Source of the DNA: an uncultured virus (IMG/VR IMGVR_UViG_3300042141_000279)
Taxonomy: Duplodnaviria > Heunggongvirae > Uroviricota > Caudoviricetes
Virus record (IMG/VR): IMGVR_UViG_3300042141_000279
DNA length: 64,000 nt
Strand: one strand, 5' to 3'
Part shown: in pieces, positions 1 through 64,000 of the stretch
Position numbering within the stretch: position 1 is the stretch's first letter
Layout of the letters: each line of letters opens with the position of its first letter
Program-made: the position numbers and the translations under genes
The notes under the pieces: generated by a model
What the model was told of the DNA's origin: nothing
The model's input: the letters and a program-made list of their open reading frames with translations, nothing else
Database searches by the model: none

Positions 1-210
1 CGAGCGACCGCCGTCCATGTCGTCCGCTCGATCTCCTCCGGCAGCCGCTGGCGCCGAGGGAGACGGGCGAGCGACCGCCGTCCATGTCGTCCGCTCGATC
101 TCCTCCGGCAGCCGCTGGCGCCGAGGGGGACGGGCGAGCGACCGCCGTCCATGTCGTCCGCTCGATCTCCTCCGGCAGCCGCTGGCGCCGAGGGAGACGG
201 GCGAGCGACC
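1..210. repeat. 67-bp tandem repeat, about 3.1 copies (may continue beyond the window)
   Basis: Units start at 1, 68, 135 and 202 (partial); near-identical, one a/g difference seen; no spacers. Confidence 0.95.
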
Positions 211-272
211 CGACCGTGGAAACGCTACGATCCCCGACCGTGGAAACCGGCACGACCCCCGTCCGAGGAAAC
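208..272 (+). repeat. Three ~24-bp units containing CCGACCGTGGAAAC-like motif
   Basis: CGTGGAAAC at 215 and 239, CGAGGAAAC at 264; further copies or variants at 510, 531, 541. Confidence 0.8.
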
Positions 273-276
273 CAGC

Positions 277-501
277 ATGAAGCCAAAAAACCCGCGTGAG
301 GCGATCGCGGATCGTCTCACCCGATGCCTCGATCAGATCGAGCAAAACTGGATCGGCCGCACGATCGGGATCGGATATGACTGCGACACCGACACCGGGC
401 GGATAAAGATCGTTTTCGAGCCGAAAGACGCGGCCGAACACACTGTGACCATCGTGGCGGATATCACCGATGTTTCGGTCGGAACCGGCGACGCCAATTG
501 A
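277..501 (+). CDS. Hypothetical protein (MKPKNPREAIADRL...)
   Basis: ATG after GAGGA; protein-like composition. Confidence 0.5.
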   Translation: MKPKNPREAIADRLTRCLDQIEQNWIGRTIGIGYDCDTDTGRIKIVFEPKDAAEHTVTIVADITDVSVGTGDAN

Positions 502-609
502 CCCCCGACCGTGGAAACGACAACCCCGATCATGGAAACCCATAGAAACCAACTGTCCAATCAACATCTTGTGCCCACCAGTAGCCTTGACCACAAAATG
601 TTGTGCCCC

Positions 610-639
610 TTGACTTCTGACACGATCCATGCCGATACT
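610..639 (+). promoter_or_regulatory. Possible sigma70-type promoter
   Basis: TTGACT-18 nt-GATACT upstream of the + strand gene array. Confidence 0.35.
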
Positions 640-693
640 ACCTGCGTCACGGGGACGAACCCCGGACGCAGCAACCCCGACCGGAGAAACGCG

Positions 694-996
694 ATGACAC
701 GAATTGAACGAGAACTGCTGGAAGAATGCCGCACGATCGCGGCGGCCGACGGCCTGCAACTGGTGGACGTCCTGCGCGACTGCCACCGATTCTGGGTCGG
801 TGCCGGACGGGCGATCAAGCCTCGCGGGTGGACGGCACGGGCAGCCGCTGCGTCCCGCCTGCTCTCCCGGCAGATCGCGATCGACGAACACGCCACCGCG
901 GGCCTCGATGCCGCCGTGGAGATCGAGGGATTCGACCGGATGACCGCGGACCAGTATCGCGACGAGGTGATCTACCTCTCGGACTATCAGGGCTGA
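694..996 (+). CDS. Hypothetical early protein
   Basis: ATG after CCCCGACCGGAGAAAC motif; ORF MTRIERELLEEC... Confidence 0.6.
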   Translation: MTRIERELLEECRTIAAADGLQLVDVLRDCHRFWVGAGRAIKPRGWTARAAAASRLLSRQIAIDEHATAGLDAAVEIEGFDRMTADQYRDEVIYLSDYQG

Positions 997-1058
997 TCGA
1001 CAGACCGACACAACGCTCCGGCGCGTCGCCGGTGCGTGGAAACCAGTGACCCCCGTAG

Positions 1059-2189
1059 ATGGAGACGATGAAGATGACGACCGCGACCATGACCGTGACG
1101 ACCCCGACCAGCCCGCTGGTCGGTGCCCTGAAGACTGCCCGCGGCCGGAAGGCCGGCGTCAAGATCACCCGTGCCGATGGGCGGCAGATCGCGACCACGA
1201 CCGGCGACGACGTGTGGGTGACGATCGACTGCCACGATGACGGCACCGCGGCCGGGGACGACACGCACGCCTGCGCCGTGCCACCCGCCCCGGCGATGGG
1301 GCCGGCGACGTTCGCGTGCGTCCTGCGGTGGTCCCAGTTGGAGCAGATCGTCGAAGGCGTCGTGCCGGCGACCGACACCGAGTCGAGCCGGTACGCTCTC
1401 GGTGGCGTGCAGGTCGAATGCCGGGAGGGGTCGATGCTGGCCGCGATCGGCACCGACGGCCGCCGACTGCACGCGGCGCACCTTCAGCCGGCCTCGATCA
1501 CGGGCGAGACCCCGCAGTACTGCGTCGTGCCGGCGGATGCGTGGCGCCGGCTGGTGAGCGTCTCGCGGGCCGCGGTGCGGGCGGTGCGCGGCGTGACGGG
1601 CCGGAAGGCGTCCGAGGCGCTCCGGGCCGGTCGCGTGACGATTAAGACCGACGGGACCGTCGTCATCCTGAAGTGGTCGCACGGTGGCGACCTGAGCGTG
1701 TCAACGTCGACCCGGCTGATCGAGGGCCGGTTCCCGCGGTGGCGTGACGTCGTCGAACCGGCGACGGCCGGCGCCCCGGGCGTCGTCATCGACGTCGACA
1801 CGATGGCGGCCGAGGTGGCCGAGTTCTCCCGCCGGCACCGGGCCGCGGAGACGGCGGCGAAGGCGGCATGGGCAGCGGCCGGAGTCGTGGCGAAGGCGCA
1901 GCGTAGGTATCACGCTCCGTTCGTGCACGACCGCGGCGTGTGGATCGGGCCGGACGGGATGGAAGGCCGCGGTGCCGCGTTCACGAACGAGGTGCGGTCG
2001 GCGGCTGTTCGCGTGTGCCTCGATCACACGTTCGTGTCCGACGCGCTCGCCGCGGTGGCGCTCTTCTCCCCGTCCGGCACGGCGGTCGTGCAGGCGACCG
2101 ACGCGCAGTCGCCCGTCGTCGTCGGCAAGGGCGCCGAGGCCGGTGAGCGTGTGGTGGTGGTGATGATGCCGCTGGCGGTCGACGACTGA
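1059..2189 (+). CDS. DNA polymerase III beta-clamp-like protein (divergent)
   Basis: Clamp-type motifs ATDTESSRYALGGV, AIGTDGRRL, RLIEGRFPRWRDVV and C-terminal VVMMPL. Confidence 0.75.
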   Translation: METMKMTTATMTVTTPTSPLVGALKTARGRKAGVKITRADGRQIATTTGDDVWVTIDCHDDGTAAGDDTHACAVPPAPAMGPATFACVLRWSQLEQIVEGVVPATDTESSRYALGGVQVECREGSMLAAIGTDGRRLHAAHLQPASITGETPQYCVVPADAWRRLVSVSRAAVRAVRGVTGRKASEALRAGRVTIKTDGTVVILKWSHGGDLSVSTSTRLIEGRFPRWRDVVEPATAGAPGVVIDVDTMAAEVAEFSRRHRAAETAAKAAWAAAGVVAKAQRRYHAPFVHDRGVWIGPDGMEGRGAAFTNEVRSAAVRVCLDHTFVSDALAAVALFSPSGTAVVQATDAQSPVVVGKGAEAGERVVVVMMPLAVDD

Positions 2190-2266
2190 CCGGCAGACCG
2201 ACACAACCGGCCGCGGGCACGTTGCCCCGGCCGGCGGAACGAGAACCCCGAGCGAGGAAACGAGAG

Positions 2267-2515
2267 ATGACCCGGACGATCCTGATCGAGCAGGCCACCG
2301 ACGACGGCTACGACGCCGCGGAGGTGTGCGAATTCAGACTCCCCGGCGACGGCACCGTCGAACTGGTCACCGGCGACGGCTACGAGCGGCTGGCCTTCCC
2401 GGCGTCGGTGGCGGCCGACACCGAGGAACTGGCCCGCCTCGTCTGCGAGGAGGTGGCGGACGGCGACACCTCGATCTTCGACCCCGACAAGCCGGTGATC
2501 CTGACCGAGCGCTGA
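2267..2515 (+). CDS. Hypothetical acidic protein
   Basis: ATG after repeated motif and SD. Confidence 0.6.
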   Translation: MTRTILIEQATDDGYDAAEVCEFRLPGDGTVELVTGDGYERLAFPASVAADTEELARLVCEEVADGDTSIFDPDKPVILTER

Positions 2516-2617
2516 TGACCCCCGAGCCGGCGCCTCCTGCCAGCGAGGAGGCGTCGAGTCGGCGGCCACCGTGGCCCCGTGGATGGAAACCCTGACCCCG
2601 ACCGAGGAGACGCGACG

Positions 2618-2824
2618 ATGCACCGATTGATGACCATCCTGACGCGCCCGAGCCGCCCGAGCCGCGAGGCTCAACTGGAAGCGGCCATGCGGCGTGTCGT
2701 GCGGACGCACGCGCTCGCCATGTGGGCGAACGAGGCGGCCGATCACGCTACATACGAAGCCCTCGCGAACGATCGAGACGACGCGATCGAGGCGGCGGCC
2801 GATCTTCTGGGAGGTGCCGCATGA
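2618..2824 (+). CDS. Hypothetical protein
   Basis: GAGGAG SD then ATG. Confidence 0.55.
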   Translation: MHRLMTILTRPSRPSREAQLEAAMRRVVRTHALAMWANEAADHATYEALANDRDDAIEAAADLLGGAA

Positions 2825-3042
2825 ACACGAAGGCGCAGTACAGGCAGGTCCGCGTGGAGTACGACGCAGCCGGCGGCCACCTCCACGCATGGACGAGCGG
2901 CACCGGGCGATTCTGGATGCTGGTCGATCAGGCAGCCACCGAGGAGCAGATTCGGGCCGCGGCGGAAGCCGAGGCGATCCAGCGGGCACGGCGGAACATC
3001 GAGCACAACGCGACCGTGTCGGACGTTCGCATCATAGGTTGA
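2821..3042 (+). CDS. Hypothetical protein
   Basis: ATGA overlap with the previous gene; GGAGG SD. Confidence 0.6.
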   Translation: MNTKAQYRQVRVEYDAAGGHLHAWTSGTGRFWMLVDQAATEEQIRAAAEAEAIQRARRNIEHNATVSDVRIIG

Positions 3043-3066
3043 CGGACACTTTGCCGATGCTAGGAT
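3039..3066 (+). promoter_or_regulatory. Sigma70-type promoter candidate
   Basis: TTGACG-16 nt-TAGGAT with extended -10 TG. Confidence 0.45.
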
Positions 3067-3144
3067 AGACGACAGAACGACACCGTAGCCACCGTGGCCC
3101 GGTGCGTGGAAACGAGACGAGAACCCGAGTGGAGGAACGCGACG

Positions 3145-3390
3145 ATGGGATACGTGAAGCAAGCAATGATCGAGGTGCAGGAGGCCGGTTGCCTCTGGCT
3201 GGACGATGCCGTGATCGACCGGCTGCGCGATGCCGGCCACAAGCCGCAGACGCAGCGAGTGATCGTGGAGGGCTACCGCGGGCCGGTTGAACTGGATGCA
3301 CTGCCGGCATCTGAGGGGCTGCGTCTCATGCCGCTACTGACCGGCGACGATCGCGAGGCGATCGCGGATGCCTTGGCTGAAATGCTGTGA
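3145..3390 (+). CDS. Hypothetical protein
   Basis: GGAGG SD then ATG. Confidence 0.6.
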   Translation: MGYVKQAMIEVQEAGCLWLDDAVIDRLRDAGHKPQTQRVIVEGYRGPVELDALPASEGLRLMPLLTGDDREAIADALAEML

Positions 3391-3472
3391 CCCGCCCCGG
3401 CTCGTTGCCGCGGCGGTGCGATTAGAGGATGATCACCAGACCCCCGGACGGGGGAACGAGAGGAGAGCGACG

Positions 3473-3766
3473 ATGGCGATCAACTGGCCCGAGGGCGACG
3501 ATCTGGCGGCGGCGAGCCGCCGCGGTGATCTGATCCGAGAGATGATGCGCGAGCGTGGATACACCGACCCCACGTCGATCGTCGAGGACATTCTCGCGAG
3601 CGTGGCAGTCGAGGAGCGGCGCGAGCGGACGGAGTGGGAGGAGCGTCACCGCGGCGACTTGCGCGGCAGAACACTGCGGACGCTCACGCCGCGCGACGTG
3701 GCCGAAACCGCCGAGTGCAACGTCCGCATCATGTTGGAGATCGCGGACGAGAAGGCGACGGCCTGA
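3473..3766 (+). CDS. Hypothetical protein
   Basis: GAGGAGAGCGACGATG start context. Confidence 0.65.
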   Translation: MAINWPEGDDLAAASRRGDLIREMMRERGYTDPTSIVEDILASVAVEERRERTEWEERHRGDLRGRTLRTLTPRDVAETAECNVRIMLEIADEKATA

Positions 3767-3869
3767 CCGCCCCCCCCGCAACCCCCGGCCGGCGAAACGC
3801 TGGCACGGGGGCGACGGGCGGGCCGGCGTGGCCCGGAGCGTGGAAACCCTAGAGACGAGGAGAGCGACG

Positions 3870-4181
3870 ATGATCACCGTGTACTACTGCCGCGACGGCG
3901 GCGCGACGATGAACAACCCGTGGCCGAATCAGATGGGCTGCGGGCCGTTCCCAACCGCAGACGAGGCCGAGGCGGCCATGCTGGCGAAAGTGCCCGAGGG
4001 CCAGCCCGACATCACCAGCATCGACGCCACCGACGCCGTCGAGCAGTGGCGGGTAGCGGCTGGGGAGGCCGGCGACGATGCGATGGACGAGACGTGCGAT
4101 CGGACGCTGGACGGCGACCCCGCCGCCCTGTCCGCGTGGTGCCGATGCGAGCGCGGGGCCGATGCCTCGTTCTCACTGTGA
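3870..4181 (+). CDS. Hypothetical protein
   Basis: GAGGAGAGCGACGATG start context. Confidence 0.65.
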   Translation: MITVYYCRDGGATMNNPWPNQMGCGPFPTADEAEAAMLAKVPEGQPDITSIDATDAVEQWRVAAGEAGDDAMDETCDRTLDGDPAALSAWCRCERGADASFSL

Positions 4182-4229
4182 CCCAACAACCAGCCGGCCC
4201 CGGCCGGAGAAACGAGAAGGAGAGATGCG

Positions 4230-4448
4230 ATGGAGACGACGACGAGACGATGGGTGAAGAGCGAGGCCGCCGGCCACGGTGCCGGTGCGCTGCTGCTCGA
4301 TGCTCCGGTCGGACACTGGTCGGTGCGGCGGGCGAACGGACGCCGCTGGGTGGCGGCGCTCGTGAAAAACGGCGTCGCGGTCTGGTCGCGTGAGTTTCTG
4401 ACCAGACGCGAGGCGATGGAGTTTGCCGAGGCTGATGCCGCAGCGTGA
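4230..4448 (+). CDS. Hypothetical protein
   Basis: Repeated motif plus AAGGAG SD. Confidence 0.6.
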   Translation: METTTRRWVKSEAAGHGAGALLLDAPVGHWSVRRANGRRWVAALVKNGVAVWSREFLTRREAMEFAEADAAA

Positions 4449-4505
4449 GAAACAGGGATCATTCAACCAGCCGGCCCCGGCCGGCGAAACATGAGGAGAG
4501 AGACG

Positions 4506-4742
4506 ATGACATACACCAAATGCAACGTGCTGAATCACACGGTCGAGTTCAAACTGATCCCGACCAGCGGGTACATATCGGTCGGCGTGGACGGCCGACT
4601 GATCGGCAATCACCAGACCGTCAGGCTGGCGATGTTCGAGGCGGCCGAGCATGTGCGTGTGATTGAGAACCAGCACGCGCGGCCGGCGATCCCCGAGGAG
4701 ACTTGGGCAGCGGTCGAGCAGTGGGCGACCATCAATGGATGA
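4506..4742 (+). CDS. Hypothetical protein
   Basis: Repeated motif plus GAGGAG SD. Confidence 0.6.
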   Translation: MTYTKCNVLNHTVEFKLIPTSGYISVGVDGRLIGNHQTVRLAMFEAAEHVRVIENQHARPAIPEETWAAVEQWATING

Positions 4743-4813
4743 CCCCGCCCCGTGGCAACCAGTGTTCAATTTCACCCTGCCGCCCCGAGCGGCGAAACCG
4801 GAGGATATGAGCG

Positions 4814-5017
4814 ATGACTACCGTACTGATCGGCAATGAAAAGAAGCGTGTGATCCACTTCGGCAAACGTAACCGCATTGCGGTGACGTTCACCCGGAAT
4901 GGACAGTTGTGGCACGCGCACGCAGCGCTGCTGCCGACGCCGCACCGGAACATCCGGGTGGCGCGACAGATCGTGGCGAGGCGGCTGGCGAAGTTGGGCA
5001 AGGGTCCGGCCGCGTGA
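4814..5017 (+). CDS. Hypothetical basic protein
   Basis: Repeated motif plus GGAGG SD. Confidence 0.6.
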   Translation: MTTVLIGNEKKRVIHFGKRNRIAVTFTRNGQLWHAHAALLPTPHRNIRVARQIVARRLAKLGKGPAA

Positions 5018-5074
5018 GCCGGATCGCGGAAACCAGAACCAGCCGCCCCGTGCGGCGAAACGAGGAGAGCGACG

Positions 5075-5434
5075 ATGATCTACTGGATTCTGTCCGACGT
5101 TGGCGTGAAGCACGCTCGCCGGCACGACGGCGACTGGGAGCCGCTCGACCGCCGGCATCCGGCGAGCGACGACGTGGAGCGGTTCCACCGCTACCGGGAC
5201 GCGGTGGCGAAGGCGAAGAAACTGCGGAAGCAGGACTGCCACTGCAAGCCCCTGAAGCAGGAAGGCGTCGTGCTCTTCTGGAGGCTGCCCGAGCGGTCTG
5301 GCGAGAGCGACATGGCCGAGGTGATCGAGTTCCGGTCCCGCCGGCAGGCCGCGGCGTGGACGAAGCGGGCGATCGCCGAGGGCTGCGAGGTGATTGAGTG
5401 CAAGGGGACGGCGAAACGAGAGGTGACGAAATGA
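5075..5434 (+). CDS. Hypothetical protein
   Basis: Repeated motif plus GAGGAGAGCGACGATG. Confidence 0.65.
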   Translation: MIYWILSDVGVKHARRHDGDWEPLDRRHPASDDVERFHRYRDAVAKAKKLRKQDCHCKPLKQEGVVLFWRLPERSGESDMAEVIEFRSRRQAAAWTKRAIAEGCEVIECKGTAKREVTK

Positions 5435-5622
5435 CCAACCGCATCACGCCGTATCAGTCCGGCTGGCTCACCTTCCTCGTCGATGCCGGGATTGCGACCC
5501 GGCTCGAGGCCGAGGACGCGATGGGCCGCGTGGCGCAGGCGGCGATCGAGGAGATGGATCGCCGGCGGAAACTGAAACGCCGGCAGAAACGCTCACGGCG
5601 ACGGCGCCGCGAGGACGATTAG
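5431..5622 (+). CDS. Hypothetical protein with Arg-rich C-terminus
   Basis: ATGA overlap; GAGGTG SD. Confidence 0.5.
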   Translation: MTNRITPYQSGWLTFLVDAGIATRLEAEDAMGRVAQAAIEEMDRRRKLKRRQKRSRRRRREDD

Positions 5623-5719
5623 ACGGCAGGAGCGTACAACGCTAGGCTACTGACCCCGCCATCGGCGGTGGGTCGGCTCATCGCCGGCCCCCGGCCGTGG
5701 CAACCAGAGGAGGCGCGAG

Positions 5720-6001
5720 ATGTGGATTGTGAAGGCGTATCGAGGGATGAACGACGGCAAACCGCTCGCCGTCGTGGCCGAGGTCGAGGCGGTGCAGCAC
5801 GGCGAGCAGACGCTCTACCGGCATCCGAGTTCGGGGCGCGTCGAGCCGCTCTACGACTGGATGGGAGAGCGTGTCGTCGAGACCCGGGACGAGGCCGTCG
5901 GCCTCGTCGAGACGATGCTCGACGGGTTCGCGGCCGAGTACGCGGCTAACTGCCGCGAGGTGGTCGAGAGGTTGCGTGCGGAGGGGGTGGTGGCGGTATG
6001 A
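5720..6001 (+). CDS. Hypothetical protein
   Basis: GAGGAGG SD; TAGACG-17-TAGGCT promoter candidate at 5620-5648. Confidence 0.6.
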   Translation: MWIVKAYRGMNDGKPLAVVAEVEAVQHGEQTLYRHPSSGRVEPLYDWMGERVVETRDEAVGLVETMLDGFAAEYAANCREVVERLRAEGVVAV

Positions 6002-6258
6002 TCGTCGTCGTTCGTGACACTTGGCGGGCCGTGCTCGTCGTGGTCGTCGCCGTGCTGCTCCGCGAGGTCTTCGCGGAGCGGCCGGCGGCCCCCGCCCCGA
6101 CCGTGGCAACCAGTGCGTGGCAGCCGACCCCGACCGTGGCAACCGGCTGGCCGGTGCAGCAGATCGTGGTCGAGCAGCCGCCGGCACGGCCGCTGCGAAG
6201 GATCGGTGAGGCTTTCGTGGACTTGGGTGACGCAGTGATAGGAGCGGTGCGACGATGA
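5998..6258 (+). CDS. Hypothetical membrane-anchored protein
   Basis: N-terminal hydrophobic stretch; ATGA overlaps on both sides. Confidence 0.55.
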   Translation: MIVVVRDTWRAVLVVVVAVLLREVFAERPAAPAPTVATSAWQPTPTVATGWPVQQIVVEQPPARPLRRIGEAFVDLGDAVIGAVRR

Positions 6259-6545
6259 AGATTGACACAGACGACTACCTGACGATCGAAGAGACGATGG
6301 AGGCGATCGGCTGCTCGATGCGGTCGGTCTACCGAGCCATCGACGCGGCGGCGGCCGACGGGATCACGGTCGACACATTCATCTTCGGCAAGCGGCTCGT
6401 CATGCGGAAGATGCTCGACGCCGTCAGGGCGCGGTACTTCCCATTCGGCAGCAAGCGGCGGAGCGAGATGGCGGTCGAGTGCGGCCAGCGCGGCGGCCTG
6501 ACGAAGGCGGCGAACGCTCGCCGGCGGGCGAGGCAGGCGGACTAG
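6255..6545 (+). CDS. HTH DNA-binding protein (excisionase/HTH_17-like)
   Basis: YLTIEETMEAIGCSMRSVYRAI. Confidence 0.65.
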   Translation: MKIDTDDYLTIEETMEAIGCSMRSVYRAIDAAAADGITVDTFIFGKRLVMRKMLDAVRARYFPFGSKRRSEMAVECGQRGGLTKAANARRRARQAD

Positions 6546-6844
6546 CCTTCGCTGCGCGTCTTCTGCGAGTGGCAGGTGCGGCAGAGCAACTGGAGGCCAG
6601 AGATCGGAGTCGCCTCCGCAGCCTCGTCAGTCGGCTTCCTTGAGATGTGATCGATATGCCCGTCCCCCGCCTGATGAATCAGTTTCCCACAAGCCCGGCA
6701 AAGCCCGCCGTCGCGGGCGATCACGGCGAGCCGCACGCGCTGCCATGCCGCGGACCCGTACCCTCGGCGCGTCGAGTTGGGGCGGGCGTCGTCGACACGC
6801 TTCGGCATCCACGGGGGCCGGTACGTGGGAACGCGATGCGGCAT
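6542..6844 (-). CDS. HNH endonuclease (terminase-associated type)
   Basis: RGYG..W..R..VIARDGGLCRAC...DHI...LQLLCRTCHSQKT. Confidence 0.9.
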   Translation of the reverse strand: MPHRVPTYRPPWMPKRVDDARPNSTRRGYGSAAWQRVRLAVIARDGGLCRACGKLIHQAGDGHIDHISRKPTDEAAEATPISGLQLLCRTCHSQKTRSEG

Positions 6845-7167
6845 CAGGCTCTCGCCTCCTGCGACCAGCCGGCCATGAGCACGCGGTGGGCCTCGTTCTC
6901 GAGCCACCAGTCGATCACGAGGCGGATGATGAGGTTCGCGAGCGCCGACAGGAGGAACACGGCGACGACGCTCCCGTACCGCTCGCGGAGACGCACCGAC
7001 ATCCTCGCCCGTAGCACCTCCTCGATCCGGTCGACTTGGCAGCCGACCGGCCACTCCTCCACGATCTGCTCGACGAGGCGGTCGCGGAGCGGCCCGTGGA
7101 GCGCCAGCCGCATCGAGCCACGACGCAGAATGAACGCCTTCAGCGGACCGTATTTCGTGGCGGCCAT
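6844..7167 (-). CDS. Hypothetical membrane protein
   Basis: MAATKYG... with one C-terminal hydrophobic helix. Confidence 0.6.
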   Translation of the reverse strand: MAATKYGPLKAFILRRGSMRLALHGPLRDRLVEQIVEEWPVGCQVDRIEEVLRARMSVRLRERYGSVVAVFLLSALANLIIRLVIDWWLENEAHRVLMAGWSQEARA

Positions 7168-7496
7168 CCGGGCCTCCCTTCGGTAGGGGCGGTGGCCTTC
7201 TTGGCCTTGCACTTGCACGTCTCGGGGCAGCGGCAGGAGACGTCGGCGAGGCCGTCGCCGGACTTCTCGACCCCCGTACCGTTGCACCGGCATCCGGCCT
7301 CGCACCCGTCCGTGGGAACCGGAGCGGGCGCTGCGGCGGCGGCCTCGGCGATTCCGTATGCCCCGGCCGTGGCAACCAGAGGCTGAAGGTTCACCCTCGG
7401 CGCCACCGGCAGGCGAGGCGTGCAGGAGAGGGGCAGGGCGGCGGCGGTCGTGAGAAGGATCACGCCGGCGACGTCGGCGACGAGGTCGGTCCTCAT
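7140..7496 (-). CDS. Secreted or lipoprotein-like Cys-rich protein
   Basis: Signal-like N-terminus with LSC; C-terminal CxCxGTG...GDG...CxC motif. Confidence 0.55.
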   Translation of the reverse strand: MRTDLVADVAGVILLTTAAALPLSCTPRLPVAPRVNLQPLVATAGAYGIAEAAAAAPAPVPTDGCEAGCRCNGTGVEKSGDGLADVSCRCPETCKCKAKKATAPTEGRPGWPPRNTVR

Positions 7497-8497
7497 ACGT
7501 TGCCCTCCGCTCCGTAAGACCTTAGTGTCCGCGGCGGCCACCCCGCCACGCTCGAGAGTGCGATGACCTGACCGCGCATGAGCACGGACGCCTTCGTCCA
7601 GTAGGCGCCTTCGGGGATCAGGAGGGGTGTACCACGGACGGTACGTGGACCGGAGTTGAAGCGGCCCCAAGAGTTCTGAACGAGTGCCAGCGGCTCGCCG
7701 TAGATCGCGATCGTCTCAGGGCGATCATCGAAGCCGACGATCCCTTGAGCGTGGGGCCACGAGCCAACGACGACCGGCGAGAAGCCGTTCTCGTCGCGCT
7801 TCTTCGACCACGCGAGGCCCGAGCAGAAGTAGCAGCCATAGCCCGCCCACAACATATCGCGCATGCCTTCGACGCTCTTCACGAACGTCGCGGTGCGGAC
7901 GAGATGCTGGCGGCCGAAGTCGCGGATGGAGTCGGGGGGCTTGCGGGCGCCCCACTTGCCGGCGAGGCGGCCGTCATACTGCGTGAGGTCGAAGCCGAAC
8001 TGTTGGTAGTTCTGCCGCAGCCAGATGCCGCATTCGGTCGTGATCGCACGAGCCGCGCCGCTGCACGTCCAGCCTTCCGAATCCCAGCCACGCCACCAGT
8101 AGGCGGCCTCGCTCGCGAGGACGCAGTTCTTGATTCCTGCGTCCGAGACGTCCGGCTTCCCTTCGATGGCGCCGGTGACCTCGTCGGGTCTGCCGTCGAG
8201 GAGTTCAGTTGTCCACGTCAGCAGCGCGGCTCTCAACAAGGCCCATGAGACGCAGTCGCCGCGGTCTTGCGGTGGCCCCGGCCAGCACCCGGGCCACGTT
8301 CGCAGGACGTCCTCCCAGCGGGAGATCAGGAGTCCCTTGCCTTTGTCGGCAAACTCCCACTCGTGGGCGACGTGATCGCCGTCCGGGTCGCCGCCGTGGC
8401 GGATGATCGAATCGACGGCGAGTTCGTCTTCGCGCGGGTCGATCCACGCACCGCGCAAGCCTCGTTCGTACTCGAGGACTGGGTCGAAGTCACTCAT
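7493..8497 (-). CDS. Papain-like (C1 family) cysteine peptidase, candidate lysin
   Basis: QDRGDCVSWA (Gln/Cys), WPHAQGIVG (His), VQNSWG (Asn). Confidence 0.8.
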   Translation of the reverse strand: MSDFDPVLEYERGLRGAWIDPREDELAVDSIIRHGGDPDGDHVAHEWEFADKGKGLLISRWEDVLRTWPGCWPGPPQDRGDCVSWALLRAALLTWTTELLDGRPDEVTGAIEGKPDVSDAGIKNCVLASEAAYWWRGWDSEGWTCSGAARAITTECGIWLRQNYQQFGFDLTQYDGRLAGKWGARKPPDSIRDFGRQHLVRTATFVKSVEGMRDMLWAGYGCYFCSGLAWSKKRDENGFSPVVVGSWPHAQGIVGFDDRPETIAIYGEPLALVQNSWGRFNSGPRTVRGTPLLIPEGAYWTKASVLMRGQVIALSSVAGWPPRTLRSYGAEGNV

Positions 8498-8981
8498 CGC
8501 GGCGAATCCCGAACGACCATGAGAGCGCTTGGCACGCCGCAATCAGTTTCGCCCGGGGGTCCGCCGTGACCGGCTTCGACTCCGGCCCGTTCGCGTTGAC
8601 GAACACGAGGTCGATCGCCTTGTCGAGGCCGGGGTACTTGCCGACATTCTGCTTGTCGATCGACAGACGCAGGGAGTTCGCATGGAACGCCGCGAACTGG
8701 TCAGTCGTGCCGATGATCGGGCGATCGCGCTGGCCGTCACGCAGGAGCACGTAACTCATCGCGTCGTAGAGTTGGGCGAGGTACAGGCGGTCGGCCGGCA
8801 TCATCTGCGGCAGGATCGGAACCAGCGGCTCTGCCCACTTGAGCAGGGCTGCATCCGGCTTCGTCACGGCGGAGTCAGGCACGTCAGCCGGCGGCCACGC
8901 GAGGTCGAGGATGGAGCCTTTCCACGCGAAGAACAGGATCACGACGGCCACGATCAGCCTCATCGGGATGGCGAGTTTCAT
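8490..8981 (-). CDS. Hypothetical exported or membrane-anchored protein
   Basis: N-terminal hydrophobic segment; overlapping neighbours. Confidence 0.65.
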   Translation of the reverse strand: MKLAIPMRLIVAVVILFFAWKGSILDLAWPPADVPDSAVTKPDAALLKWAEPLVPILPQMMPADRLYLAQLYDAMSYVLLRDGQRDRPIIGTTDQFAAFHANSLRLSIDKQNVGKYPGLDKAIDLVFVNANGPESKPVTADPRAKLIAACQALSWSFGIRRDE

Positions 8982-9250
8982 TTGTCAGACCCGTCCACGA
9001 GGCCGAGGGTGAGGACGTCGATGGCCTTCTTGCGGTCGTCGTCGAGCGTGTTGGTAGCCCGCAGTCGCAGCCGCACGTTCGCAAGGGCGACGATCGCCTC
9101 CTTGTAGGAAGGCCCGACGAGCGGAGCCGGAGCGTGGTCGCCGTCATCCGACCCGATCCACCCGACGACGGTCTCGAAGACCGAGACGATCTGCGGCCAG
9201 AGCGCCACGACCACCGCGATCGCCACGGCGATGTACTGCATCGTCGTCAT
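8978..9250 (-). CDS. Small membrane protein (possible holin)
   Basis: N-terminal TM helix; MTTM dual-start-like N-terminus; position upstream of peptidase. Confidence 0.45.
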   Translation of the reverse strand: MTTMQYIAVAIAVVVALWPQIVSVFETVVGWIGSDDGDHAPAPLVGPSYKEAIVALANVRLRLRATNTLDDDRKKAIDVLTLGLVDGSDK

Positions 9251-9540
9251 TCGACCCCTCCGGCGATCTTCGCGTAGGCCCACTCGAAGGCCGCCTTCCC
9301 CTCAGGCGTCCGCAGGACCGCCTCGACGTGCCGGAGCGTCTCGTCGTCGAGCGACGTCGTGCTCTTGCCGGCGGCCCATTGCAGCGTCTTCACGATCGCC
9401 ACGGCCTGCTCGTGCGGCGACTGCGCACTGCCGATGACCTGAAGTTGCGCAAGAAGCGGCGCCCACTCCGCAAGCAGTTTCAGGCGGTCGAGCAGCGGGA
9501 ACCCGGCACCGTAGATTTCCTCTTCATTTCCTTCCATCAC
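9247..9540 (-). CDS. Hypothetical protein
   Basis: GGAGG SD; overlap with next gene. Confidence 0.6.
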   Translation of the reverse strand: MMEGNEEEIYGAGFPLLDRLKLLAEWAPLLAQLQVIGSAQSPHEQAVAIVKTLQWAAGKSTTSLDDETLRHVEAVLRTPEGKAAFEWAYAKIAGGVE

Positions 9541-9704
9541 GAGCCTCCCTTGCTCCGTACAGAAACCGGATATATGCGGGCGAAAGCGTCCGCGGCGTGC
9601 TGGTCAGAGCGCCCCAATGAACGGGCGGCGGGTCCGATACCTTCGCCATGAGCGGAGGCGAGTCATCGCCGCCTCTCGCAACGAAGTCCCGCTCGTCGAG
9701 TTGT

Positions 9705-9899
9705 TCATCCGGCTGCGCCATGCGTCGCGTAGTTCATGAGGTCGTAGCAGTCGTTGAAGACGCATTCCCCGATGTCCCGCAGTTCACGCCGCGGGGCTGG
9801 GGTGTCGAACTTCCACGTCTCCTGATCCACGACGTTCGCGCCGTTTGTCAGCGTGAGCGTCGCGGACTTCTGGGTCAGTACGAGGCGGACCTCCGTCAC
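9705..9899 (-). CDS. Hypothetical protein
   Basis: AGGAGG SD then GTG. Confidence 0.5.
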   Translation of the reverse strand: MTEVRLVLTQKSATLTLTNGANVVDQETWKFDTPAPRRELRDIGECVFNDCYDLMNYATHGAAG

Positions 9900-9918
9900 A
9901 GTTGTCGCCTCCTGTGGT

Positions 9919-10236
9919 CTACTCCAGTCTACCACGCGGAGGCCCGGCCAGACGTGACTCCCGCTCATCGGGAGTCCACCCCGCTCGAATCCTCGCACAC
10001 GCCGCACGGATCGTTTTCTCGTCCGGTTCGTACAGATCGACCTCCGGCCGCTCGCCCAGACCCATGCTCGCCGCGAGCGCGGAGACCTGTTCCTCGCTCA
10101 TCACCAACTCATCGGCGATCTCCTCGATCGTCGAGTCGCCCGACCAGAGCATGCGCAGTCGCCGCTTGAGATTGGCCGCCGCCTTCGAGGCCGCCAACTC
10201 CTCCGGCGTCATCCTGCGTCGCGGTGATCCGACCAT
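9919..10236 (-). CDS. GcrA-like HTH protein with conserved C-terminal motif
   Basis: LRMLWSGDSTIEEIADEL...MGL; paralogous to 13251 and 13523 genes. Confidence 0.55.
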   Translation of the reverse strand: MVGSPRRRMTPEELAASKAAANLKRRLRMLWSGDSTIEEIADELVMSEEQVSALAASMGLGERPEVDLYEPDEKTIRAACARIRAGWTPDERESRLAGPPRGRLE

Positions 10237-10238
10237 GC

Positions 10239-11102
10239 TCAGATAGCCACATAGCGGCAGCCGGGGTTCAGGTACATCTGGTAGCCCGCCTCACGCATGG
10301 CACGATGGTGGGCGACGTGCTCGCAGTCCCCGCCGACGTACCCGCCTCGCAGGAACGCCTCGGTCCAGTACACCGCGAGGCCGCCGAACGCCGAGTACAT
10401 CGGGATCGGGTGCGACCCCACGGGCGGAAGGAGCCAGTGGAACCACTCCATGCCGACCTCCTCGCGGCGGTCCCGCCAATCGTTGAGCCGGGCCGCCCAT
10501 GCGTCGTAGCCCAAGACCTTCGCGACGCCGCGGCCGTGCTGGTGCCGCATGACCGAGTAGGACGCCATGCCGCCGGCCTTCAGCGGGTCTTGTCTGGTCG
10601 AGAGCCGCCCCAGCCACCCGATCGAATTGAAGACGCCGTCGACGCTGAACCCGACGGCGGGGTCGCAGTCCAAGACGATCGTCCACGCCGTCTTCGGCGC
10701 CTCGTCGCGGACGTACCGCAGGCACTCGTTGCGGCAGTAGGCGAGGCGGTTCGTGCGGTCGGCCCCGAACCCGCGGATGTCCTCGCCGCCGAGCGTCTCG
10801 TGGTCGACAACCACGCCGAACGTCTCCCGGGCATATTCGTCGAGCAGTTGGGCCGTGCCGTCGCGAGAGTCGTTCTCGAACACGTAGACGCTCGAGTCGT
10901 TGAAACCCTTCCGCATCTCCTCGACCAAGAGCAGCGTGTTCGCGAGCGCCGGCCGGGCGTTCCTCGCGATCATCACAATCGCCGCGTCGAGTTCCTTCGC
11001 CGCCCCGCGGCCGATGGCGACGGCGGTGCGGTAGGACTCCTCGTAGACCGGGTCCACCGGCCAGAAGTCCTCCGGCCGAATCAGTTGTTCTGGAACGTCC
11101 AT
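10239..11102 (-). CDS. Glycosyltransferase, GT-A fold (GT2/CAP59-like)
   Basis: IVMIARN, VFENDSRDGT, RLAYCRN, LDCD, SAFGGLAVY, CEHV motifs. Confidence 0.7.
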   Translation of the reverse strand: MDVPEQLIRPEDFWPVDPVYEESYRTAVAIGRGAAKELDAAIVMIARNARPALANTLLLVEEMRKGFNDSSVYVFENDSRDGTAQLLDEYARETFGVVVDHETLGGEDIRGFGADRTNRLAYCRNECLRYVRDEAPKTAWTIVLDCDPAVGFSVDGVFNSIGWLGRLSTRQDPLKAGGMASYSVMRHQHGRGVAKVLGYDAWAARLNDWRDRREEVGMEWFHWLLPPVGSHPIPMYSAFGGLAVYWTEAFLRGGYVGGDCEHVAHHRAMREAGYQMYLNPGCRYVAI

Positions 11103-11851
11103 AGTTCGATCGGTTGGTTGATGATCAGTCGCGGATCGCACCATATCTCACCTCCCAGTTGTCGTATTCGGTCGCATAGACCGACGAATCCCTCGTTCTC
11201 CATCCGAGCGCCGCATCGCAGGTACTCACCCTTGATGAGCGCGACGCTCCCCACCGTGTCGAGGCGGAACGGCTCCGTCGAATAGCACGGCGAGTACGGG
11301 GGCACCGAAGTGAACCTGTTTCCTTCGTGCCGATACCCCCATGTGTCATAGAAAAACGGCAGCGGCGCCGGGCCGCCGTTCAGGTGCAACTGGAGGTGCT
11401 CGCCGAGCCTGAGCGCCCCGTCGCACAAGTCGAGCGAGCGGTCCATGCCGACGCTCGCGAGGCACGGCCACCCGCCGGCGACGGCACGCTTCTCGTCGCC
11501 ATCGAGGACGTCGGCCAGCCGCTGCACCACGTCCGGCGGCGAGATCAGGTCGCTCTCGTGGATGAGCACACGCCCCGCCCCGTGCATGAGCGCGGCGTTG
11601 ATCGCGACGTCCCCCACGAGCGAGCAGGCGAGCAAACGATCGGCCGGCTTGTCCCACGGCTCGACAACAAGAATCACCGGCACCGGCGAGTGCTCGATCA
11701 CGTACCGCAGCATCTTCTCGGTGGCGTCGTTCGTCGGCCGGACGATCCACACCCAGCCGGACACGCCGGCTTTGTCTACGAGGTGGCTGGTCCGCCGGAT
11801 GAAATGCTTCCCGACGTCGCCCATCCACGCGGAGATGCCGATGGTCGTCAT
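11081..11851 (-). CDS. Putative glycosyltransferase (GT-A-like)
   Basis: HESD motif, FYDTWGY, VGSVALI, IWCDPRL; adjacent to GT and DegT genes. Confidence 0.55.
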   Translation of the reverse strand: MTTIGISAWMGDVGKHFIRRTSHLVDKAGVSGWVWIVRPTNDATEKMLRYVIEHSPVPVILVVEPWDKPADRLLACSLVGDVAINAALMHGAGRVLIHESDLISPPDVVQRLADVLDGDEKRAVAGGWPCLASVGMDRSLDLCDGALRLGEHLQLHLNGGPAPLPFFYDTWGYRHEGNRFTSVPPYSPCYSTEPFRLDTVGSVALIKGEYLRCGARMENEGFVGLCDRIRQLGGEIWCDPRLIINQPIELWTFQNN

Positions 11852-12927
11852 GCCGAGCACCTCTCGAGCGCCTCGCACACGGTCTTCGCGTCGTCCCTCG
11901 TGAGGCCGCAGTGCGTGGGCAGGACGATGCCCTCGTCGTGGAGCCGGTGCGCCGCGGAGCCGCCCACGGTGCGAAACGTCCTCATGTGGCGGTGCGTGTT
12001 CATCGGAGGGAACGCCGGCCGCGTCTCGACGCCGGCCTGCGCCATCCGGCGGATCACGGCGGCTGCCTGCATCCCGCTCTTTCGCGCCGCGTAGGCCCAG
12101 TACCCGCTCGTGTCGTTCGGGTGCGTCGCCTGCGGCACGAAGCCGGCCGGCAGGAACTCGCCGTACCAGCGGAAGAGCATCCGGCGGTGCGTCAGGAACG
12201 AGTCCAGTTTTTTGAGTTGCTCGACCAGCACGGCGGCCTGCAACTCCGTCATCCGGTAGTTCGTGCCGGCTGCGTCATGCACGTACCGCTCGCGTGTCTG
12301 GGCCTGACCGGCCATGTGCCGGACCCGCGCCCCGTGCAGCGGATCGCGCCAACCGACGGCCCCGCCCTCCCCGCAGGTCACGGTCTTCGAGCCGTAGAAG
12401 GAGTACGTCGTCAGGTCGGAAACGGCCGGCACGCCGGAACGTAGCGCCCCCAGTCCCTCGGCGTTGTCCTCGATCAAGGCGATGCGCCGGCCGGTCGCGA
12501 GGTAGTGATCGTGCCGCCACTGCTCGAGCGACGGCGGCGGCGTGCCGTAGAGGTTGACCGTGATGATCGCCTTCGTCCTCGGCGTCACGGCGCCTGTCAG
12601 AAACCCCGGCTCGATCGTCCACATCTTGTCGTCGATGCCGACGAACACGGGCTTCGCGCCGCAGTACAGGACCGCGTTGGCCGTCGCCACGAAACTGGTC
12701 GCCGGCACGATCACCTCGTCGCCACGGCCCACGCCGGCCGCAAGGAGGGCCAAGTGCAGGGCGGCCGTCCCGCTCGACACGACGTGGCACGGCTGGCCGG
12801 TGATGGCTTCCATCGCGGCGTCGGCTGCATCGCACACCGGGCCGCGGGTCAGCCGGCCGGATGCCAGCACCGAGGCCACGGCGGCGGCCTCCTCCTGCCC
12901 GACGATGGCGGCGCCGAACGAGATCAC
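11848..12927 (-). CDS. DegT/DnrJ/EryC1/StrS sugar aminotransferase (perosamine synthase-like)
   Basis: SSGTAALHLAL, GDEVIVP..SFVATANA, EDNAE, SFYGSKTVTCGEGG (PLP Lys), GTNYRM. Confidence 0.92.
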   Translation of the reverse strand: MISFGAAIVGQEEAAAVASVLASGRLTRGPVCDAADAAMEAITGQPCHVVSSGTAALHLALLAAGVGRGDEVIVPATSFVATANAVLYCGAKPVFVGIDDKMWTIEPGFLTGAVTPRTKAIITVNLYGTPPPSLEQWRHDHYLATGRRIALIEDNAEGLGALRSGVPAVSDLTTYSFYGSKTVTCGEGGAVGWRDPLHGARVRHMAGQAQTRERYVHDAAGTNYRMTELQAAVLVEQLKKLDSFLTHRRMLFRWYGEFLPAGFVPQATHPNDTSGYWAYAARKSGMQAAAVIRRMAQAGVETRPAFPPMNTHRHMRTFRTVGGSAAHRLHDEGIVLPTHCGLTRDDAKTVCEALERCSA

Positions 12928-13217
12928 TGGAGGCTCTCCAAGAAGTGCCGGGCGTCAGCCGCGCTCGTGACCGTCGTCACGGCGCACCCGTAGGAGGCCA
13001 GTTCCCTCTGGCGGTGCAGTTGCACGCGGGTCGGATCACAACCGGGTCGCTTGACCTCGATCCACGCGGCACGACCGTCCTTGATCGCGAGAACGTCAGG
13101 CAGGCCGACAACGGTTCCATATGAGCCTCCGTGGGTTTTCATAACCCACCAGCCCAGAGACCGCGCCTGCGCCATGACCTTGGCGACGATCGTCCTCTCC
13201 AGAGGCTCGCGCCGCAT
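12924..13217 (-). CDS. VRR-NUC domain nuclease
   Basis: GLPDVL...IEVKRPG...Q motif. Confidence 0.85.
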   Translation of the reverse strand: MRREPLERTIVAKVMAQARSLGWWVMKTHGGSYGTVVGLPDVLAIKDGRAAWIEVKRPGCDPTRVQLHRQRELASYGCAVTTVTSAADARHFLESLQ

Positions 13218-13250
13218 GGCCTGATTGTATCCGCGTGTCGCATTGGCTGC

Positions 13251-13526
13251 CTAGTGGAATCTGTGAGTTTTTGCCACGACCGGGCGGATGCCGCCCCGCG
13301 ACTGCCGCTTCTTCTTCGACCACCGCTCCTGCGCCGCCTCCGCCCCGGCCGCGATCTCATCCTCAGACGGGTCCGGCTGCCGCGTCCAGACCGCCACACG
13401 CCTCGGCGGGAGGCCGAGAGCCTTGGCTCGCCGTGTCACCGTCGCCGCCGATACGCCCAGTGTTTTCGCCAACTCCATGATCGAGCACGTCGCCCAGAGC
13501 CGCCGCAGAACCAACTCGTCGATCAA
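13251..13526 (-). CDS. GcrA-like HTH protein
   Basis: LRRLWATCSIMELAKTLGVS...ALGLPPR; TTGA overlap. Confidence 0.55.
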   Translation of the reverse strand: MIDELVLRRLWATCSIMELAKTLGVSAATVTRRAKALGLPPRRVAVWTRQPDPSEDEIAAGAEAAQERWSKKKRQSRGGIRPVVAKTHRFH

Positions 13527-13891
13527 CGCAGTCTCCCGAGGGAATAGACGGGGAAGTGGTACGGCAACGGCCTGACACGCCCGATCGAGCGAAGGGCGAA
13601 CATCTCGTCCGTCCACCGCGCCTGCACCTTCGCCATGCGGTGCTGCACCTCCTCCGGCTCGAGTTCCGGTTCAGGGTCTCTGTTCCGCTTCCCCTTGCCG
13701 GGGTTGTGCCACGGCTTCCGCGACGACCGCCGAGGCAGCCTAAGATCGCGCTTGATGCGGTCGAGCACGTAGGCCGACACGCCGAGCGCGGTGCAGATGT
13801 CCTCGTTGAGCGCGTCGGTCCCCCAGATCGCCAGCAGTTTCTCGTGATCGACGACCGCCAGCGGGACGCGGCGGGTTCGCGGTTGCGTCAC
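13523..13891 (-). CDS. GcrA-like HTH protein
   Basis: LLAIWG...ICTALGVS...LRLPRR; GTGA overlap. Confidence 0.55.
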   Translation of the reverse strand: MTQPRTRRVPLAVVDHEKLLAIWGTDALNEDICTALGVSAYVLDRIKRDLRLPRRSSRKPWHNPGKGKRNRDPEPELEPEEVQHRMAKVQARWTDEMFALRSIGRVRPLPYHFPVYSLGRLR

Positions 13892-14145
13892 CGGCCGCCC
13901 CACAACTCGAGTATCCGCAGGCTCAGGCGGGCGATCTTCTTCTCAGTCTCGTGGGCCTCGTGACGCAACTTCTCCACCTCGGCCGACAGGAGCGTGTTCG
14001 TGTCCTCGAGGCGGTGACACTTCGCTCGCAGCCGGCGGATCGCCTTGTTCGCACTCACGGCCCCCGCCGTGGCCCGGCGCCACTGCAACTCGTAGTGCCG
14101 GCAGAGCGCGAGGAGCCGCTGGATTTCTGCGTGCAAGTCCATCAT
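13888..14145 (-). CDS. Coiled-coil hypothetical protein
   Basis: Heptad pattern; overlapping neighbours. Confidence 0.55.
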   Translation of the reverse strand: MMDLHAEIQRLLALCRHYELQWRRATAGAVSANKAIRRLRAKCHRLEDTNTLLSAEVEKLRHEAHETEKKIARLSLRILELWGGR

Positions 14146-14354
14146 TCGATGCCCACTCCGACCTCGTTGGCGATCGTGAACAACTCCTGCCTGACCTCGT
14201 CGTAGACCTCGACGCCGTCGGTGCCGTACTTCGCCTTGTTCCTGAGCCACGACGCCACCCGGCGGAGAACGCTTTGGTACTTGTGGCCGTTCTGGGCTAC
14301 CTCGAAGTCCTTCTCGTCCTCCGGCAGGCGGAAGTGCAGGCTCGCGGATGGCAT
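14142..14354 (-). CDS. Hypothetical protein
   Basis: Compact ORF coupled to its neighbours. Confidence 0.6.
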   Translation of the reverse strand: MPSASLHFRLPEDEKDFEVAQNGHKYQSVLRRVASWLRNKAKYGTDGVEVYDEVRQELFTIANEVGVGIE

Positions 14355-14569
14355 CAGTCGTCACCCAGATGCTTGCGTGTGTACGCGACCATTTCGAGCG
14401 AGTAGACGGCGAGCGCCTCGCGGATCATGTAGATGGAGAACGCCATGCCCTTCTGGTCGTCGCCGTTGCACTCGCCGGCGACGCCGTCGAGGTAGTCCAT
14501 GAGCGTGCGGATCGTCTTCTGTGCGGCGAGCATCCGCCGCACGAGGTCGAGCCGCTCGTCCTCGGTCAT
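14354..14569 (-). CDS. Hypothetical protein
   Basis: ATGA overlap. Confidence 0.55.
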   Translation of the reverse strand: MTEDERLDLVRRMLAAQKTIRTLMDYLDGVAGECNGDDQKGMAFSIYMIREALAVYSLEMVAYTRKHLGDD

Positions 14570-15042
14570 GCCCGCGCCCATTCGTCGCCCTTCTTCTGGA
14601 AAAGGGTCGGATGCAGGCAAGCCCGCCGTGCCACGAGCAGCATGTGCGGATGGAAGACGGCGACGTTCGCGCCGTTTTCGTGGAGCACTCCGGCGGCGAG
14701 GCCGGCGGCGCACCACGCGGCGATGCCGCGGTTCCGGTACTCCGGCGCCACGAACGCCTCGAGCGTGTCGTGGTACGTCATCTCCCAGCAATACGGCGGC
14801 CCGCCTTGGTCAAGGAAGACCGGACTCGTCCGCTCGCCCCACTTCTCCGTCCGGCACCACCCGACGATCTCCCCGTGGTCGCTCGCGATCGCGATGTGCC
14901 CGTCGGCCTCCTCCGGCTTCTGGCCGCGAAGCCACGCCGTCAACTTCCTCTGAAAGTCGCTCCCCGGCTTCGTGAGGCGGTCGCGCAGCCACTCCGCGGC
15001 GTGTTCGGGGAGTTGTGTCGCTGGGTGGATTAGGCAGTGCAT
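14566..15042 (-). CDS. GNAT-like acetyltransferase
   Basis: GEIVGW...FVAPEYRNRGIA (acetyl-CoA binding motif A). Confidence 0.65.
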   Translation of the reverse strand: MHCLIHPATQLPEHAAEWLRDRLTKPGSDFQRKLTAWLRGQKPEEADGHIAIASDHGEIVGWCRTEKWGERTSPVFLDQGGPPYCWEMTYHDTLEAFVAPEYRNRGIAAWCAAGLAAGVLHENGANVAVFHPHMLLVARRACLHPTLFQKKGDEWARA

Positions 15043-15043
15043 T

Positions 15044-15577
15044 TCATGGCTCAAAGAGTCGCTGTTGCGTGGCCTGCGTGTACTGCCATTCGTCTCCCAC
15101 CAGCGTGCAGTCATCCATCTTGATGAAAGCGTTTGCACGCTCCACCTCGCCGCCGTTTACAGTCTCCTGCGTCGTCGTCCGATCGCATCGAAACGGCACG
15201 CAGAAGTCCCCTTCCCTGTCCACGATCTTCTGCAACATCAGCACCCGCGAGTCCACGAGGTAGCAAAACCCGTACAGAGGAATGCACAGCGACCCGCATA
15301 CGTCTCTCGCGGTCGTGATCTTCCGCATCGTGACAAGCCACTCGTTATTCCACACCGTGCGGAAACCCTCAAGCGTGATGTCGTACCGACACTTCGCCTC
15401 GACGCCCGCGGATATACGCCCCGCCGGGGACACAAGAAACCCGTCGATCGATGACTCGCTCGTGTCTGGAAACAGCATCACCTTCCAGCCGGGATATGCC
15501 TTCTCCAGCATGACGACGGCATCCGCAAGGTCTTTGAGTGTCTGTTGCCCGCGAGGTGTTTTGACGGCGAGTCCCAT
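15044..15577 (-). CDS. Putative PD-(D/E)xK nuclease-like protein
   Basis: IDGFL...VEAKCR pattern. Confidence 0.45.
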   Translation of the reverse strand: MGLAVKTPRGQQTLKDLADAVVMLEKAYPGWKVMLFPDTSESSIDGFLVSPAGRISAGVEAKCRYDITLEGFRTVWNNEWLVTMRKITTARDVCGSLCIPLYGFCYLVDSRVLMLQKIVDREGDFCVPFRCDRTTTQETVNGGEVERANAFIKMDDCTLVGDEWQYTQATQQRLFEP

Positions 15578-15579
15578 GA

Positions 15580-15819
15580 CTACACGCTTTCCGGGGTCGC
15601 TTCGGACTCCATCCTCTCCCGATGCCTCGCGCCAAGCACTCCGACGATTTGATTGGCCTGCGCCTGCGTCATCACATCGATCTCATTCTCAGGCGGCATG
15701 TGCGGCTTCACGTACCTCTTGAAGGCGTAGTCGAGTCCGACGCCCATAGTTGCCGCAACCCGCGCTGCCTTGTAGTAGTAGTCCAGCAAGGACAATGGTT
15801 CATTGCTTTCACTGCTCAT
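15580..15819 (-). CDS. Hypothetical protein
   Basis: ORF with GGAG SD; lower GC. Confidence 0.5.
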   Translation of the reverse strand: MSSESNEPLSLLDYYYKAARVAATMGVGLDYAFKRYVKPHMPPENEIDVMTQAQANQIVGVLGARHRERMESEATPESV

Positions 15820-15844
15820 GTCATTCGCACTCCGATGGCTCGCG

Positions 15845-16096
15845 TTAGTTCGTTCCGCCGATTAGCGACTCGTACTCATCGTCCGTGATGGCAATGTGCG
15901 GCGCTCGTCCACCTTGAGGGACTGGTATCCCATTCGACTGAAAGAACTCAGCAATATCTCGCAGGCTCATGTTTTTGAGGTTCGCGGTGGGGTCGATCCT
16001 CAGAATGATTCGCGCCGCTTCCATCCAGTCTGGGTGCTTTCCGAGAGTCGCCCAGTCCCTCTTTCGCATCACAACTATCTTGTCTTCGCTCACCAA
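15845..16096 (-). CDS. Hypothetical protein
   Basis: ORF in operon; lower GC. Confidence 0.5.
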   Translation of the reverse strand: MVSEDKIVVMRKRDWATLGKHPDWMEAARIILRIDPTANLKNMSLRDIAEFFQSNGIPVPQGGRAPHIAITDDEYESLIGGTN

Positions 16097-16362
16097 ATCA
16101 CCCTCACCTTCCTCCGCGACTCCCGAACCCTGTCACTCCACGATGCCTGTAGACGCAGGCACTCGCGTGTGATCTGCTCCTCCGTCGGGTCGCCCCACTG
16201 CCGCTCGCCGTCGCCGTAGACCGGGCGTTCGCGGACGACGCCGCAGTTCATGCACGACCTGCACCACGCGGCGAGGCCGTCTGGGCTGGACGGGTGCTTG
16301 TAGAACTTGCGGGCCTCGAGGTGCTTCTTGCATTCGGGGCAGCGTTTGTAGGCGGGGGTCAT
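16090..16362 (-). CDS. Zinc-finger protein with shared C-terminal motif
   Basis: KRCPECK...DGLAAWCRSC; DPTEEQI...QASWS. Confidence 0.6.
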   Translation of the reverse strand: MTPAYKRCPECKKHLEARKFYKHPSSPDGLAAWCRSCMNCGVVRERPVYGDGERQWGDPTEEQITRECLRLQASWSDRVRESRRKVRVIW

Positions 16363-17099
16363 CACTCCACCATCCCCCTCACCTGCTCGATCCACTCCGA
16401 AAACAGCGACACGTCGGTGTGCGCGCTCTCCTCGCCCTCGCGGCTGCGGAGCGGGCCGGTGCCGTCGCGCATCGTGAACGAGTGGATGCCGGCGATGCGT
16501 GCGTCCGAGCCGGAGCCTGTGAAGAGCGGGCCGCCGGAGTCGCCCGGCGCGATCCCGAACTCACGGGAACTCGACCGCCTGTTGATTCCGCAGATGAGGA
16601 GCGTCCGCTCCCGCCTCTTGATCGTGTTCGTGCCTGCCCGCAGGAGGCCGTCTGATCGCGAGTATCCGCCCGAGATCGGCCCGGTCGCGCCGTATCCTGC
16701 CAGCGAGCACACAGTGCCTTCGTTGTCCGGTTCTGTCGCGTAGCACGGGTAGTGGTCGAGGCCGAAGTCGCCTTTGCACCGCAGGATCGCGAGGTCATGC
16801 CAGCCGATATTCGCCTCGTCGAACTTCGGGTGGACGAACACGGTCGTGACCGGATTGCCGCCGACCGCCACCGTCATGGCCTCGTTGACGACGTGCGCCG
16901 CGGTCATTGCCAGATGCGGAGCGAACACGACGCAGGTGCCGATCGCCAACCTGCCCGACGGCTCGACTACCTCGCACTTCCGCACGTAGGGGGCGAAGGA
17001 GGCGCCGTACTTCACGTACACGGAGTCAGGCACGGAGTCGTCGATCGTGCCGGCGGCAGCGGCCGATGCGAGAGCGGCGAATGCGAGCGTCGACCTCAC
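16362..17099 (-). CDS. Secreted trypsin-like (S1) serine protease
   Basis: Signal peptide; TAAHV, HDLAIL, GDSGGP catalytic triad. Confidence 0.9.
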   Translation of the reverse strand: MRSTLAFAALASAAAAGTIDDSVPDSVYVKYGASFAPYVRKCEVVEPSGRLAIGTCVVFAPHLAMTAAHVVNEAMTVAVGGNPVTTVFVHPKFDEANIGWHDLAILRCKGDFGLDHYPCYATEPDNEGTVCSLAGYGATGPISGGYSRSDGLLRAGTNTIKRRERTLLICGINRRSSSREFGIAPGDSGGPLFTGSGSDARIAGIHSFTMRDGTGPLRSREGEESAHTDVSLFSEWIEQVRGMVE

Positions 17100-17743
17100 G
17101 CTTCCCTCCGCTCAAACTGGTAGTACATCAGTTCGTCCTCGCCGGCGGTCCACTTCCACCCGGCGGCCTCGCAGGAAAACTCACGCGAGAAGACCTCCCA
17201 CCGTTCGTGGCCGGCGAGCGGCCTGCCGATGAACGCCCCGCCGTCGTGCCAGACGACGCGGTTGTTCGGCTGGCAGGCCAGCCTGCCGCAGTCGAGAGCG
17301 ATGACGTGTCCGCACTTGTGGCCGGCGGCCATCTCCGCGTAGCCGGTCTGGTGATCCGGGCCGTGGCACCAGTCGATCGTGAAGAGATACCGACCGCTCT
17401 CGGTCGACTTGTCCTTCATCACGACCGTGCATTTCGCGTTCTTCAGGTAGTCGTGCCTGACGACGCTGAAGTAGGGCGAGAAGCAGTCCCACAGTTGCAG
17501 CCAGTCCAGCGGGTAATCACGCCGGGTCGCTTCCGGCACGTCCATCCGCAGGTAGTGGATCGGCACCCTCGCGTGCTGGCTGCCCATCTCGCTCATCACC
17601 GAGAACATCAGGCACCGCCTCGGAATGCTGGTCACGCCGAAGACTTCGACCAACAGGCCGTCTTCGCCGGTTGGCAACGAATCGTGCAGGAAGCCCGAGT
17701 CGAGCCACGCCCAGAACGGTGGGATGTCCGCGTTCAGATACAT
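17096..17743 (-). CDS. Conserved phage hypothetical protein
   Basis: Long clean ORF (MYLNADIPPF...QLWDCFS...QPNNR). Confidence 0.7.
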   Translation of the reverse strand: MYLNADIPPFWAWLDSGFLHDSLPTGEDGLLVEVFGVTSIPRRCLMFSVMSEMGSQHARVPIHYLRMDVPEATRRDYPLDWLQLWDCFSPYFSVVRHDYLKNAKCTVVMKDKSTESGRYLFTIDWCHGPDHQTGYAEMAAGHKCGHVIALDCGRLACQPNNRVVWHDGGAFIGRPLAGHERWEVFSREFSCEAAGWKWTAGEDELMYYQFERREA

Positions 17744-17961
17744 CGCTGCTTCTTCTCGAGCCAATCGGCCGCCTTCACGAGCCACGCGGCAGTCTGCCGA
17801 AGCAGGTCGACGCGCTCGCTGTAGTCGAGGTCGCCTTCACGCGGCGGGATCGTATCGATCCGCAGGTCGACATACGGCCTCGTGCATTCGTCCTCGATGC
17901 ACTGGAGGCAGAACTGATCCTCGTCGACCACGAGTGCTGCGGGTACCACTTCATTCGGCAT
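17734..17961 (-). CDS. Hypothetical protein
   Basis: ORF coupled to neighbours. Confidence 0.5.
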   Translation of the reverse strand: MPNEVVPAALVVDEDQFCLQCIEDECTRPYVDLRIDTIPPREGDLDYSERVDLLRQTAAWLVKAADWLEKKQRCI

Positions 17962-18048
17962 GACGTCACTCCATGTATCGCATGAGGCTCAGATACGTCG
18001 CGGCTCCTGCCGCAACGAGGATCACGAAGACGTTCGCCCATGTGTCCA

Positions 18049-18225
18049 TCACGGCTTCTCCGCGACGGCTGGCTTCGGTGCGACCAACTCCTCGCGGAGG
18101 ACAGTCGTGTCCCGCGGGGCGACGACGCCGATGCGGACGCGGCCTTGCTCTACGCCGCGCACCTCGATGACGACGTCCTTGCCGATCAATATCCGCTCGC
18201 CAATTCGTCTGGTCAGGCACAGCAC
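18049..18225 (-). CDS. csrA: Carbon storage regulator CsrA/RsmA
   Basis: (M)LCLTRRIGERILIG...VRIGVVAPRDTTVLREEL; AAGGAG SD then GTG. Confidence 0.92.
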   Translation of the reverse strand: MLCLTRRIGERILIGKDVVIEVRGVEQGRVRIGVVAPRDTTVLREELVAPKPAVAEKP

Positions 18226-18260
18226 TTGAGGCTCCTTCCTCGTTTGTGTCGGTCGGAAGC

Positions 18261-18728
18261 CTAGCAGGCTGCCGGATTCTCTGCAAGCCATGTTTGGCAC
18301 GCTTCTCTCGCCGCAGAGTCCTTGTGGTTTTTGGCTGCGTATTCGCAGTATTCCCGCCATCTGGGTTGACCTGCGGCCTCCGCGATCCCCATCCCCTGAA
18401 AACGTCCGCTTGAGAACGCGAACGCTTTGTGCTCGCCTGCCGTCTCCTGCTCAGGCTCCGGCTCTTCGCGGGCGTCGATCCACTGCCCGGTCCCGCAGTA
18501 GCAGCACTCGATACGCCACTGGTCTCGGCACTTGTCGGTCACGTCGTGGCACGCCCCTTGACAGTTCTGGTCAAGGCACAAGACGTCGCCGTCGAGCCGG
18601 CCCAGAAACGAGATCGCCCGCCGAACCGTCGGCATGAACGTCGCCTTGGCCTCTTCCGGCGAGACCGCCTTCTTGGTCTTCTTCTTCCGCGGCTCGTCGG
18701 TGGGCGAGATGTCGAAAAGCAGGCTCAT
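18261..18728 (-). CDS. Cys-rich hypothetical protein
   Basis: MSLLFDIS...; CxxC motifs; ATGA overlap with helicase gene. Confidence 0.6.
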   Translation of the reverse strand: MSLLFDISPTDEPRKKKTKKAVSPEEAKATFMPTVRRAISFLGRLDGDVLCLDQNCQGACHDVTDKCRDQWRIECCYCGTGQWIDAREEPEPEQETAGEHKAFAFSSGRFQGMGIAEAAGQPRWREYCEYAAKNHKDSAAREACQTWLAENPAAC

Positions 18729-20362
18729 AGTGGCAACCTCATCTTGTAGTCGGCCGCTTGCTCCGTCCCCACGATCAGCCGCCGGCGTGCCCGCGTGACG
18801 CCGACGTACTCGATCCTTCGCTCCTCGTCGTGCTGGCCCGCGTCGATCCCTTGGGCTTCGGCGATCCGCCGGCTGATCGTCGTCGAGAGCACGACCGTGT
18901 CGGCCTCCATGCCCTTGGCCGCGTGAATCGTGCCGATCCGTATCGCCGGCTTGCTGGCGAGTTCCGCACCGTACTTCTTCGCCGCGGTCCTCCACCGCTC
19001 CGCCCCCGCGAAAAGCCCGCCCCACTCGCCCTTCCGCAGCCTGTCGGCGAATTCCGGCTTCATGCCGGCGTCCTCGAGGTCGCCCGGGAGCACGACCTCC
19101 CAACGTCTGAGCGTTTCCTCCCGCTCCCACGTCTTTTTTGTGCCGCGGGCCATGTTTTTGCCGTCGTTGCTCGGCATGAGTTCGACAGCCGCCGCGAAGT
19201 CCTCCGGCGAGCAGTGCTCGCCGTGCTCGATCGACCACAAAGCGCCGACGGCCCGGTAGAACTTCGTCTGCTCCTTGGCCTTGAGTTTCGCGAACGGCAG
19301 CCCAGCCTTTGCCAAGGCTTCAGCCCAGATGTCGAGCGTGTAGTTGCAGCGGGCCACGACCAGCGTCTGGTCGGTCGGCGTCAGCGACCGGACGATGCTC
19401 TCCGCGTACCCACCGCGGACGACCTCGCCCTCGTGGTCGGCTGGAGCGATCCCGCGATCCCAGTAGCCGTTCCGCATCTTCTTCAGGCACGCCTCGCCCA
19501 GTGCCAGCACCGGGGCCGGGCATCTCCACGTCTTCTGCATGACCCGCTCTTTGTCGGCCTTCCAACCCATGAAAAACCGCGAGTCGCTCCCTCCGAAGCC
19601 GAAGATGGACTGCATTGGGTCTCCGCCGAGGTACACCCACTGCACCAGCGGTCCCGAGGCGAGCCGGCGGCAGCATCGATCGACCAGCGCGGATGCGTCC
19701 TGCTGCTCGTCCATGACCCACGCCTTGACGCTCGGAGGCAGTTCGCCCTCCGGGTCCGTCTCCTCCCAGCCATCCGGCGAGAACCTAATCCCACCGAACC
19801 TCGCGAGGAGGTCGGTGAAGTCGAAGCGGTTCTCCAGCCGCTTCGCCATCTCGTACTTCTCGATGTACTGCTTGCAGGTCGAGAACGACGGCACCTCCTC
19901 GCCCATTCGTGCCGACCGCAGGATTGTGTCCTTCAGTGGTTCAAGACGCGACCGGGCCTGCTCCCACACGTTCAGCGCGGCGGCGGCCGACCGCTCTCCC
20001 GTGAACCGCGTGTAGCCGGAGTCGTCGTCGATGATCGACCGCACGTTGACCCCTAAAGCCCCTGCGATCCACTCAGACGACTTGTTCCCGTCGTCCAGCA
20101 TCTCCCCCTTCTTCACGCCCAATTGCCTGTAGGCGATGCTGTGGACGGTCCTGAACCACCCGTCCTGCGACAGCGTCTCCGACGGCACACCCCACGCGGC
20201 ACTGGCCCTGCCGACCGCCTCGGCCCGGGCGGCCCTCGTGAAACTGGTGAACCCGATGGCGAAAGGGCTACCACCCAAGGCGTTTTTGGCTCCCTCCATG
20301 ACCCTCAAAAGTTCCGTCGTCTTTCCCGTGCCTGCCCCACCTACCAATCTTGCCACTTGCAT
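18725..20362 (-). CDS. UvrD/Rep-like SF1 helicase
   Basis: GGAGTGKT, SFTRAA, DEQQD, GDPMQSIFGF, TIHAAKGMEAD, YVGVTRAR. Confidence 0.92.
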   Translation of the reverse strand: MQVARLVGGAGTGKTTELLRVMEGAKNALGGSPFAIGFTSFTRAARAEAVGRASAAWGVPSETLSQDGWFRTVHSIAYRQLGVKKGEMLDDGNKSSEWIAGALGVNVRSIIDDDSGYTRFTGERSAAAALNVWEQARSRLEPLKDTILRSARMGEEVPSFSTCKQYIEKYEMAKRLENRFDFTDLLARFGGIRFSPDGWEETDPEGELPPSVKAWVMDEQQDASALVDRCCRRLASGPLVQWVYLGGDPMQSIFGFGGSDSRFFMGWKADKERVMQKTWRCPAPVLALGEACLKKMRNGYWDRGIAPADHEGEVVRGGYAESIVRSLTPTDQTLVVARCNYTLDIWAEALAKAGLPFAKLKAKEQTKFYRAVGALWSIEHGEHCSPEDFAAAVELMPSNDGKNMARGTKKTWEREETLRRWEVVLPGDLEDAGMKPEFADRLRKGEWGGLFAGAERWRTAAKKYGAELASKPAIRIGTIHAAKGMEADTVVLSTTISRRIAEAQGIDAGQHDEERRIEYVGVTRARRRLIVGTEQAADYKMRLPL

Positions 20363-20386
20363 GACCACTTCTCCAAGGGGTGCCAG

Positions 20387-20458
20387 AAAACGTGGATCAC
20401 GCAAGTCCTTGCCGCCACACGACTTGCGAAGCAAAAACCACGTTTCCACGTTTCCATC
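20387..20458. promoter_or_regulatory. Palindromic intergenic element, candidate replication origin
   Basis: CGCAAGTC/GACTTGCG and AAACGTGG/CCACGTTT inverted repeats; tandem GTTTCCA; between primase and helicase genes. Confidence 0.4.
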
Positions 20459-22181
20459 AGTTTTTTTCGATTCTCAAAGGGACTTCCTCGTGAATAGAAA
20501 AGGCCGTCTCGCTCTCGGCCCCGAATTCACCTGCCGCCAGACGCTCTAGGACGCGGATGTGCTGGCTTGTGAACCGGACGAACCGGCGGCTGCTGTCGCC
20601 CTCCCCGGCCGATCTGGAGGCCGGCAGGCTCTTCTGGCCGACGCCCGCCAGAAGCATCTTCTTGATGGTCAGGATGTCGCCGTCCTCGAGTTTCCTCCGG
20701 CCGCGGTCAACCATCTCCCACGCCTTCATCCATCCGAACCACAACTCCCAGACCCCGTCGCGGCCACGGACCCACGCCGGCATCCCCGTGACGTCCGGGC
20801 TGCCGCTCTCCTCGGCGTCGTCGTCCGGCTTGGGGGTCATCATCAGGACGTCGAGCAGCCAACCCGCGACCGTCGCGAATCGGCAGTTCTCCGCTGTAGC
20901 CGGCTCTTGAGTGGACTCGTCCATCAGTTTCGCCTTGAGGCCGCGGACGGCCGGCTTCCCCTTCTTCTTCCCCTGCCCGTTCCAGATCGTGAACCACTCC
21001 TCCGGCACCTCGTCCACGATGACGGTGTGCGTCGATTCGAGGATCGCTTGGGCGACCTTCGCCGCCGACCGGAACACTTCCACGCTGAGTGGCACGGAGA
21101 CCTTCACAGTCTTCTGCTCGCCGCCGACCTCCCTGAACACAGGCACCGTGAGCGAGTACCTGACCGGGTCGCCGTGGATCACCTTCAGGTGCCACTGGCC
21201 GGGCCACCACTGCTCGCCGTCGTACCGCAGGCCGGTGAAGGTGAACGGCAGGTCTTTTTTGGCGTCCTCCGTCGGCTCCTCGGCCCCCTTCTCGAGCCGC
21301 TCCGCCACGGCCTTCGCCTTCTCGGCCTCGTCCGCGACGCCCTGAGCACGCTTCCGCGTCGCCCACTGCAACTCGTGGCGGAAGATGTTCTCGATCTCTT
21401 CCTCGCCCTTCGGCGGATTGCACTTGGTCGTGTTGATCGCCTTGATCAACTCCAGAACATCCTGCTGCTCGACAGGGTCGTGGACGTTGACCATGTTGAT
21501 GCACTGACGCGCCGCGAACCGGACCAGAGAGTGGTGGCGGTCGCCCTCCCCTGCCGGCTTGTAAAGGATCATGTTCGCCGACGGTTGCCGCTCGCCGCCT
21601 TCCTCGCCGGCGTCGTTCACGATCGCGACGAGCAGTTCCTTCGGCAGTTCAGCGACTTCGCAGTCCTCTGGACTCATCCCGTTGACCCACGAGTAGGACG
21701 CCCCGCTGGCGTGGGCGCTCGGCGGCATGATCGACTGCGCTCCGCGGGCGCCTCCGCCGATGCGAATCTCGAGGCCGGAGAGTTTGTGGACGGCCTTCTG
21801 CGGAAGGCGACGGTCCCACTTGAAAAGCCGGTGCGTCGATCGCTTCGACGTGAACGTGGGCGTGTACGCCTTGTCGATTCCGAACCGCTCGGCCGTCTTC
21901 CGGCCCTGCTCGGTGTCGAACTCGATGTCGATGATCCCGCTCTTCTCACCCAGTTGGACGCCGACGTTGTACTTCCTCGACCCGTCGAACCAGTGACCCA
22001 ACTCGTCCTCGTCGATCGTGGCCTTGTGCTGCCACGCGGTCAGCACAGGGTGCTTCCCGGGCGTCGCGCACTCCGGGTTCAAGCATGTGCATTTGTCGCC
22101 GTTCAATCCGTGGCACGGCACGACGTACCATCCCCGCGCCGCGTACTGGGCTGCCCACTTGAACTTGGTGTCACTCATCAA
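20457..22181 (-). CDS. Bifunctional primase-polymerase (Prim-Pol) domain protein
   Basis: YAARGWYVVP, CTC...C..PGKHP, NVGV, IIDIEFD, HRLF, PPSAHASG..YSW. Confidence 0.85.
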   Translation of the reverse strand: MMSDTKFKWAAQYAARGWYVVPCHGLNGDKCTCLNPECATPGKHPVLTAWQHKATIDEDELGHWFDGSRKYNVGVQLGEKSGIIDIEFDTEQGRKTAERFGIDKAYTPTFTSKRSTHRLFKWDRRLPQKAVHKLSGLEIRIGGGARGAQSIMPPSAHASGASYSWVNGMSPEDCEVAELPKELLVAIVNDAGEEGGERQPSANMILYKPAGEGDRHHSLVRFAARQCINMVNVHDPVEQQDVLELIKAINTTKCNPPKGEEEIENIFRHELQWATRKRAQGVADEAEKAKAVAERLEKGAEEPTEDAKKDLPFTFTGLRYDGEQWWPGQWHLKVIHGDPVRYSLTVPVFREVGGEQKTVKVSVPLSVEVFRSAAKVAQAILESTHTVIVDEVPEEWFTIWNGQGKKKGKPAVRGLKAKLMDESTQEPATAENCRFATVAGWLLDVLMMTPKPDDDAEESGSPDVTGMPAWVRGRDGVWELWFGWMKAWEMVDRGRRKLEDGDILTIKKMLLAGVGQKSLPASRSAGEGDSSRRFVRFTSQHIRVLERLAAGEFGAESETAFSIHEEVPLRIEKN

Positions 22182-22182
22182 A

Positions 22183-22884
22183 TCACTCCTTTGATTGATC
22201 GCTTCTCCAACTCTTCTGGTTTTCTTCCGGCGTCACCAACCGGAGGCGGCAGTGCGACTGGTGGTACAGAACCCAAGCCTTCTCAAATTCCTCGTCGGCC
22301 AGCACCCAGCCGCCGAGGTCGTCCTGCTTGAGCGGAATGCTCTCTGCCGGGTGGGGCCAGCCGGCCAGAAAGTCGTCACGCAGTTTCGCGAACGTCAGCG
22401 GGCGGACGTGATCGACTTGGCAGGTGTCCCAAGTGATCGGCTTTCCGCTGATGTCGCTGGTCAGTGACGAGGACGACGCGAATCGCAGCCTCTTGTAGGC
22501 CCGAACGTCGCGGTCGACCGCCACACGCATCCCGTGCGTCAGCCAACTCGACCGCTTCCTGAATCCGGTGCAGCACTGAACCCAAGAAAACGAGATTTCC
22601 AGACCTCCGCGGTAGACGACGAACGTGTGATTGCACGCCGCTTTTCGCAGGACAGCCTTGGCGGATTCGTGCCGCACACGAACGCCGATGACCTCGTCCT
22701 CAAGGCCGGGGAGAATCTTCTCGTCAGGCATACTGTGACGCTGGCGGATCAGATTCAGCATGAAGTCTCCGCACTCGATGAGTTCGCCATCTGCCGTGGC
22801 CGATATGGCATTGCGGCAGTACGCAACCAGTTCTTTCAGGCTCGCGAACTCGACGCCGGCGACCATTGTCTTTTTTCGAGCCAC
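22183..22884 (-). CDS. DCL/DUF3223-like protein with HNH-like C-terminus
   Basis: FSWVQC, QVDHVRPLTF, W..YH...LRLV...EN. Confidence 0.5.
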   Translation of the reverse strand: MARKKTMVAGVEFASLKELVAYCRNAISATADGELIECGDFMLNLIRQRHSMPDEKILPGLEDEVIGVRVRHESAKAVLRKAACNHTFVVYRGGLEISFSWVQCCTGFRKRSSWLTHGMRVAVDRDVRAYKRLRFASSSSLTSDISGKPITWDTCQVDHVRPLTFAKLRDDFLAGWPHPAESIPLKQDDLGGWVLADEEFEKAWVLYHQSHCRLRLVTPEENQKSWRSDQSKE

Positions 22885-22917
22885 TGAAAAGCCTCCTTCT
22901 GGCGTGCCTTCAGTGAG

Positions 22918-23211
22918 TCAGTTCCAAGCCGCGAAGTTCGGCCTGTCGACGATGCTGCTCGGCGCATCGTGAACAATCGTCGTGGTGCACATGCCAGTCT
23001 TTTCGTCCCACACTCGCCGGAACTCCGCGATCTGATCGCTGTCGGGGTGTATGTCCCATGACACGACAGCGCCGAACGTCTCGTAGGCCAACGAGAATGC
23101 GTCCACTCTCAGGATCGTGGACGACCCTCGGTCGTTGCCGATGAAAGTCCCGACAGCGGCGAAAACATTGGCAACGCTTGACGGGCAATCCAACTTGATT
23201 CGCATGATCAT
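22918..23211 (-). CDS. Hypothetical protein
   Basis: AAGGA SD; clean ORF. Confidence 0.5.
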   Translation of the reverse strand: MIMRIKLDCPSSVANVFAAVGTFIGNDRGSSTILRVDAFSLAYETFGAVVSWDIHPDSDQIAEFRRVWDEKTGMCTTTIVHDAPSSIVDRPNFAAWN

Positions 23212-23422
23212 GTTTCGATTCCTTGTTGTTGAAGAAGTGTGAAACCCCCCCGCCGCCCCGACCTCTCGATCGGGGCGGCGGGTCAGGTTCGCCCGCCGGC
23301 GTGGTGGAATACGACACCAGAGGCTCGGTCAGACTTCCGGTCGGTTACGACGCCACCGCCGGCTGGGCGGCCGGCTCGTCGCGACGATGACGACGAGTGC
23401 GCCGCCGGCCCGGCGGGATGCA

Positions 23423-24214
23423 CTACTCGTCGCTCTCGACCACCTCGGCGGCGACGGCGCCGCCGCTGAACGTCGTGAACATCCGGGTCAGCGACTCCGT
23501 GTAGAGACGGCGAGCGACCTCGCCCTCCTCCTCGGAGATCGTGCCCACGAGCCGCGGGACGATCTGGGAGTACGGCTGGCCGCCGGCACCCTTCGCCTTC
23601 TGCAACTTGAGTCCGATCACGCACTCGTAGTGGAAGGCCGGCAGCCGCTTCCGAAACGGCAGCCACGACGGCAGCGACCCCGGCCCGACGGTCACGAGCA
23701 CCGGCCAGACGTCGCCCTGACGAAGGATCGCGAGGATGCGACTCTCCTTCACCCGCTTCGCACCACCCTTCGACGAGCCGAACCCAAACTCCGGCGAGAT
23801 CGAGATCGCCGCCCAGTCGTAGAGACGATCGCCGATGCGATACTTCTCCAGCGCCGCCGGCGAAATCTCACTCCCGAGATCGTCCGAGAGACGTCGCGCG
23901 ACGATGAGGTCGCGCGACTCGAGGATCGGACGCTGCTCGCTGGGGTCGAGCGACGGCCACAGGTAGCCGCGCTTCCCCTCGCCGACGAGCAGTCCCTTCA
24001 GTTCATCGGTGCTCTCGGTATTCCCGTCCACGTCGATCTGCCACGTCGTCGACCCGCCCAGCGGTGTCTTCACGCGGACCAAATCCATCTCCCGCATCTG
24101 CTCACCATCCAGATTGCTCTGGATGATGCGTGCCTGCCGACTGTTCGGCTGAAGGCACGGGTAGGCGACCTCTGTGGTCGCCGTCGCAATCGCTGTGGTA
24201 GCCATTTGTGGCAT
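23423..24214 (-). CDS. Hypothetical protein, possibly ssDNA-binding
   Basis: AGGAG SD; acidic C-terminal tail; replication module position. Confidence 0.6.
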   Translation of the reverse strand: MPQMATTAIATATTEVAYPCLQPNSRQARIIQSNLDGEQMREMDLVRVKTPLGGSTTWQIDVDGNTESTDELKGLLVGEGKRGYLWPSLDPSEQRPILESRDLIVARRLSDDLGSEISPAALEKYRIGDRLYDWAAISISPEFGFGSSKGGAKRVKESRILAILRQGDVWPVLVTVGPGSLPSWLPFRKRLPAFHYECVIGLKLQKAKGAGGQPYSQIVPRLVGTISEEEGEVARRLYTESLTRMFTTFSGGAVAAEVVESDE

Positions 24215-24250
24215 ACTCCTGTCGTGTAGATCAGACCATCAACCTCTGCG

Positions 24251-24700
24251 TCACCCGACCGTCGTGTGCCGCAGTTTCGGCGAGACGAACTCGCCGACGA
24301 TCCCGTCGAACTCCGTCCCAGCCGAGTAAGGCAGGCTGGGGTCCGTCCCAGCCTCTCGTGCCCTCTCGGTCAGCAAGGCTTTCAGCCTTGCTGTGTTCAC
24401 CTGCGTGACCGCCTCCAGCAGCCCCGCCGATCGGGCGGCCTCCATCACCGCCTCCTTTCGCGCCTCCGGCGCAGAGAACGAGTGTGTCCACTCGATCCTC
24501 CAACTCCTCCCTGCCGCCCGGACTCCGTCCAAGCGTTGTCCCTGAAACTCTTCGATCGCGATCGACTCGTAGTGGTCGCGCTTTTTCTTGAGCGCGTCGA
24601 TCTGGTCGTTGAGCGCGGCAACCTGCTTGTCAATCGCCGTGATCTCAGCGAGCGCCGTTTGCAGTGCCGGCGCGTCGTTCATATCCGTCGATGATGTCAC
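24251..24700 (-). CDS. Coiled-coil phage protein
   Basis: Clean ORF between SNF2 helicase and SSB-like genes. Confidence 0.65.
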   Translation of the reverse strand: MTSSTDMNDAPALQTALAEITAIDKQVAALNDQIDALKKKRDHYESIAIEEFQGQRLDGVRAAGRSWRIEWTHSFSAPEARKEAVMEAARSAGLLEAVTQVNTARLKALLTERAREAGTDPSLPYSAGTEFDGIVGEFVSPKLRHTTVG

Positions 24701-26045
24701 TGAGCACCTCCCTTCGATCCCTCAGAGCCTCGTACACGCGGCCGTCCACCGTGGAGCGGCCGTCGATTGTCGCCACTAGATGCCAAATAGACACCTTGCG
24801 TTCCTGCCCGGGGCGATGCAGACGCGCAACCGCCTGAAGGTATTCAGCCAGTGAGTAGCCTAGCGAGAAGAAGACCGCGAAACGTGCCCGCGTCAGATCG
24901 ATCCCGATGCCGCCCGACTGAATCTGCACGATGAGCACGTTCGTCTTCCCGGCCTGCCAGTCGGCGAGATCGTCTGCGGAGCCGCTGAGTTCGCCCCACG
25001 ATCGCTTGAGCCGCTCACACGCGGCTCGCGCCGCCACGATGTCGCTCCTGAAGCGACAGAACACGACCCACGGCTCGTCAGCGGGGGAATCCCACAGCAT
25101 ATCCTCGAGGACTCCGGCCTTCGCGGGGTCGGCGACAATCTGCCTCGCGAGGCTCTCGCCGTCATACGTCACCGCACCACCGCAAACCTGTTGCAGGCGT
25201 AGCAGTTGGACGAGAGCGTTCGCCGGCGTGATCGTGCCCTGCTCGAGCACAGCACAGAACTCACGCTCGATCTCGCGGTAGACCTTCGCTTCCTGCGGCG
25301 ACAGGTCGCACGGCAGGTCGATGAATTGTATTTGTGGGAGGTCTAGAACATCAGCGGCCACCGCACGGTGCGTCGTGGCGGCCACGCGGCGATGAGCGTC
25401 GTCGAGGTTCTTGTAGCCGATGACGAAGTTCTGGCCGGGGGCGATCATCGCGTACCGGGCCTTGTGCAGCGTGTACGTCGTGCCGAACGTCTGGCATTCA
25501 GGACTCTCGACGGCTCGCCAGATGCCGTAGCAGTCGAGGACACTATGCGGGATCATCGTGCCGGAGAGTCCGATCTTCACGGCCTCGGCGTTCTTTTTGC
25601 ACACCCGGCTCGCCCAGCGGCTCGCAGCCCCGCTCGGACTCTTGAGCCGATGCACCTCGTCCCAGACGATCGCCGACCACTTGGTCTTCTCGATGATCGG
25701 CATCCGCCACGCCGTCTCGTAGTTGACTACGAAGACCACGGGCGTGCGATCGGCGAGCGCGGCCTCGACCTGCTTGACCTTCTGGGCGCTCGTGCCCTTC
25801 GTGAGGGCGACGACGCGGACGTCAGGCCACCAGAGGCTGCATTGCTTGACCCACGCCGCGATCACGGCCTTCGGGCAAGAGACAAGCACGGAGAACCCGC
25901 CGCGATCGCCGCGAGCCATGCGGCGCCTCAGAATCTCGATGGCCGTGCGGGTCTTGCCGCACCCCATCTCGTGGTGGAGCAGCACCGCGGTGCGGTCCTC
26001 GCTCCACTTGATTGCGTCGCGCTGATGCGACCACAGGCCGTCCAT
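24645..26045 (-). CDS. SNF2-family (SF2) helicase
   Basis: EMGCGKT, DEVH, LSGT, SGGIGIDL, QAVARLHRPGQ. Confidence 0.92.
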   Translation of the reverse strand: MDGLWSHQRDAIKWSEDRTAVLLHHEMGCGKTRTAIEILRRRMARGDRGGFSVLVSCPKAVIAAWVKQCSLWWPDVRVVALTKGTSAQKVKQVEAALADRTPVVFVVNYETAWRMPIIEKTKWSAIVWDEVHRLKSPSGAASRWASRVCKKNAEAVKIGLSGTMIPHSVLDCYGIWRAVESPECQTFGTTYTLHKARYAMIAPGQNFVIGYKNLDDAHRRVAATTHRAVAADVLDLPQIQFIDLPCDLSPQEAKVYREIEREFCAVLEQGTITPANALVQLLRLQQVCGGAVTYDGESLARQIVADPAKAGVLEDMLWDSPADEPWVVFCRFRSDIVAARAACERLKRSWGELSGSADDLADWQAGKTNVLIVQIQSGGIGIDLTRARFAVFFSLGYSLAEYLQAVARLHRPGQERKVSIWHLVATIDGRSTVDGRVYEALRDRREVLSDIIDGYERRAGTANGAR

Positions 26046-26068
26046 GCCGCTCCTCCTTGGCGGGCGGC

Positions 26069-26098
26069 ATGGTACGCGGCTGCTAGGCGGCCAGTCAA
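26069..26098 (-). promoter_or_regulatory. Sigma70-type promoter for the replication operon
   Basis: TTGACT-18 nt-TACCAT ahead of AAGGAGGAG SD of SNF2 gene. Confidence 0.5.
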
Positions 26099-26667
26099 GA
26101 GAAATCCCGAGGCCGCCCCACCTTCCCTCCGGCGTGCTGCTGCTGCCTCACGATCTTCGCGTTTTCGAGGCAGGACTTCCTCGAGCAGATGTAGACCGCT
26201 CGGTGCCGCGTGAGGACTTGATCGCGTGAGTGGAGCCGCCTGCCGACGATGTCGCCGGCCTTGATCATCCGCGGCACGAACGACGGGTGGACGCCGAGGA
26301 TGCCAGCGGCCTCGCGGACGCCGATGGCGTCGCCGAACGCGATCGGCTCTTCGATCGCCGCGAGTTTGCGAAGCATCGGCTCACGCAGATGAATCCACGC
26401 GCGCGGCCGGCGGTCGTTGGTGCCGCCGCGTGCCTGCACCCTCTCGTCGTACTCGCGGTAGTTCGCGTCGCACTCCGTGCCGTTGTAGAGCACGAACGCC
26501 CGCTGCCCAGTGCCGGCGCCCTCCATCTCGCTGGCCGACAACCAGCCCTTCGACAGCATCCTCGCCGGCACGGACCAGTGCAGGCCCATGATGGCGGCGG
26601 CCTCGTGCGGGCCGACGGCCTGATTCACGGCCTGCCGAATTTCGCTCTCTGTCAGTCGTCTAGCCAT
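26095..26667 (-). CDS. Tandem HTH_17/excisionase-like DNA-binding protein
   Basis: Two repeats: GPHEAAAIMGLH... and GVREAAGILGVH...; divergent from recombinase. Confidence 0.65.
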   Translation of the reverse strand: MARRLTESEIRQAVNQAVGPHEAAAIMGLHWSVPARMLSKGWLSASEMEGAGTGQRAFVLYNGTECDANYREYDERVQARGGTNDRRPRAWIHLREPMLRKLAAIEEPIAFGDAIGVREAAGILGVHPSFVPRMIKAGDIVGRRLHSRDQVLTRHRAVYICSRKSCLENAKIVRQQQHAGGKVGRPRDFS

Positions 26668-26834
26668 CGATCGCATCCTCTACGTGTCCGGCGGCAAACT
26701 GCTGCCGGTTGGGTGGATTTTGACGGCGGGAAAGGTGGTTGGCAAACTCCGGTTGACAAGATGCAATGGAGGCGGCAACACTCTAACTCCGAGGCGGCTG
26801 GACACACCCTCAGAAACGCGAAAGGAGTCGATAA

Positions 26835-27047
26835 ATGCCCATCCAACGTGCCTATATCGCGGTGATTTCGTGGATCGACGGCGACGTCGAGGACGCCGAT
26901 GAACTCAGGGTCTTCGCCGAATCGGCCGAACAGGCCAAAACGCTCGCCCGGGAAGTCTGGCTCCGAGCCAAGTCGCCCCGGTGGCCGACGTGCCGGATCA
27001 CCTCGGTGGAGGCTTTCCCCCCTGCGAGGCTCTCGACGCTTGCGTGA
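26835..27047 (+). CDS. Hypothetical protein
   Basis: AAGGAG SD; TTGACA at 26753 upstream. Confidence 0.6.
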   Translation: MPIQRAYIAVISWIDGDVEDADELRVFAESAEQAKTLAREVWLRAKSPRWPTCRITSVEAFPPARLSTLA

Positions 27048-27086
27048 TCGGAAGGGTGGTGTCACCCTCCGCAGTGAGGTTGCAAC

Positions 27087-27950
27087 ATGACTCACACTCT
27101 CCTGTCTGTACTCCACGATCTGTACGTGCCGCTCAGGTCGCTCTGCCCAAGAAGCGTCGAGAACTACGAATTCACGATTCGTGCGTTTTCGACGTTTCTT
27201 GGGCGAGAGGCGACTCTGGACGACCTCGACGAACTGACCGTCGCGAGGTACCTAACCAATCGCGTCAAGGAGCGCGCGATCGCCACGGCCGCGAAGGACC
27301 GCGCCCAACTCCGCGCACTCCACGAGTTCAGCGTTCGCCGCAAACTTTGCGACCACTGGCCTCAGTATCCGCCGATTCGGGTGCCCGACCGCGTGCCGGA
27401 GGCGTGGTTCTCCGGCGAGATGCAGAGGCTTCTTGACAGTGCTGGTCAAGAGAAGACGGTCCTCGACGGCATCCCCGGCGGCTTGTGGTGGCGGGCGCTC
27501 CTGCTTCTGGCCTACGACACGGCCGAGCGTGCGACCGCTCTGACGAGCCTCCGCTGGAGGAACGTCAGAGGCTCATCGGTCCTCTTCGTGGCCGAGGACC
27601 GCAAGGGCCGTCGCCGCGACATCCTCCGCGAGATCGGCGAAGACACTCTGGCGGCGCTTGAAGCGATCCGTGGCGACCGCGGGCCTGACGACCTCGTCTT
27701 CCCGTGGCCTCGGACGAAGACGTACCTCTGGCGGCGGCTCGAGATCATCCTCGAGCGAGCCGGCCTGCCTCACGGCCGAAGGGACAAGTTCCACAGAATC
27801 CGCCGGACGACCGCGTCCTACTACGAGGCCGCCGGCGGCTCGGCGCAGCGGCTTCTTGACCATTCCGACCCGGCGACGACGAGGAAATACATCGACCCGC
27901 GGATCGTCAGGCCGCAGGCTGCGCCGGAACTGATCCCGAGGGTGTCGTGA
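27087..27950 (+). CDS. Tyrosine recombinase/integrase (Xer-like size)
   Basis: Catalytic set R (TAERA), K, HRIRR, LDHSD, RKY; N-terminal core-binding domain. Confidence 0.9.
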   Translation: MTHTLLSVLHDLYVPLRSLCPRSVENYEFTIRAFSTFLGREATLDDLDELTVARYLTNRVKERAIATAAKDRAQLRALHEFSVRRKLCDHWPQYPPIRVPDRVPEAWFSGEMQRLLDSAGQEKTVLDGIPGGLWWRALLLLAYDTAERATALTSLRWRNVRGSSVLFVAEDRKGRRRDILREIGEDTLAALEAIRGDRGPDDLVFPWPRTKTYLWRRLEIILERAGLPHGRRDKFHRIRRTTASYYEAAGGSAQRLLDHSDPATTRKYIDPRIVRPQAAPELIPRVS

Positions 27951-28165
27951 CCGACATCGTGACACGCCTGCGCCGGTGGACGCACGCCGTGGACGCTGCA
28001 CCGGCGAGCGACCTGATGGACGAGGCGGCGGATGAGATTGAGCGGCTTTTGCGAATCATCAACCGGGCGGCAGGAGACTTGAGCAGGCTTCAGGGCGAGA
28101 ACCTCCGGCTGCGGTCGCTGTGCGGGCTGGCGGCGAACCAGCCGATACCGGAGATAATGTCGTGA
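27947..28165 (+). CDS. Small phage protein (DIVxRLR...AADEIERL type)
   Basis: GTGA overlap; motif shared with 28725 ORF. Confidence 0.65.
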   Translation: MTDIVTRLRRWTHAVDAAPASDLMDEAADEIERLLRIINRAAGDLSRLQGENLRLRSLCGLAANQPIPEIMS

Positions 28166-28212
28166 GTGAGAGCCTGAGAAGAACTGACGCCACACGCACT
28201 AGGTAACGCCGC

Positions 28213-28389
28213 ATGAACCTCGCCGCCGCCGCCGAATTCCAGCAGGAGATCGCCCGCCTCCAAGCGGTCATCGACTCACTACGTCAGGAGGTGCGCGAGC
28301 AACGCCGGGAGATCGCCGGCCTGCGCGAAGAGCGGCGAGCGATACTCGACGCGGATCGACCGAGGGTGGATCAAGCGCTCGGAGGATGA
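28213..28389 (+). CDS. Small coiled-coil protein (58 aa)
   Basis: MNLAAAAEFQQEIARLQ...; read manually, below ORF-track cutoff. Confidence 0.5.
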   Translation: MNLAAAAEFQQEIARLQAVIDSLRQEVREQRREIAGLREERRAILDADRPRVDQALGG

Positions 28390-28448
28390 CGCCCATCCCA
28401 TATGCGAAAACCATCAGTAATGAGTGTTTTTCACATACGATTTGGGCG
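28390..28448. repeat. 59-bp quasi-palindrome, left copy
   Basis: CGCCC...CATATGCGAAA...ATACGAT..GGGCG; homologous to 29844-29902. Confidence 0.65.
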
Positions 28449-28724
28449 GCCGGAACTAGGTAACTTCACAAAGAATTAGGTAGTAAACTAGGTAATACCA
28501 CTCACTTTGCTCGCCGTCATACCGGCTGGACGCCATATCCAGCCAACTGGACGCTGCCCTCATAGTCAGCGGCTGCCGGCGGGCTGCCCCGAGGCGTAAC
28601 GCGGCCCGACAACGGCTTGGCGACGAGTGGACCGGGACAGTGGCACAGCGATCCCGGCGGGCAGGCACCGCACCGATAAAGCGGCCAGCCGAACCCGCCG
28701 GGGTCGCGTTCTGGAGAGTGGAAC

Positions 28725-29240
28725 ATGAAAGAATTCGATACACCGCAGCCCATCGACATCGTCATCCGCCTGCGCCAGACGCGGGCCGAAATGATTGGCA
28801 CTGACGACGAGCAGCACTACTGGGACTGCCATGATGCGGCCGACGAGATCGTTTCGCTGCGGGTGTTGCTGAAGCGGCAGAGCGAGGCGGCACATCAAGC
28901 AGTCACAATGATGGGCAGGTACGCCGAGCGATACGGATTCCTGCTGGGCGGGCTGGAGATGGTTGCCATCGGGCATACGACGGCCGAAAGGGTGTTGAGG
29001 TGTGCGAGAGACAAATACCCGGAAGACCCCGCAAGTACCCCGCAAGTAGCCCGCAGAACGCACAAGAACAGGAGCGGCGAGACATGGACACTGAGAACAC
29101 GCAAGGCGCGGCCGAGCCGTCTCCTGCATCCGCTGGTTCTCAGCCGGTGGCGTGGGCTGTCTGGTCGCCATCTTTCGGCTATCCGTTTGGCGATGCGGCA
29201 ATCTTCAAGCGGAACGAACTTGCAATCGAAATGTGCGTGA
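28725..29240 (+). CDS. Hypothetical protein (DIVxRLR...AADEI module; reads through attC-like site)
   Basis: GGAG SD; the C-terminal third overlaps the next gene and may be non-functional read-through. Confidence 0.55.
   Translation: MKEFDTPQPIDIVIRLRQTRAEMIGTDDEQHYWDCHDAADEIVSLRVLLKRQSEAAHQAVTMMGRYAERYGFLLGGLEMVAIGHTTAERVLRCARDKYPEDPASTPQVARRTHKNRSGETWTLRTRKARPSRLLHPLVLSRWRGLSGRHLSAIRLAMRQSSSGTNLQSKCA
29053..29142 (-). mobile_element. attC-like recombination site 1
   Basis: Minus strand TGAGAAC-CAGCG-GAT[G]CAGGAG[A]CGGC...GCCGCTCCTGTTC-TTGTGC-GTTCTGC; AAC/GTT cores, two unpaired bases. Confidence 0.75.
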
Positions 29241-29401
29241 TGAATGGGTACGGCGTTGACGACATTGTTCCGCTGTATCGCAAGCCGATGTTGGCAGACG
29301 AGGAGTTGAAAGCGATCCGAAGGGCGAAGGCAGTGGCACGCGAGATGCACGACTCGCGAATAGAGGCTGCGCTGGGTGGCCTACTGGAGCGGCTAGGCTG
29401 A
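29084..29401 (+). CDS. Cassette ORF 1 (..GSQPVAWAV...GLLERLG)
   Basis: AGGAG SD and ATG inside attC-like site 1; stop inside core of site 2. Confidence 0.7.
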   Translation: MDTENTQGAAEPSPASAGSQPVAWAVWSPSFGYPFGDAAIFKRNELAIEMCVMNGYGVDDIVPLYRKPMLADEELKAIRRAKAVAREMHDSRIEAALGGLLERLG

Positions 29402-29483
29402 GAACGGCTGCATTGAGCAGCCCGAGAGGGGACTTTGATATGACGCAGGACGATGCCGGGTCTGCTCCAATGCTTGGTTCTCA
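29399..29483 (-). mobile_element. attC-like recombination site 2
   Basis: Minus strand TGAGAAC-CAA-GCATTG[G]AGCAG[A]CCCG...CGGGCTGCTCAATGC-AGCC-GTTCTCA; paired arms with two extrahelical bases. Confidence 0.8.
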
Positions 29484-29793
29484 GCCGGTGGCGTGGGCTG
29501 TTGTGCGCACCGATGGGGAGTTTGAGTGCGTGCGCGAGTTGGAGGATGAGGCCCGCGAATACGCTGCATGGGTGCGGTCGGAGATGGGCGGGCAATACGA
29601 CGTTCTGCCACTCTACGCCAGCGACAGGTGTCCTCACATTCTCGGAAAGACGACGCACTACTGCTCGCTCAACTTCACGCTCACCAATGCGGAGCGGGCG
29701 GCGATCAGCGAGGCTTGCGACGAGGGGCGATGGTATCCACGCGATTACCACCATATTCGCACGCTGCGCGGGCTGCTGGAACGGCTAGGCTGA
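29440..29793 (+). CDS. Cassette ORF 2 (..GSQPVAWAV...GLLERLG)
   Basis: GAGGGG SD and ATG in the loop of attC-like site 2; stop inside the next core. Confidence 0.7.
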   Translation: MTQDDAGSAPMLGSQPVAWAVVRTDGEFECVRELEDEAREYAAWVRSEMGGQYDVLPLYASDRCPHILGKTTHYCSLNFTLTNAERAAISEACDEGRWYPRDYHHIRTLRGLLERLG

Positions 29794-29846
29794 GAACTTG
29801 TGTTTACACGGTCCGTATAACACGCCGCTTCCGTATATCACGCCGC
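29791..29846 (-). mobile_element. attI-like site (GTT core plus two direct repeats)
   Basis: GTTCTCA core without a partner arm; repeats CCGTATAACACGCCGC (29813) and CCGTATATCACGCCGC (29831). Confidence 0.5.
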
Positions 29847-29902
29847 CCCACTCATACGCGAAACTCATCGCAAAACGACTGATTGCCAATATGATCGGGG
29901 CG
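29844..29902. repeat. 59-bp quasi-palindrome, right copy
   Basis: CGCCC...CATACGCGAAA...ATATGAT..GGGCG. Confidence 0.65.
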
Positions 29903-29908
29903 TCGCGA

Positions 29909-30824
29909 TCAGACGGCGCAGCCGCTCGTCGCCCGCCACCACGCCACGGTCTCGGCGATCCCTTCTCGCAGCGTGACCTGCGGCTCCCACCCGAGCACCT
30001 TGCGTGCCAGTGAGGCGTCGACCGCACGGCGAGGCTGGCCGTCCGGCTTCGAGGAGTCCCAGCGGATCGTGCCGTGATGCTCGCACTCGCCGGCGATCAG
30101 TTCGGCGAGGTCTCGCATCGTCACCTCGCCGCCGCCGCCGAGGTTGACAGGCTCCGGCGTCTCGATGCGTTCGGCGGCACAAAGAATCCCTTCGGCCGCG
30201 TCGGCGACGTGCAGAAACTCGCGGCTGGCACTTCCGGTCCCCCAGAGCGTGACGTCGCCGGCATCGCAGAATCGCCGGATCATGGCTGGGATGACGTGGC
30301 TGGACGCCGGGTCGAAATTGTCCCCGGGGCCGTACAGATTGGTCGGGATCACGACGGCCCCCTCCATCCCGTACTGGGCGTGGTACTGCTTCAGGAGTTC
30401 GTAGACGGCCCTCTTCGCCACGCCGTACCCGGCGTTCGTCGGCTCTGGGTAGCCGTTCCAGAGGTCTTCCTCCTTGAACGGCACGGGCGGCGAGACGGGG
30501 TACGAGCATACCGTCCCGACGGCGACCGTGCGGCGGCACTCGTGCAGGCGGGCGGCCTCGACGACGTTCAGGCCCATCGCGAGGTTCGCGTATGTGAACC
30601 TGCCCGGCGTCCGCATATTGGCGCCGATTCCGCCGACCTCCGCGGCCAGATGCAAGACGACGTCCGGCCGGCAGGCTGCGAACAGTCTCGCCGTGGACCG
30701 CGGGTCGGTCAGGTCGCACACGCGCCGCCGCGGCACGGTGACCTGCGTGCAGCCGCGCTCCTCGAGCAGCCGGCACACGACGCGGCCGAGGAACCCTGCC
30801 CCGCCGGTGACCAGCACACGGCAG

Positions 30825-30847
<23 letters not shown>
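29909..30847 (-). CDS. fcl: GDP-L-fucose synthase family epimerase/reductase
   Basis: [51 protein letters not shown]. Confidence 0.93.
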
Positions 30848-31805
<958 letters not shown>

Positions 31806-31829
31806 GGCGGCATTGTAGCGTTTTGCCGC

Positions 31830-32063
31830 CTACGAATCGCGTCCTCGCCAGAATGCCCACGCCCCCGCCACGAGCGGCGGCAGCCAGATGGCCCACGCCT
31901 GCGGCACCTGCCAGCCGAGCGAGCCGCTCGCCACGATTGCGAGGACGCCGACGATGCCTCCCGCGATACGCCAGCCGCACGCCGACAGGACGGCCGCGAC
32001 GAGTCCGAGGAGGAGCACGGTCGCGACAATTGCCGCGACGAGGAACGCGAGGGACTCCATCAC
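31830..32063 (-). CDS. Small multi-TM membrane protein
   Basis: Almost entirely hydrophobic. Confidence 0.55.
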   Translation of the reverse strand: MMESLAFLVAAIVATVLLLGLVAAVLSACGWRIAGGIVGVLAIVASGSLGWQVPQAWAIWLPPLVAGAWAFWRGRDS

Positions 32064-32371
32064 TCCGGCCCCGCCACTACGCCCTCTGCCACGCCCACCT
32101 TCGCCACGTACTGCATCAACGCCCCCACCGCCGCCGCGAGGTCGGGATCGGAGTCGGCTCCCGCGAGCAGGTCGCGTACGTGCAGCCGGATCGGCTCGGC
32201 GGGTGCCTCCTCCACGCCGGTCTCGGTGGTGCGGAATCGGACCAGCGTGACGCGGGCTTCGGCTTCGCCTCCTGTCACGCTTGACACTACGATTTCACGG
32301 ACCCACAGGCGGTCGTACGTGGCTGCGTAAGACAGCGGCTCGGCAGCGTACAGCGTGGGGATGTCAGGCAT
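32060..32371 (-). CDS. Hypothetical protein (fibre-associated)
   Basis: Coupled to the fibre gene. Confidence 0.6.
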
Positions 32372-34478
32372 TGATCCTCTCCTCTAGTGCGGCGATGCGT
32401 GCGTTGCTTTCTTGCAGTGCCTTGATCAACACGGGCACCAACTTTTCATACGCCAACCCCAGATGGTCGCCGCACTGCGCGACCACGCTGTCGGCGTAGT
32501 CGGTGCCCGCGAGTGCCGCCTGAGCCTCTTGTGCGATCAGTCCGACCTGACGCTCGGTGGCGAAGTTGCGGTCGCTCTGCGGTATGAAGTCGAACGCGAC
32601 GGGTCGCAGCGATTCGATGACGCTGGTGGCGTCGGTCAGCGATTCGACGCGAGTCTTGAAGCGGGCGTCTGAGGTGGCGATCGTCGCGTTGGTGGCGTAA
32701 ATCTGGGAGTTGACTTGCAGAAGGTAGGCACCGTTGTCGGTGGTGGTGCCGATGAGTACCTCACCGCCCAGCGCCTGCATGTAGATCGGATACGAAACGG
32801 ACGATCCGAAACTCTGGCACTGGATGTACGTGCCTCCAGTGCTTGTGTTTACTCCTCCAATGCCAAGCCCATAGCCTGCCGAGAAGTTCTCAATCGTCAG
32901 AGGGTAGTATGTTTTCGCACCAAGCGCCGGAGTGCCGTTTGCAGATTGATACAGTGACGACGTGCCGACGATGTTCAGTCGCTCCGTCGTCATCTGCGTC
33001 CCAATCCCCACATTCCCGCTCGCATCCACCCGCACCCGCTCAAGCGAGTCGGTGACGATCGACAGCGAATTTGCACCGCCGACCTGCTGGATGCCCGTAT
33101 CGTCGTCCCCGCTGATCGCCAGTCCCGGCTTGTACGAGCCGCTGCTGCCGCTGCCTGCGGTGACGAAGCATTGCCCAGCCATCACCGTCTGCGCGACACC
33201 TGTGCTGGCATCGGTGCGACACCGCATCACCTCGCTTAGGCTGCCTGCACCGCCGCCCGTCTGCGCGAAGAACACCAGCGCGCCAGCGTAGTTCTGTGAT
33301 GCGGACGAGTCCTTGACGCCCTGAATCGCGCCGAATCCGTAGTCCGCAGTGCTGTTCCCTGTCTGGCCCTTGAAGAACACAGTTGGTCCGACATTGACCG
33401 CAGCGGTCGCCGTAGAGGTAAGGACAACAGTATGAGACGTGCCGTTTGCCGGTGCAGAACCGACGCTGCCAGACACGGAGACGCTTCCCGACGTAACCGC
33501 CGCCGCACCGGTGAACGCCGGACTCGCCGTCGGCTGCACGGACAGCACCGTGCGTGCCGTCGCGGCGTCCAGTTCCTCCACGTCGCCTGCACCCGCAGAC
33601 GAGCGACCGAGAATGCGGTTGGTGGCGGAGACGTTCTGGAGTTTGGCGTAGGTGACGGCGTCGTTCTGAATCTTCGCCGTGCTGACGGTGTTGTCCGTCG
33701 GCGTGCGGGTGTCGCTGAGACGCGAGTCGTTGCCCTGACACGCGGTGCCGCCACTGGTCCCGTACGTCACGCTCACCGTGCCGTTGATTGACACGCCCAG
33801 CCCCGAGCCGACGATCATCGCACCGGCGGCACCCGTCGTCGCGAGTGGCAGGCGGGCGGCGTCCAGCGTGCCGGAGGTCACGGCACTGGCCGCGATGGCG
33901 ATCGTCGTGTTCGACGCCGCCGTCAGGCGACCGTCAGCGCCGACGGTGAACGTGGCGACCTGCGTTGCCGAGCCGTAGGACGCTGCGGACACACCGCTCG
34001 CGGCGATTGTCGGATTCGGGTATGTGCCTGCGAGCGAGCCGCCTGCACTGCCCGTCGGAGTGCGGGAGTCGGAGAGCCTCGCGTCATTGCCGATGCACAC
34101 GGTGCTCGAAGACGAGCCCGTCGGAATGCGGGCAATGTCCAGCGTGCCGGACGTGATGTCCGACGCTGCGTGCGTGTGCGACGACGACGCCTTGCCATCG
34201 AGCGCCGTCTGAAGCCCGGTCACGTCGGAAATCGCGTGCGTGTGGCTGCTTGACGCCTTGCCGTCGAGGGCGGTTTGCAGCCCCGTTACATCAGAGATCG
34301 AGTGCGTGTGCGACGCGAGGGCGTAACTCTGGAACGTGAACGACGTGATGACGTTCGAGGCGTCCTTGAAATACAGAACTTTGTCGGCGTAGTTCAGTGC
34401 CAACTCGCCGTGCAGGAGCGACGACGGGGCCGATGCTCCGGGCGTGCCGTTGCGCTTGAGTTGGACCGGCGTTGGCAC
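32364..34478 (-). CDS. Tail fibre protein with C-terminal intramolecular chaperone (S74)
   Basis: [16 protein letters not shown] repeats; SDARFK...LRPV.F...GLIAQE; terminal coiled coil. Confidence 0.88.
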
Positions 34479-35908
34479 TAAAAAGACCCTCCATCGAGCG
34501 TCTCAAGAAACGCCACCGACGTGCCGGACGCGGAGTAGGTCAGGATGCCGTCGGTCGTGCCGCCCTGCACGGCAGAGACCGTGTCGAGCGCGTTCGACCC
34601 GAGGACGCTGCCCTTCGGCACGGTCGCGAGGCCAGTTCCACCCTTCGTAGGCCCGATCGCCGTTGCAGACCACACGCCGGTGGTCACCGTGCCGAGCGTC
34701 GTGATCGACGTCTGGCCGGCGTAGGCCGTCGAGATGTCGATGGAGTCGGCTGCCACGCTGATCCGATCCGCCGTCCCGACGGCGTTGATCGTGCTGCCGT
34801 CCTTCGTGAGGCCGTTGCCGGCGGTGATCTGGCCGGCGCCGGAGAACTGGGCGAACGCCAGCGACGTCGTGCCGACCGTGATCGTGCCGTTTGTCGTCAG
34901 CACCCAGCCCGTGTCCGCGTTCGTCGTGCCTTCCTCTACGAACGTGAACGCACCCGGCGTCACTTCGGCGTCAGCGTCGAAGTCGGTGGCACGCACCGCC
35001 GCCCCGGACGCCTGCACGACGTAGATGCCGTTCTGCGACGCCGTGTCCTGATTCTTGACGAGCACCCGGTCGCCCGTGGCGAGCGTCACGCCGTCGATCG
35101 CGTCGCCGTTCTCAAGCGCGCTCGACAGGTCGATGTTCGCCGTGGTCGCGGCCCTGACGCTTTGCTTGACGTCGAGGCCGTTCCTCGCAGCATCGACGTC
35201 CGCTTTCCTCGCGGCGTCGTTCGCATCTGTCGGCGCCGCGAGGTTCGTGATCTTCTGCGAGTTCATCGTCAGCGACGCCGTCGGCGCAGCGAATGACGTC
35301 AGGTTGTACGCCTTGACCGTGGTCTCGAGGTCGGTCACGTTCGCCGCGACGTGTGTGTGGACGGCGGACGCGGCGGAAACATCGACCGAGGTCAGGCTGA
35401 CTGTGCCGACCTTTCCGTTGACGCTTGAGACCGGCCCGTACTTGGCCGCCTCTGTCGCGAAGTCAGTGACGTCGGCTGCGACGTGCGTGTGGACGGCGGA
35501 CGCCGCGCTCACGTCGACTGACGTCAGGCTGACAGTCCCGGTCTTCCCGTTGACGCTGGAAACCGGCCCGACGAGCGACGCGGCTGTCGTGAAGTCGGTG
35601 ATCTTGACGCTGGTCAGCGACGGGATGTCGTCGGCCACGAGCGCACGGAACGTCGGCGCCGCGTCCGGCCCCGAAGTCGGCCCGGCGAGCACCTTGTTGG
35701 CCTCGCGGACAGTGACGATCGAGATGAACGCCCCGCCGCCGCCGATAGCGACCACGTTCGCGGCGTTCGTGCCGCTCGAGCCGGTGCCGATGTAGAGCGT
35801 GCCAGCACCGCCCGTGCCGGCGGCTTCGGCGTAGGCTAACTCCGCATTCAGGAGATGCTCAGGAGCCGAGCCGCCTGTAGACCTGCGGATACGAATGCGA
35901 TTAGCCAT
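34478..35908 (-). CDS. Tail fibre / structural protein
   Basis: VSSVNGKTG repeats, [18 protein letters not shown]...[16 protein letters not shown] domain. Confidence 0.8.
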
Positions 35909-36192
35909 GCGAAGTTACCTCCATCCACTAGGTTTGTTTCTGCGTAGTCGCGCCATTTGCCTGTTGAGTACCGCAGCACGTCGCCGTCCGCCGGCGAGGC
36001 GATCTGCACGTCCGTCAGTTGGCTCAGTGCCGTGGCGCCTCCAGTCGCCCCGATGTCGCCGGACGGACCCTGCGGCCCGATGCCGCCCGTGACCGCTGCC
36101 GCGACGGCTCCGCTGCCGACGGTCGCCGAGACGCCGGCGCCGCTGACGGTCGCCGAAATCCGCGTTCCCGTGACGCTGGCCGTGATGCTCAC
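35848..36192 (-). CDS. Short fibre-like protein
   Basis: Gly-x-x (GPQGPSG) stretch; LSQLTDV...DGDVLRY repeat unit. Confidence 0.6.
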   Translation of the reverse strand: MSITASVTGTRISATVSGAGVSATVGSGAVAAAVTGGIGPQGPSGDIGATGGATALSQLTDVQIASPADGDVLRYSTGKWRDYAETNLVDGGNFAWLIAFVSAGLQAARLLSIS

Positions 36193-36512
36193 CGCGCCAC
36201 CTCGACGAAGCCCGAAAGTGCCGTCCGCTTCACGTCGCCCGGGGCGATCCACTCAAGCCGCCACGAGTACGTGCCCGGCTGGAGCGCCTCGGTCTGTGCC
36301 TCGGTCATCGCGACGGACACGACGCCCGTCGAGGCGTTCGTGATCGTCGAGGTGATCGTGCCGACCGAGTTCCCCGTGATCGGCGACACGATCGACGATG
36401 ACACCGTGTACCCCGACATATCTATGTCAAAGTCGATAGTCGTTCCGAACTGGTCCCCGCGACGGAGCGAGAGGTTCAGCGGACCCGGCAGTTGGCTGTA
36501 GGTATTGCTCAC
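36189..36512 (-). CDS. Fibre adaptor-like protein (paralogue of 46267-46635)
   Basis: SQLPG.L...DFD.D..GYT...Y.W.L.W...G...RT.LSG. Confidence 0.7.
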   Translation of the reverse strand: MSNTYSQLPGPLNLSLRRGDQFGTTIDFDIDMSGYTVSSSIVSPITGNSVGTITSTITNASTGVVSVAMTEAQTEALQPGTYSWRLEWIAPGDVKRTALSGFVEVAR

Positions 36513-36781
36513 CGAGGCTGCTCCACGGAGACCTTGTATTGCCTCGCCTCTTCAGCGGCCTTGGGCTGGAGCGCGTAGAGGAGCCGGGTCTGCTCCTCGA
36601 TCGCGCTGGCGATGTCCTTCTGCGACTCCGAGATCGTCTTCAGGAACGCCGAGTGCTGCTCCACGAGCGGCAGGAGGACGTCGGTGCGGAGGAAGTAGCC
36701 TCCGGCCACGCAAAGCAAGGTCGGCAGGCCGTAGCGTTCGAGGACCGTCTTCAAGACGTCGTTCATTTCTTCACCGCTCAC
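36509..36781 (-). CDS. Small membrane protein (holin-like)
   Basis: One TM segment followed by coiled coil. Confidence 0.5.
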   Translation of the reverse strand: MSGEEMNDVLKTVLERYGLPTLLCVAGGYFLRTDVLLPLVEQHSAFLKTISESQKDIASAIEEQTRLLYALQPKAAEEARQYKVSVEQPR

Positions 36782-36818
36782 GGGACGCCTCGTGACGCCA
36801 CAAAGGCAGAATGCGGCG

Positions 36819-37370
36819 TTATTTCATTGTATCGTTTTGCAGCCTTACCCACGCAGCATCCACGCGGCCGGCGAGGACCGACAAATCCCCATCGTTGAGC
36901 ACCTCGTCGTCCACGAGGCGGGCCTCGATGCCACGCTCGCTCGAGTGCGACCCGGCAGAACCAGCCAATCCAGCCCCGGGCCTGACGACGCGCCAGACGT
37001 ACCCGCCGCGGGCGTGGATCGCCTCGGCCTCGTTGTCGAATCGGACGTCCGTGATCACGGCGAGCGGCGACTCAGAGTCTTCGATCCGCTTCATGGTCGC
37101 CATCACCCAGATTTCCGGGTGGATCGTCTCGCGCCCCCACTCCGTGCCGATCGTCTGGAGGAGCCGCCGCGGGCTGGCCGGCAGCCACGGCAGGTCGCGT
37201 TCCTTGTGCCGGCGGTCCTGCAACTCGGCGATCGACATCCCGGTGATCGCCGAAATCGCCGCGTACAACGGGTCAGCGAATCCGAAGACGCCGGCGCCGT
37301 GCCGTGCCGCCAGCATCTCCGCCACCGTGTTTTTGCCGCAGCCGGCGGCGCCGCAGAGGCCGAGGATCAT
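36819..37370 (-). CDS. Deoxynucleoside monophosphate kinase
   Basis: GLCGAAGCGKNTVA, FADPL, PRRLLQTIGTEWGR, ITDVRFDNE, HSSE. Confidence 0.9.
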   Translation of the reverse strand: MILGLCGAAGCGKNTVAEMLAARHGAGVFGFADPLYAAISAITGMSIAELQDRRHKERDLPWLPASPRRLLQTIGTEWGRETIHPEIWVMATMKRIEDSESPLAVITDVRFDNEAEAIHARGGYVWRVVRPGAGLAGSAGSHSSERGIEARLVDDEVLNDGDLSVLAGRVDAAWVRLQNDTMK

Positions 37371-38539
37371 CACTTCACCCCTGCGACGTGCATGGCCGTC
37401 AAGCCGCCCTCTGGGCGGTAGAGGAACGTCTCCATCGCTCGGCGGGCGCCTATGAATCCGTGCTCGGAGTGCCAGTCGTCCGTGGCCCCGACACTGGGAG
37501 CGGTTCGGACGATCACCGACTCGATGGTCTCGATCGGCCGCTGCCACTCGGCGGCCTGCGAGTGGTAGTGTCCCGTGTGGTACTCGCGGTACGGGCATCG
37601 CGCCCAATCGGCGGCGGCCTCGATCGCCATGATCTGCGGCAACTTCCGCTTCGCCCGGTGGCCGTGGGCGATTCCGAGCAGATTGGCCCCGTGCGTGACG
37701 TACTGCCGGCCGGTGAACTTCATGCTCACGGCGACGCGCTGGTCGTTTCGGAACCGCTCGAACAGGATGCGCTGAAACGCCCAACTGAGGGTCTCGTCAT
37801 GGTTCCCGTTCACGACGTGGACGTCGGTCGGCGTCGTCGCGGCGGACTGCTCGACGATCGACAAGAGCGCGTCGCTGCCGACCTCGATCATCTTCTGAAG
37901 GCGGCCGTCGCGCTCCAACTGCGTGCCGCTGGTGGTGGTCCCGTGCGGCGAGTCGTAGTGAAAGAGGTCGCCGAGGTAGAAGATGCTCCTCCGAGCGGGC
38001 TTGTACTCGTTGCCGACGGCGATCAGTTCGTTCGACGTCTGCCTGATGACGCGGTCGGCGATGTCGAGATCGTAGTCGCCGTGTCCGGTTGTCTTGCTCC
38101 ACGCATACTTGCCGACGTGAACGTCCGCCACCACGATGACCTGCCACAGTTCTCCCTTCGGCTTCTTGTGGCGGCTCACCGGCCGCTGCTTGAGGCCGAC
38201 GGCGCCGGCGATCATCGCCTCCACAACCTCGCGGGTCGTCGGCCCCGCCTTGGGCTTCAGCCGGACGAAGACGCGGTGTAACTCGGTGACGGTCGTGCCG
38301 CCCTTGCCATCGCTCGTCGCGCACTCCCACTTGGTGGCTTCGGATGCCGCTACTTCATACCGCTGCAAGTCCGCCTCGATGTGCGCGAGGAGGTCTTCGA
38401 CGGTCTTGATGCGGCGGCTCGTGCTGCGGGCCTCGAGCACGTCGCCCTCGCGCTTGGTCGTGACCTGCTCCGCGTCCGGGGCGGGTTCAGGCTGTGGCAG
38501 TTTGGCCGCCACCTTGGCGATCAAGTCCTCCTGAGCCAT
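37370..38539 (-). CDS. Calcineurin-like metallophosphoesterase
   Basis: DVHVG, GDLFH, GNHD, HGH, GHYH. Confidence 0.85.
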   Translation of the reverse strand: MAQEDLIAKVAAKLPQPEPAPDAEQVTTKREGDVLEARSTSRRIKTVEDLLAHIEADLQRYEVAASEATKWECATSDGKGGTTVTELHRVFVRLKPKAGPTTREVVEAMIAGAVGLKQRPVSRHKKPKGELWQVIVVADVHVGKYAWSKTTGHGDYDLDIADRVIRQTSNELIAVGNEYKPARRSIFYLGDLFHYDSPHGTTTSGTQLERDGRLQKMIEVGSDALLSIVEQSAATTPTDVHVVNGNHDETLSWAFQRILFERFRNDQRVAVSMKFTGRQYVTHGANLLGIAHGHRAKRKLPQIMAIEAAADWARCPYREYHTGHYHSQAAEWQRPIETIESVIVRTAPSVGATDDWHSEHGFIGARRAMETFLYRPEGGLTAMHVAGVK

Positions 38540-38778
38540 GCCTTCACTCCTTGCGGGCCGATGACGATGCCCAGTTCGCCGAGCGTCGCCGAGATCGCCC
38601 GGCACGCCGTGATCTCCCGCTTGCCGAACCGGCCTGCAAAGTACGCATCGCGGAGCGGCAGAACCTGCTCCGCCTGCTCCGGCGTGAGCCGCTGCCACCA
38701 CGGTTTGACGTGCGGCGTCGTGTCCACCCGGGACGCGACTCGTTCGATGAGGTCATCCGCTGACAACTTCTCGTCCAT
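38521..38778 (-). CDS. Hypothetical protein
   Basis: GAGGTG SD; clean ORF. Confidence 0.55.
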   Translation of the reverse strand: MDEKLSADDLIERVASRVDTTPHVKPWWQRLTPEQAEQVLPLRDAYFAGRFGKREITACRAISATLGELGIVIGPQGVKAWLRRT

Positions 38779-38786
38779 GCTGCACC

Positions 38787-39851
38787 TCACGAGAGACCGT
38801 CGCACGCCATCAGGAGTGCGCTGATGTGATGCCCGACACGCTCCTCGTCCCCTGACAGGATCGCTTCCACGCCAGACCCGGCGGCGTCGATGGCCCCCGC
38901 GTGGACGCTCTCGCAGACCGCGGCGTCCTCGGCGAACACGGCTCGGTTAAAGTCCACGACCGCCCTGTTGAACACCTCGCGGCGTTCCGCCTGTGCCGGC
39001 GAGAGGTCGCCGACCTTCGTCGCGTAGACCAGAGACGTGAACTCCGTGTCGCCGACGCCAGCCGGCGAGAAGAACTGGACCGATACGCTCATGCCGGCCG
39101 CGCTCGCGATTGTGCAGTGCGGGAAGACCAGTTGGTGGACGTAGCCGGCAGGCTTGTACGGACGCGACGCGAACACGTCCTCCATCGATTCAAGCCACGC
39201 CGTGGTCTTCGCGGACAAGGGCGTCGACCACGACGAGTGCGGGCCGGCGAATGAGAACTCGCCGCCGTTCGCGCCGAGCCGGTGGAACGTCTCCGGGTGG
39301 ACGTGGCCGACGTGGTACGCCTCGAGCGTGTTCTCGACGGCGATCTTCCAGTTGCACCGCATCCAGATGCGGTTCGTGTCGAGTTTCTCGCCGCAGGCTT
39401 CCGTCATCGCGGCGATCGTCCCCCAAGCATCTCCGAGCCACGCCTCCAGTTCGATCGCTTTCGTGCGGCAGACGAACACGAGGTTCCCGCACCGGGCCGT
39501 CTCGTACACGGCGAGGCCGTGCTCCGCGAGGTTCACGCCGTCGAAACTGGGCCGCTTCGGCACCCGGCACGGTAGGCCGTCAGGCCCGAACTCCCAGCCG
39601 TGGTAGCCGCAGACAAGCGGGCCGGTCCCGCAGGGCTTCGTGACAAGCCTGTTGAGGCGGTGCGGACAGACGTTCAGGAACGCCTTCAGTTCGCCGTCGA
39701 CGTTCTGGACGATGACCTTCCCGCGGACGACGTAGTCGCCGTCTCCGGCGATCTCGTTCGCCATGCAGGCCGGAGTCCAGACGGAGTTCGCAAGCGCCGT
39801 CACCTCGCGGGCGTACTGCTCCTCAGAAGCGTAGTAGGCGGCCGGGATCAT
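38787..39851 (-). CDS. Rieske non-heme iron oxygenase (ring-hydroxylating alpha-subunit family)
   Basis: CPHR...CGYHGW Rieske ligands; NWK..VEN..EAYHVGHVH and ED..VCE mononuclear Fe site. Confidence 0.92.
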   Translation of the reverse strand: MIPAAYYASEEQYAREVTALANSVWTPACMANEIAGDGDYVVRGKVIVQNVDGELKAFLNVCPHRLNRLVTKPCGTGPLVCGYHGWEFGPDGLPCRVPKRPSFDGVNLAEHGLAVYETARCGNLVFVCRTKAIELEAWLGDAWGTIAAMTEACGEKLDTNRIWMRCNWKIAVENTLEAYHVGHVHPETFHRLGANGGEFSFAGPHSSWSTPLSAKTTAWLESMEDVFASRPYKPAGYVHQLVFPHCTIASAAGMSVSVQFFSPAGVGDTEFTSLVYATKVGDLSPAQAERREVFNRAVVDFNRAVFAEDAAVCESVHAGAIDAAGSGVEAILSGDEERVGHHISALLMACDGLS

Positions 39852-40579
39852 TGTGCTGTCATGCCCCCGTCGATCGTGAGGATGGCCCCCGTCGTCCACT
39901 TCTGCCGCAGGAGGTACTGGATCGCCTCGGCGACGTCCTCCGGCTCGCCGAGGCCGAGGAGGTGATCGTCGACCACGGCTTGCCACTGCTTCGGAGACAT
40001 CGTGTGCTCGAGCCGCTCCTGCATCGGCGTCCTGACGACGCCGGGGGCGACGGCGTTGACCCGGATGCCGGAGGGGGCCAGTTCGACCGCCAGCGCCTTG
40101 GTCAGCCCGAGCACTGCCGCTTTCGACGCGGCGTAGGCGCTCGCAGCGGCCTGTCCGACGATTCCAGCCACGCTCGCCACGAACACGATCGCGTCGGACC
40201 CGCCGGCCCGAACGGCCGGCTGCCGGAACGCCTTGGCGACGTGCCACGCCGTGTGGTAGTTCGCCGCGATCATCTCGTCCGCTTTGGCGTGCGTCTGGTA
40301 TCGCAGGGGGATCAGCGAGTGGATGCCGGCGGCGTGGACGACGCCATCGAACTTCCCGTGGACCGCAGCGATGTCCGCGAGCACGTCGTCGGTGCGGTCG
40401 CCCAGCGACACGAGGTCGATGCTCTTCCAGCCGTGGTTGCCTGCTGGCAGTGCGTCGTGGACTTCCCGCAGGCGGCCGTAGTCCCGGCCGAGCAGGTAGA
40501 CGTCGTGGCCTCCGGCGGCCAAGAGTCTCGCCGTGGCGGCCCCGATGCCGCTGGACCCTCCGGTCACGAGGTATCTCAC
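39848..40579 (-). CDS. SDR oxidoreductase (FabG-like)
   Basis: TGGSSGIG, VHAAG, S...YAASK, RVNAVAPG, IDGG. Confidence 0.92.
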   Translation of the reverse strand: MRYLVTGGSSGIGAATARLLAAGGHDVYLLGRDYGRLREVHDALPAGNHGWKSIDLVSLGDRTDDVLADIAAVHGKFDGVVHAAGIHSLIPLRYQTHAKADEMIAANYHTAWHVAKAFRQPAVRAGGSDAIVFVASVAGIVGQAAASAYAASKAAVLGLTKALAVELAPSGIRVNAVAPGVVRTPMQERLEHTMSPKQWQAVVDDHLLGLGEPEDVAEAIQYLLRQKWTTGAILTIDGGMTAQ

Positions 40580-41511
40580 TCGGCGACCTCCACGAGGTCG
40601 TGGAGCCTCGTCGTGGACAGGTCGGCGGCGACGGCGCAGTACGACCAGCCACCGCCGAATCCGGCCATGACCGTCTTCCCCTTGCCGCCGGTGGTCACGA
40701 GCGCCAGCGGGATCGACGCGCTCGACACGTTGCCGAACCGCCGGACGACGCCGTCGACCCACTTTGACTCCGGCACGCCGCACTTCTCGCGGAGGTGGCG
40801 GAGCATGAACTGGTTCGGCTGGTGCGGCACGATCTGGTCGACCGTGTCCATCGTCCAGCCGGCCGCAGCGAGCGACTCGGTGACCATCATCGGCACCGTC
40901 CGCACCGCGAACTCAAAGACCTCGGCGCCGTTCATCTTCAAGTACGCCGTGTCGCCGTGACCGAGCGACAGATGATCCGCCCCGCTCCCGTCGCTGCCGA
41001 AGGCGACGTGCATGGGCGGAGCGTCCTCGTCCCGCTCGAGGATCGTCGCGCTCACTGCGTCGCCGAAGAGAGGCTCGGTCGCCCTGTCGTTCGGCGAGAC
41101 GACGGTCGACAGGCAGTCGCCGGCGACCAAGAGGACGCGGGGCACGCCGGCGGCCACGAGGCCGGACGCCACCGCGAGGCCGTAGGTGTAGCCGGAGCAC
41201 CCTTGGTTCACGTCGAACGCAGCACACGCCGTGCCGAGATTGAGCCTGCCGTGCAGGACGTTCGCGACCGGGGGGATGCGCTGATCCGGCGTCTGCGTGA
41301 CGACGACGATCGCCTGCACCGCCCGGCCGAGCACCTCGCGGCACGCGGCCTCGGCCAAGTCGGTGAGCGTCAGGCGATCGACGACACGACGCTCGCGGAC
41401 GCCGGTGGCGGCCTCCAGTTTCGACGCCGCGGCGCCCCAGCGCGACTGATCTCGCACGGTCGAAGGCACGGCCACGGCGATGTCGCGGATCGCGACGCCT
41501 TGGATGCTCAT
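40576..41511 (-). CDS. fabH: 3-oxoacyl-ACP synthase III family
   Basis: DVNQGCSG (Cys), LFGDA, HQPN (His), GNVSSASIP (Asn), GFGGG. Confidence 0.92.
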   Translation of the reverse strand: MSIQGVAIRDIAVAVPSTVRDQSRWGAAASKLEAATGVRERRVVDRLTLTDLAEAACREVLGRAVQAIVVVTQTPDQRIPPVANVLHGRLNLGTACAAFDVNQGCSGYTYGLAVASGLVAAGVPRVLLVAGDCLSTVVSPNDRATEPLFGDAVSATILERDEDAPPMHVAFGSDGSGADHLSLGHGDTAYLKMNGAEVFEFAVRTVPMMVTESLAAAGWTMDTVDQIVPHQPNQFMLRHLREKCGVPESKWVDGVVRRFGNVSSASIPLALVTTGGKGKTVMAGFGGGWSYCAVAADLSTTRLHDLVEVAE

Positions 41512-41726
41512 TGGATTCCCACGAGCGCGGCCAAGTCGCCGACGGTCCTTGCTTCCATGAGCCGTGCGGCGCTCACGATCACGCCGTACTTCTTGTCGGC
41601 CATCGCCATGAACCCCATCGCGCTCATGGAGTCCCACCCGGCAAGGTGGTTCAGGGACATCTCCGGCTGGCTGGTGCCGGCCGGCTGCTCGACCAGTTGG
41701 TCGAGCGCTTCGCAGAACTCGCTCAT
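41508..41726 (-). CDS. Acyl carrier protein
   Basis: 72 aa; WDSM phosphopantetheine Ser; TVGDL. Confidence 0.85.
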   Translation of the reverse strand: MSEFCEALDQLVEQPAGTSQPEMSLNHLAGWDSMSAMGFMAMADKKYGVIVSAARLMEARTVGDLAALVGIQ

Positions 41727-42334
41727 TGTGGCTTCCTGTAGATAACGGCCGCAGGGACTCCCATCACGGTGGATCGCTCCGGCGCCTCGCGGACGACGAC
41801 GCTGCCGCTGCCAACGATCGACCAGTCGCCGGCGTGGGCGTGTGGCAGGATGCTCGCGTGCGACCCGACGAGGACGCCCTCTCCGAGGCTCGCGTGCCCG
41901 CAGATGTCGGCGTGGCTTGAGATCGAGCAATAGTCGCCGGTCACCGTGTCGTGGCCGACGGTCGCAGCGCAGTTGACCGTCACGAACCGCCCGATGGACG
42001 AGCCGACGCTCAGGATCGCATGGGGGCAAATCACGCAGCCCTCTCCCATCGCGGCCGGCTCGGTGACGATCGCGGTCGGGTGAACGAGCGTCCAGAACCG
42101 CGCCCCGCGACTGCGGAGCCGCTCACAGACGATCCGCTTGAGGGCCGGCTCGCCGATGCCGCACAGGAAGACGTCGCGAGGTGAGAATACGAGGTCGTCA
42201 GGCAGGACGGGCAGGCCGCACGCGACGCCCTCGGCCGTGTCGAGGAAGGCGTCCACGTCGATGCCTGCGTCCCGTGCCCAGCGGAGCACCTCGCGGCCGA
42301 AGCCGCCGGCGCCCACGATGTACGTGTTGCTCAC
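41723..42334 (-). CDS. NeuD/PglD/VioB-like sugar N-acyltransferase
   Basis: IVGAGGFGREV, LVHPTA, VGHD, hexapeptide repeats, GVPA. Confidence 0.9.
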   Translation of the reverse strand: MSNTYIVGAGGFGREVLRWARDAGIDVDAFLDTAEGVACGLPVLPDDLVFSPRDVFLCGIGEPALKRIVCERLRSRGARFWTLVHPTAIVTEPAAMGEGCVICPHAILSVGSSIGRFVTVNCAATVGHDTVTGDYCSISSHADICGHASLGEGVLVGSHASILPHAHAGDWSIVGSGSVVVREAPERSTVMGVPAAVIYRKPQ

Positions 42335-42636
42335 GGCTGCTTGTCCTCTTGCAGGCGGTAGCCTAAGAACCAGAGGATTCTGCTCACGTCGCGGGCGCTC
42401 GCCGTGATCGTCTCCTCGGACATCTGCGGGAAGCACACATGGAGCGCCTCGTGGATTTCGGTCTCCATGCGAGTCCGACCTTTCAGCCGCGAGTCGATCA
42501 AGACCTTCCGCACCGACGGCTCGTCGGGCTTGTTCGGGTCAGGCAGGTACGCCCACCCAGCCGCCTGCCCTCGGAGACGGCTATATCGCCACACCCAGCG
42601 GGCGCCAGCGATCAGGAAGTGGTGGGTCGCCGCCAT
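42331..42636 (-). CDS. Small HExxH protein (minimal metallopeptidase-like)
   Basis: IHEALH followed by downstream EE. Confidence 0.55.
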   Translation of the reverse strand: MAATHHFLIAGARWVWRYSRLRGQAAGWAYLPDPNKPDEPSVRKVLIDSRLKGRTRMETEIHEALHVCFPQMSEETITASARDVSRILWFLGYRLQEDKQP

Positions 42637-42717
42637 GCCGGATAGTGTCCTTGGGACGCCTAGCGTAAGTCAAGTGATGTTTTTTGGTGCTAGCACGCAC
42701 GCGATGTGCTGCTGCTC

Positions 42718-43263
42718 TCACCGATCCTTCACAACGACGACTTGGGCTGCTTTGTGCAGGACTCGCATCTTGAGGCAGTAACACCGCAGAAAAGCGTCAA
42801 TCCCTTCTTTCGTGTCGATGCTTCCAAAAGAGTGCTCGTGTGGGATCACGTACCTGTAGTCGTCGAACACAAGAACTCCACCTCTAGTCAGGAGCATCCA
42901 CGACAGCACGGCGTTTTCAAGCACAACCCTGCCGTCGTGGTTGCCGTCTATGTAGATGCACTCAAATTCACGTCCTGCTTGAATGAATGATAGGAGTGCC
43001 TTCGTGATGTCGGACTTGACCATGATGGCGCGACCAGCAGTGTTCTCCGCAAACCTCCGCTCAATGCGCTCATCTAGCCAATGGTCAACGCACGTCAGTT
43101 CGTCGCCGTCGCTCATGGCGTTGCTGATGAGCCACGTCGCCGACCTGCCCTCGTAAGAGCCGAGTTCCAGAAATCGCCTTCGGCCCTGTGGGAGCGCCGG
43201 GACGACCACCTTCTCCCATACTGGAATCGTGTATGAGTGCCAGTCTGACGTGAACGTGGTCAT
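42718..43263 (-). CDS. Class I SAM-dependent methyltransferase
   Basis: LELGSYEGRS, IYIDGNH, GGVLVFDDY. Confidence 0.88.
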   Translation of the reverse strand: MTTFTSDWHSYTIPVWEKVVVPALPQGRRRFLELGSYEGRSATWLISNAMSDGDELTCVDHWLDERIERRFAENTAGRAIMVKSDITKALLSFIQAGREFECIYIDGNHDGRVVLENAVLSWMLLTRGGVLVFDDYRYVIPHEHSFGSIDTKEGIDAFLRCYCLKMRVLHKAAQVVVVKDR

Positions 43264-44402
43264 CCGTCCTCCATCCTTCCCTGAAAATACCGCAGCGCCA
43301 AGTGGCTGTAGTCTTGGTCCCTCCACACCAGAAGGCCGTCTGGTCGCCTGTCGAGAGGGTATTCTCCGGCCACCATCTGCGGCATGAACAGATAGCGTTC
43401 CTCGTACTTTCTGTTGTCTCGCGAGCCGTGCCATTTGTGGTACACGGTGCCTCGCAGAGTTCCTACAGTCGGCTTCAGCGACAGCATCCGCTCCCGATAC
43501 GCCTTATAGGACGGCGTCTCGGCGAATGCGTGGCTTTCGCTTTTTGGCAGCCTCGGCACACCGGGCGTCATTGAAAACACCCACGCCGCGTCTCCTCCGC
43601 CAAGCGGGTGCCTGTCATAAAACCCGCCGCATCGCGCAAAGAATTCCCTCGTCATCGCCCATGCGAATCCGGGGTGAAATCTTCCGAGAAGCGGCTGCTC
43701 GCCTTGGCGTATCGCCATCGCCGACGGCTCCCTGACAAGTTCGATGGCGTTGTCTTTTGAAAGCCACGCCGCCGCCGAGAATGGTTGGATCGCATCGCAC
43801 TCGTCGAGCGCCTCGCTGGTTGCGTCGAAGATGTCTCGCCGCGAAAAAAACACGTCCGCGTCGAGGAACAGCATCTTCGGCCGCGACGTCATGCCGGCCG
43901 CTAGGTTCCAGAGGTTTTCCTTCAGAAACAGCACCGAGTCGCTTTGCATCACCTCGGTGCGTACTCTGAGCGGAGTGTGTGCCGGTGATTGGTTTTGCTT
44001 GACGACCTGAAGAACGAGTGGCTCAACGCCAGAGGCCGTGAGCGACTCGCACACCTCGAAAAGCAACCGTGGCGGCGTCTTCCACCCGGCCGGGTTGTAG
44101 TGACACAGAATGACGTCGAGATCGGATCGTCTCGGCGACCAATACGAAGCCGTTCTGGCCTTGTGGGCCGCCGTGACAATGCGATCCGCAAGGCGGCGGT
44201 TGATCGAATGGCCCCGCTTCGCGGCCTCCTCGGCGAGCCATGCACGTTTCGTTTCGTGGTCAAGTGAGGGGTCGGTGTCTGCCACACGAACGCGGGCCTC
44301 GAGCGTTTTGCCGGTGAGTTTTGCTCCGGCGAGCCGCTCGCATATTCGCCTCGCCCTGCTGCCGGCTAACTGCTGGCCCCGCAACACGGCGTCACCCTCC
44401 AC
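43260..44402 (-). CDS. Putative glycosyltransferase (GT-A-like) with N-terminal extension
   Basis: KENLWN, FLDADV (DxD), HPGFAWA, GGFY, GGGD, HKWHG. Confidence 0.6.
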   Translation of the reverse strand: MEGDAVLRGQQLAGSRARRICERLAGAKLTGKTLEARVRVADTDPSLDHETKRAWLAEEAAKRGHSINRRLADRIVTAAHKARTASYWSPRRSDLDVILCHYNPAGWKTPPRLLFEVCESLTASGVEPLVLQVVKQNQSPAHTPLRVRTEVMQSDSVLFLKENLWNLAAGMTSRPKMLFLDADVFFSRRDIFDATSEALDECDAIQPFSAAAWLSKDNAIELVREPSAMAIRQGEQPLLGRFHPGFAWAMTREFFARCGGFYDRHPLGGGDAAWVFSMTPGVPRLPKSESHAFAETPSYKAYRERMLSLKPTVGTLRGTVYHKWHGSRDNRKYEERYLFMPQMVAGEYPLDRRPDGLLVWRDQDYSHLALRYFQGRMEDG

Positions 44403-46270
44403 CGCATAGACACTGGGTCGTACAGCAATTCTGCCTGATCGTTCTCATCAAGCGTGCGATTGGTGCCTGCATCCAGAAGAAGTCTGTTTGTAGAGTCGCT
44501 CGCGGTTGAGTTGTGGACGAGCGTCAGGATATTCGTCGCGACATTGATCAGGCGGAGTGCTTTGTTCTCACCGCCGCCAGAAAACCCTGTGATCGACCTG
44601 TTCGCGCTGTTTGCTGAGATACGCAGCACCGTCGCCGTGCCCGGCGAGTGGTCGTTGAGGTTGGCCGTGGCCTCTATCGTGTTCCAAATGTACGCGCCGG
44701 CCGCCGTCACGTCCGATGCGCTTATGGTGACCTGACCAGACTTCCCATTGACGCTGGTCACGGAACTTCCTGCCGTACCAGCCGCGGCGCCAGTGATTGT
44801 GATGAAACCAGCGGACGTTGAGATCGTGACGTTGTCGCCGGCAAGGATTGAGAGCGTGCCTGTCTGGGAGTTCAGGCTCTGGACGTAGGAGTGGGCGTGC
44901 GTTGATGAGGCAGCCGAGACATCGGTCGCCACGAGCGTGACGGTGCCTGTGCGGCCATTGACGCTACTGACGGGGCCATATTTGGCCGCTTCCGTGACGA
45001 AGTCGGTCACATCAGCGGCAACGTGGGTGTGGCTCGCGCTGGCCGCAGAGACGTCGGCTGATACAAGGGTGACCGTGCCCGTGCGCCCGTTGACGCTCGA
45101 TACTGGGCCGACCTTCGCGGCCTCCGTGGAAAAGTCGGTGATATTCGCGGCGACGTGCGTGTGGCTGGCACTAGCCGCGGAGACGTCGGTCGAGACCAGC
45201 GTGACCGTGCCTGTCCTGCCGTTCACCGAGGACACGGGGCCGAACTTCGCCGCTTCGGTCACGAAATCCGTGATGTTGGCCGCGACGTGGGTATGGCTTG
45301 CGGAGGCCGCGGAGACGTCGGAGGCGACGAGGGTGACCGTGCCTGTACGGCCGTTGACGCTCGACACGGGGCCGACCTTGGCCGCCTCGGTCGCGAAGTC
45401 CGTGATGTTCGCGGCAACGTGGGTGTGAACGGCACTCGCGGCCGACACGTCGGTCGATACCAGCGTGACGGCTCCGGTCCTGCCGTTGACGCTGGTCACC
45501 GAGCCGCCGCCTGTCCCGCCGGCCGACCCTGTGATCGTGATGAACCCTGCGGACGTCGAGATCGTGACGTTGTCGCCGGCAAGAATTGAGAGCGTGCCGG
45601 TCTGGGAGTTCAGGCTTTGGACGTAGGAGTGGGCGTGCGTCGTCGAAGCGGCCGAGACGTCGGAGGCGACGATTGTGACTGTGCCAGTCCTGCCGTTCAC
45701 CGAGGACACTGGGCCGTATTTGGCCGCTTCGGTGGCAAAGTCCGTGATGTTCGCGACAACGTGTGTGTGGCTGGCCGAGGCCGCTGAGACGTCAGTTGAG
45801 ACGAGCGTGATCGTCCCCGTTCTGCCGTTGACGCTTGAGACGGCCCCGCCTGTCGTGCCGCCTCCGGCCGAACCGACGATCGTGATCCCGCTCGAGGACG
45901 TCGAGATCGTGATGTTGCTGCCGGCGAGGACGTTGAGCGTCCCGGTGAGGCTGTTGAGGCTCTGGACGTATGAGTGGCCGTGCGTATTGCTGGCGGCCCC
46001 GACGTCGGTGGCGTTCAGGACGACCGCCCCGGTCTTCCCGTTGACGCTCGAGACTGGGGCGTCTGCGGCGGCGATCGTGAAGACGCCGCTTGTGGTCGTG
46101 ACGGTGACGTTGTTCCCGCCGGCCACGAGCAGGCCGGTCACGGCTTGGGCGACCATCGTCCCGATGCCGACGTCGACCGATCCCGGCGAGCCGACGGAGA
46201 CGCCGATGGTCGTCTCGGCCACGCTGGCAACGACGTTTGTCGTCCCGACGACCGTGACGTTGATGCTCAT
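44366..46270 (-). CDS. Ser/Thr-rich repetitive tail fibre-like protein
   Basis: Multiple 44-aa (132-bp) repeats [38 protein letters not shown]. Confidence 0.8.
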   Translation of the reverse strand: MSINVTVVGTTNVVASVAETTIGVSVGSPGSVDVGIGTMVAQAVTGLLVAGGNNVTVTTTSGVFTIAAADAPVSSVNGKTGAVVLNATDVGAASNTHGHSYVQSLNSLTGTLNVLAGSNITISTSSSGITIVGSAGGGTTGGAVSSVNGRTGTITLVSTDVSAASASHTHVVANITDFATEAAKYGPVSSVNGRTGTVTIVASDVSAASTTHAHSYVQSLNSQTGTLSILAGDNVTISTSAGFITITGSAGGTGGGSVTSVNGRTGAVTLVSTDVSAASAVHTHVAANITDFATEAAKVGPVSSVNGRTGTVTLVASDVSAASASHTHVAANITDFVTEAAKFGPVSSVNGRTGTVTLVSTDVSAASASHTHVAANITDFSTEAAKVGPVSSVNGRTGTVTLVSADVSAASASHTHVAADVTDFVTEAAKYGPVSSVNGRTGTVTLVATDVSAASSTHAHSYVQSLNSQTGTLSILAGDNVTISTSAGFITITGAAAGTAGSSVTSVNGKSGQVTISASDVTAAGAYIWNTIEATANLNDHSPGTATVLRISANSANRSITGFSGGGENKALRLINVATNILTLVHNSTASDSTNRLLLDAGTNRTLDENDQAELLYDPVSMRWRVTPCCGASS

Positions 46271-46635
46271 GGGTTCGCCACTGTCACGGTGCCGGAGAGA
46301 ACGGTCCTCGTGACCTGCCCGGTATCAACCCACCGCAAGTACCAGCGGTAGGCGATCGCCGGCGAGAGCGCGGCGGTCTGTTGCTCGGAGAGGCCGATCG
46401 TGATCTGGCCTGCGGCGAGGTTTGTGTTCGAGATGGAGAAGGTTGCCGCCGTCTCGCCGATGCCCGTCACGAACCCGGTCCCGCCGCCGCCGGAGGCGTA
46501 GACGGCGGTGACGTAGACGGCCGTCGTGATCGTGTACCCGGTGAGGTCGCGATCGAAGTCGAGCGCGATGGCAACCTCATCTGCGGCCACAAAAGTGACG
46601 TCGAGGGTGCCCGGTAGTTGCGAGAAAGTAGCCAT
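46267..46635 (-). CDS. Fibre adaptor-like protein (paralogue of 36189-36512)
   Basis: Shared N- and C-terminal motifs. Confidence 0.7.
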   Translation of the reverse strand: MATFSQLPGTLDVTFVAADEVAIALDFDRDLTGYTITTAVYVTAVYASGGGGTGFVTGIGETAATFSISNTNLAAGQITIGLSEQQTAALSPAIAYRWYLRWVDTGQVTRTVLSGTVTVANP

Positions 46636-46684
46636 TAGTCCATTTTAGCCTTTCTGCGGGCGTTTTATGACGGTGCGTGGCACG

Positions 46685-46987
46685 TCAATTCAACCCGTAC
46701 CAGCGGGCGGCCCTGTTCAGCACTCGCTCGATCTTGTCTTGCTGCTGGTAGCCCCACTGGTTGAGCCACCTCTGTCGCTTCGCGCAACCGCAGTCCTTGA
46801 CGCGGAGCCACTGCCTCACGCGATCCTTACTGATGCCGATGCGGGTGAGCATCCGTTCGACGAGGTCGCCGACGGCGATGCGAGGCAGGCGGCGACCGGA
46901 CGAACATCTCCGGTACGTTGGCAGGCGCAGCGCTTTGTGCCCGCACCGCACGCACGCGAGCGTCTGGGTGTCATAGTTGCAATTCAT
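46685..46987 (-). CDS. Cys-rich small protein
   Basis: GDLVE..L..IGI...DCGCAKRQRWLN motif. Confidence 0.65.
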   Translation of the reverse strand: MNCNYDTQTLACVRCGHKALRLPTYRRCSSGRRLPRIAVGDLVERMLTRIGISKDRVRQWLRVKDCGCAKRQRWLNQWGYQQQDKIERVLNRAARWYGLN

Positions 46988-47994
46988 GGAGCCAGTATCT
47001 CGACACTGAACGAACAGGCTGCACTTGTGGCGTTGTCGCTGTCGATTGCCGTCGTCATCACGGCATCTTGTGCCTCAACGACGGCTACGGAATTGCACTC
47101 GGGCACTGTCGCGGATTGCCCGTCGCCAAACGGGTCTCCGGGCGGACGTGTGCGAAATTGAATTGAGGCAGACAGCGATCCTGAAATGTCTCCTCGCAGG
47201 TCGCAATTCGGTTCGCTCAGAACGGTCGTGCTGTTGGCAAAGAAACTCAAAAGCACAGGCGCAGATTCGTTTGCAGCAAGGCCGTTGTCGTACAAGTCGC
47301 CCAACGGGTTCCCGTTCGCTCCTGTGTTGGTCAACTGTCCCGGTATGCCGTAGTACGTCTGGCAGTGGGCGTAGGCGAGATTAAAGTTGACGGCGGTCTG
47401 GACAGTCACGGAGACTTTGTACTGCGAGCCCGGCATCAACAGGCTCGGAGAGCCATTTGCTGTTGACGTGTAAAGCGTCTGGCCCGGGTCAGATGCGTAC
47501 ACCGCGATAAGCATCCCGGGCACAAACACCGGAGGGGTAAAGGTGCCTGTTTCTGTGTCTCCGTCCCAATCCCCACAGGTGTATTCGTCGCACGAAGGCT
47601 GGTACAAGTATCCGCAGTTAGTGCTGCTAGTCTGCTGCTTGTCATTTCCCAGAAACGTGCTTGAAAACTGCAAGACGTAGTCGCCCTCCATTTCGTCGCA
47701 ACTCGGCGTCACCTCGAGACAAGGGCGATTGGGTATACAGTCGTTTGGCCCGGCAGCGCGGTCCTGCGCTGTCGACACGGCGTTGGATAGCCGCACTGTG
47801 ATCTCGCTTGGTTGAGTTCCGGCACAGCACCAGTTGGCAGTGTTCCTGTATGCGGTGCCGCTTGCAAAATCTGCGAACCCGCAAACGCAATTACAGCAAT
47901 CCGAGCAAGCCCCAAACAAAAAACCGACCGGGTACATCGCGGCCGCCATGAGCCACGACGACCACAGCACAAGCGAGAGTGGGTCGTCGATCAT
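46984..47994 (-). CDS. Cys-rich putative tail-tip/receptor-binding protein
   Basis: CSDCCNC N-terminal motif; lower GC; tail module position. Confidence 0.55.
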   Translation of the reverse strand: MIDDPLSLVLWSSWLMAAAMYPVGFLFGACSDCCNCVCGFADFASGTAYRNTANWCCAGTQPSEITVRLSNAVSTAQDRAAGPNDCIPNRPCLEVTPSCDEMEGDYVLQFSSTFLGNDKQQTSSTNCGYLYQPSCDEYTCGDWDGDTETGTFTPPVFVPGMLIAVYASDPGQTLYTSTANGSPSLLMPGSQYKVSVTVQTAVNFNLAYAHCQTYYGIPGQLTNTGANGNPLGDLYDNGLAANESAPVLLSFFANSTTVLSEPNCDLRGDISGSLSASIQFRTRPPGDPFGDGQSATVPECNSVAVVEAQDAVMTTAIDSDNATSAACSFSVEILAP

Positions 47995-48341
47995 GTTGCC
48001 GTCCCGCACACTGCCGCGATGAGAAACCACGCTGTGCCGTCCTTCGCAATAGCGCAATCGCCACTGCTCGTAGGTGCAGGAACAGCGGCGAAGAGGTTGA
48101 GCGCATTCACCGTATTCGTCGCCCCCGGCACATACTTGAAGTTGACCGTCTTCGTCTCATTGATCGCCCACGACCCGGTGAATGTGCAAATCCGAAACAC
48201 CTTCGCCGACCGCGCTTCCTCGCCCTCGAGGATGACCTGAGTTCGCCGGAACCCTGAGCCGATAGGCTCCCCGTCGACGCGGTCGATGGTGCGTCGTATC
48301 TGCGAGAGCAGGTTCGGGCCAAGGAGGAAGCCTTCGGCCAT
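47991..48341 (-). CDS. Putative minor tail protein
   Basis: Position; coupled ORF. Confidence 0.6.
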   Translation of the reverse strand: MAEGFLLGPNLLSQIRRTIDRVDGEPIGSGFRRTQVILEGEEARSAKVFRICTFTGSWAINETKTVNFKYVPGATNTVNALNLFAAVPAPTSSGDCAIAKDGTAWFLIAAVCGTAT

Positions 48342-48342
48342 G

Positions 48343-49467
48343 TTATTGGAGTCTCAGGTCGAATGGAGACGAATTGAAGTCGATGTCTGGCTGAATCTGG
48401 TACGTGTAGACGAGCACGGGTGGATCGGCTCCGCTCCATCGCGGCGTCCCGTTCGGATTCAGCGCAATCGGCAGGGCGCATGGCCGCTGCGTCGGCTTCG
48501 CGTCCTCGCCGATCAGGATCATGCCGCGGACCTTTGTGCCGGCCGTGTTTTCGGCGATCGCGATGTTGTTAGGCCAGCCTTCGATCTCCGTGGCGATGCC
48601 GCTTGTGCTCTCCTTTTTCTTGAGCGCGAGCGATCCGGCCTCAACATTGGCCGCCTCTGCGGCGGCTTTTGAGGCGTAGCCGATGTTCAGGATGTTGACG
48701 CCTTCGACGATCTGGGCGTGGTCCCAGCCGAGATTGATGCTGGACCCGCTGATTTCAAGTTCGTTCTGCTTGTACACGAACTCATACGACGCCTTCCAGC
48801 CTCGGTACAGGACAGTCCCGTACTGCTCAAGAGCCGGTTGCGTCGACACGCCGCGGAACATCAGCGTGTGCTGGGAGCATGTGAGTGATCCGATGGTGAT
48901 CGGAGCGCTGTTTACGTAACCCGCGTAGACGCAGAATCGCGTTGGGTCGTTCAGTACGAACTGATCGACGGTCACGGTGCTCACCGGAACCAGCCTCGTC
49001 ACGCCTTCGTACCTGTCGCCAGCCGGGTTCACTGGGGCCGTCCAGTCCGTACCGCCTCCGATAATCAACGCGCTTGCTGCGTCGCCGAACGGCTTCCACT
49101 GAAACGCCGGCGCCTCAGTGAGCGTCGTGGAAATCGACCATTTCGCCGGCCTGATGTCCGGCGAGAACTGCCCGGGGTCTTGGCCTGCGTCACCACCTCC
49201 CGGCGTCGTCCGGTAGTTGAACGTCGCGACGATCACCATCCGGCTGTCGCCGTCGTACTGGGCGGAGTAGGACGCGCAGTAGAGGCCGGACTCGGTCGGA
49301 TGCTCTTGGCCGATCTGGACGCCGCAGGTCGCGGCTACGTTGATGTACTCGCCGACGTCGGACTTGATGATCCTGAAGACCCGCGTCGTCGAGGAGGCGA
49401 TCTGCCCCTCTTCCGACGAGAAGTCGTACTGGACGCCGGCGTAGACCTCTTTCACCATCTTCGGCAT
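48343..49467 (-). CDS. Putative tail hub/distal tail protein
   Basis: Long beta-rich ORF two genes after the tape measure. Confidence 0.6.
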   Translation of the reverse strand: MPKMVKEVYAGVQYDFSSEEGQIASSTTRVFRIIKSDVGEYINVAATCGVQIGQEHPTESGLYCASYSAQYDGDSRMVIVATFNYRTTPGGGDAGQDPGQFSPDIRPAKWSISTTLTEAPAFQWKPFGDAASALIIGGGTDWTAPVNPAGDRYEGVTRLVPVSTVTVDQFVLNDPTRFCVYAGYVNSAPITIGSLTCSQHTLMFRGVSTQPALEQYGTVLYRGWKASYEFVYKQNELEISGSSINLGWDHAQIVEGVNILNIGYASKAAAEAANVEAGSLALKKKESTSGIATEIEGWPNNIAIAENTAGTKVRGMILIGEDAKPTQRPCALPIALNPNGTPRWSGADPPVLVYTYQIQPDIDFNSSPFDLRLQ

Positions 49468-49470
49468 GGA

Positions 49471-49839
49471 TCAGCCCTCTGTGATGTCCACGCGGAGGCG
49501 GGCGCCGGAGACGCCGATCGCGACGTACTCGGTGCCGCTCGTCATCCTCGTGATCGCCGGCTCGCCGCCCCGGAGCGTCGCGAACCCGACGAACGAGCCG
49601 CCGGCCTCGATGCCGATCTGCACGGTCGATGCCGACGAGGTCGCGAGGTTCCGCAGGAACGCCACGCCGACCGTCGACAGGTTCGCCGTCGATATGACGG
49701 TCGAATTCGTCGTGAGGTCGTAGACGACGCTCTTGTAGCCGGCGGCGGCCATAGAGGCCGTGACCTGACTGATTTGAATCTGGTTCGACAGATTGCCCTT
49801 GTCGACCTTGAGCGTCATGGAGTAGGTGATGTCTGCCAT
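49471..49839 (-). CDS. Putative structural protein
   Basis: Beta-rich; follows tape measure. Confidence 0.6.
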   Translation of the reverse strand: MADITYSMTLKVDKGNLSNQIQISQVTASMAAAGYKSVVYDLTTNSTVISTANLSTVGVAFLRNLATSSASTVQIGIEAGGSFVGFATLRGGEPAITRMTSGTEYVAIGVSGARLRVDITEG

Positions 49840-49850
49840 CGGTGGGTTCC

Positions 49851-52800
49851 TTACTGGGCTACCTGCGGGCCTTCGCGTCCTATCTGCACCAATTCGTTGA
49901 GCGCCTGCGTCTGCTTCTGGAGTTCAATCAGGTTCACGTCCCTCGCCGGGTCTTCGCCGCGGAGGAGCCTGTTGAGTTCCTGCTGGCCTTGGAGCGTGGA
50001 TGCGTCGGAGGCTTGCAGGGCTGCCCGCGACGGGCCTTGCAGGAGGGCGTTGGCGACTTCGTCGGAGAAGCCGACGAGGAGCGGAGCAACCTGTTCGGCC
50101 TGCTGGCGGAAGGCTCGTTGCTGCGCTTCGGCGACTGCTAATTCGTCGATCGGCCTGTTTTGCTCCCCCGCATTCCGTTGCGCAGCCAGCCGGATATTCT
50201 CAAAATCTCTCGCCAACTGCTCGCCGGCGCGCTCGGCCGGGGTTTCAAGCAACTCTTGCCCTGCGGCCTCAAGAAGTGGTCGCTGTCGTTCGCGGATATC
50301 TTGGGCAACGGCTTTTTGTGTGTTCTCTTCGAGAAACCCCCTAAAAGTCCCTATCTGTTGGTCTTGTATTTCTTGAAGTCGCTGTCGCGCGGCCTGCACT
50401 CCTTGCAAATTGAGCGTTCCAGATGAAATCTGATCGAGCAGCCGCTGCCGCTCCGCAAGTATTTTTGGGCCGTTGCCCAAGATATCCGCGAACGACTCCG
50501 CCTGCGTTCTAATTCTTTCTAGCCTAACCTGCGCGGCGTTGGCCGACTCGCGCTGCCGGGCGAGGTCTTGCCTCGCTCGCACGACGTCGCGCTGCGACTG
50601 CGGCGTGCTGAATGCGGTGTTTCTTTCAATGGCGGCATTAAGCGCCTGCTGCGCCTGTTGTGTGCGAGACACGACTCCGTCTTGGGCATCGTTGATCGCC
50701 TCTGAGAACAATCGTATGGCGTCCGTGGAGGACTCTAGTCGACTTGCCTGAACAGAAATCGCGTCGAGCGAGTTTTGAGCCGATTGCTGTGCCTGTGGGT
50801 TTTGTGCCGCTCGCGCGTCCTCGAATTCGCGAACAGCCTCGCTTCGGCGGAACTCTAAGTCCCGCAAAACCCTCGCGGCCCGCCCTTCCGGCACTCTCGC
50901 TTCATCTAGGCTTTGGCGGATACGAGCGAAGCGGGCGTCAAGCGTAGACTGAGGATCAAGTGCCAATCGCTGGCGGAACTCGAATGCCTCGTTCTCTAGG
51001 CCGAAGCCACTTTTTCGCAGTTCCGAAACACGCTCGGTCGCTGCCCGACGACGGCGTTCTGCGGCATCAATTGCGCCCGCTCTCGTGGGGTCGTTTGCCG
51101 GCAGTCGCTGCGCGTTTACCAGAGCGTTGGTGGCATCGTTGACCTCGCGCTCCGCGGCCGTGAGCGCTTCCGCGAGTTTTGTCAATTTCTGGTTGAACGA
51201 GACGGCATTCGGCAGTCCCTGACGTATGGCTTCTCGCAAATCGTCCTGCGCCTGACCAATGCCGAGCGCCGCTGCACGCAGGGAGATGACGACGTTGACG
51301 GCTTCCTCGCCGATTCTTGCTATATCCTCTCGCTGGATAGCCGCAAGGAGCGAGGCGATCTCCTGCAATTGGCGATCGATTTCTGGTCTTTCGGAACTTG
51401 GAACTGGAGAAACAGTGTCGCGGCGACGAGCAGTCAATTCATCGCGGCGACTCTCCAGCGCAATCTCGGCATCCCTCGCGGAGCGGATGGCGGCACCGTC
51501 GCCGGCGAGGAACTCCTGCACTCTCCTTTCTGCCTCCCGCCTGCCTGCGTCTGGCGCTTGGGTTCCTCTAAAAGTAGCCAGCGTCAGTCGCTCAATTTGC
51601 GTCGCGATTTCACTGACGACGTCTGCGACTGCTGCTGGTGGACGCACGGCAGCGGCATCCGCCGCCGCCCGTTCCCTTGCCTGCGACTGCTCGATCTCGC
51701 GGCGAAGCGAGACAACCTGCCCTACTGTGGTGGCGTTTTGCAGTTCACGCTCGCGGGCAGCCTGCAAGGCGCGCTCGCGCTGAACCGTAGGATCAAGCGC
51801 CGCCGCCTGCTCTCGTTGGGCCTCTCGCTGCTGCTGCCGTAGTTGCTCGATCTCCCGGCGGAATTCCTCTGCGTCGCGGGCGCCTCCAGAGAAGGCACCG
51901 AGCGTGATCGACTGTCCTAGATTCCTGAAGGACTCGGCCAACTGATCGACAAGCGTTCTCTGCTGCGACAGGGCGTCGTTGAGGGCTTTTGTTCGGTCGG
52001 TCGCTTCGACCCCTGAGTTTGCCCATTTGATTAAAAACGCAATCGCCTGCGCGCCGACAGAAGCGCTGACGCCAGCGATCAGGCCGTAGGTGCCGCCAAG
52101 GACGAAGCCCAACTGCGAAATATTGTTTCCGACAGCCCTGATTCGCTGGTTTATGTCCCCAGTCACGGAGAAGAAGTCATCTACCGCGAATGCGGCCTGC
52201 TGGATAGCGAGTCCGGCGTTTCCGAACGATCCGCGCGCGACGTCACCGGACCGGTTGAGGTTCTCGTTGAGACGACGCACGCTGATGCCTGAAACAGCGG
52301 CGGTCGCGTTGACGGCACTCTGCTCGACCCTGTTGATTTCAGCCGCGAGCCTGCGGAAGCCGCCCTGCGTGTTCGCTGCCTGCTGGAGCGTGGCCGCGTA
52401 CCTGTCGGCGGCGGCCTCGGCCTGCGTCGTGTCGCCTGTGGCTCTTGCTAGTTGCTGCCGCAGGGCAGCGAGCCGGCCGGCAGCACGTTGGATGTCGCTC
52501 GCGTCGGCAAAGTCGCGAAACGAACCGCCGAACGCATTGAAAGCCCGCTCTGCCCGGCCGACCTCCTGCCGCAACTGCACGACACGTTGCGTGGCACGCT
52601 CCAGTTCCTCCGGGGAGGCGTCGGTCGCGGCGAGGCGGAGGAGTTCGTTCTCGGCATCGCGGATTGCCGGGATGAACCTTGCCCTCACGCCGACTGGCAA
52701 CTGGTCGATCTGGTTCTTGACCTGAACCGTCGCGGTCTCGAGCCGTGCGAACTCGGCGGCCGACGAGGCGATGTCGGGACCGAGGCGGTCGGAGATGCCT

Positions 52801-54188
52801 TGGAGTTGGGCGGTGCGCTCTGCTGTCGGGTCCGGCTGAGTGATGACTGGTGGGAGAAACGTAGAGGCCGCCTCAACGCGGCGGCGGCGGTCGGCGATTG
52901 CCTCCTCTGCGGCTGCTCGTTGCTCCCGCTCCGCCGCGATATCTCTGATTCGCTGTTGGATCGTGCGGCCCGTCGGGTCTCTGTCGGACCTAAGAGGAGT
53001 GGACGCACCGATGTTTGCTGCGATCTCGCGTTCTCTGTTCTGCGAGTCGATGCCTGCCTGAATCTCCTCGCGGGCGCGAATAGCGTTCCGCCGCACTAGG
53101 TTAAGGCTGCTTAAGGCGTCGGTCACGTCCAAGCCGAGTTCAGTCTGCTGCTGCACCCGCAACTGATATTGTGTGACTAGTTCTTCCGCATAGTTGAGTT
53201 GTGAGAGCAGGCCAGCGAATCGTGACGGGTCGGGCGCCTCCGACGCCGCCCGTCGCAGTGCTGCGGACGAACGCAACTCTCTCGCAACGTCTGGGTTCGT
53301 GAAGATCAGTTCGTTGCCACGAGGGCCGGCTGCCGTGAGCGCCTGCAACTCGGAAGCCAGCCGCGTTTGACGCTCGAGTTGTGCGTTGACTTCTCCGAGC
53401 CGCTGCACCTGACCATCCAGAGCACGCTGCGCCCGTGCGATCGCGTCGTAGTCCTCCTGACGTGTGTTTCGGATGTTTTCAAGGACTGCGAGCAGCCTCG
53501 CGGCCTCTTCCGCCTCGCGCTGCTGGAGCGCGACGATTCTGGCGATCTCGTTGCCGTAACTTCCTCGTGCGCTCGCCGGCAGAGCGCCGGCCTGACCCTG
53601 AATCGCCGCAGCGCGCTGAAGTTCGGCTTGCAGGCCAGCCTGCTGAAACCGCAACTCTTGACCGCTCGCAAGGCCGGAAACGGCGGAGCCTGCCTCGGAG
53701 AGGCGGCGGATCGAAATCACCGTCTCGTCAACCACCCGCTTGTATCGCTCGTAGTCTTGGGCGTTCTTGATCGCGCCGCGCGAGATTTCAGCCTGAGCGG
53801 TCGCAGCGGCCTCCTGCGCCTGTACCAACGACCCGATGAACTCGTTCTGGATCGTTGCCGACAGGCCAGCGAACGCTTTGGCGCTTGATCCGAGCGGCCT
53901 TGCGATGTCCTCGGCGGCACCGACAATCGCACGCAGTTTTTCTTCAGCCCCGCCGGTGTCGATGTTCAGGCGGTCTCGCGACCTCGCCTGAATCGCACGC
54001 TCCAGTCGCTGGATCGGCGTGAAAATCTGGTCGAAGGACCGGGCGGCTGCCGAGTTGGCCGAAGAGAGCGTCGAACTGATCCGTTTGGCGAATCGATCGA
54101 CGTCCTTGGCGCTGTTGTCCAGCCCGCGGCTGAACTGCGCCATGTTGATCGTGCCAACGGCGGCGATCTTGCCGATGTAGTTCGCCAT
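49851..54188 (-). CDS. Tail tape measure protein
   Basis: 1445 aa, Ala/Gln/Arg-rich helical; directly after the tail chaperones. Confidence 0.88.
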   Translation of the reverse strand: MANYIGKIAAVGTINMAQFSRGLDNSAKDVDRFAKRISSTLSSANSAAARSFDQIFTPIQRLERAIQARSRDRLNIDTGGAEEKLRAIVGAAEDIARPLGSSAKAFAGLSATIQNEFIGSLVQAQEAAATAQAEISRGAIKNAQDYERYKRVVDETVISIRRLSEAGSAVSGLASGQELRFQQAGLQAELQRAAAIQGQAGALPASARGSYGNEIARIVALQQREAEEAARLLAVLENIRNTRQEDYDAIARAQRALDGQVQRLGEVNAQLERQTRLASELQALTAAGPRGNELIFTNPDVARELRSSAALRRAASEAPDPSRFAGLLSQLNYAEELVTQYQLRVQQQTELGLDVTDALSSLNLVRRNAIRAREEIQAGIDSQNREREIAANIGASTPLRSDRDPTGRTIQQRIRDIAAEREQRAAAEEAIADRRRRVEAASTFLPPVITQPDPTAERTAQLQGISDRLGPDIASSAAEFARLETATVQVKNQIDQLPVGVRARFIPAIRDAENELLRLAATDASPEELERATQRVVQLRQEVGRAERAFNAFGGSFRDFADASDIQRAAGRLAALRQQLARATGDTTQAEAAADRYAATLQQAANTQGGFRRLAAEINRVEQSAVNATAAVSGISVRRLNENLNRSGDVARGSFGNAGLAIQQAAFAVDDFFSVTGDINQRIRAVGNNISQLGFVLGGTYGLIAGVSASVGAQAIAFLIKWANSGVEATDRTKALNDALSQQRTLVDQLAESFRNLGQSITLGAFSGGARDAEEFRREIEQLRQQQREAQREQAAALDPTVQRERALQAARERELQNATTVGQVVSLRREIEQSQARERAAADAAAVRPPAAVADVVSEIATQIERLTLATFRGTQAPDAGRREAERRVQEFLAGDGAAIRSARDAEIALESRRDELTARRRDTVSPVPSSERPEIDRQLQEIASLLAAIQREDIARIGEEAVNVVISLRAAALGIGQAQDDLREAIRQGLPNAVSFNQKLTKLAEALTAAEREVNDATNALVNAQRLPANDPTRAGAIDAAERRRRAATERVSELRKSGFGLENEAFEFRQRLALDPQSTLDARFARIRQSLDEARVPEGRAARVLRDLEFRRSEAVREFEDARAAQNPQAQQSAQNSLDAISVQASRLESSTDAIRLFSEAINDAQDGVVSRTQQAQQALNAAIERNTAFSTPQSQRDVVRARQDLARQRESANAAQVRLERIRTQAESFADILGNGPKILAERQRLLDQISSGTLNLQGVQAARQRLQEIQDQQIGTFRGFLEENTQKAVAQDIRERQRPLLEAAGQELLETPAERAGEQLARDFENIRLAAQRNAGEQNRPIDELAVAEAQQRAFRQQAEQVAPLLVGFSDEVANALLQGPSRAALQASDASTLQGQQELNRLLRGEDPARDVNLIELQKQTQALNELVQIGREGPQVAQ

Positions 54189-54189
54189 C

Positions 54190-54510
54190 TCACGATCCCT
54201 GCGGCGGGCCGAACAACTTGGACAACTCCGCGATCATCTGCTCGTTGGACTGCGGCTTCTTCCTTGATGCCGGGATGAACACGTCCTCGTCGGGGATGCG
54301 CTTGTAGTTCCCGCTCGCGGCCATGATCGTCCGGCAGATGCGTGCCGTCTGAAGCCACGGGTTCGGTAGCGGGTATATCTGGTCAAACGCTGCCCACTCG
54401 GAGAGTTCCTCGCTGTCGACGGTGTTCAGGAGTTCCTTGACACTGCGGCCGAGCGCCAGAGCCAGCCTCAAGTAGAAGAGGCGTTCTGGGCGCTCGGCGA
54501 ATCGTTTCCC
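54190..54510 (-). CDS. Tail assembly chaperone GT extension (-1 frameshift product)
   Basis: GKRFAERPERLFYLRLALALGRSV.EL...SEELSEW in the -1 frame. Confidence 0.8.
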   Translation of the reverse strand, partial: GKRFAERPERLFYLRLALALGRSVKELLNTVDSEELSEWAAFDQIYPLPNPWLQTARICRTIMAASGNYKRIPDEDVFIPASRKKPQSNEQMIAELSKLFGPPQGS

Positions 54511-54833
54511 AGCGCCTCCACGGCGGCCGGCGTGAAGGCGTTGAACTCCCACGCGACGTCGAACAGGCGATTGATCACCGCGCTCGACTTCTTGTTGAGA
54601 GCCTCCACCTCGTCGTTCGTGAAGAGGCGGTCGCCGTCGGCGTTGCAGATGGTCAGCACGAGGAACCTCGTGCGGAACGACTCCATCTTCTTGTCGGCAA
54701 ACGCCTGCTCGAACACGTCGCGATCGGCACCGCTGATGACGCGGACGCAGACGCTCCCGCCCCACTCGGCGACCTCGACCTCCTTGGTCTTGATGTCCTT
54801 CGCTTCGAGGATCGCCTTCTTCGACAGGATCAC
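54468..54833 (-). CDS. Tail assembly chaperone (G-like)
   Basis: VEVAEWGGSVCVR...; position before tape measure. Confidence 0.85.
   Translation of the reverse strand: MILSKKAILEAKDIKTKEVEVAEWGGSVCVRVISGADRDVFEQAFADKKMESFRTRFLVLTICNADGDRLFTNDEVEALNKKSSAVINRLFDVAWEFNAFTPAAVEALGNDSPSAQNASST
54504..54510 (-). other. Programmed -1 frameshift slippery site G GGA AAC
   Basis: X XXY YYZ heptamer near the end of the chaperone gene; joins to downstream ORF. Confidence 0.85.
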
Positions 54834-54843
54834 GGATAACCTC

Positions 54844-55209
54844 CTACACCGTGGAATCGGTCATACGAAACTTCAACTGGCCGCGAACCACGTCGGCCGT
54901 TTGTGCTGTGACACTCGCGCTCTCGAGGATCGCCCGCCGGCTGACCGAGTAGGCCGAACTGGTGAACGCGAGGATGCCGTTGGTTCCGATCAGCGTCTGC
55001 GGGTCGGTGCCGCCGGCGTAGAGGAAGTCCACCGTCACCGAGCCGCCCGTGATCGCTCCGGTCGCGACCTGCACCGTGTACCCCGTCGCGTCGCCGACGC
55101 CCGTCATGTCCACGATCTCGGCGACAGGCGTCTCCACCTGCACGCTGGTCACCGTCGCGGCGATGCCGTTGAAGGTGAAGGTCGCGTTGTAGGGCACGCC
55201 GATCGGCAC
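54844..55209 (-). CDS. Tail tube-like protein, paralogue 3
   Basis: TFTFNG...TSVQV...GSVTVDF...DVVRG..KFR. Confidence 0.6.
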   Translation of the reverse strand: MPIGVPYNATFTFNGIAATVTSVQVETPVAEIVDMTGVGDATGYTVQVATGAITGGSVTVDFLYAGGTDPQTLIGTNGILAFTSSAYSVSRRAILESASVTAQTADVVRGQLKFRMTDSTV

Positions 55210-55211
55210 GG

Positions 55212-55568
55212 TCAGACCTGCACGCGGAAGGAGGCGCTCCCTCGCACCAAGTCACCTGCGGACGCGGTGACCTGCACCGACACGCACGTCGCGACGGCGC
55301 CCGTAAAGGAGAACGCTCCGGCGATCGAGATCGCCCCGGTCGCCCCGATGGCCGGCGGCGTGCCGGAGATGAACTCCACCTCGACGTTTGGCCGCTCGTC
55401 TGATGTGCGGTGCGTGATGTACGTCGGCTCGAAGTCGTCGCGGCCAAGGCCCATGTGCGGAGCCGAGACCGTCGCACGCTCGGAGCCGCCGACGTATCGC
55501 ACGCTGGTCGATGCGAACGTGGCGCCGTTGAACGTGAAAGTCGTGCCTTGGGATGAGACTCCCGCCAT
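55212..55568 (-). CDS. Tail tube-like protein, paralogue 2
   Basis: MAGVSSQGTTFTFNG...GDLVRGSASFRV. Confidence 0.6.
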   Translation of the reverse strand: MAGVSSQGTTFTFNGATFASTSVRYVGGSERATVSAPHMGLGRDDFEPTYITHRTSDERPNVEVEFISGTPPAIGATGAISIAGAFSFTGAVATCVSVQVTASAGDLVRGSASFRVQV

Positions 55569-55571
55569 CGC

Positions 55572-55907
55572 TTACGCGACGCGGAACGTCGCACTCCCAG
55601 AGACGAGGGCGCCGACCGACCCGCCGAGCGACGCGGACGCACAGGTCGCGTTGCCGCTGAAGTTGATCGGCCCCGTGATCGACAGGGCGCCGGACGCACC
55701 GGCGGTGAGGATGTTCGTGGAGATGTAGTCGACGGTGACCTCGCGGTCGGTCGCAAAGCCGCCGACGAACTCTCGCCGCTGGTTCGGGCCGATGCCGAGG
55801 TGGCTGCCGTCGATGAGGTCTTGCGTGTCATTGACCTGCACGCTCGTGATCGTCAGCGTCGTGCCGCCGAACGAAAACGTCAGTCCCTGTGCGGAAATAC
55901 CAGCCAT
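55572..55907 (-). CDS. Tail tube-like protein, paralogue 1
   Basis: MAGISAQGLTFSFGG...GALVSGSATFRV; AAGGAGG SD. Confidence 0.65.
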   Translation of the reverse strand: MAGISAQGLTFSFGGTTLTITSVQVNDTQDLIDGSHLGIGPNQRREFVGGFATDREVTVDYISTNILTAGASGALSITGPINFSGNATCASASLGGSVGALVSGSATFRVA

Positions 55908-55946
55908 TGCCGCGCCTCCTTGCGCCTAGTTGTGTTTTTCTGTCGG

Positions 55947-56369
55947 CTAAGACTGCGACTCCTGCCACCTCGCCTGCCACAGTTGCCGGACCTCGTAGGC
56001 CGGAGGCATCTGCGAACCGACGGTGGTGGGGTCTAGGAAGTCGTCCGTCTCCGACACCAACCTCATATCTTCAATTGTAACCCCGGCAAGCGTGCCAGTT
56101 CGGCCGTCCAGCGCAAGCCGGACGTCGTCTGCGAGTTCCCTCGCGGCGTCGTGGGTGAGCGCCCACGAGGCGACTTGGATGCTGACCATCGGCAGGTAGA
56201 GCGGCCCCGAGAGCGTCGACTCCCGGGCCACATTTGCTCGCTTGTAGACAAGGAACGGGAAGTCGGTCTTCGGCACCGCCACGGCGTAGATTCGGAACCC
56301 GACCCGCCGGGCCACCGCGGGGTTGCCGGCGAGGACTTGGTAGATGTGCTTTTCGGGCTGGAGGAGCAT
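55947..56369 (-). CDS. Tail terminator/completion protein (DUF3168-like)
   Basis: V...VG.RIY...P.LVY...QV..W...A..LAD.VR.ALDG. Confidence 0.75.
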   Translation of the reverse strand: MLLQPEKHIYQVLAGNPAVARRVGFRIYAVAVPKTDFPFLVYKRANVARESTLSGPLYLPMVSIQVASWALTHDAARELADDVRLALDGRTGTLAGVTIEDMRLVSETDDFLDPTTVGSQMPPAYEVRQLWQARWQESQS

Positions 56370-56371
56370 GG

Positions 56372-57145
56372 CTAGTTGCTCAGGTCGGCGACGAACTTGG
56401 TCAGGGACGCCCGCACCGCCGACAGGACGGCCTGCCGGCTGTCTCCGATGGCTCGCTCCATCGGGTGCTGGGCACGCATGGCGCCGTAGGTTTCGTTGGG
56501 CGACAGGAAGTACGGCCGCGTGCCGCCGCCGCTCGTGCGGACGAACGCCCCGCGGCCGGTCCTGCGGGCCGGGTGCCGCTCGTTGATGCTGCCCATCAGG
56601 AAGTAGTACCCGCGGCCCATCTGCTCGAATTGCTCGTTGTCGAAGACGAACCCGCCCTCGCGGTTTGTGATCCGCCGGAAACGCCGGTTGATCTTCTCGT
56701 GGACGTTCAGGTACGTGCGGCGGTTCTGGGTGGACGGCCGGCGGCGGTCGGTGCCGAATTCAAGCAAAAATGCGTGGTTCCCGGCCCCCTTCTCCTCGAC
56801 GTCCCACTCCTTCCCCGACACGGAGTGCTGCGGGCCGGCGACGGCGATGTAGATGCCTTCGTAGGTCCGCTTTCCCTTCCGCGAGACCGTGGCGCGGCTC
56901 AGGTTCCCCGTGACGCTGTTGACCTTCCCGCGGTACGAGTCGCGGACGGCCTCCATGCCTTTGATGATCGACTTCTGAAGGTAGCCGCCGGGGTCTTGCA
57001 GGCACTTGTCGGCCGCCCGCTCGAGCGCGGTGATCAGGTCGCCGATGCCGGAGATGTCGAAACTGGCGAACGACTCAGCCGCCTCGCGTGCCGTGCCGCC
57101 GCGAGGCAGAATCCGCGATGTCGTTGCGTCGAGGCGAACTGCCAT
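56372..57145 (-). CDS. HK97 gp10-like neck protein
   Basis: TGNL..., HAFLLEFGT, M.AQ.PM..A. Confidence 0.7.
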   Translation of the reverse strand: MAVRLDATTSRILPRGGTAREAAESFASFDISGIGDLITALERAADKCLQDPGGYLQKSIIKGMEAVRDSYRGKVNSVTGNLSRATVSRKGKRTYEGIYIAVAGPQHSVSGKEWDVEEKGAGNHAFLLEFGTDRRRPSTQNRRTYLNVHEKINRRFRRITNREGGFVFDNEQFEQMGRGYYFLMGSINERHPARRTGRGAFVRTSGGGTRPYFLSPNETYGAMRAQHPMERAIGDSRQAVLSAVRASLTKFVADLSN

Positions 57146-57465
57146 CACTGCACCTCTCTGGCGAGCATCTCGAGGTACGTGCGGTTCCCGCGCTCCGTCA
57201 CGCTCGCTAGTTCCATTGTCCTGCCCCTCCAGACCACGCGGTGGAGGTGCGTGACGTCCTCGCGATACCGGATGCGGATGCGGTGGGTGGCGATCACGTT
57301 GGCCTGCTGGGCTTGCAGGACGTCCCGGCTCGACAGCCCCTCCACCTGCGCCCAGAACGTCCCGACGGTCGTCTCCCACGAGAACGTCGACTCGCCCGAG
57401 AAACTCCGCGTCTCAGTCGGGGCGAGGATCGTCACACGCTCGGTGTACTTGCCGATGTCGATCAC
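57145..57465 (-). CDS. Head closure (head-tail adaptor) protein
   Basis: G....RVTI...W......WAQV...THRIRIRYR.DV. Confidence 0.85.
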   Translation of the reverse strand: MIDIGKYTERVTILAPTETRSFSGESTFSWETTVGTFWAQVEGLSSRDVLQAQQANVIATHRIRIRYREDVTHLHRVVWRGRTMELASVTERGNRTYLEMLAREVQ

Positions 57466-57920
57466 GACACGCTCCCGTTCCCGAGGAGCACGATGTCGTA
57501 GGAGCCGCCGTTGGTCCCGGTCACCGTCACGCCGGAGGCCGACATCCCGGTCGCCGACGGGTCGGACTGCACCGCCACGGCTCCGGCCGCCACGGTCAGG
57601 CCGGAGGCCGGGAACGGCGCTCCGGCGAACGCGAGGCTCGACGCCCCCTTGTTCTTGACGTAGTAGAGTTTCACGGCCGTGAGCGTCACGGTGACCGTGG
57701 CCCCGTCACGGACGTCCGAGAGCGTCGCCAGCGAGAACGTCTGCGACGCCCCGGAGAGCGTCTTCGTGGCGCTCCACGCCAGTTGGGCTTGGTTGCCCGC
57801 CGTGCCGTTGGTCAGCGACTGGGCGTAGGACGCCGGCGTCACCCGCAGCGACGAGGACAGGTCCGTCGCCGAGGTCTCGTGTGCCAGTACCGACAGGCTG
57901 ATCTGTGCCGAGAATGCCAT
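57462..57920 (-). CDS. Putative structural protein
   Basis: Beta-rich; similar to 57924-58412 (VKL.YVKN). Confidence 0.6.
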   Translation of the reverse strand: MAFSAQISLSVLAHETSATDLSSSLRVTPASYAQSLTNGTAGNQAQLAWSATKTLSGASQTFSLATLSDVRDGATVTVTLTAVKLYYVKNKGASSLAFAGAPFPASGLTVAAGAVAVQSDPSATGMSASGVTVTGTNGGSYDIVLLGNGSVS

Positions 57921-57923
57921 CGC

Positions 57924-58412
57924 TCACGTCCCCATCGCGTAGAACTCGTACCGTTCGGAAGGCACGCCGCCAACCCGGAGGATCGATCCCCCGACGGTCG
58001 TTCCGAACCCGTCCGAGTTCGGGCACGACAAAAGCCACGCCCCCAGCGGCCGGATCGGAAACCCGCGGAGCGTCAGGCTCCCGAGGTTGACCATCGGCGA
58101 GAAGTTCCACGACGTCACGTCCTGCCGGAAGATCGAGAACTGCGTGCCGTTCCAGCCGGCCGACAGGCCGATCGCCGACGTCTCCGAGAGGTTCTTCACG
58201 AAGAGCAACTTCACGACCGCGAGGCCGCCGGTGGCGAAGTTGATCTCGTCGTAGCCGATCGCGCCGAACGTCCTCCGCTCCGCGTACACGCGGTCGCAGT
58301 CGCCGGCGTCCACGCCGATCGAGATCGGCTTCACCTCGACACCCGTCGCCAGCCCGCTCTGCGTCGTGCGGCGGGCGTCGACGCTTGCGCGAATCTGGGC
58401 GGTGAGGGTCAT
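57924..58412 (-). CDS. Putative structural protein
   Basis: Beta-rich; VKLLFVKN. Confidence 0.6.
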   Translation of the reverse strand: MTLTAQIRASVDARRTTQSGLATGVEVKPISIGVDAGDCDRVYAERRTFGAIGYDEINFATGGLAVVKLLFVKNLSETSAIGLSAGWNGTQFSIFRQDVTSWNFSPMVNLGSLTLRGFPIRPLGAWLLSCPNSDGFGTTVGGSILRVGGVPSERYEFYAMGT

Positions 58413-59059
58413 CGGTAGCCGGCCCACCCGGAGGCCGCCAAGAGCGTGTCGAACGTCTGCGGCACCGGCAGCACCTGCGAGTAGCCGGTGACCACGGGCT
58501 GCCGCATCTCGTACCAGTGTGCGACCAAGAGCGCAATCGCCTGCCGGAGGATCGGTGGCGTCGAGGCGCCGGAGGGGCCGTAGCCGGCCGTCCACTGCAC
58601 GACCACGCTGTTCTCGTCGCCACGAACCGCCGGCCAAACGCCGTTGTAGTTCGGGTAGATGCGGCCCGGCGTCGTGTAGCGGTCGACCTGAAAGTCGCCG
58701 GCGGCGCTCGAAAGCGAAAGATTCTGCCCTGCCTCGTTGCGGTAGGTGACCGTCACGGTCTCCGGCTGCATCGGCGGGCGGGGCAGAATGAGTTCCCACA
58801 GCGGGAACACGTCATAGCGGGCTTGCCAGACCTGCGTGATGACGCTGATGTCGAGGATGTCCTCGACGTACTGCCTCGCGGCCGTGATGTACGTCTGGAC
58901 GAGAGCGTCGGAGGTGTCGTCGTCGATCCTGCACTGCGCCTTCGCCTCGGCGAGGCTCAACGGCTCGACCACGGGCGGCGTGGCTTGATACAGGCTCCGG
59001 TACGGCGTGATGCCGATCGTCGGTGACCTTGGCTCGCCGTAGACGATGGTGACGTTCAT
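58409..59059 (-). CDS. Head-tail connector (gp6-like)
   Basis: EPLSLAEAKAQCRID...I.AAR.YVE...AGYG...QAI.LLVAHWYE.R. Confidence 0.9.
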   Translation of the reverse strand: MNVTIVYGEPRSPTIGITPYRSLYQATPPVVEPLSLAEAKAQCRIDDDTSDALVQTYITAARQYVEDILDISVITQVWQARYDVFPLWELILPRPPMQPETVTVTYRNEAGQNLSLSSAAGDFQVDRYTTPGRIYPNYNGVWPAVRGDENSVVVQWTAGYGPSGASTPPILRQAIALLVAHWYEMRQPVVTGYSQVLPVPQTFDTLLAASGWAGYR

Positions 59060-59259
59060 TTCTTCGGCTTCCTGCGGTGCTGCTCGACGGCCCGCTCGAG
59101 CGGAGGATCGGTCGCGTCCGCGGTCTCAACCTCTGGCGGAGCAGGCCGGACCTCCTCGATCAAGCCGCGGGCGGCTAGGACGCGGGCCATCCCGTCGCCC
59201 CAGTCGAACTCTTGGCCTTCCTTGTAGTTCGCGAAGTTCTTCTTGATCCGCACTCTCAT
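59056..59259 (-). CDS. Small head-associated protein
   Basis: Y..GQEFD...A..L..RGL.E; basic tail. Confidence 0.6.
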   Translation of the reverse strand: MRVRIKKNFANYKEGQEFDWGDGMARVLAARGLIEEVRPAPPEVETADATDPPLERAVEQHRRKPKK

Positions 59260-59984
59260 GCCACGAATCCCCACGCGCCGTCCGGCGCCTGCTGGCCGCT
59301 GTTCCAATACTCGGTCGTGTGCTGCTGAATCTTGCCGCCTTCGGTGGTGCGGCTGGGCCATGTGATCATCAGTTCGGCGTGGCCGACGCTGACGTGCGTC
59401 GCGATGCCCAGCGTGTTGCCGGCGGACTCCCATGCGCGCCAGAATGCGATGTCCTCATCGACGTGGCCGCCCGTGAACTCGCCCTGCTCGTTGGCTTTCG
59501 CCAAGAACCACGGCTTGGGCGTCTTCTTGAGCGCCGAGCACCGCAGGAACGTGCAGCCGAAGTGCGCTGTCGCGACCCGCTGGACGGGCTTCTTGAACCA
59601 GTCCTCGTCGACCGTCGTCTGCTGCTCCGGCGTCACGCCCGGCAGGGCGAACATCACCGCGTTCGCCTCCCGCTTCGTCTGGAGCGGAGCGATCGCGTCC
59701 ACGCCCGAGTGCATCAGGAGTGCGAGCAGCGCCTCGATCGTCTTCGACGTGAAGATCGTGTCGTAGTCGAAAGTGAGGATCACGTCGTGGTTGTCCACGA
59801 CGGTTTCCATCGAGCGCTGGAGGCATTGGCCCCAGAACGCCCCGGTGTACTTGATCGGCGAGATGCGATGCGGCGCGAGAGCCTGCGCGACGCAGAAGAA
59901 GTTGTCCGTGAAGCCGAGGCGTGGCGTGCTCATCAGAGCAGCCACTTTGACCTCGGCTTCCACGTTGCCGATACGCAGTAGCAT
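59256..59984 (-). CDS. Glycosyltransferase-like protein (GT-A) inside the head module
   Basis: TFDYDTIF (DxD), HFGCTFL, DEDIAFW, VGH. Confidence 0.65.
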   Translation of the reverse strand: MLLRIGNVEAEVKVAALMSTPRLGFTDNFFCVAQALAPHRISPIKYTGAFWGQCLQRSMETVVDNHDVILTFDYDTIFTSKTIEALLALLMHSGVDAIAPLQTKREANAVMFALPGVTPEQQTTVDEDWFKKPVQRVATAHFGCTFLRCSALKKTPKPWFLAKANEQGEFTGGHVDEDIAFWRAWESAGNTLGIATHVSVGHAELMITWPSRTTEGGKIQQHTTEYWNSGQQAPDGAWGFVA

Positions 59985-60059
59985 GGAGTGCTCCTTGGAA
60001 GGAGCGGGGGCGCCTCCATGCGCCTGCTCGGCCGTCATGGCCGTCCCGCTGTACGGGAA

Positions 60060-60497
60060 TCAGCCCTTGACCCACTTGGCGACGTTGACCTCGGTCTCGG
60101 TCGACGGGAACTCCTCGCCTCGCGACAGGAGCGCCACGACGCTGACCGCGGCGGTCACGTCGGGGGTCACCGTCACGCGGAGATACCGCTTCCGAGCCTT
60201 GCAGTCGACGTCCATCTTGACGATGGAGCCGACCGAGGTGCTCACCGCCGCCATCGTGAAGCCGCTCGCGCCGTCCTTCACGAAGGCCGCGACGTCGCTG
60301 TAGGACGAGTTGTCGTCGGACTCCTCGACCTTCAGGACGCTCGCGAACGACGTGCCGGTGGAGGGCGCCTTCGACACGACCACGGAGGCGTAGTCATAGT
60401 TCCGGCGGTCGACGACCATCGTGGTGGTGGCGGTCGAGCCGACGGTGACCGGGCCGCTCGTGTGGCCGACGACCTTGAGGTTCTGGCTGTGGATCAT
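60060..60497 (-). CDS. Capsid decoration/cement-like protein
   Basis: Directly after MCP; VDRRNY...KVEESDDNSSYSDV...KRYLRV. Confidence 0.7.
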   Translation of the reverse strand: MIHSQNLKVVGHTSGPVTVGSTATTTMVVDRRNYDYASVVVSKAPSTGTSFASVLKVEESDDNSSYSDVAAFVKDGASGFTMAAVSTSVGSIVKMDVDCKARKRYLRVTVTPDVTAAVSVVALLSRGEEFPSTETEVNVAKWVKG

Positions 60498-60516
60498 CTC
60501 TGACGTGCTCCTGTTA

Positions 60517-61881
60517 TCACGAGGCCGCGGACTTGAGGGCCACCACCGGGCCGACCTCGCTGGTCGATCCGAGGGAGTGGTGGTTCACGTCGAACCGCAT
60601 CGTCCCTTGCAGGAGGAGTTGGTCCGTCGTGGCGTAGACCTGATCGTAGAGCCGGACGCTGAAGTCACGCCGGCGGGCGTAGATGCTCGACAGGCTCATG
60701 TTGCCGAAGAGCACCTTGATCTTGCTGACGTCCGCACCCAGCGTGCTGTTCATCACATGCACGAGCGTGACGGGGTAGCCGAGGAACGTGTCGACCGTTC
60801 CAGCCTGCACGTTCTCGACGGTGTTGCCACCGGCGGCGTACTTCAGGCGGGCGATCGACGCGGCGTAGCCGGCCGGAGACACGTACCACCGAGCACCGGC
60901 CCTCGCGTAGATCGGCAACTTGCCCATCGCGGCGAGGAAGTCCTCGAGGTCGAGGGTCTCGAAGCCGGTGTTGCCAGCGATGGCACCCACAACCGAGGCG
61001 GTGTGCGTGCCGTCGTTGATCTTGTCAACGATGCCGTGGATGCCACCGTAGGTTCCGAGCGTCCCGTCACCGAGCCAGCCGCAGAGGTCGATCTTGTAGG
61101 CGAGGCTCTGGGCGAACTCGGTGGCAACTGCATCGGCCAATCCCACCACGCCCTGCGAGTCTTCGACCAACTCGGTAGACATCCTGCAACCGACCGCGAG
61201 TTTGCGGGCCACGAGCGACACGTTGCCGTAGGTCGGCTCGCTCTCGGTCACGGCCGAGCCTTCGCCGACGAAGTAGGCGGTCGTGCCGGTGAGCCGCTTG
61301 GGGATGACCAGCGTGTCGCGGGTCATCGAGATGTTCTCGCACGCCGGCGGGAGCGTCCCGTAGGACTCGACCAGACGGATCACGCGATTGGCGAACTCGT
61401 CGGGGACGAGCGCTCCGCCGGAGGCGTTGCTGTTTTCGCCCATCGCACGGCTCTCGACGCCGTGATCCTTGCACCACCGGAGGTCTTCGGAGTTCTTGAA
61501 GATGTGCGCCCGGAGCCACCGGCCGCAGCGGTAGGCGCTCTCGACGGCGTCGGGGCCGTCACCGAAGGCACGCAGGGAGGTGTGATGCGGGAGGCTGGCC
61601 CGAATCTCGACCTTCTTCTGCTCCTCGGCGCGAGCCTCGGTCTCGGCGGGCGTCACGACGGGGGCGGGGGCCGCCTTCTCGATGACCTCGCGGAGTTCCT
61701 TCTCCTTCTCGGCGAGCCGACGCTCGAAGCCGATCTGGGCGGTCAGTTCGCTGGCCTGAGCGCCGAGCGCGACGAACTCCTGATTGTCCTCGGCCGAGCG
61801 ATCCTCGATCTTGCCGAGTTCGGCCATGCGAGCGGCGACCGCGGCGGCCCGGTCCTGCAACTTCTTGAGATTCGACGCCAT
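60517..61881 (-). CDS. Major capsid protein, HK97 fold with N-terminal delta domain
   Basis: Coiled-coil N-terminus; GGALVPDEF, AYFVGEG, S.ELVEDS, LGYPV, FGNMS. Confidence 0.93.
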   Translation of the reverse strand: MASNLKKLQDRAAAVAARMAELGKIEDRSAEDNQEFVALGAQASELTAQIGFERRLAEKEKELREVIEKAAPAPVVTPAETEARAEEQKKVEIRASLPHHTSLRAFGDGPDAVESAYRCGRWLRAHIFKNSEDLRWCKDHGVESRAMGENSNASGGALVPDEFANRVIRLVESYGTLPPACENISMTRDTLVIPKRLTGTTAYFVGEGSAVTESEPTYGNVSLVARKLAVGCRMSTELVEDSQGVVGLADAVATEFAQSLAYKIDLCGWLGDGTLGTYGGIHGIVDKINDGTHTASVVGAIAGNTGFETLDLEDFLAAMGKLPIYARAGARWYVSPAGYAASIARLKYAAGGNTVENVQAGTVDTFLGYPVTLVHVMNSTLGADVSKIKVLFGNMSLSSIYARRRDFSVRLYDQVYATTDQLLLQGTMRFDVNHHSLGSTSEVGPVVALKSAAS

Positions 61882-62033
61882 GATTGGCCTGCTCCTTGTT
61901 GAGCCGGCCATACGCGACGATGCGACGGCCGGCGGGTGTTCCCGCTAGCGCGCCGCAGGCGTGAATCCTCACGTCGCTCGCACTGACCATCGCGACATCC
62001 ATCGCGATGCTTGTATCTACTTGTAGGTTAACA

Positions 62034-64000
62034 TCAACCGTCGGTGTCGTGCAACTTAGTCCAGAGCAGAGCCTCCTGAAGCGCGGCCAACTTGGCCGCT
62101 GCATCAGTCGCATCGACGTCCACGACCGGCTCCGGCTGCTGCACCTGCTCGACCTGCTGCTCGACCTCGGCGACCGCAGGCTCCGACCGCTCTGCTTCGC
62201 GTTTCATCTGCGCCACCTTTCGTGCTGACCACACTTGCCCGGCGTTTCCGCCCCACAGTTCCCACGCCACAAACCCCGGCTTTTCAGCACCCGGCGTGTC
62301 CCAGCCGGGCGACTTGCTCGCCGATTCGTGGCGTGCGAACCACGCATTCATCTCGCGGACGTGGTCCGGCGTGAGTTCCTCGCGGCGTGCGATCTTATTC
62401 GCCCTCGCGACCGTCTCCGGCTTGAGGCCGTCGCCGGACTTGCCCTCCTCGTGGAGGCGGAGTCCACGGCGGGCCGCGGCGGCCATGCCGGCCGTCGGCT
62501 TCAGGTCGACTTCTCGCTCCTCGACGTCCGCCTCGACGCTCCGCTCCTTCGACGACTTCGGGTGGTCGGCCGGCAGGAGGTCGTTGTCGGTGACGTACTT
62601 CGCGTCCTGCGGCCTGCCGTTTCGCAGGAGGTACAGGTAGGCGTTCACGCGGGCCATCGCCCACGCGCCGCGGCTCACGCCCGGCCGGTGGCTGGTCGAA
62701 TACGCCCCGGCGCCTCGCCGGTAGACCGCGAGCAACTGCCCGAGCGTCGTCCGAGACCACGACGGCTTCTCGTCCTCACGCATGGCTTCGTTGTGGTCGC
62801 GGACCTTGTTCTGGAGGCCGGCTCGAACCGCCTGCGACACGGCGATCCGGCCACTCGCGTTCTTCGCCGATCCCTCTTTGTTCTTGTCGCTGCCGGCGAT
62901 CCGGTCCTTCTCCGGGGCGGGCGTCGACTGGGACTTGTCGCCGGCGGCACGGTCCTCTTCGTCGTCCTCGTCTGGCTCCGGCTGGTCGGTCTTCGTGAGT
63001 TCCGAGACCATCACGGCGACCATGTAGTCTTCAGGCTCGCCGTCGTCGAACGGCGTCACCACGGCCAGCGGCGCCTCCGGCGTCGCCGTCATGCCTTGGA
63101 TCGAGCCTTCACGCATGACGTGCTCGACGCGGCCGATGCTGCCGTCCCACGCGACGAAGTCGCCTTCGGAGAGTTCGTTCGGGGCGGCGCGATCCTCGGC
63201 CGTTCCAGATTCTGGAATCTGGAATGCAGCCTCCGGCGTCCGAACTTCGCTCTCTCGCTGTGCGAGAGAGCGACGCTGCACCCACTTCTCGCCGCCGTCG
63301 CCGCCGGCCAGCATCCACTCGACCCACGCCGGCGAGCCGGACCAGCCGACGGAACGGACCTCGTGGCACCGCTGATGCGTGCCGGCGAGGAACTCGACCT
63401 CCTCGACGGAGAGAACCTCGCGCTCCGCGATGCGTTCGGCGACCGCGACGAGCCGCTCGTCGAAGTCACCACGCGACTTGGCGGCCCGCAGACCCTTCCG
63501 AGCCGCGTTCGCCATCGTCTGATTCGGCCGGAAAGCGTCGCCGAGGGCCATTTCGATCGCCCGACGGCTCACGACCACGCTGGACGCCTCGTAGGCAGGC
63601 CGAACGACTGGTCCGACGTCGTCGAGCAGTGAGATCGAGCGGATTTCTCGCCGGCGGATGCCTCGTTCGTCCGTGCTCCACGAGTCTCCGCCGCTCCGAG
63701 ACACTGCGAACGCGAAACTCGACCCGGTGACGTACCCGCCGGAGACCAATTCGACGACCTCGTCGGCCGTTTTCGTCTTCGGAGGCATCATTTCGTAGCG
63801 CAGGCCGTAGGGATCGGCCTTCAGGCGGAGCGAACCGTTCGCGGAACGCGCCAAAAGCATATTTTTGTCGTGGTTGAACACGCCGACGACGTCGGGATTC
63901 GTCTTCAGGACGTCATCGAACGCCCGCGGGTGGATGGTCTCGATGAAACCACCCAAATCTCTCGAAGGCGACTGGAATACGGCCGCATACCCGACAATCA
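62034..64000 (-). CDS. HK97-type prohead protease with long multi-domain C-terminal extension (5'-truncated)
   Basis: IVGYAAVF..S.DLGGF.E.I...AF, FNHD, GSSFAF, DVGPV..PAY; frame open to the window edge. Confidence 0.9.
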   Translation of the reverse strand, partial: IVGYAAVFQSPSRDLGGFIETIHPRAFDDVLKTNPDVVGVFNHDKNMLLARSANGSLRLKADPYGLRYEMMPPKTKTADEVVELVSGGYVTGSSFAFAVSRSGGDSWSTDERGIRRREIRSISLLDDVGPVVRPAYEASSVVVSRRAIEMALGDAFRPNQTMANAARKGLRAAKSRGDFDERLVAVAERIAEREVLSVEEVEFLAGTHQRCHEVRSVGWSGSPAWVEWMLAGGDGGEKWVQRRSLAQRESEVRTPEAAFQIPESGTAEDRAAPNELSEGDFVAWDGSIGRVEHVMREGSIQGMTATPEAPLAVVTPFDDGEPEDYMVAVMVSELTKTDQPEPDEDDEEDRAAGDKSQSTPAPEKDRIAGSDKNKEGSAKNASGRIAVSQAVRAGLQNKVRDHNEAMREDEKPSWSRTTLGQLLAVYRRGAGAYSTSHRPGVSRGAWAMARVNAYLYLLRNGRPQDAKYVTDNDLLPADHPKSSKERSVEADVEEREVDLKPTAGMAAAARRGLRLHEEGKSGDGLKPETVARANKIARREELTPDHVREMNAWFARHESASKSPGWDTPGAEKPGFVAWELWGGNAGQVWSARKVAQMKREAERSEPAVAEVEQQVEQVQQPEPVVDVDATDAAAKLAALQEALLWTKLHDTDG

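Follow-up and report, generated by a model that had tools for sequence, protein, structure and literature searches.

An array of attC-like and attI-like sites without an integrase gene, with reversed ORFs that start inside attC, on a tailed phage genome

The window analyzed here, a stretch of 64,000 nucleotides from an uncultured virus (IMG/VR record IMGVR_UViG_3300042141_000279), belongs to a phage, as head, protease, tail and replication genes were found on it. Judged from their sequence, positions 28709-29868 are an integron platform without an integrase on a tailed phage genome, in which two complete cassettes and a degenerate one accompany an attI site. The features are the following:

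27087..27950, + strand: phage tyrosine recombinase, given for context only (Pfam Phage_integrase, 42.8 bits)
28643..28707, + strand: conserved hairpin block of 64 bp, at the array end farthest from attI
28709..29059, + strand: 'cassette 0', a cassette-like body that starts with GTTCTGG and ends with GCAGAAC, lacking an intact attC on its left
29053..29142, + strand (= bottom strand): attC el1, type E1, from a covariance-model match and alignment with 84 other copies
29084..29401, + strand: ORF1 (105 aa), with the attC-encoded leader MDTENTQGAAEPSPASAGS and its TGA within the next core, TGAGAAC
29399..29483, + strand: attC el2, type E0, from a model match, its fold and near-identical copies
29440..29793, + strand: ORF2 (117 aa), with the attC-encoded leader MTQDDAGSAPMLGS and its TGA within the terminal core
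29791..29797, + strand: terminal core TGAGAAC, the attI-proximal junction of cassette and attI, with a predicted crossover between AA and C (AA/C)
29798..29868, + strand: attI-like site, consisting of TTGTGTTTACACGG followed by two direct repeats TCCGTATA(A/T)CACGCCGC

The hairpin block contains an inverted repeat (28648-28661 / 28694-28707, 93% complementary) without an AAC core and without bulges, and is therefore not a complete attC. It is 98% identical in two related phage contigs (L005 and L007), where it lies immediately 5′ of the first attC and is followed by TTTTT; simple scans of 28300-30000 found neither promoters nor terminators. Cassette 0 has its own Shine-Dalgarno sequence (SD) and an ATG at 28725, in a frame that stays open until 29240, with a GC content by codon position of 0.64/0.42/0.75 (28725-29047; 0.65/0.48/0.67 in ORF1), and its end CGCAAGTAGCC-CGCAGAAC is similar to the common cassette end CGCAAGTAGCCACAGAAC. 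None of ORF1, ORF2 and the ORF at 28725 matches an entry in Pfam, PHROGs or NCBIfam. ORF2 has 46 homologues among public proteins, none with a Pfam domain and, where named at all, called 'hypothetical protein'; its AF2 model (pLDDT 71.6, pTM 0.47, leader disordered) has no match in the PDB at E <= 0.001.

The two hairpins, which the initial annotation had described as attC-like, share one layout. On the + strand, a 5′ AAC arm is followed by an unpaired spacer, a bulged stem, a loop, and a GTT arm with bulges at positions 16 and 23. El1 has its AAC at 29057-29059 (core GCAGAAC, 29053-29059) and its GTT at 29136-29138 (GGTTCT, 29135-29140), with the SD AGGAG within the stem and ATG 29084 within the loop. 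El2 has its AAC at 29403-29405 (core TGAGAAC, 29399-29405), its GTT at 29477-29479 (GGTTCT, 29476-29481), bulges at T 29461 and C 29468, and a loop holding both the SD GAGAGGGGA and ATG 29440. The covariance model matches el1 at 29047-29149 (78.4 bits, E 5.6e-20, el1 being a member of the training set) and el2 at 29393-29490 (88.5 bits, E 6.8e-23), and finds no further copies within the 64-kb window. Folding, proposed earlier as a check, came out in favor of el2 (z -3.8 as RNA, at -50.5 kcal/mol, and z -3.75 for the minus strand as DNA), whereas el1 folded singly does no better than its shuffles (z 0.2 to 0.85), so that el1 is validated only as a family member, through model match and covariation. 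Copies of el2 that are 91-96% identical occur in 25 IMG/VR contigs, in flanking DNA that does not align; this identity despite unalignable flanks, together with the lack of a third copy in the window, excludes chance.

In an alignment of 85 distinct copies, AAC and (TG)GTT are invariant (85/85). The compensatory changes that had been called for are present: in the inner helix, 12 of the 16 pairs are altered on both sides and 89.9% of cells are paired, with a covariation score of 0.333 against at most 0.097 when the partners are slid, a score that none of 500 shuffles reached. An independent bacterial set (A3) scores 0.346 against at most 0.095, in an alignment fitted to the model. This covariation and the homology to bacterial attCs described below bear out the attC-like nature of both hairpins.

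On the + strand, the GTT arm of the hairpins carries T and C as its extra bases, the counterparts of the extrahelical A and G that had been noticed on the minus strand. They fall at alignment columns 78 (T) and 85 (C), with six pairs between; numbering from the 3′ end of the 7-nt core puts the bulges at positions 16 and 23, as in the aadA1 attC. The attC norm described in PMC5027507 places the extrahelical bases opposite AAC, with six pairs between them and T as the far bulge, and by that description the phage sites follow the pattern (unpaired spacer, L-box stem, far bulge T, six pairs between). The bulges lie opposite AAC, and two controls (the class 1 aadA1 cassette and the position of IntI) point the same way; this makes the + (coding) strand the predicted recombinogenic bottom strand, and the minus strand the attC 'top strand'. 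Two details differ from known attCs: the first bulge is C in the phage sites versus the usual G, and the extended cores read GTTCTCA or GTTCTGC versus the consensus GTTRRRY.

The family assignment was tested in reverse, by training a covariance model (R1) on phage copies only and applying it to bacterial and known attCs. It gave 89 same-strand matches at 22 bacterial loci, beta-proteobacterial arrays among them, and matched the class 1 aadA1 attC on the strand opposite aadA1 (26.1 bits, E 1.6e-6, 1.7 kb searched). Phage sites of type E3 and host sites have both arms in common (GCGATCAGCGGCTCGCGACC / ATCGCGAGTCCGCTGCATCGC). A 14-mer scan with CATCCGCTGGTTCT returned 124 mostly unspecific stretches, from which the true copies were sorted by nhmmer, and a contig scan of bacterial genomes gave many chance matches, of which only loci with an HMM or covariance-model match were kept. 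By these homologies, the attC and attI of the window are to be placed with the chromosomal integron sites of Planctomycetota-type freshwater bacteria: they are of one family with sites that adjoin bona fide integron integrases in bacterial contigs, not merely integron-like.

The third core, at the right-hand end of the array, had been likened to attI on account of its direct repeats. Homology to bacterial attI starts at the AAC of this core, and other contigs diverge there (loose ends at 29795 and 29797). The repeats (29812-29828 and 29830-29846) are 17 nt long and 94% identical; in published attI sites, boxes R and L and the direct repeats DR1 and DR2 bind IntI (PMC9892861, legend to Fig. 4). 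The site has an nhmmer match at E 1.1e-14, its first ~14 nt resemble attI1 (AACTTGTGTTTA vs AACTTTGTTTTA), and over the 24 nt that follow AAC it shares 21 with the site next to IntI in L293, a bacterial MAG contig. The attI motif occurs in 77 metagenome contigs. An IntI homologue is present in 19, always on the right and on the minus strand, while all 64 attC matches in these contigs (64/64, in 35 contigs) lie on the left and on the plus strand. Cassette ends next to the motif are distinct in 59 of 72 cases, with up to seven next to one identical attI. The homologous bacterial sites consequently have IntI on one side and variable cassettes on the other, in agreement with the attI assignment. 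The phage-type attI itself has no intI, and the cassette next to it is a different one in each of three contigs (the window, L007 and L375).

The distances from AAC to AAC in the window are 346 and 392 bp, and both cassettes carry the complementary ends ascribed to them before, with GTTCTCAGCC and GGCTGAGAAC complementary over 10 nt. Related arrays were found in 45 non-redundant contigs of uncultivated phages, with up to 7 or more sites per array. The 68 bodies compared form 67 DNA clusters and 28 protein families. The first 8 nt of a body match the reverse complement of its last 8 at a mean of 4.40 of the 5 variable positions, and are perfectly complementary in 43 of 68 bodies (permutations: mean 10.3, maximum 23). 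Between the left and right sides of a single element as it stands, the match is 2.91 of 5 positions (perfect in 13/95), no different from the baseline of 2.93 given by 5000 permutations (maximum 3.41). With one body per protein family the end match is 4.53 versus 2.79, perfect in about 30 of 41. The ends are imperfectly complementary in 25 of the 68 bodies, and a single in-frame ORF is absent from 31.

Integron cassettes normally carry their ORF upstream of attC and in the same orientation, with cores of the form GTTRRRY. In the phage arrays the genes lie on the predicted bottom strand, opposite to canonical and host cassettes. The variable loop of phage attCs holds an SD and an ATG. Of 95 phage copies, 80 contain SD, ATG and leader peptide within the attC, whereas an in-frame ATG is present in 0 of 58 host-type attCs. 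The leader has 14-19 residues, of which the last ~9 codons come from the GTT arm, and it always ends in Gly-Ser (GGT TCT); the stop codon lies in the next core, as TGAGAAC, ATAAC or TAG-CCACAGAAC. The GGT-TCT frame is open in 37 of 54 short bodies, as against 4 and 6 for the other + frames and 6, 12 and 7 for the minus frames, and the GC content by codon position of short phage bodies is 0.649/0.489/0.684. Of 37 bodies in host arrays, 17 have an ORF covering at least 80% of the body on the other strand, and 4 have one on the strand that codes in the phage. The earlier reading of ORFs antisense to the canonical direction, with start and stop signals inside the att sites, agrees with the coordinates in the window and with those 80 phage copies. 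The novelty of the locus is this arrangement of ORFs on the recombinogenic bottom strand, with SD, ATG and leader in attC and the stop in the next core; a literature search, with subscription journals outside its coverage, found no account of attC-embedded start codons or leaders on the bottom strand.

CALINs are arrays of integron cassettes that lack an integrase, defined by two or more attC sites without an intI in their vicinity (Cury et al. 2016, PMC4889954); the window, with two covariance-model matches and no IntI, falls under that definition. It lacks the integron integrase (TIGR02249 or the IntI-specific domain) that a complete integron would encode. CALINs in phage genomes have already been published (Qi et al. 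2023, PMC9892861), in which two phages carry cassettes in one direction, typical of bacterial arrays, and another carries divergent attCs. Because of this earlier report, the claim of a system of a new kind is too strong. Like the phage CALINs described there, the window has at least two attCs on the same strand, no nearby intI and small ORFs of unknown function, and its attCs have the architecture reported for CALINs (R boxes, unpaired spacer, bulged stem, variable loop). Compared by the main text of that paper, it differs in keeping an attI homologue, in ORFs on the bottom strand that start inside attC, in relatives whose arrays have 7 or more sites, and in its apparent Planctomycetota hosts.

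With the sedentary chromosomal integrons of Planctomycetota type (L199/L200, L177, L293, L315, L316, L358 and others) the phage arrays share the attC family, the attI core motif and the attC-attI polarity. In contrast to the phage, these host integrons have IntI about 340 nt beyond attI, their ORFs are mostly on the top strand, and their attC loops lack an in-frame ATG. A recombination site that helps translation has a precedent in ORF-11 and ORF-18 in the attI1 of class 1 integrons, which are reported to supply an SD and an ATG that aid the translation of cassette genes (PMC8876359). As described there, ORF-11 lies in attI on the top strand and serves the first cassette only, by translational coupling, whereas in the phage every attC has an initiation region, which lies on the bottom strand, and the cassette protein carries the leader as an in-frame fusion. 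An attC has also been embedded synthetically in a coding sequence, which is feasible since it is the structure on which the function of attC depends (Nivina et al. 2020, PMC7439510). The sites reported in that study were engineered; those of the phage would be a natural case, overlapping the start of a gene.

Traces of turnover are found among assembled contigs. Where the window carries three cassettes, L007 carries a single one. L019 and L023 share a body of 282 bp (about 98% identity) that is flanked by different attCs in the two, with its right breakpoint exactly after AAC; the attCs upstream of it have the same arms and different loops, so the linkage of body and attC is not strict, a point examined for this one shared body only (the histogram of HSP ends is dominated by element-element matches). 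Other contigs have attC and attI pieces in common and diverge at the cores; at the three contig 'joints', unknown letters stand between the two sides. The variation with junctions at the cores that had been predicted is thus seen in part: contigs diverge at cores and three cassettes abut attI, but the three closest records (G001, L001 and L002) have an array identical to that of the window, so that the nearest of them, G001, offers no polymorphism.

These observations suggest how the platform might work. The likely driver is, plausibly, a host IntI acting in trans. Supplied by the host at infection, it would cut the folded + strand at AA/C, the crossover predicted from canonical integrons, and with that crossover the mobile unit would be an attC together with the ORF that starts in it. 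This unit would leave as a circle, the R box being completed by pairing between the 8-bp ends of the body, and the circle would re-enter at the phage attI or be swapped between co-infecting phages. The array would be transcribed on the + strand, from its distal end toward attI, and each cassette would be translated from its own attC-borne initiation region, at any array position. That we are dealing with a genuine attI and attC array of integron origin, with reversed, attC-initiated ORFs, we hold with high confidence. The full explanation, which adds the reshuffling of cassettes by host IntI in trans, we consider probable; for present-day recombination of the locus by host IntI, taken alone, the sequence comparisons speak with somewhat less assurance, tipping the balance in its favor.

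The choice of enzyme bears on the first alternative, in which the phage's own tyrosine recombinase (27087-27950), named in the initial annotation as a possible driver, recombines the sites. The gene lies about 1.1 kb upstream on the same strand and its product has a Phage_integrase catalytic domain. Against this role, it has no TIGR02249 match, its best NCBIfam match is XerD at 41.5 bits versus a cut-off of 329.6, BLASTP against the MAG IntI gives E 2.6, and no homologue lies within 4-5 kb of any other array. The nearest record, G001 (97% complete), has a single tyrosine recombinase, and three array-bearing records, fragments that are 17-28% complete, have none. The recombinase is probably not part of the system, and as its driver it is very improbable. 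In bacterial genomes, IntI matches to TIGR02249 adjoin an array of this kind in G002:C48, and matches exceeding the cut-off occur in G004, G013, G014 and G016; G013:C5, which carries IntI, was dropped as orientation evidence for L202, as it is not the contig of L202. A search of five related phage records, one of them 98% complete, gave no IntI match at E <= 0.001. This absence of IntI from phages also fits an array of fossil attCs, descended from an integron with no IntI acting now, whose hairpins are kept for roles at the RNA level (a loop that presents SD and AUG, translation coupled to the stop codon upstream, stabilization or processing of the mRNA) and whose cassettes are shuffled among phages by homologous recombination between the conserved 85-bp elements. 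Shuffling of this sort has been proposed for the promoter/stem-loop cassettes of T4-type phages. The lack of a recombination product in assembled contigs and the identical arrays of the closest relatives agree with fossil sites, as do the SD and ATG in the loop, the upstream stop in the basal stem and the stability of the RNA hairpin (-50.5 kcal/mol), and the shared body b0 has identical attC arms with different loops, as from a crossover within the arms. Yet RNA roles leave the invariant AAC and GTT and the bulges at 16 and 23 unexplained, the variable core bases agree with the opposite end of the body they belong to and not with the other side of their own hairpin (4.40 vs 2.91 of 5), and different attC types have only edges of 5-7 nt in common, although the breakpoints fall exactly there. 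Host integrons with the same attI, moreover, are actively turned over. We regard fossil attCs as unlikely, though as the most serious of these competitors.

A plainer account would see ORF1 and ORF2 as tandem duplicates whose common ends (GSQPVAW..., ...LLERLG*) and hairpin are by-products of homology and chance complementarity. The two are indeed paralogues (30% identity, E 8e-5, most alike at the N- and C-termini) in a family of 18 members among 55 cassette ORFs, which indicates that part of the cassette diversity arose by duplication, and the leader is missing in some relatives, e.g. P0017 and P0024. The same elements, however, stand in front of unrelated bodies (68 bodies in 67 DNA clusters, 28 protein families), their DNA is 91-96% identical where the proteins fail to align, and they covary and are homologous to IntI-linked attC and attI. 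Tandem paralogy as a sufficient explanation is refuted by the element identity, the covariation, the unrelated bodies and the bacterial attC matches, and we give it practically no weight.

Returning to the platform recombined by host IntI, its origin can be sketched tentatively. In a scenario that we put forward as possible, at somewhat below even chances, a lineage of freshwater Planctomycetota phages domesticated a host integron, keeping attI and the array, losing intI and using the host enzyme, and rebuilt the cassette as a translation unit in a shuffled store of accessory genes. If true, the attC loop and one arm would serve as ribosome-binding site, start codon and N-terminal leader, and the crossover core as stop, so that every excised circle would be a complete translation unit, expressible anywhere in a phage operon.

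Integrons are known mainly as bacterial devices, and how their cassettes are made is, to our knowledge, still unsolved. Phage-borne attC clusters were first reported in 2023, and the report describes few (PMC9892861). The arrays described here add a whole group of uncultivated phages, whose hosts appear to be Planctomycetota, with sites clearly homologous to those in the active integrons of their presumed hosts. Their reversed cassettes represent a natural attC that doubles as translation-initiation region and coding sequence, which bears on the sequence freedom of attC, on the expression of cassettes far from the Pc promoter and on the origin of cassettes, and units of 346 and 392 bp make a compact system suited to strand-selective recombination assays. 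Host integrons are reported to store anti-phage defense cassettes (2024 preprint, 10.1101/2024.07.02.601686). If the proposed mechanism is true, the phage arrays would be a mirror of these, a store of phage accessory genes, possibly for counter-defense, and the cassette pools of phage and host would be linked through one enzyme.

The window belongs to a tailed phage, encoding a major head protein, protease, tail and fibre proteins, helicase, primase and exonuclease. The initial annotation had described an integron-like cassette array in it, and re-reading of the sequence bore out what it said on cores, hairpin arms, ORF starts and stops, and direct repeats.

Features of the array, read from the sequence
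29053-29059, + strand, core GCAGAAC
29084-29401, + strand, ORF1, ATG between the arms, TGA inside the next core
29135-29140 and 29476-29481, + strand, GGTTCT
29399-29405, + strand, core TGAGAAC
29440-29793, + strand, ORF2, ATG between the arms, TGA inside the next core
29791-29797, + strand, third core, TGAGAAC
29812-29846, two 17-nt direct repeats

The + strand proteins of these cassettes are also called by public gene callers (46 ORF2 homologues). Because ORF1 and ORF2 are weak paralogues (30% identity, E 8e-5), tandem paralogues with shared ends were the first working explanation. The first attC site (el1, 29053-29142), folded alone, is no better than shuffled sequence (z 0.2 to 0.85). The second site (el2, 29399-29483) forms a hairpin well beyond shuffled sequence (RNA -50.5 kcal/mol, z -3.8; minus-strand DNA z -3.75). 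The paralogue reading was dropped on comparison with related IMG/VR contigs, where the ~85-bp elements are 91-96% identical although the neighbouring DNA is not alignable, and where several contigs carry more than one copy.

Pattern scans and nhmmer resulted in 199 element matches in same-strand arrays, the largest of which, on two related contigs, hold 11 matches (L015, 7 full-length) and up to 8 (L008, 7 full-length). There are 85 distinct full-length copies and 45 non-redundant loci. Aligned, the 85 copies show no variation in AAC or TGGTT, and conservation ends sharply at AGAAC and GGTTCT; the sequences between elements are extremely diverse, with 22 element clusters vs 67 DNA clusters among 68 bodies. 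In the inner helix, 12 of 16 pairs have changes on both sides, with 89.9% of cells paired, and the covariation score for the structure, which was written from this alignment, is 0.333, a value reached by none of 500 shuffles, vs at most 0.097 with partners slid by 1-3 columns. All subtypes keep two bulges, T and C, in the GTT arm of the + strand, with six pairs between them.

The same element family occurs in arrays on MAG contigs labelled Planctomycetota, Pirellulales and others, found by scanning one genome per prokaryote species, followed by nhmmer. A covariance model trained on phage copies only (R1) has 89 matches at 22 bacterial loci, among them arrays on contigs labelled beta-proteobacterial or Chitinophagaceae. 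In a search of 1.7 kb it also picks out the attC belonging to the class 1 cassette aadA1 (26.1 bits, E 1.6e-6), whose bulges T and G align with the T and C of the phage elements; in the window it finds el1 and el2 only, both members of its training set. The integron integrase model TIGR02249 exceeds its 265-bit cut-off in G004:C75 (430 bits; the protein is 52% identical to IntI1) and in three further records (G013, G014, G016). In G002:C48 it lies directly beside an element array in two pieces (263 and 104 bits), so this gene is possibly frameshifted. Covariation, matches to bacterial and class 1 sites, and integrases beside the arrays together argue that the attC-like hairpins are real attC sites. 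The integrase beside the Pirellulales-labelled array (L200 5589-6622, equal to G002:C48 7714-8546) is split across two overlapping frames, owing either to a frameshift in a pseudogene or to faulty assembly. Phage-type elements, either leader-bearing or of type E3 and with bottom-strand ORFs, were also seen on short contigs (L223 881-982, L193, L218) placed in a Cyanobium isolate assembly or in MAGs; these are probably co-assembled or mis-binned phage contigs.

The matching of a cassette's two ends was the original argument for integron crossover at the GTT triplet. Taking a body as the sequence from the G of GTT through the C of the next AAC, its first 8 nt equal the reverse complement of its last 8 nt at a mean of 4.40 of 5 variable positions, and perfectly so in 43 of 68 bodies, representing 15 distinct core types. 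Comparing the two flanks of a single element as it stands gives only 2.91 of 5 (13/95 perfect), level with the permutations (2.93, sd 0.13; highest of 5000, 3.41). With one body per protein family (41 families), the values are 4.53 vs 2.79, with ~30 perfect vs a mean of 5.2 (maximum 13). The unit appears to behave like a circle, its two ends together making up one R box.

As described by Nivina et al. 2016 (PMC5027507), the bottom strand of an attC has AAC in R' and carries its bulges on the arm facing it. Six pairs have to separate the first bulge, at position 16 and usually G, from the last, a conserved T at 23 or 24. In the window, the + strand has the AAC arm on its 5′ side, and the bulges lie in the GTT arm, a C at position 16 and a T at position 23 if numbering starts at the 3′ end of the 7-nt core. 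R1 in plus orientation matches aadA1's attC on the strand that does not encode aadA1, and in 77 metagenome contigs with the attI motif, 64/64 attC matches lie upstream in plus orientation and 19/19 IntI homologues lie beyond attI. Bulge arm and positions and both controls therefore point to the coding (+) strand as the recombinogenic bottom strand, in agreement with the proposal that the ORFs run antisense to the canonical orientation.

Among short phage bodies, 37 of 54 are open in the frame continuing the element's GGT TCT, vs 4 and 6 in the other + frames and 6, 12 and 7 on the minus strand; GC by codon position in phage bodies is 0.649/0.489/0.684. Of 37 bodies in bacterial arrays, 17 have an ORF spanning at least 80% of their length on the top strand and 4 have one on the bottom strand. 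An in-frame ATG at least 6 codons ahead of GGT is found in 80/95 phage elements vs 0/58 attCs of attI-bearing bacterial-type contigs. These counts of frame, strand and ATG thus indicate that the phage cassettes are reversed relative to bacterial ones. The stop codon lies within the core (TGAgaac in 20 bodies, TAGccacagaac in 6, aTAAc in 5), so that start and stop signals are indeed built into the att sites. SD and ATG are supplied by the attC loop. The GTT arm codes for the last part of a leader (…S-x-x-S/M-x-G-S) that is predicted to be disordered (AF2 model) and is absent from some family members. The largest cassette protein family (18/55 ORFs) is modular, with PVAW, PLY, TLTDEEREAI and TLRGLLERLG conserved and hypervariable segments between; the family (29084-29793 in the window) has no Pfam or PDB match.

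The third core was proposed to be attI-like. After its AAC, TTGTGTTTACACGGTCCGTATAAC is 21/24 identical to TTGTATTTATACGGTCTGTATAAC, likewise preceded by AAC, which lies ~300 nt from a partial IntI gene in the related contig L293 and closes the arrays of L177 and L227. One cassette end, GCGTGCCTGCCGCAGAAC, adjoins attI in L293 and an attC in L177. The sequence match sustains the proposal. In the 77 contigs of the metagenome motif scan, 59 of 72 20-nt cassette ends are distinct, with up to seven different ends beside one identical 60-nt attI, which points to an active integron family. The first ~14 nt of the window's site resemble attI1 of class 1 integrons, whose layout is the reverse of this family's: here, IntI always begins ~340 nt beyond attI with its 3′ end facing it (19/19 contigs). 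In the metagenome loci L305-L381, L293 and L200, intI is co-directional with the cassette top strand. The window, L007 and L375 have the phage variant of attI, with two TCCGTATA(A/T)CACGCC repeats, each next to a different cassette, and weaker look-alikes stand at the array ends of L057 and L095. Directly past attI, the place of intI in bacterial integrons, the minus strand (29909-31805) carries genes for a GDP-mannose 4,6-dehydratase and a GDP-L-fucose-synthase-like epimerase (Pfam), adjoined by tail-fibre genes (32364-35908).

Comparisons between relatives suggest turnover of cassettes. L007 shares with the window the flanking small gene, the 64-bp block, an E0 attC and attI, with one cassette vs three at the corresponding place. 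L019 and L023 have a 282-bp body in common (~98% identical), flanked by different attCs and with its right breakpoint exactly after AAC; body-attC linkage is not clean, since its upstream attCs have the same arms and different loops. The same-sample freshwater contigs compared have only attC and attI pieces in common, diverging at 29139-29141, 29481-29483 and 29795-29797. Counting against activity, G001 (the nearest phage record), L001 and L002 are identical to the window.

As drivers, the neighbouring recombinase and a host integrase acting in trans had both been suggested. The former (27087-27950), the window's only tyrosine recombinase, does not belong to the integron integrases: TIGR02249 does not match it, in NCBIfam it scores best against XerD (41.5 bits vs a cut-off of 329.6), and BLASTP against a MAG IntI gives E 2.6. 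No homologues of it were found in the 4-5 kb covered beside other arrays, and no IntI match in five related phage records (one 98% complete). The probable enzyme would therefore be a host IntI supplied in trans.

Upstream of the array, 28454-28500 is AT-rich and non-coding, with three ~10-nt direct repeats (AACTAGGTAA / ATTAGGTAGT / AACTAGGTAA), and could be an operator or promoter region of the + strand operon; a sigma-70 scan found no promoter. Left of the first attC stands the conserved hairpin block, 64 bp long and GC-rich. A TTTTT after it gives it the look of an intrinsic terminator in L005 and L007; in the window CGTTCTGG takes that place. Immediately ahead of the el1 core, ACCCCGCAAGT is present twice (29026-29047) as a perfect 11-bp tandem duplication. 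The ORF starting at 28725 has its first in-frame stop only at 29240, overlapping ORF1 in a different frame, and removal of one ACCCCGCAAGT copy would fuse the two in frame; this region may be a frameshifted or decaying cassette.

CALINs (attC clusters without integrase) were defined by Cury et al. 2016 (PMC4889954), and Qi et al. 2023 (PMC9892861) describe phage integron parts, 17 CALINs among them, with IntI1 recombining 5/6 phage attCs tested; going by that report, the kind is therefore known. The literature searched held no account of bottom-strand cassettes with an initiation region inside attC, the nearest precedents being ORF-11 in attI1 (PMC8876359) and engineered attCs embedded in coding sequence (PMC7439510). 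With the canonical cut between AA and C on the bottom strand, the mobile unit would run, in + coordinates, from C through attC, ORF and stop to …AA, and the predicted units of 346 and 392 nt would each be one complete translation unit. The finding is real and the initial reading is supported; its new part is the bottom-strand cassettes initiated inside attC.
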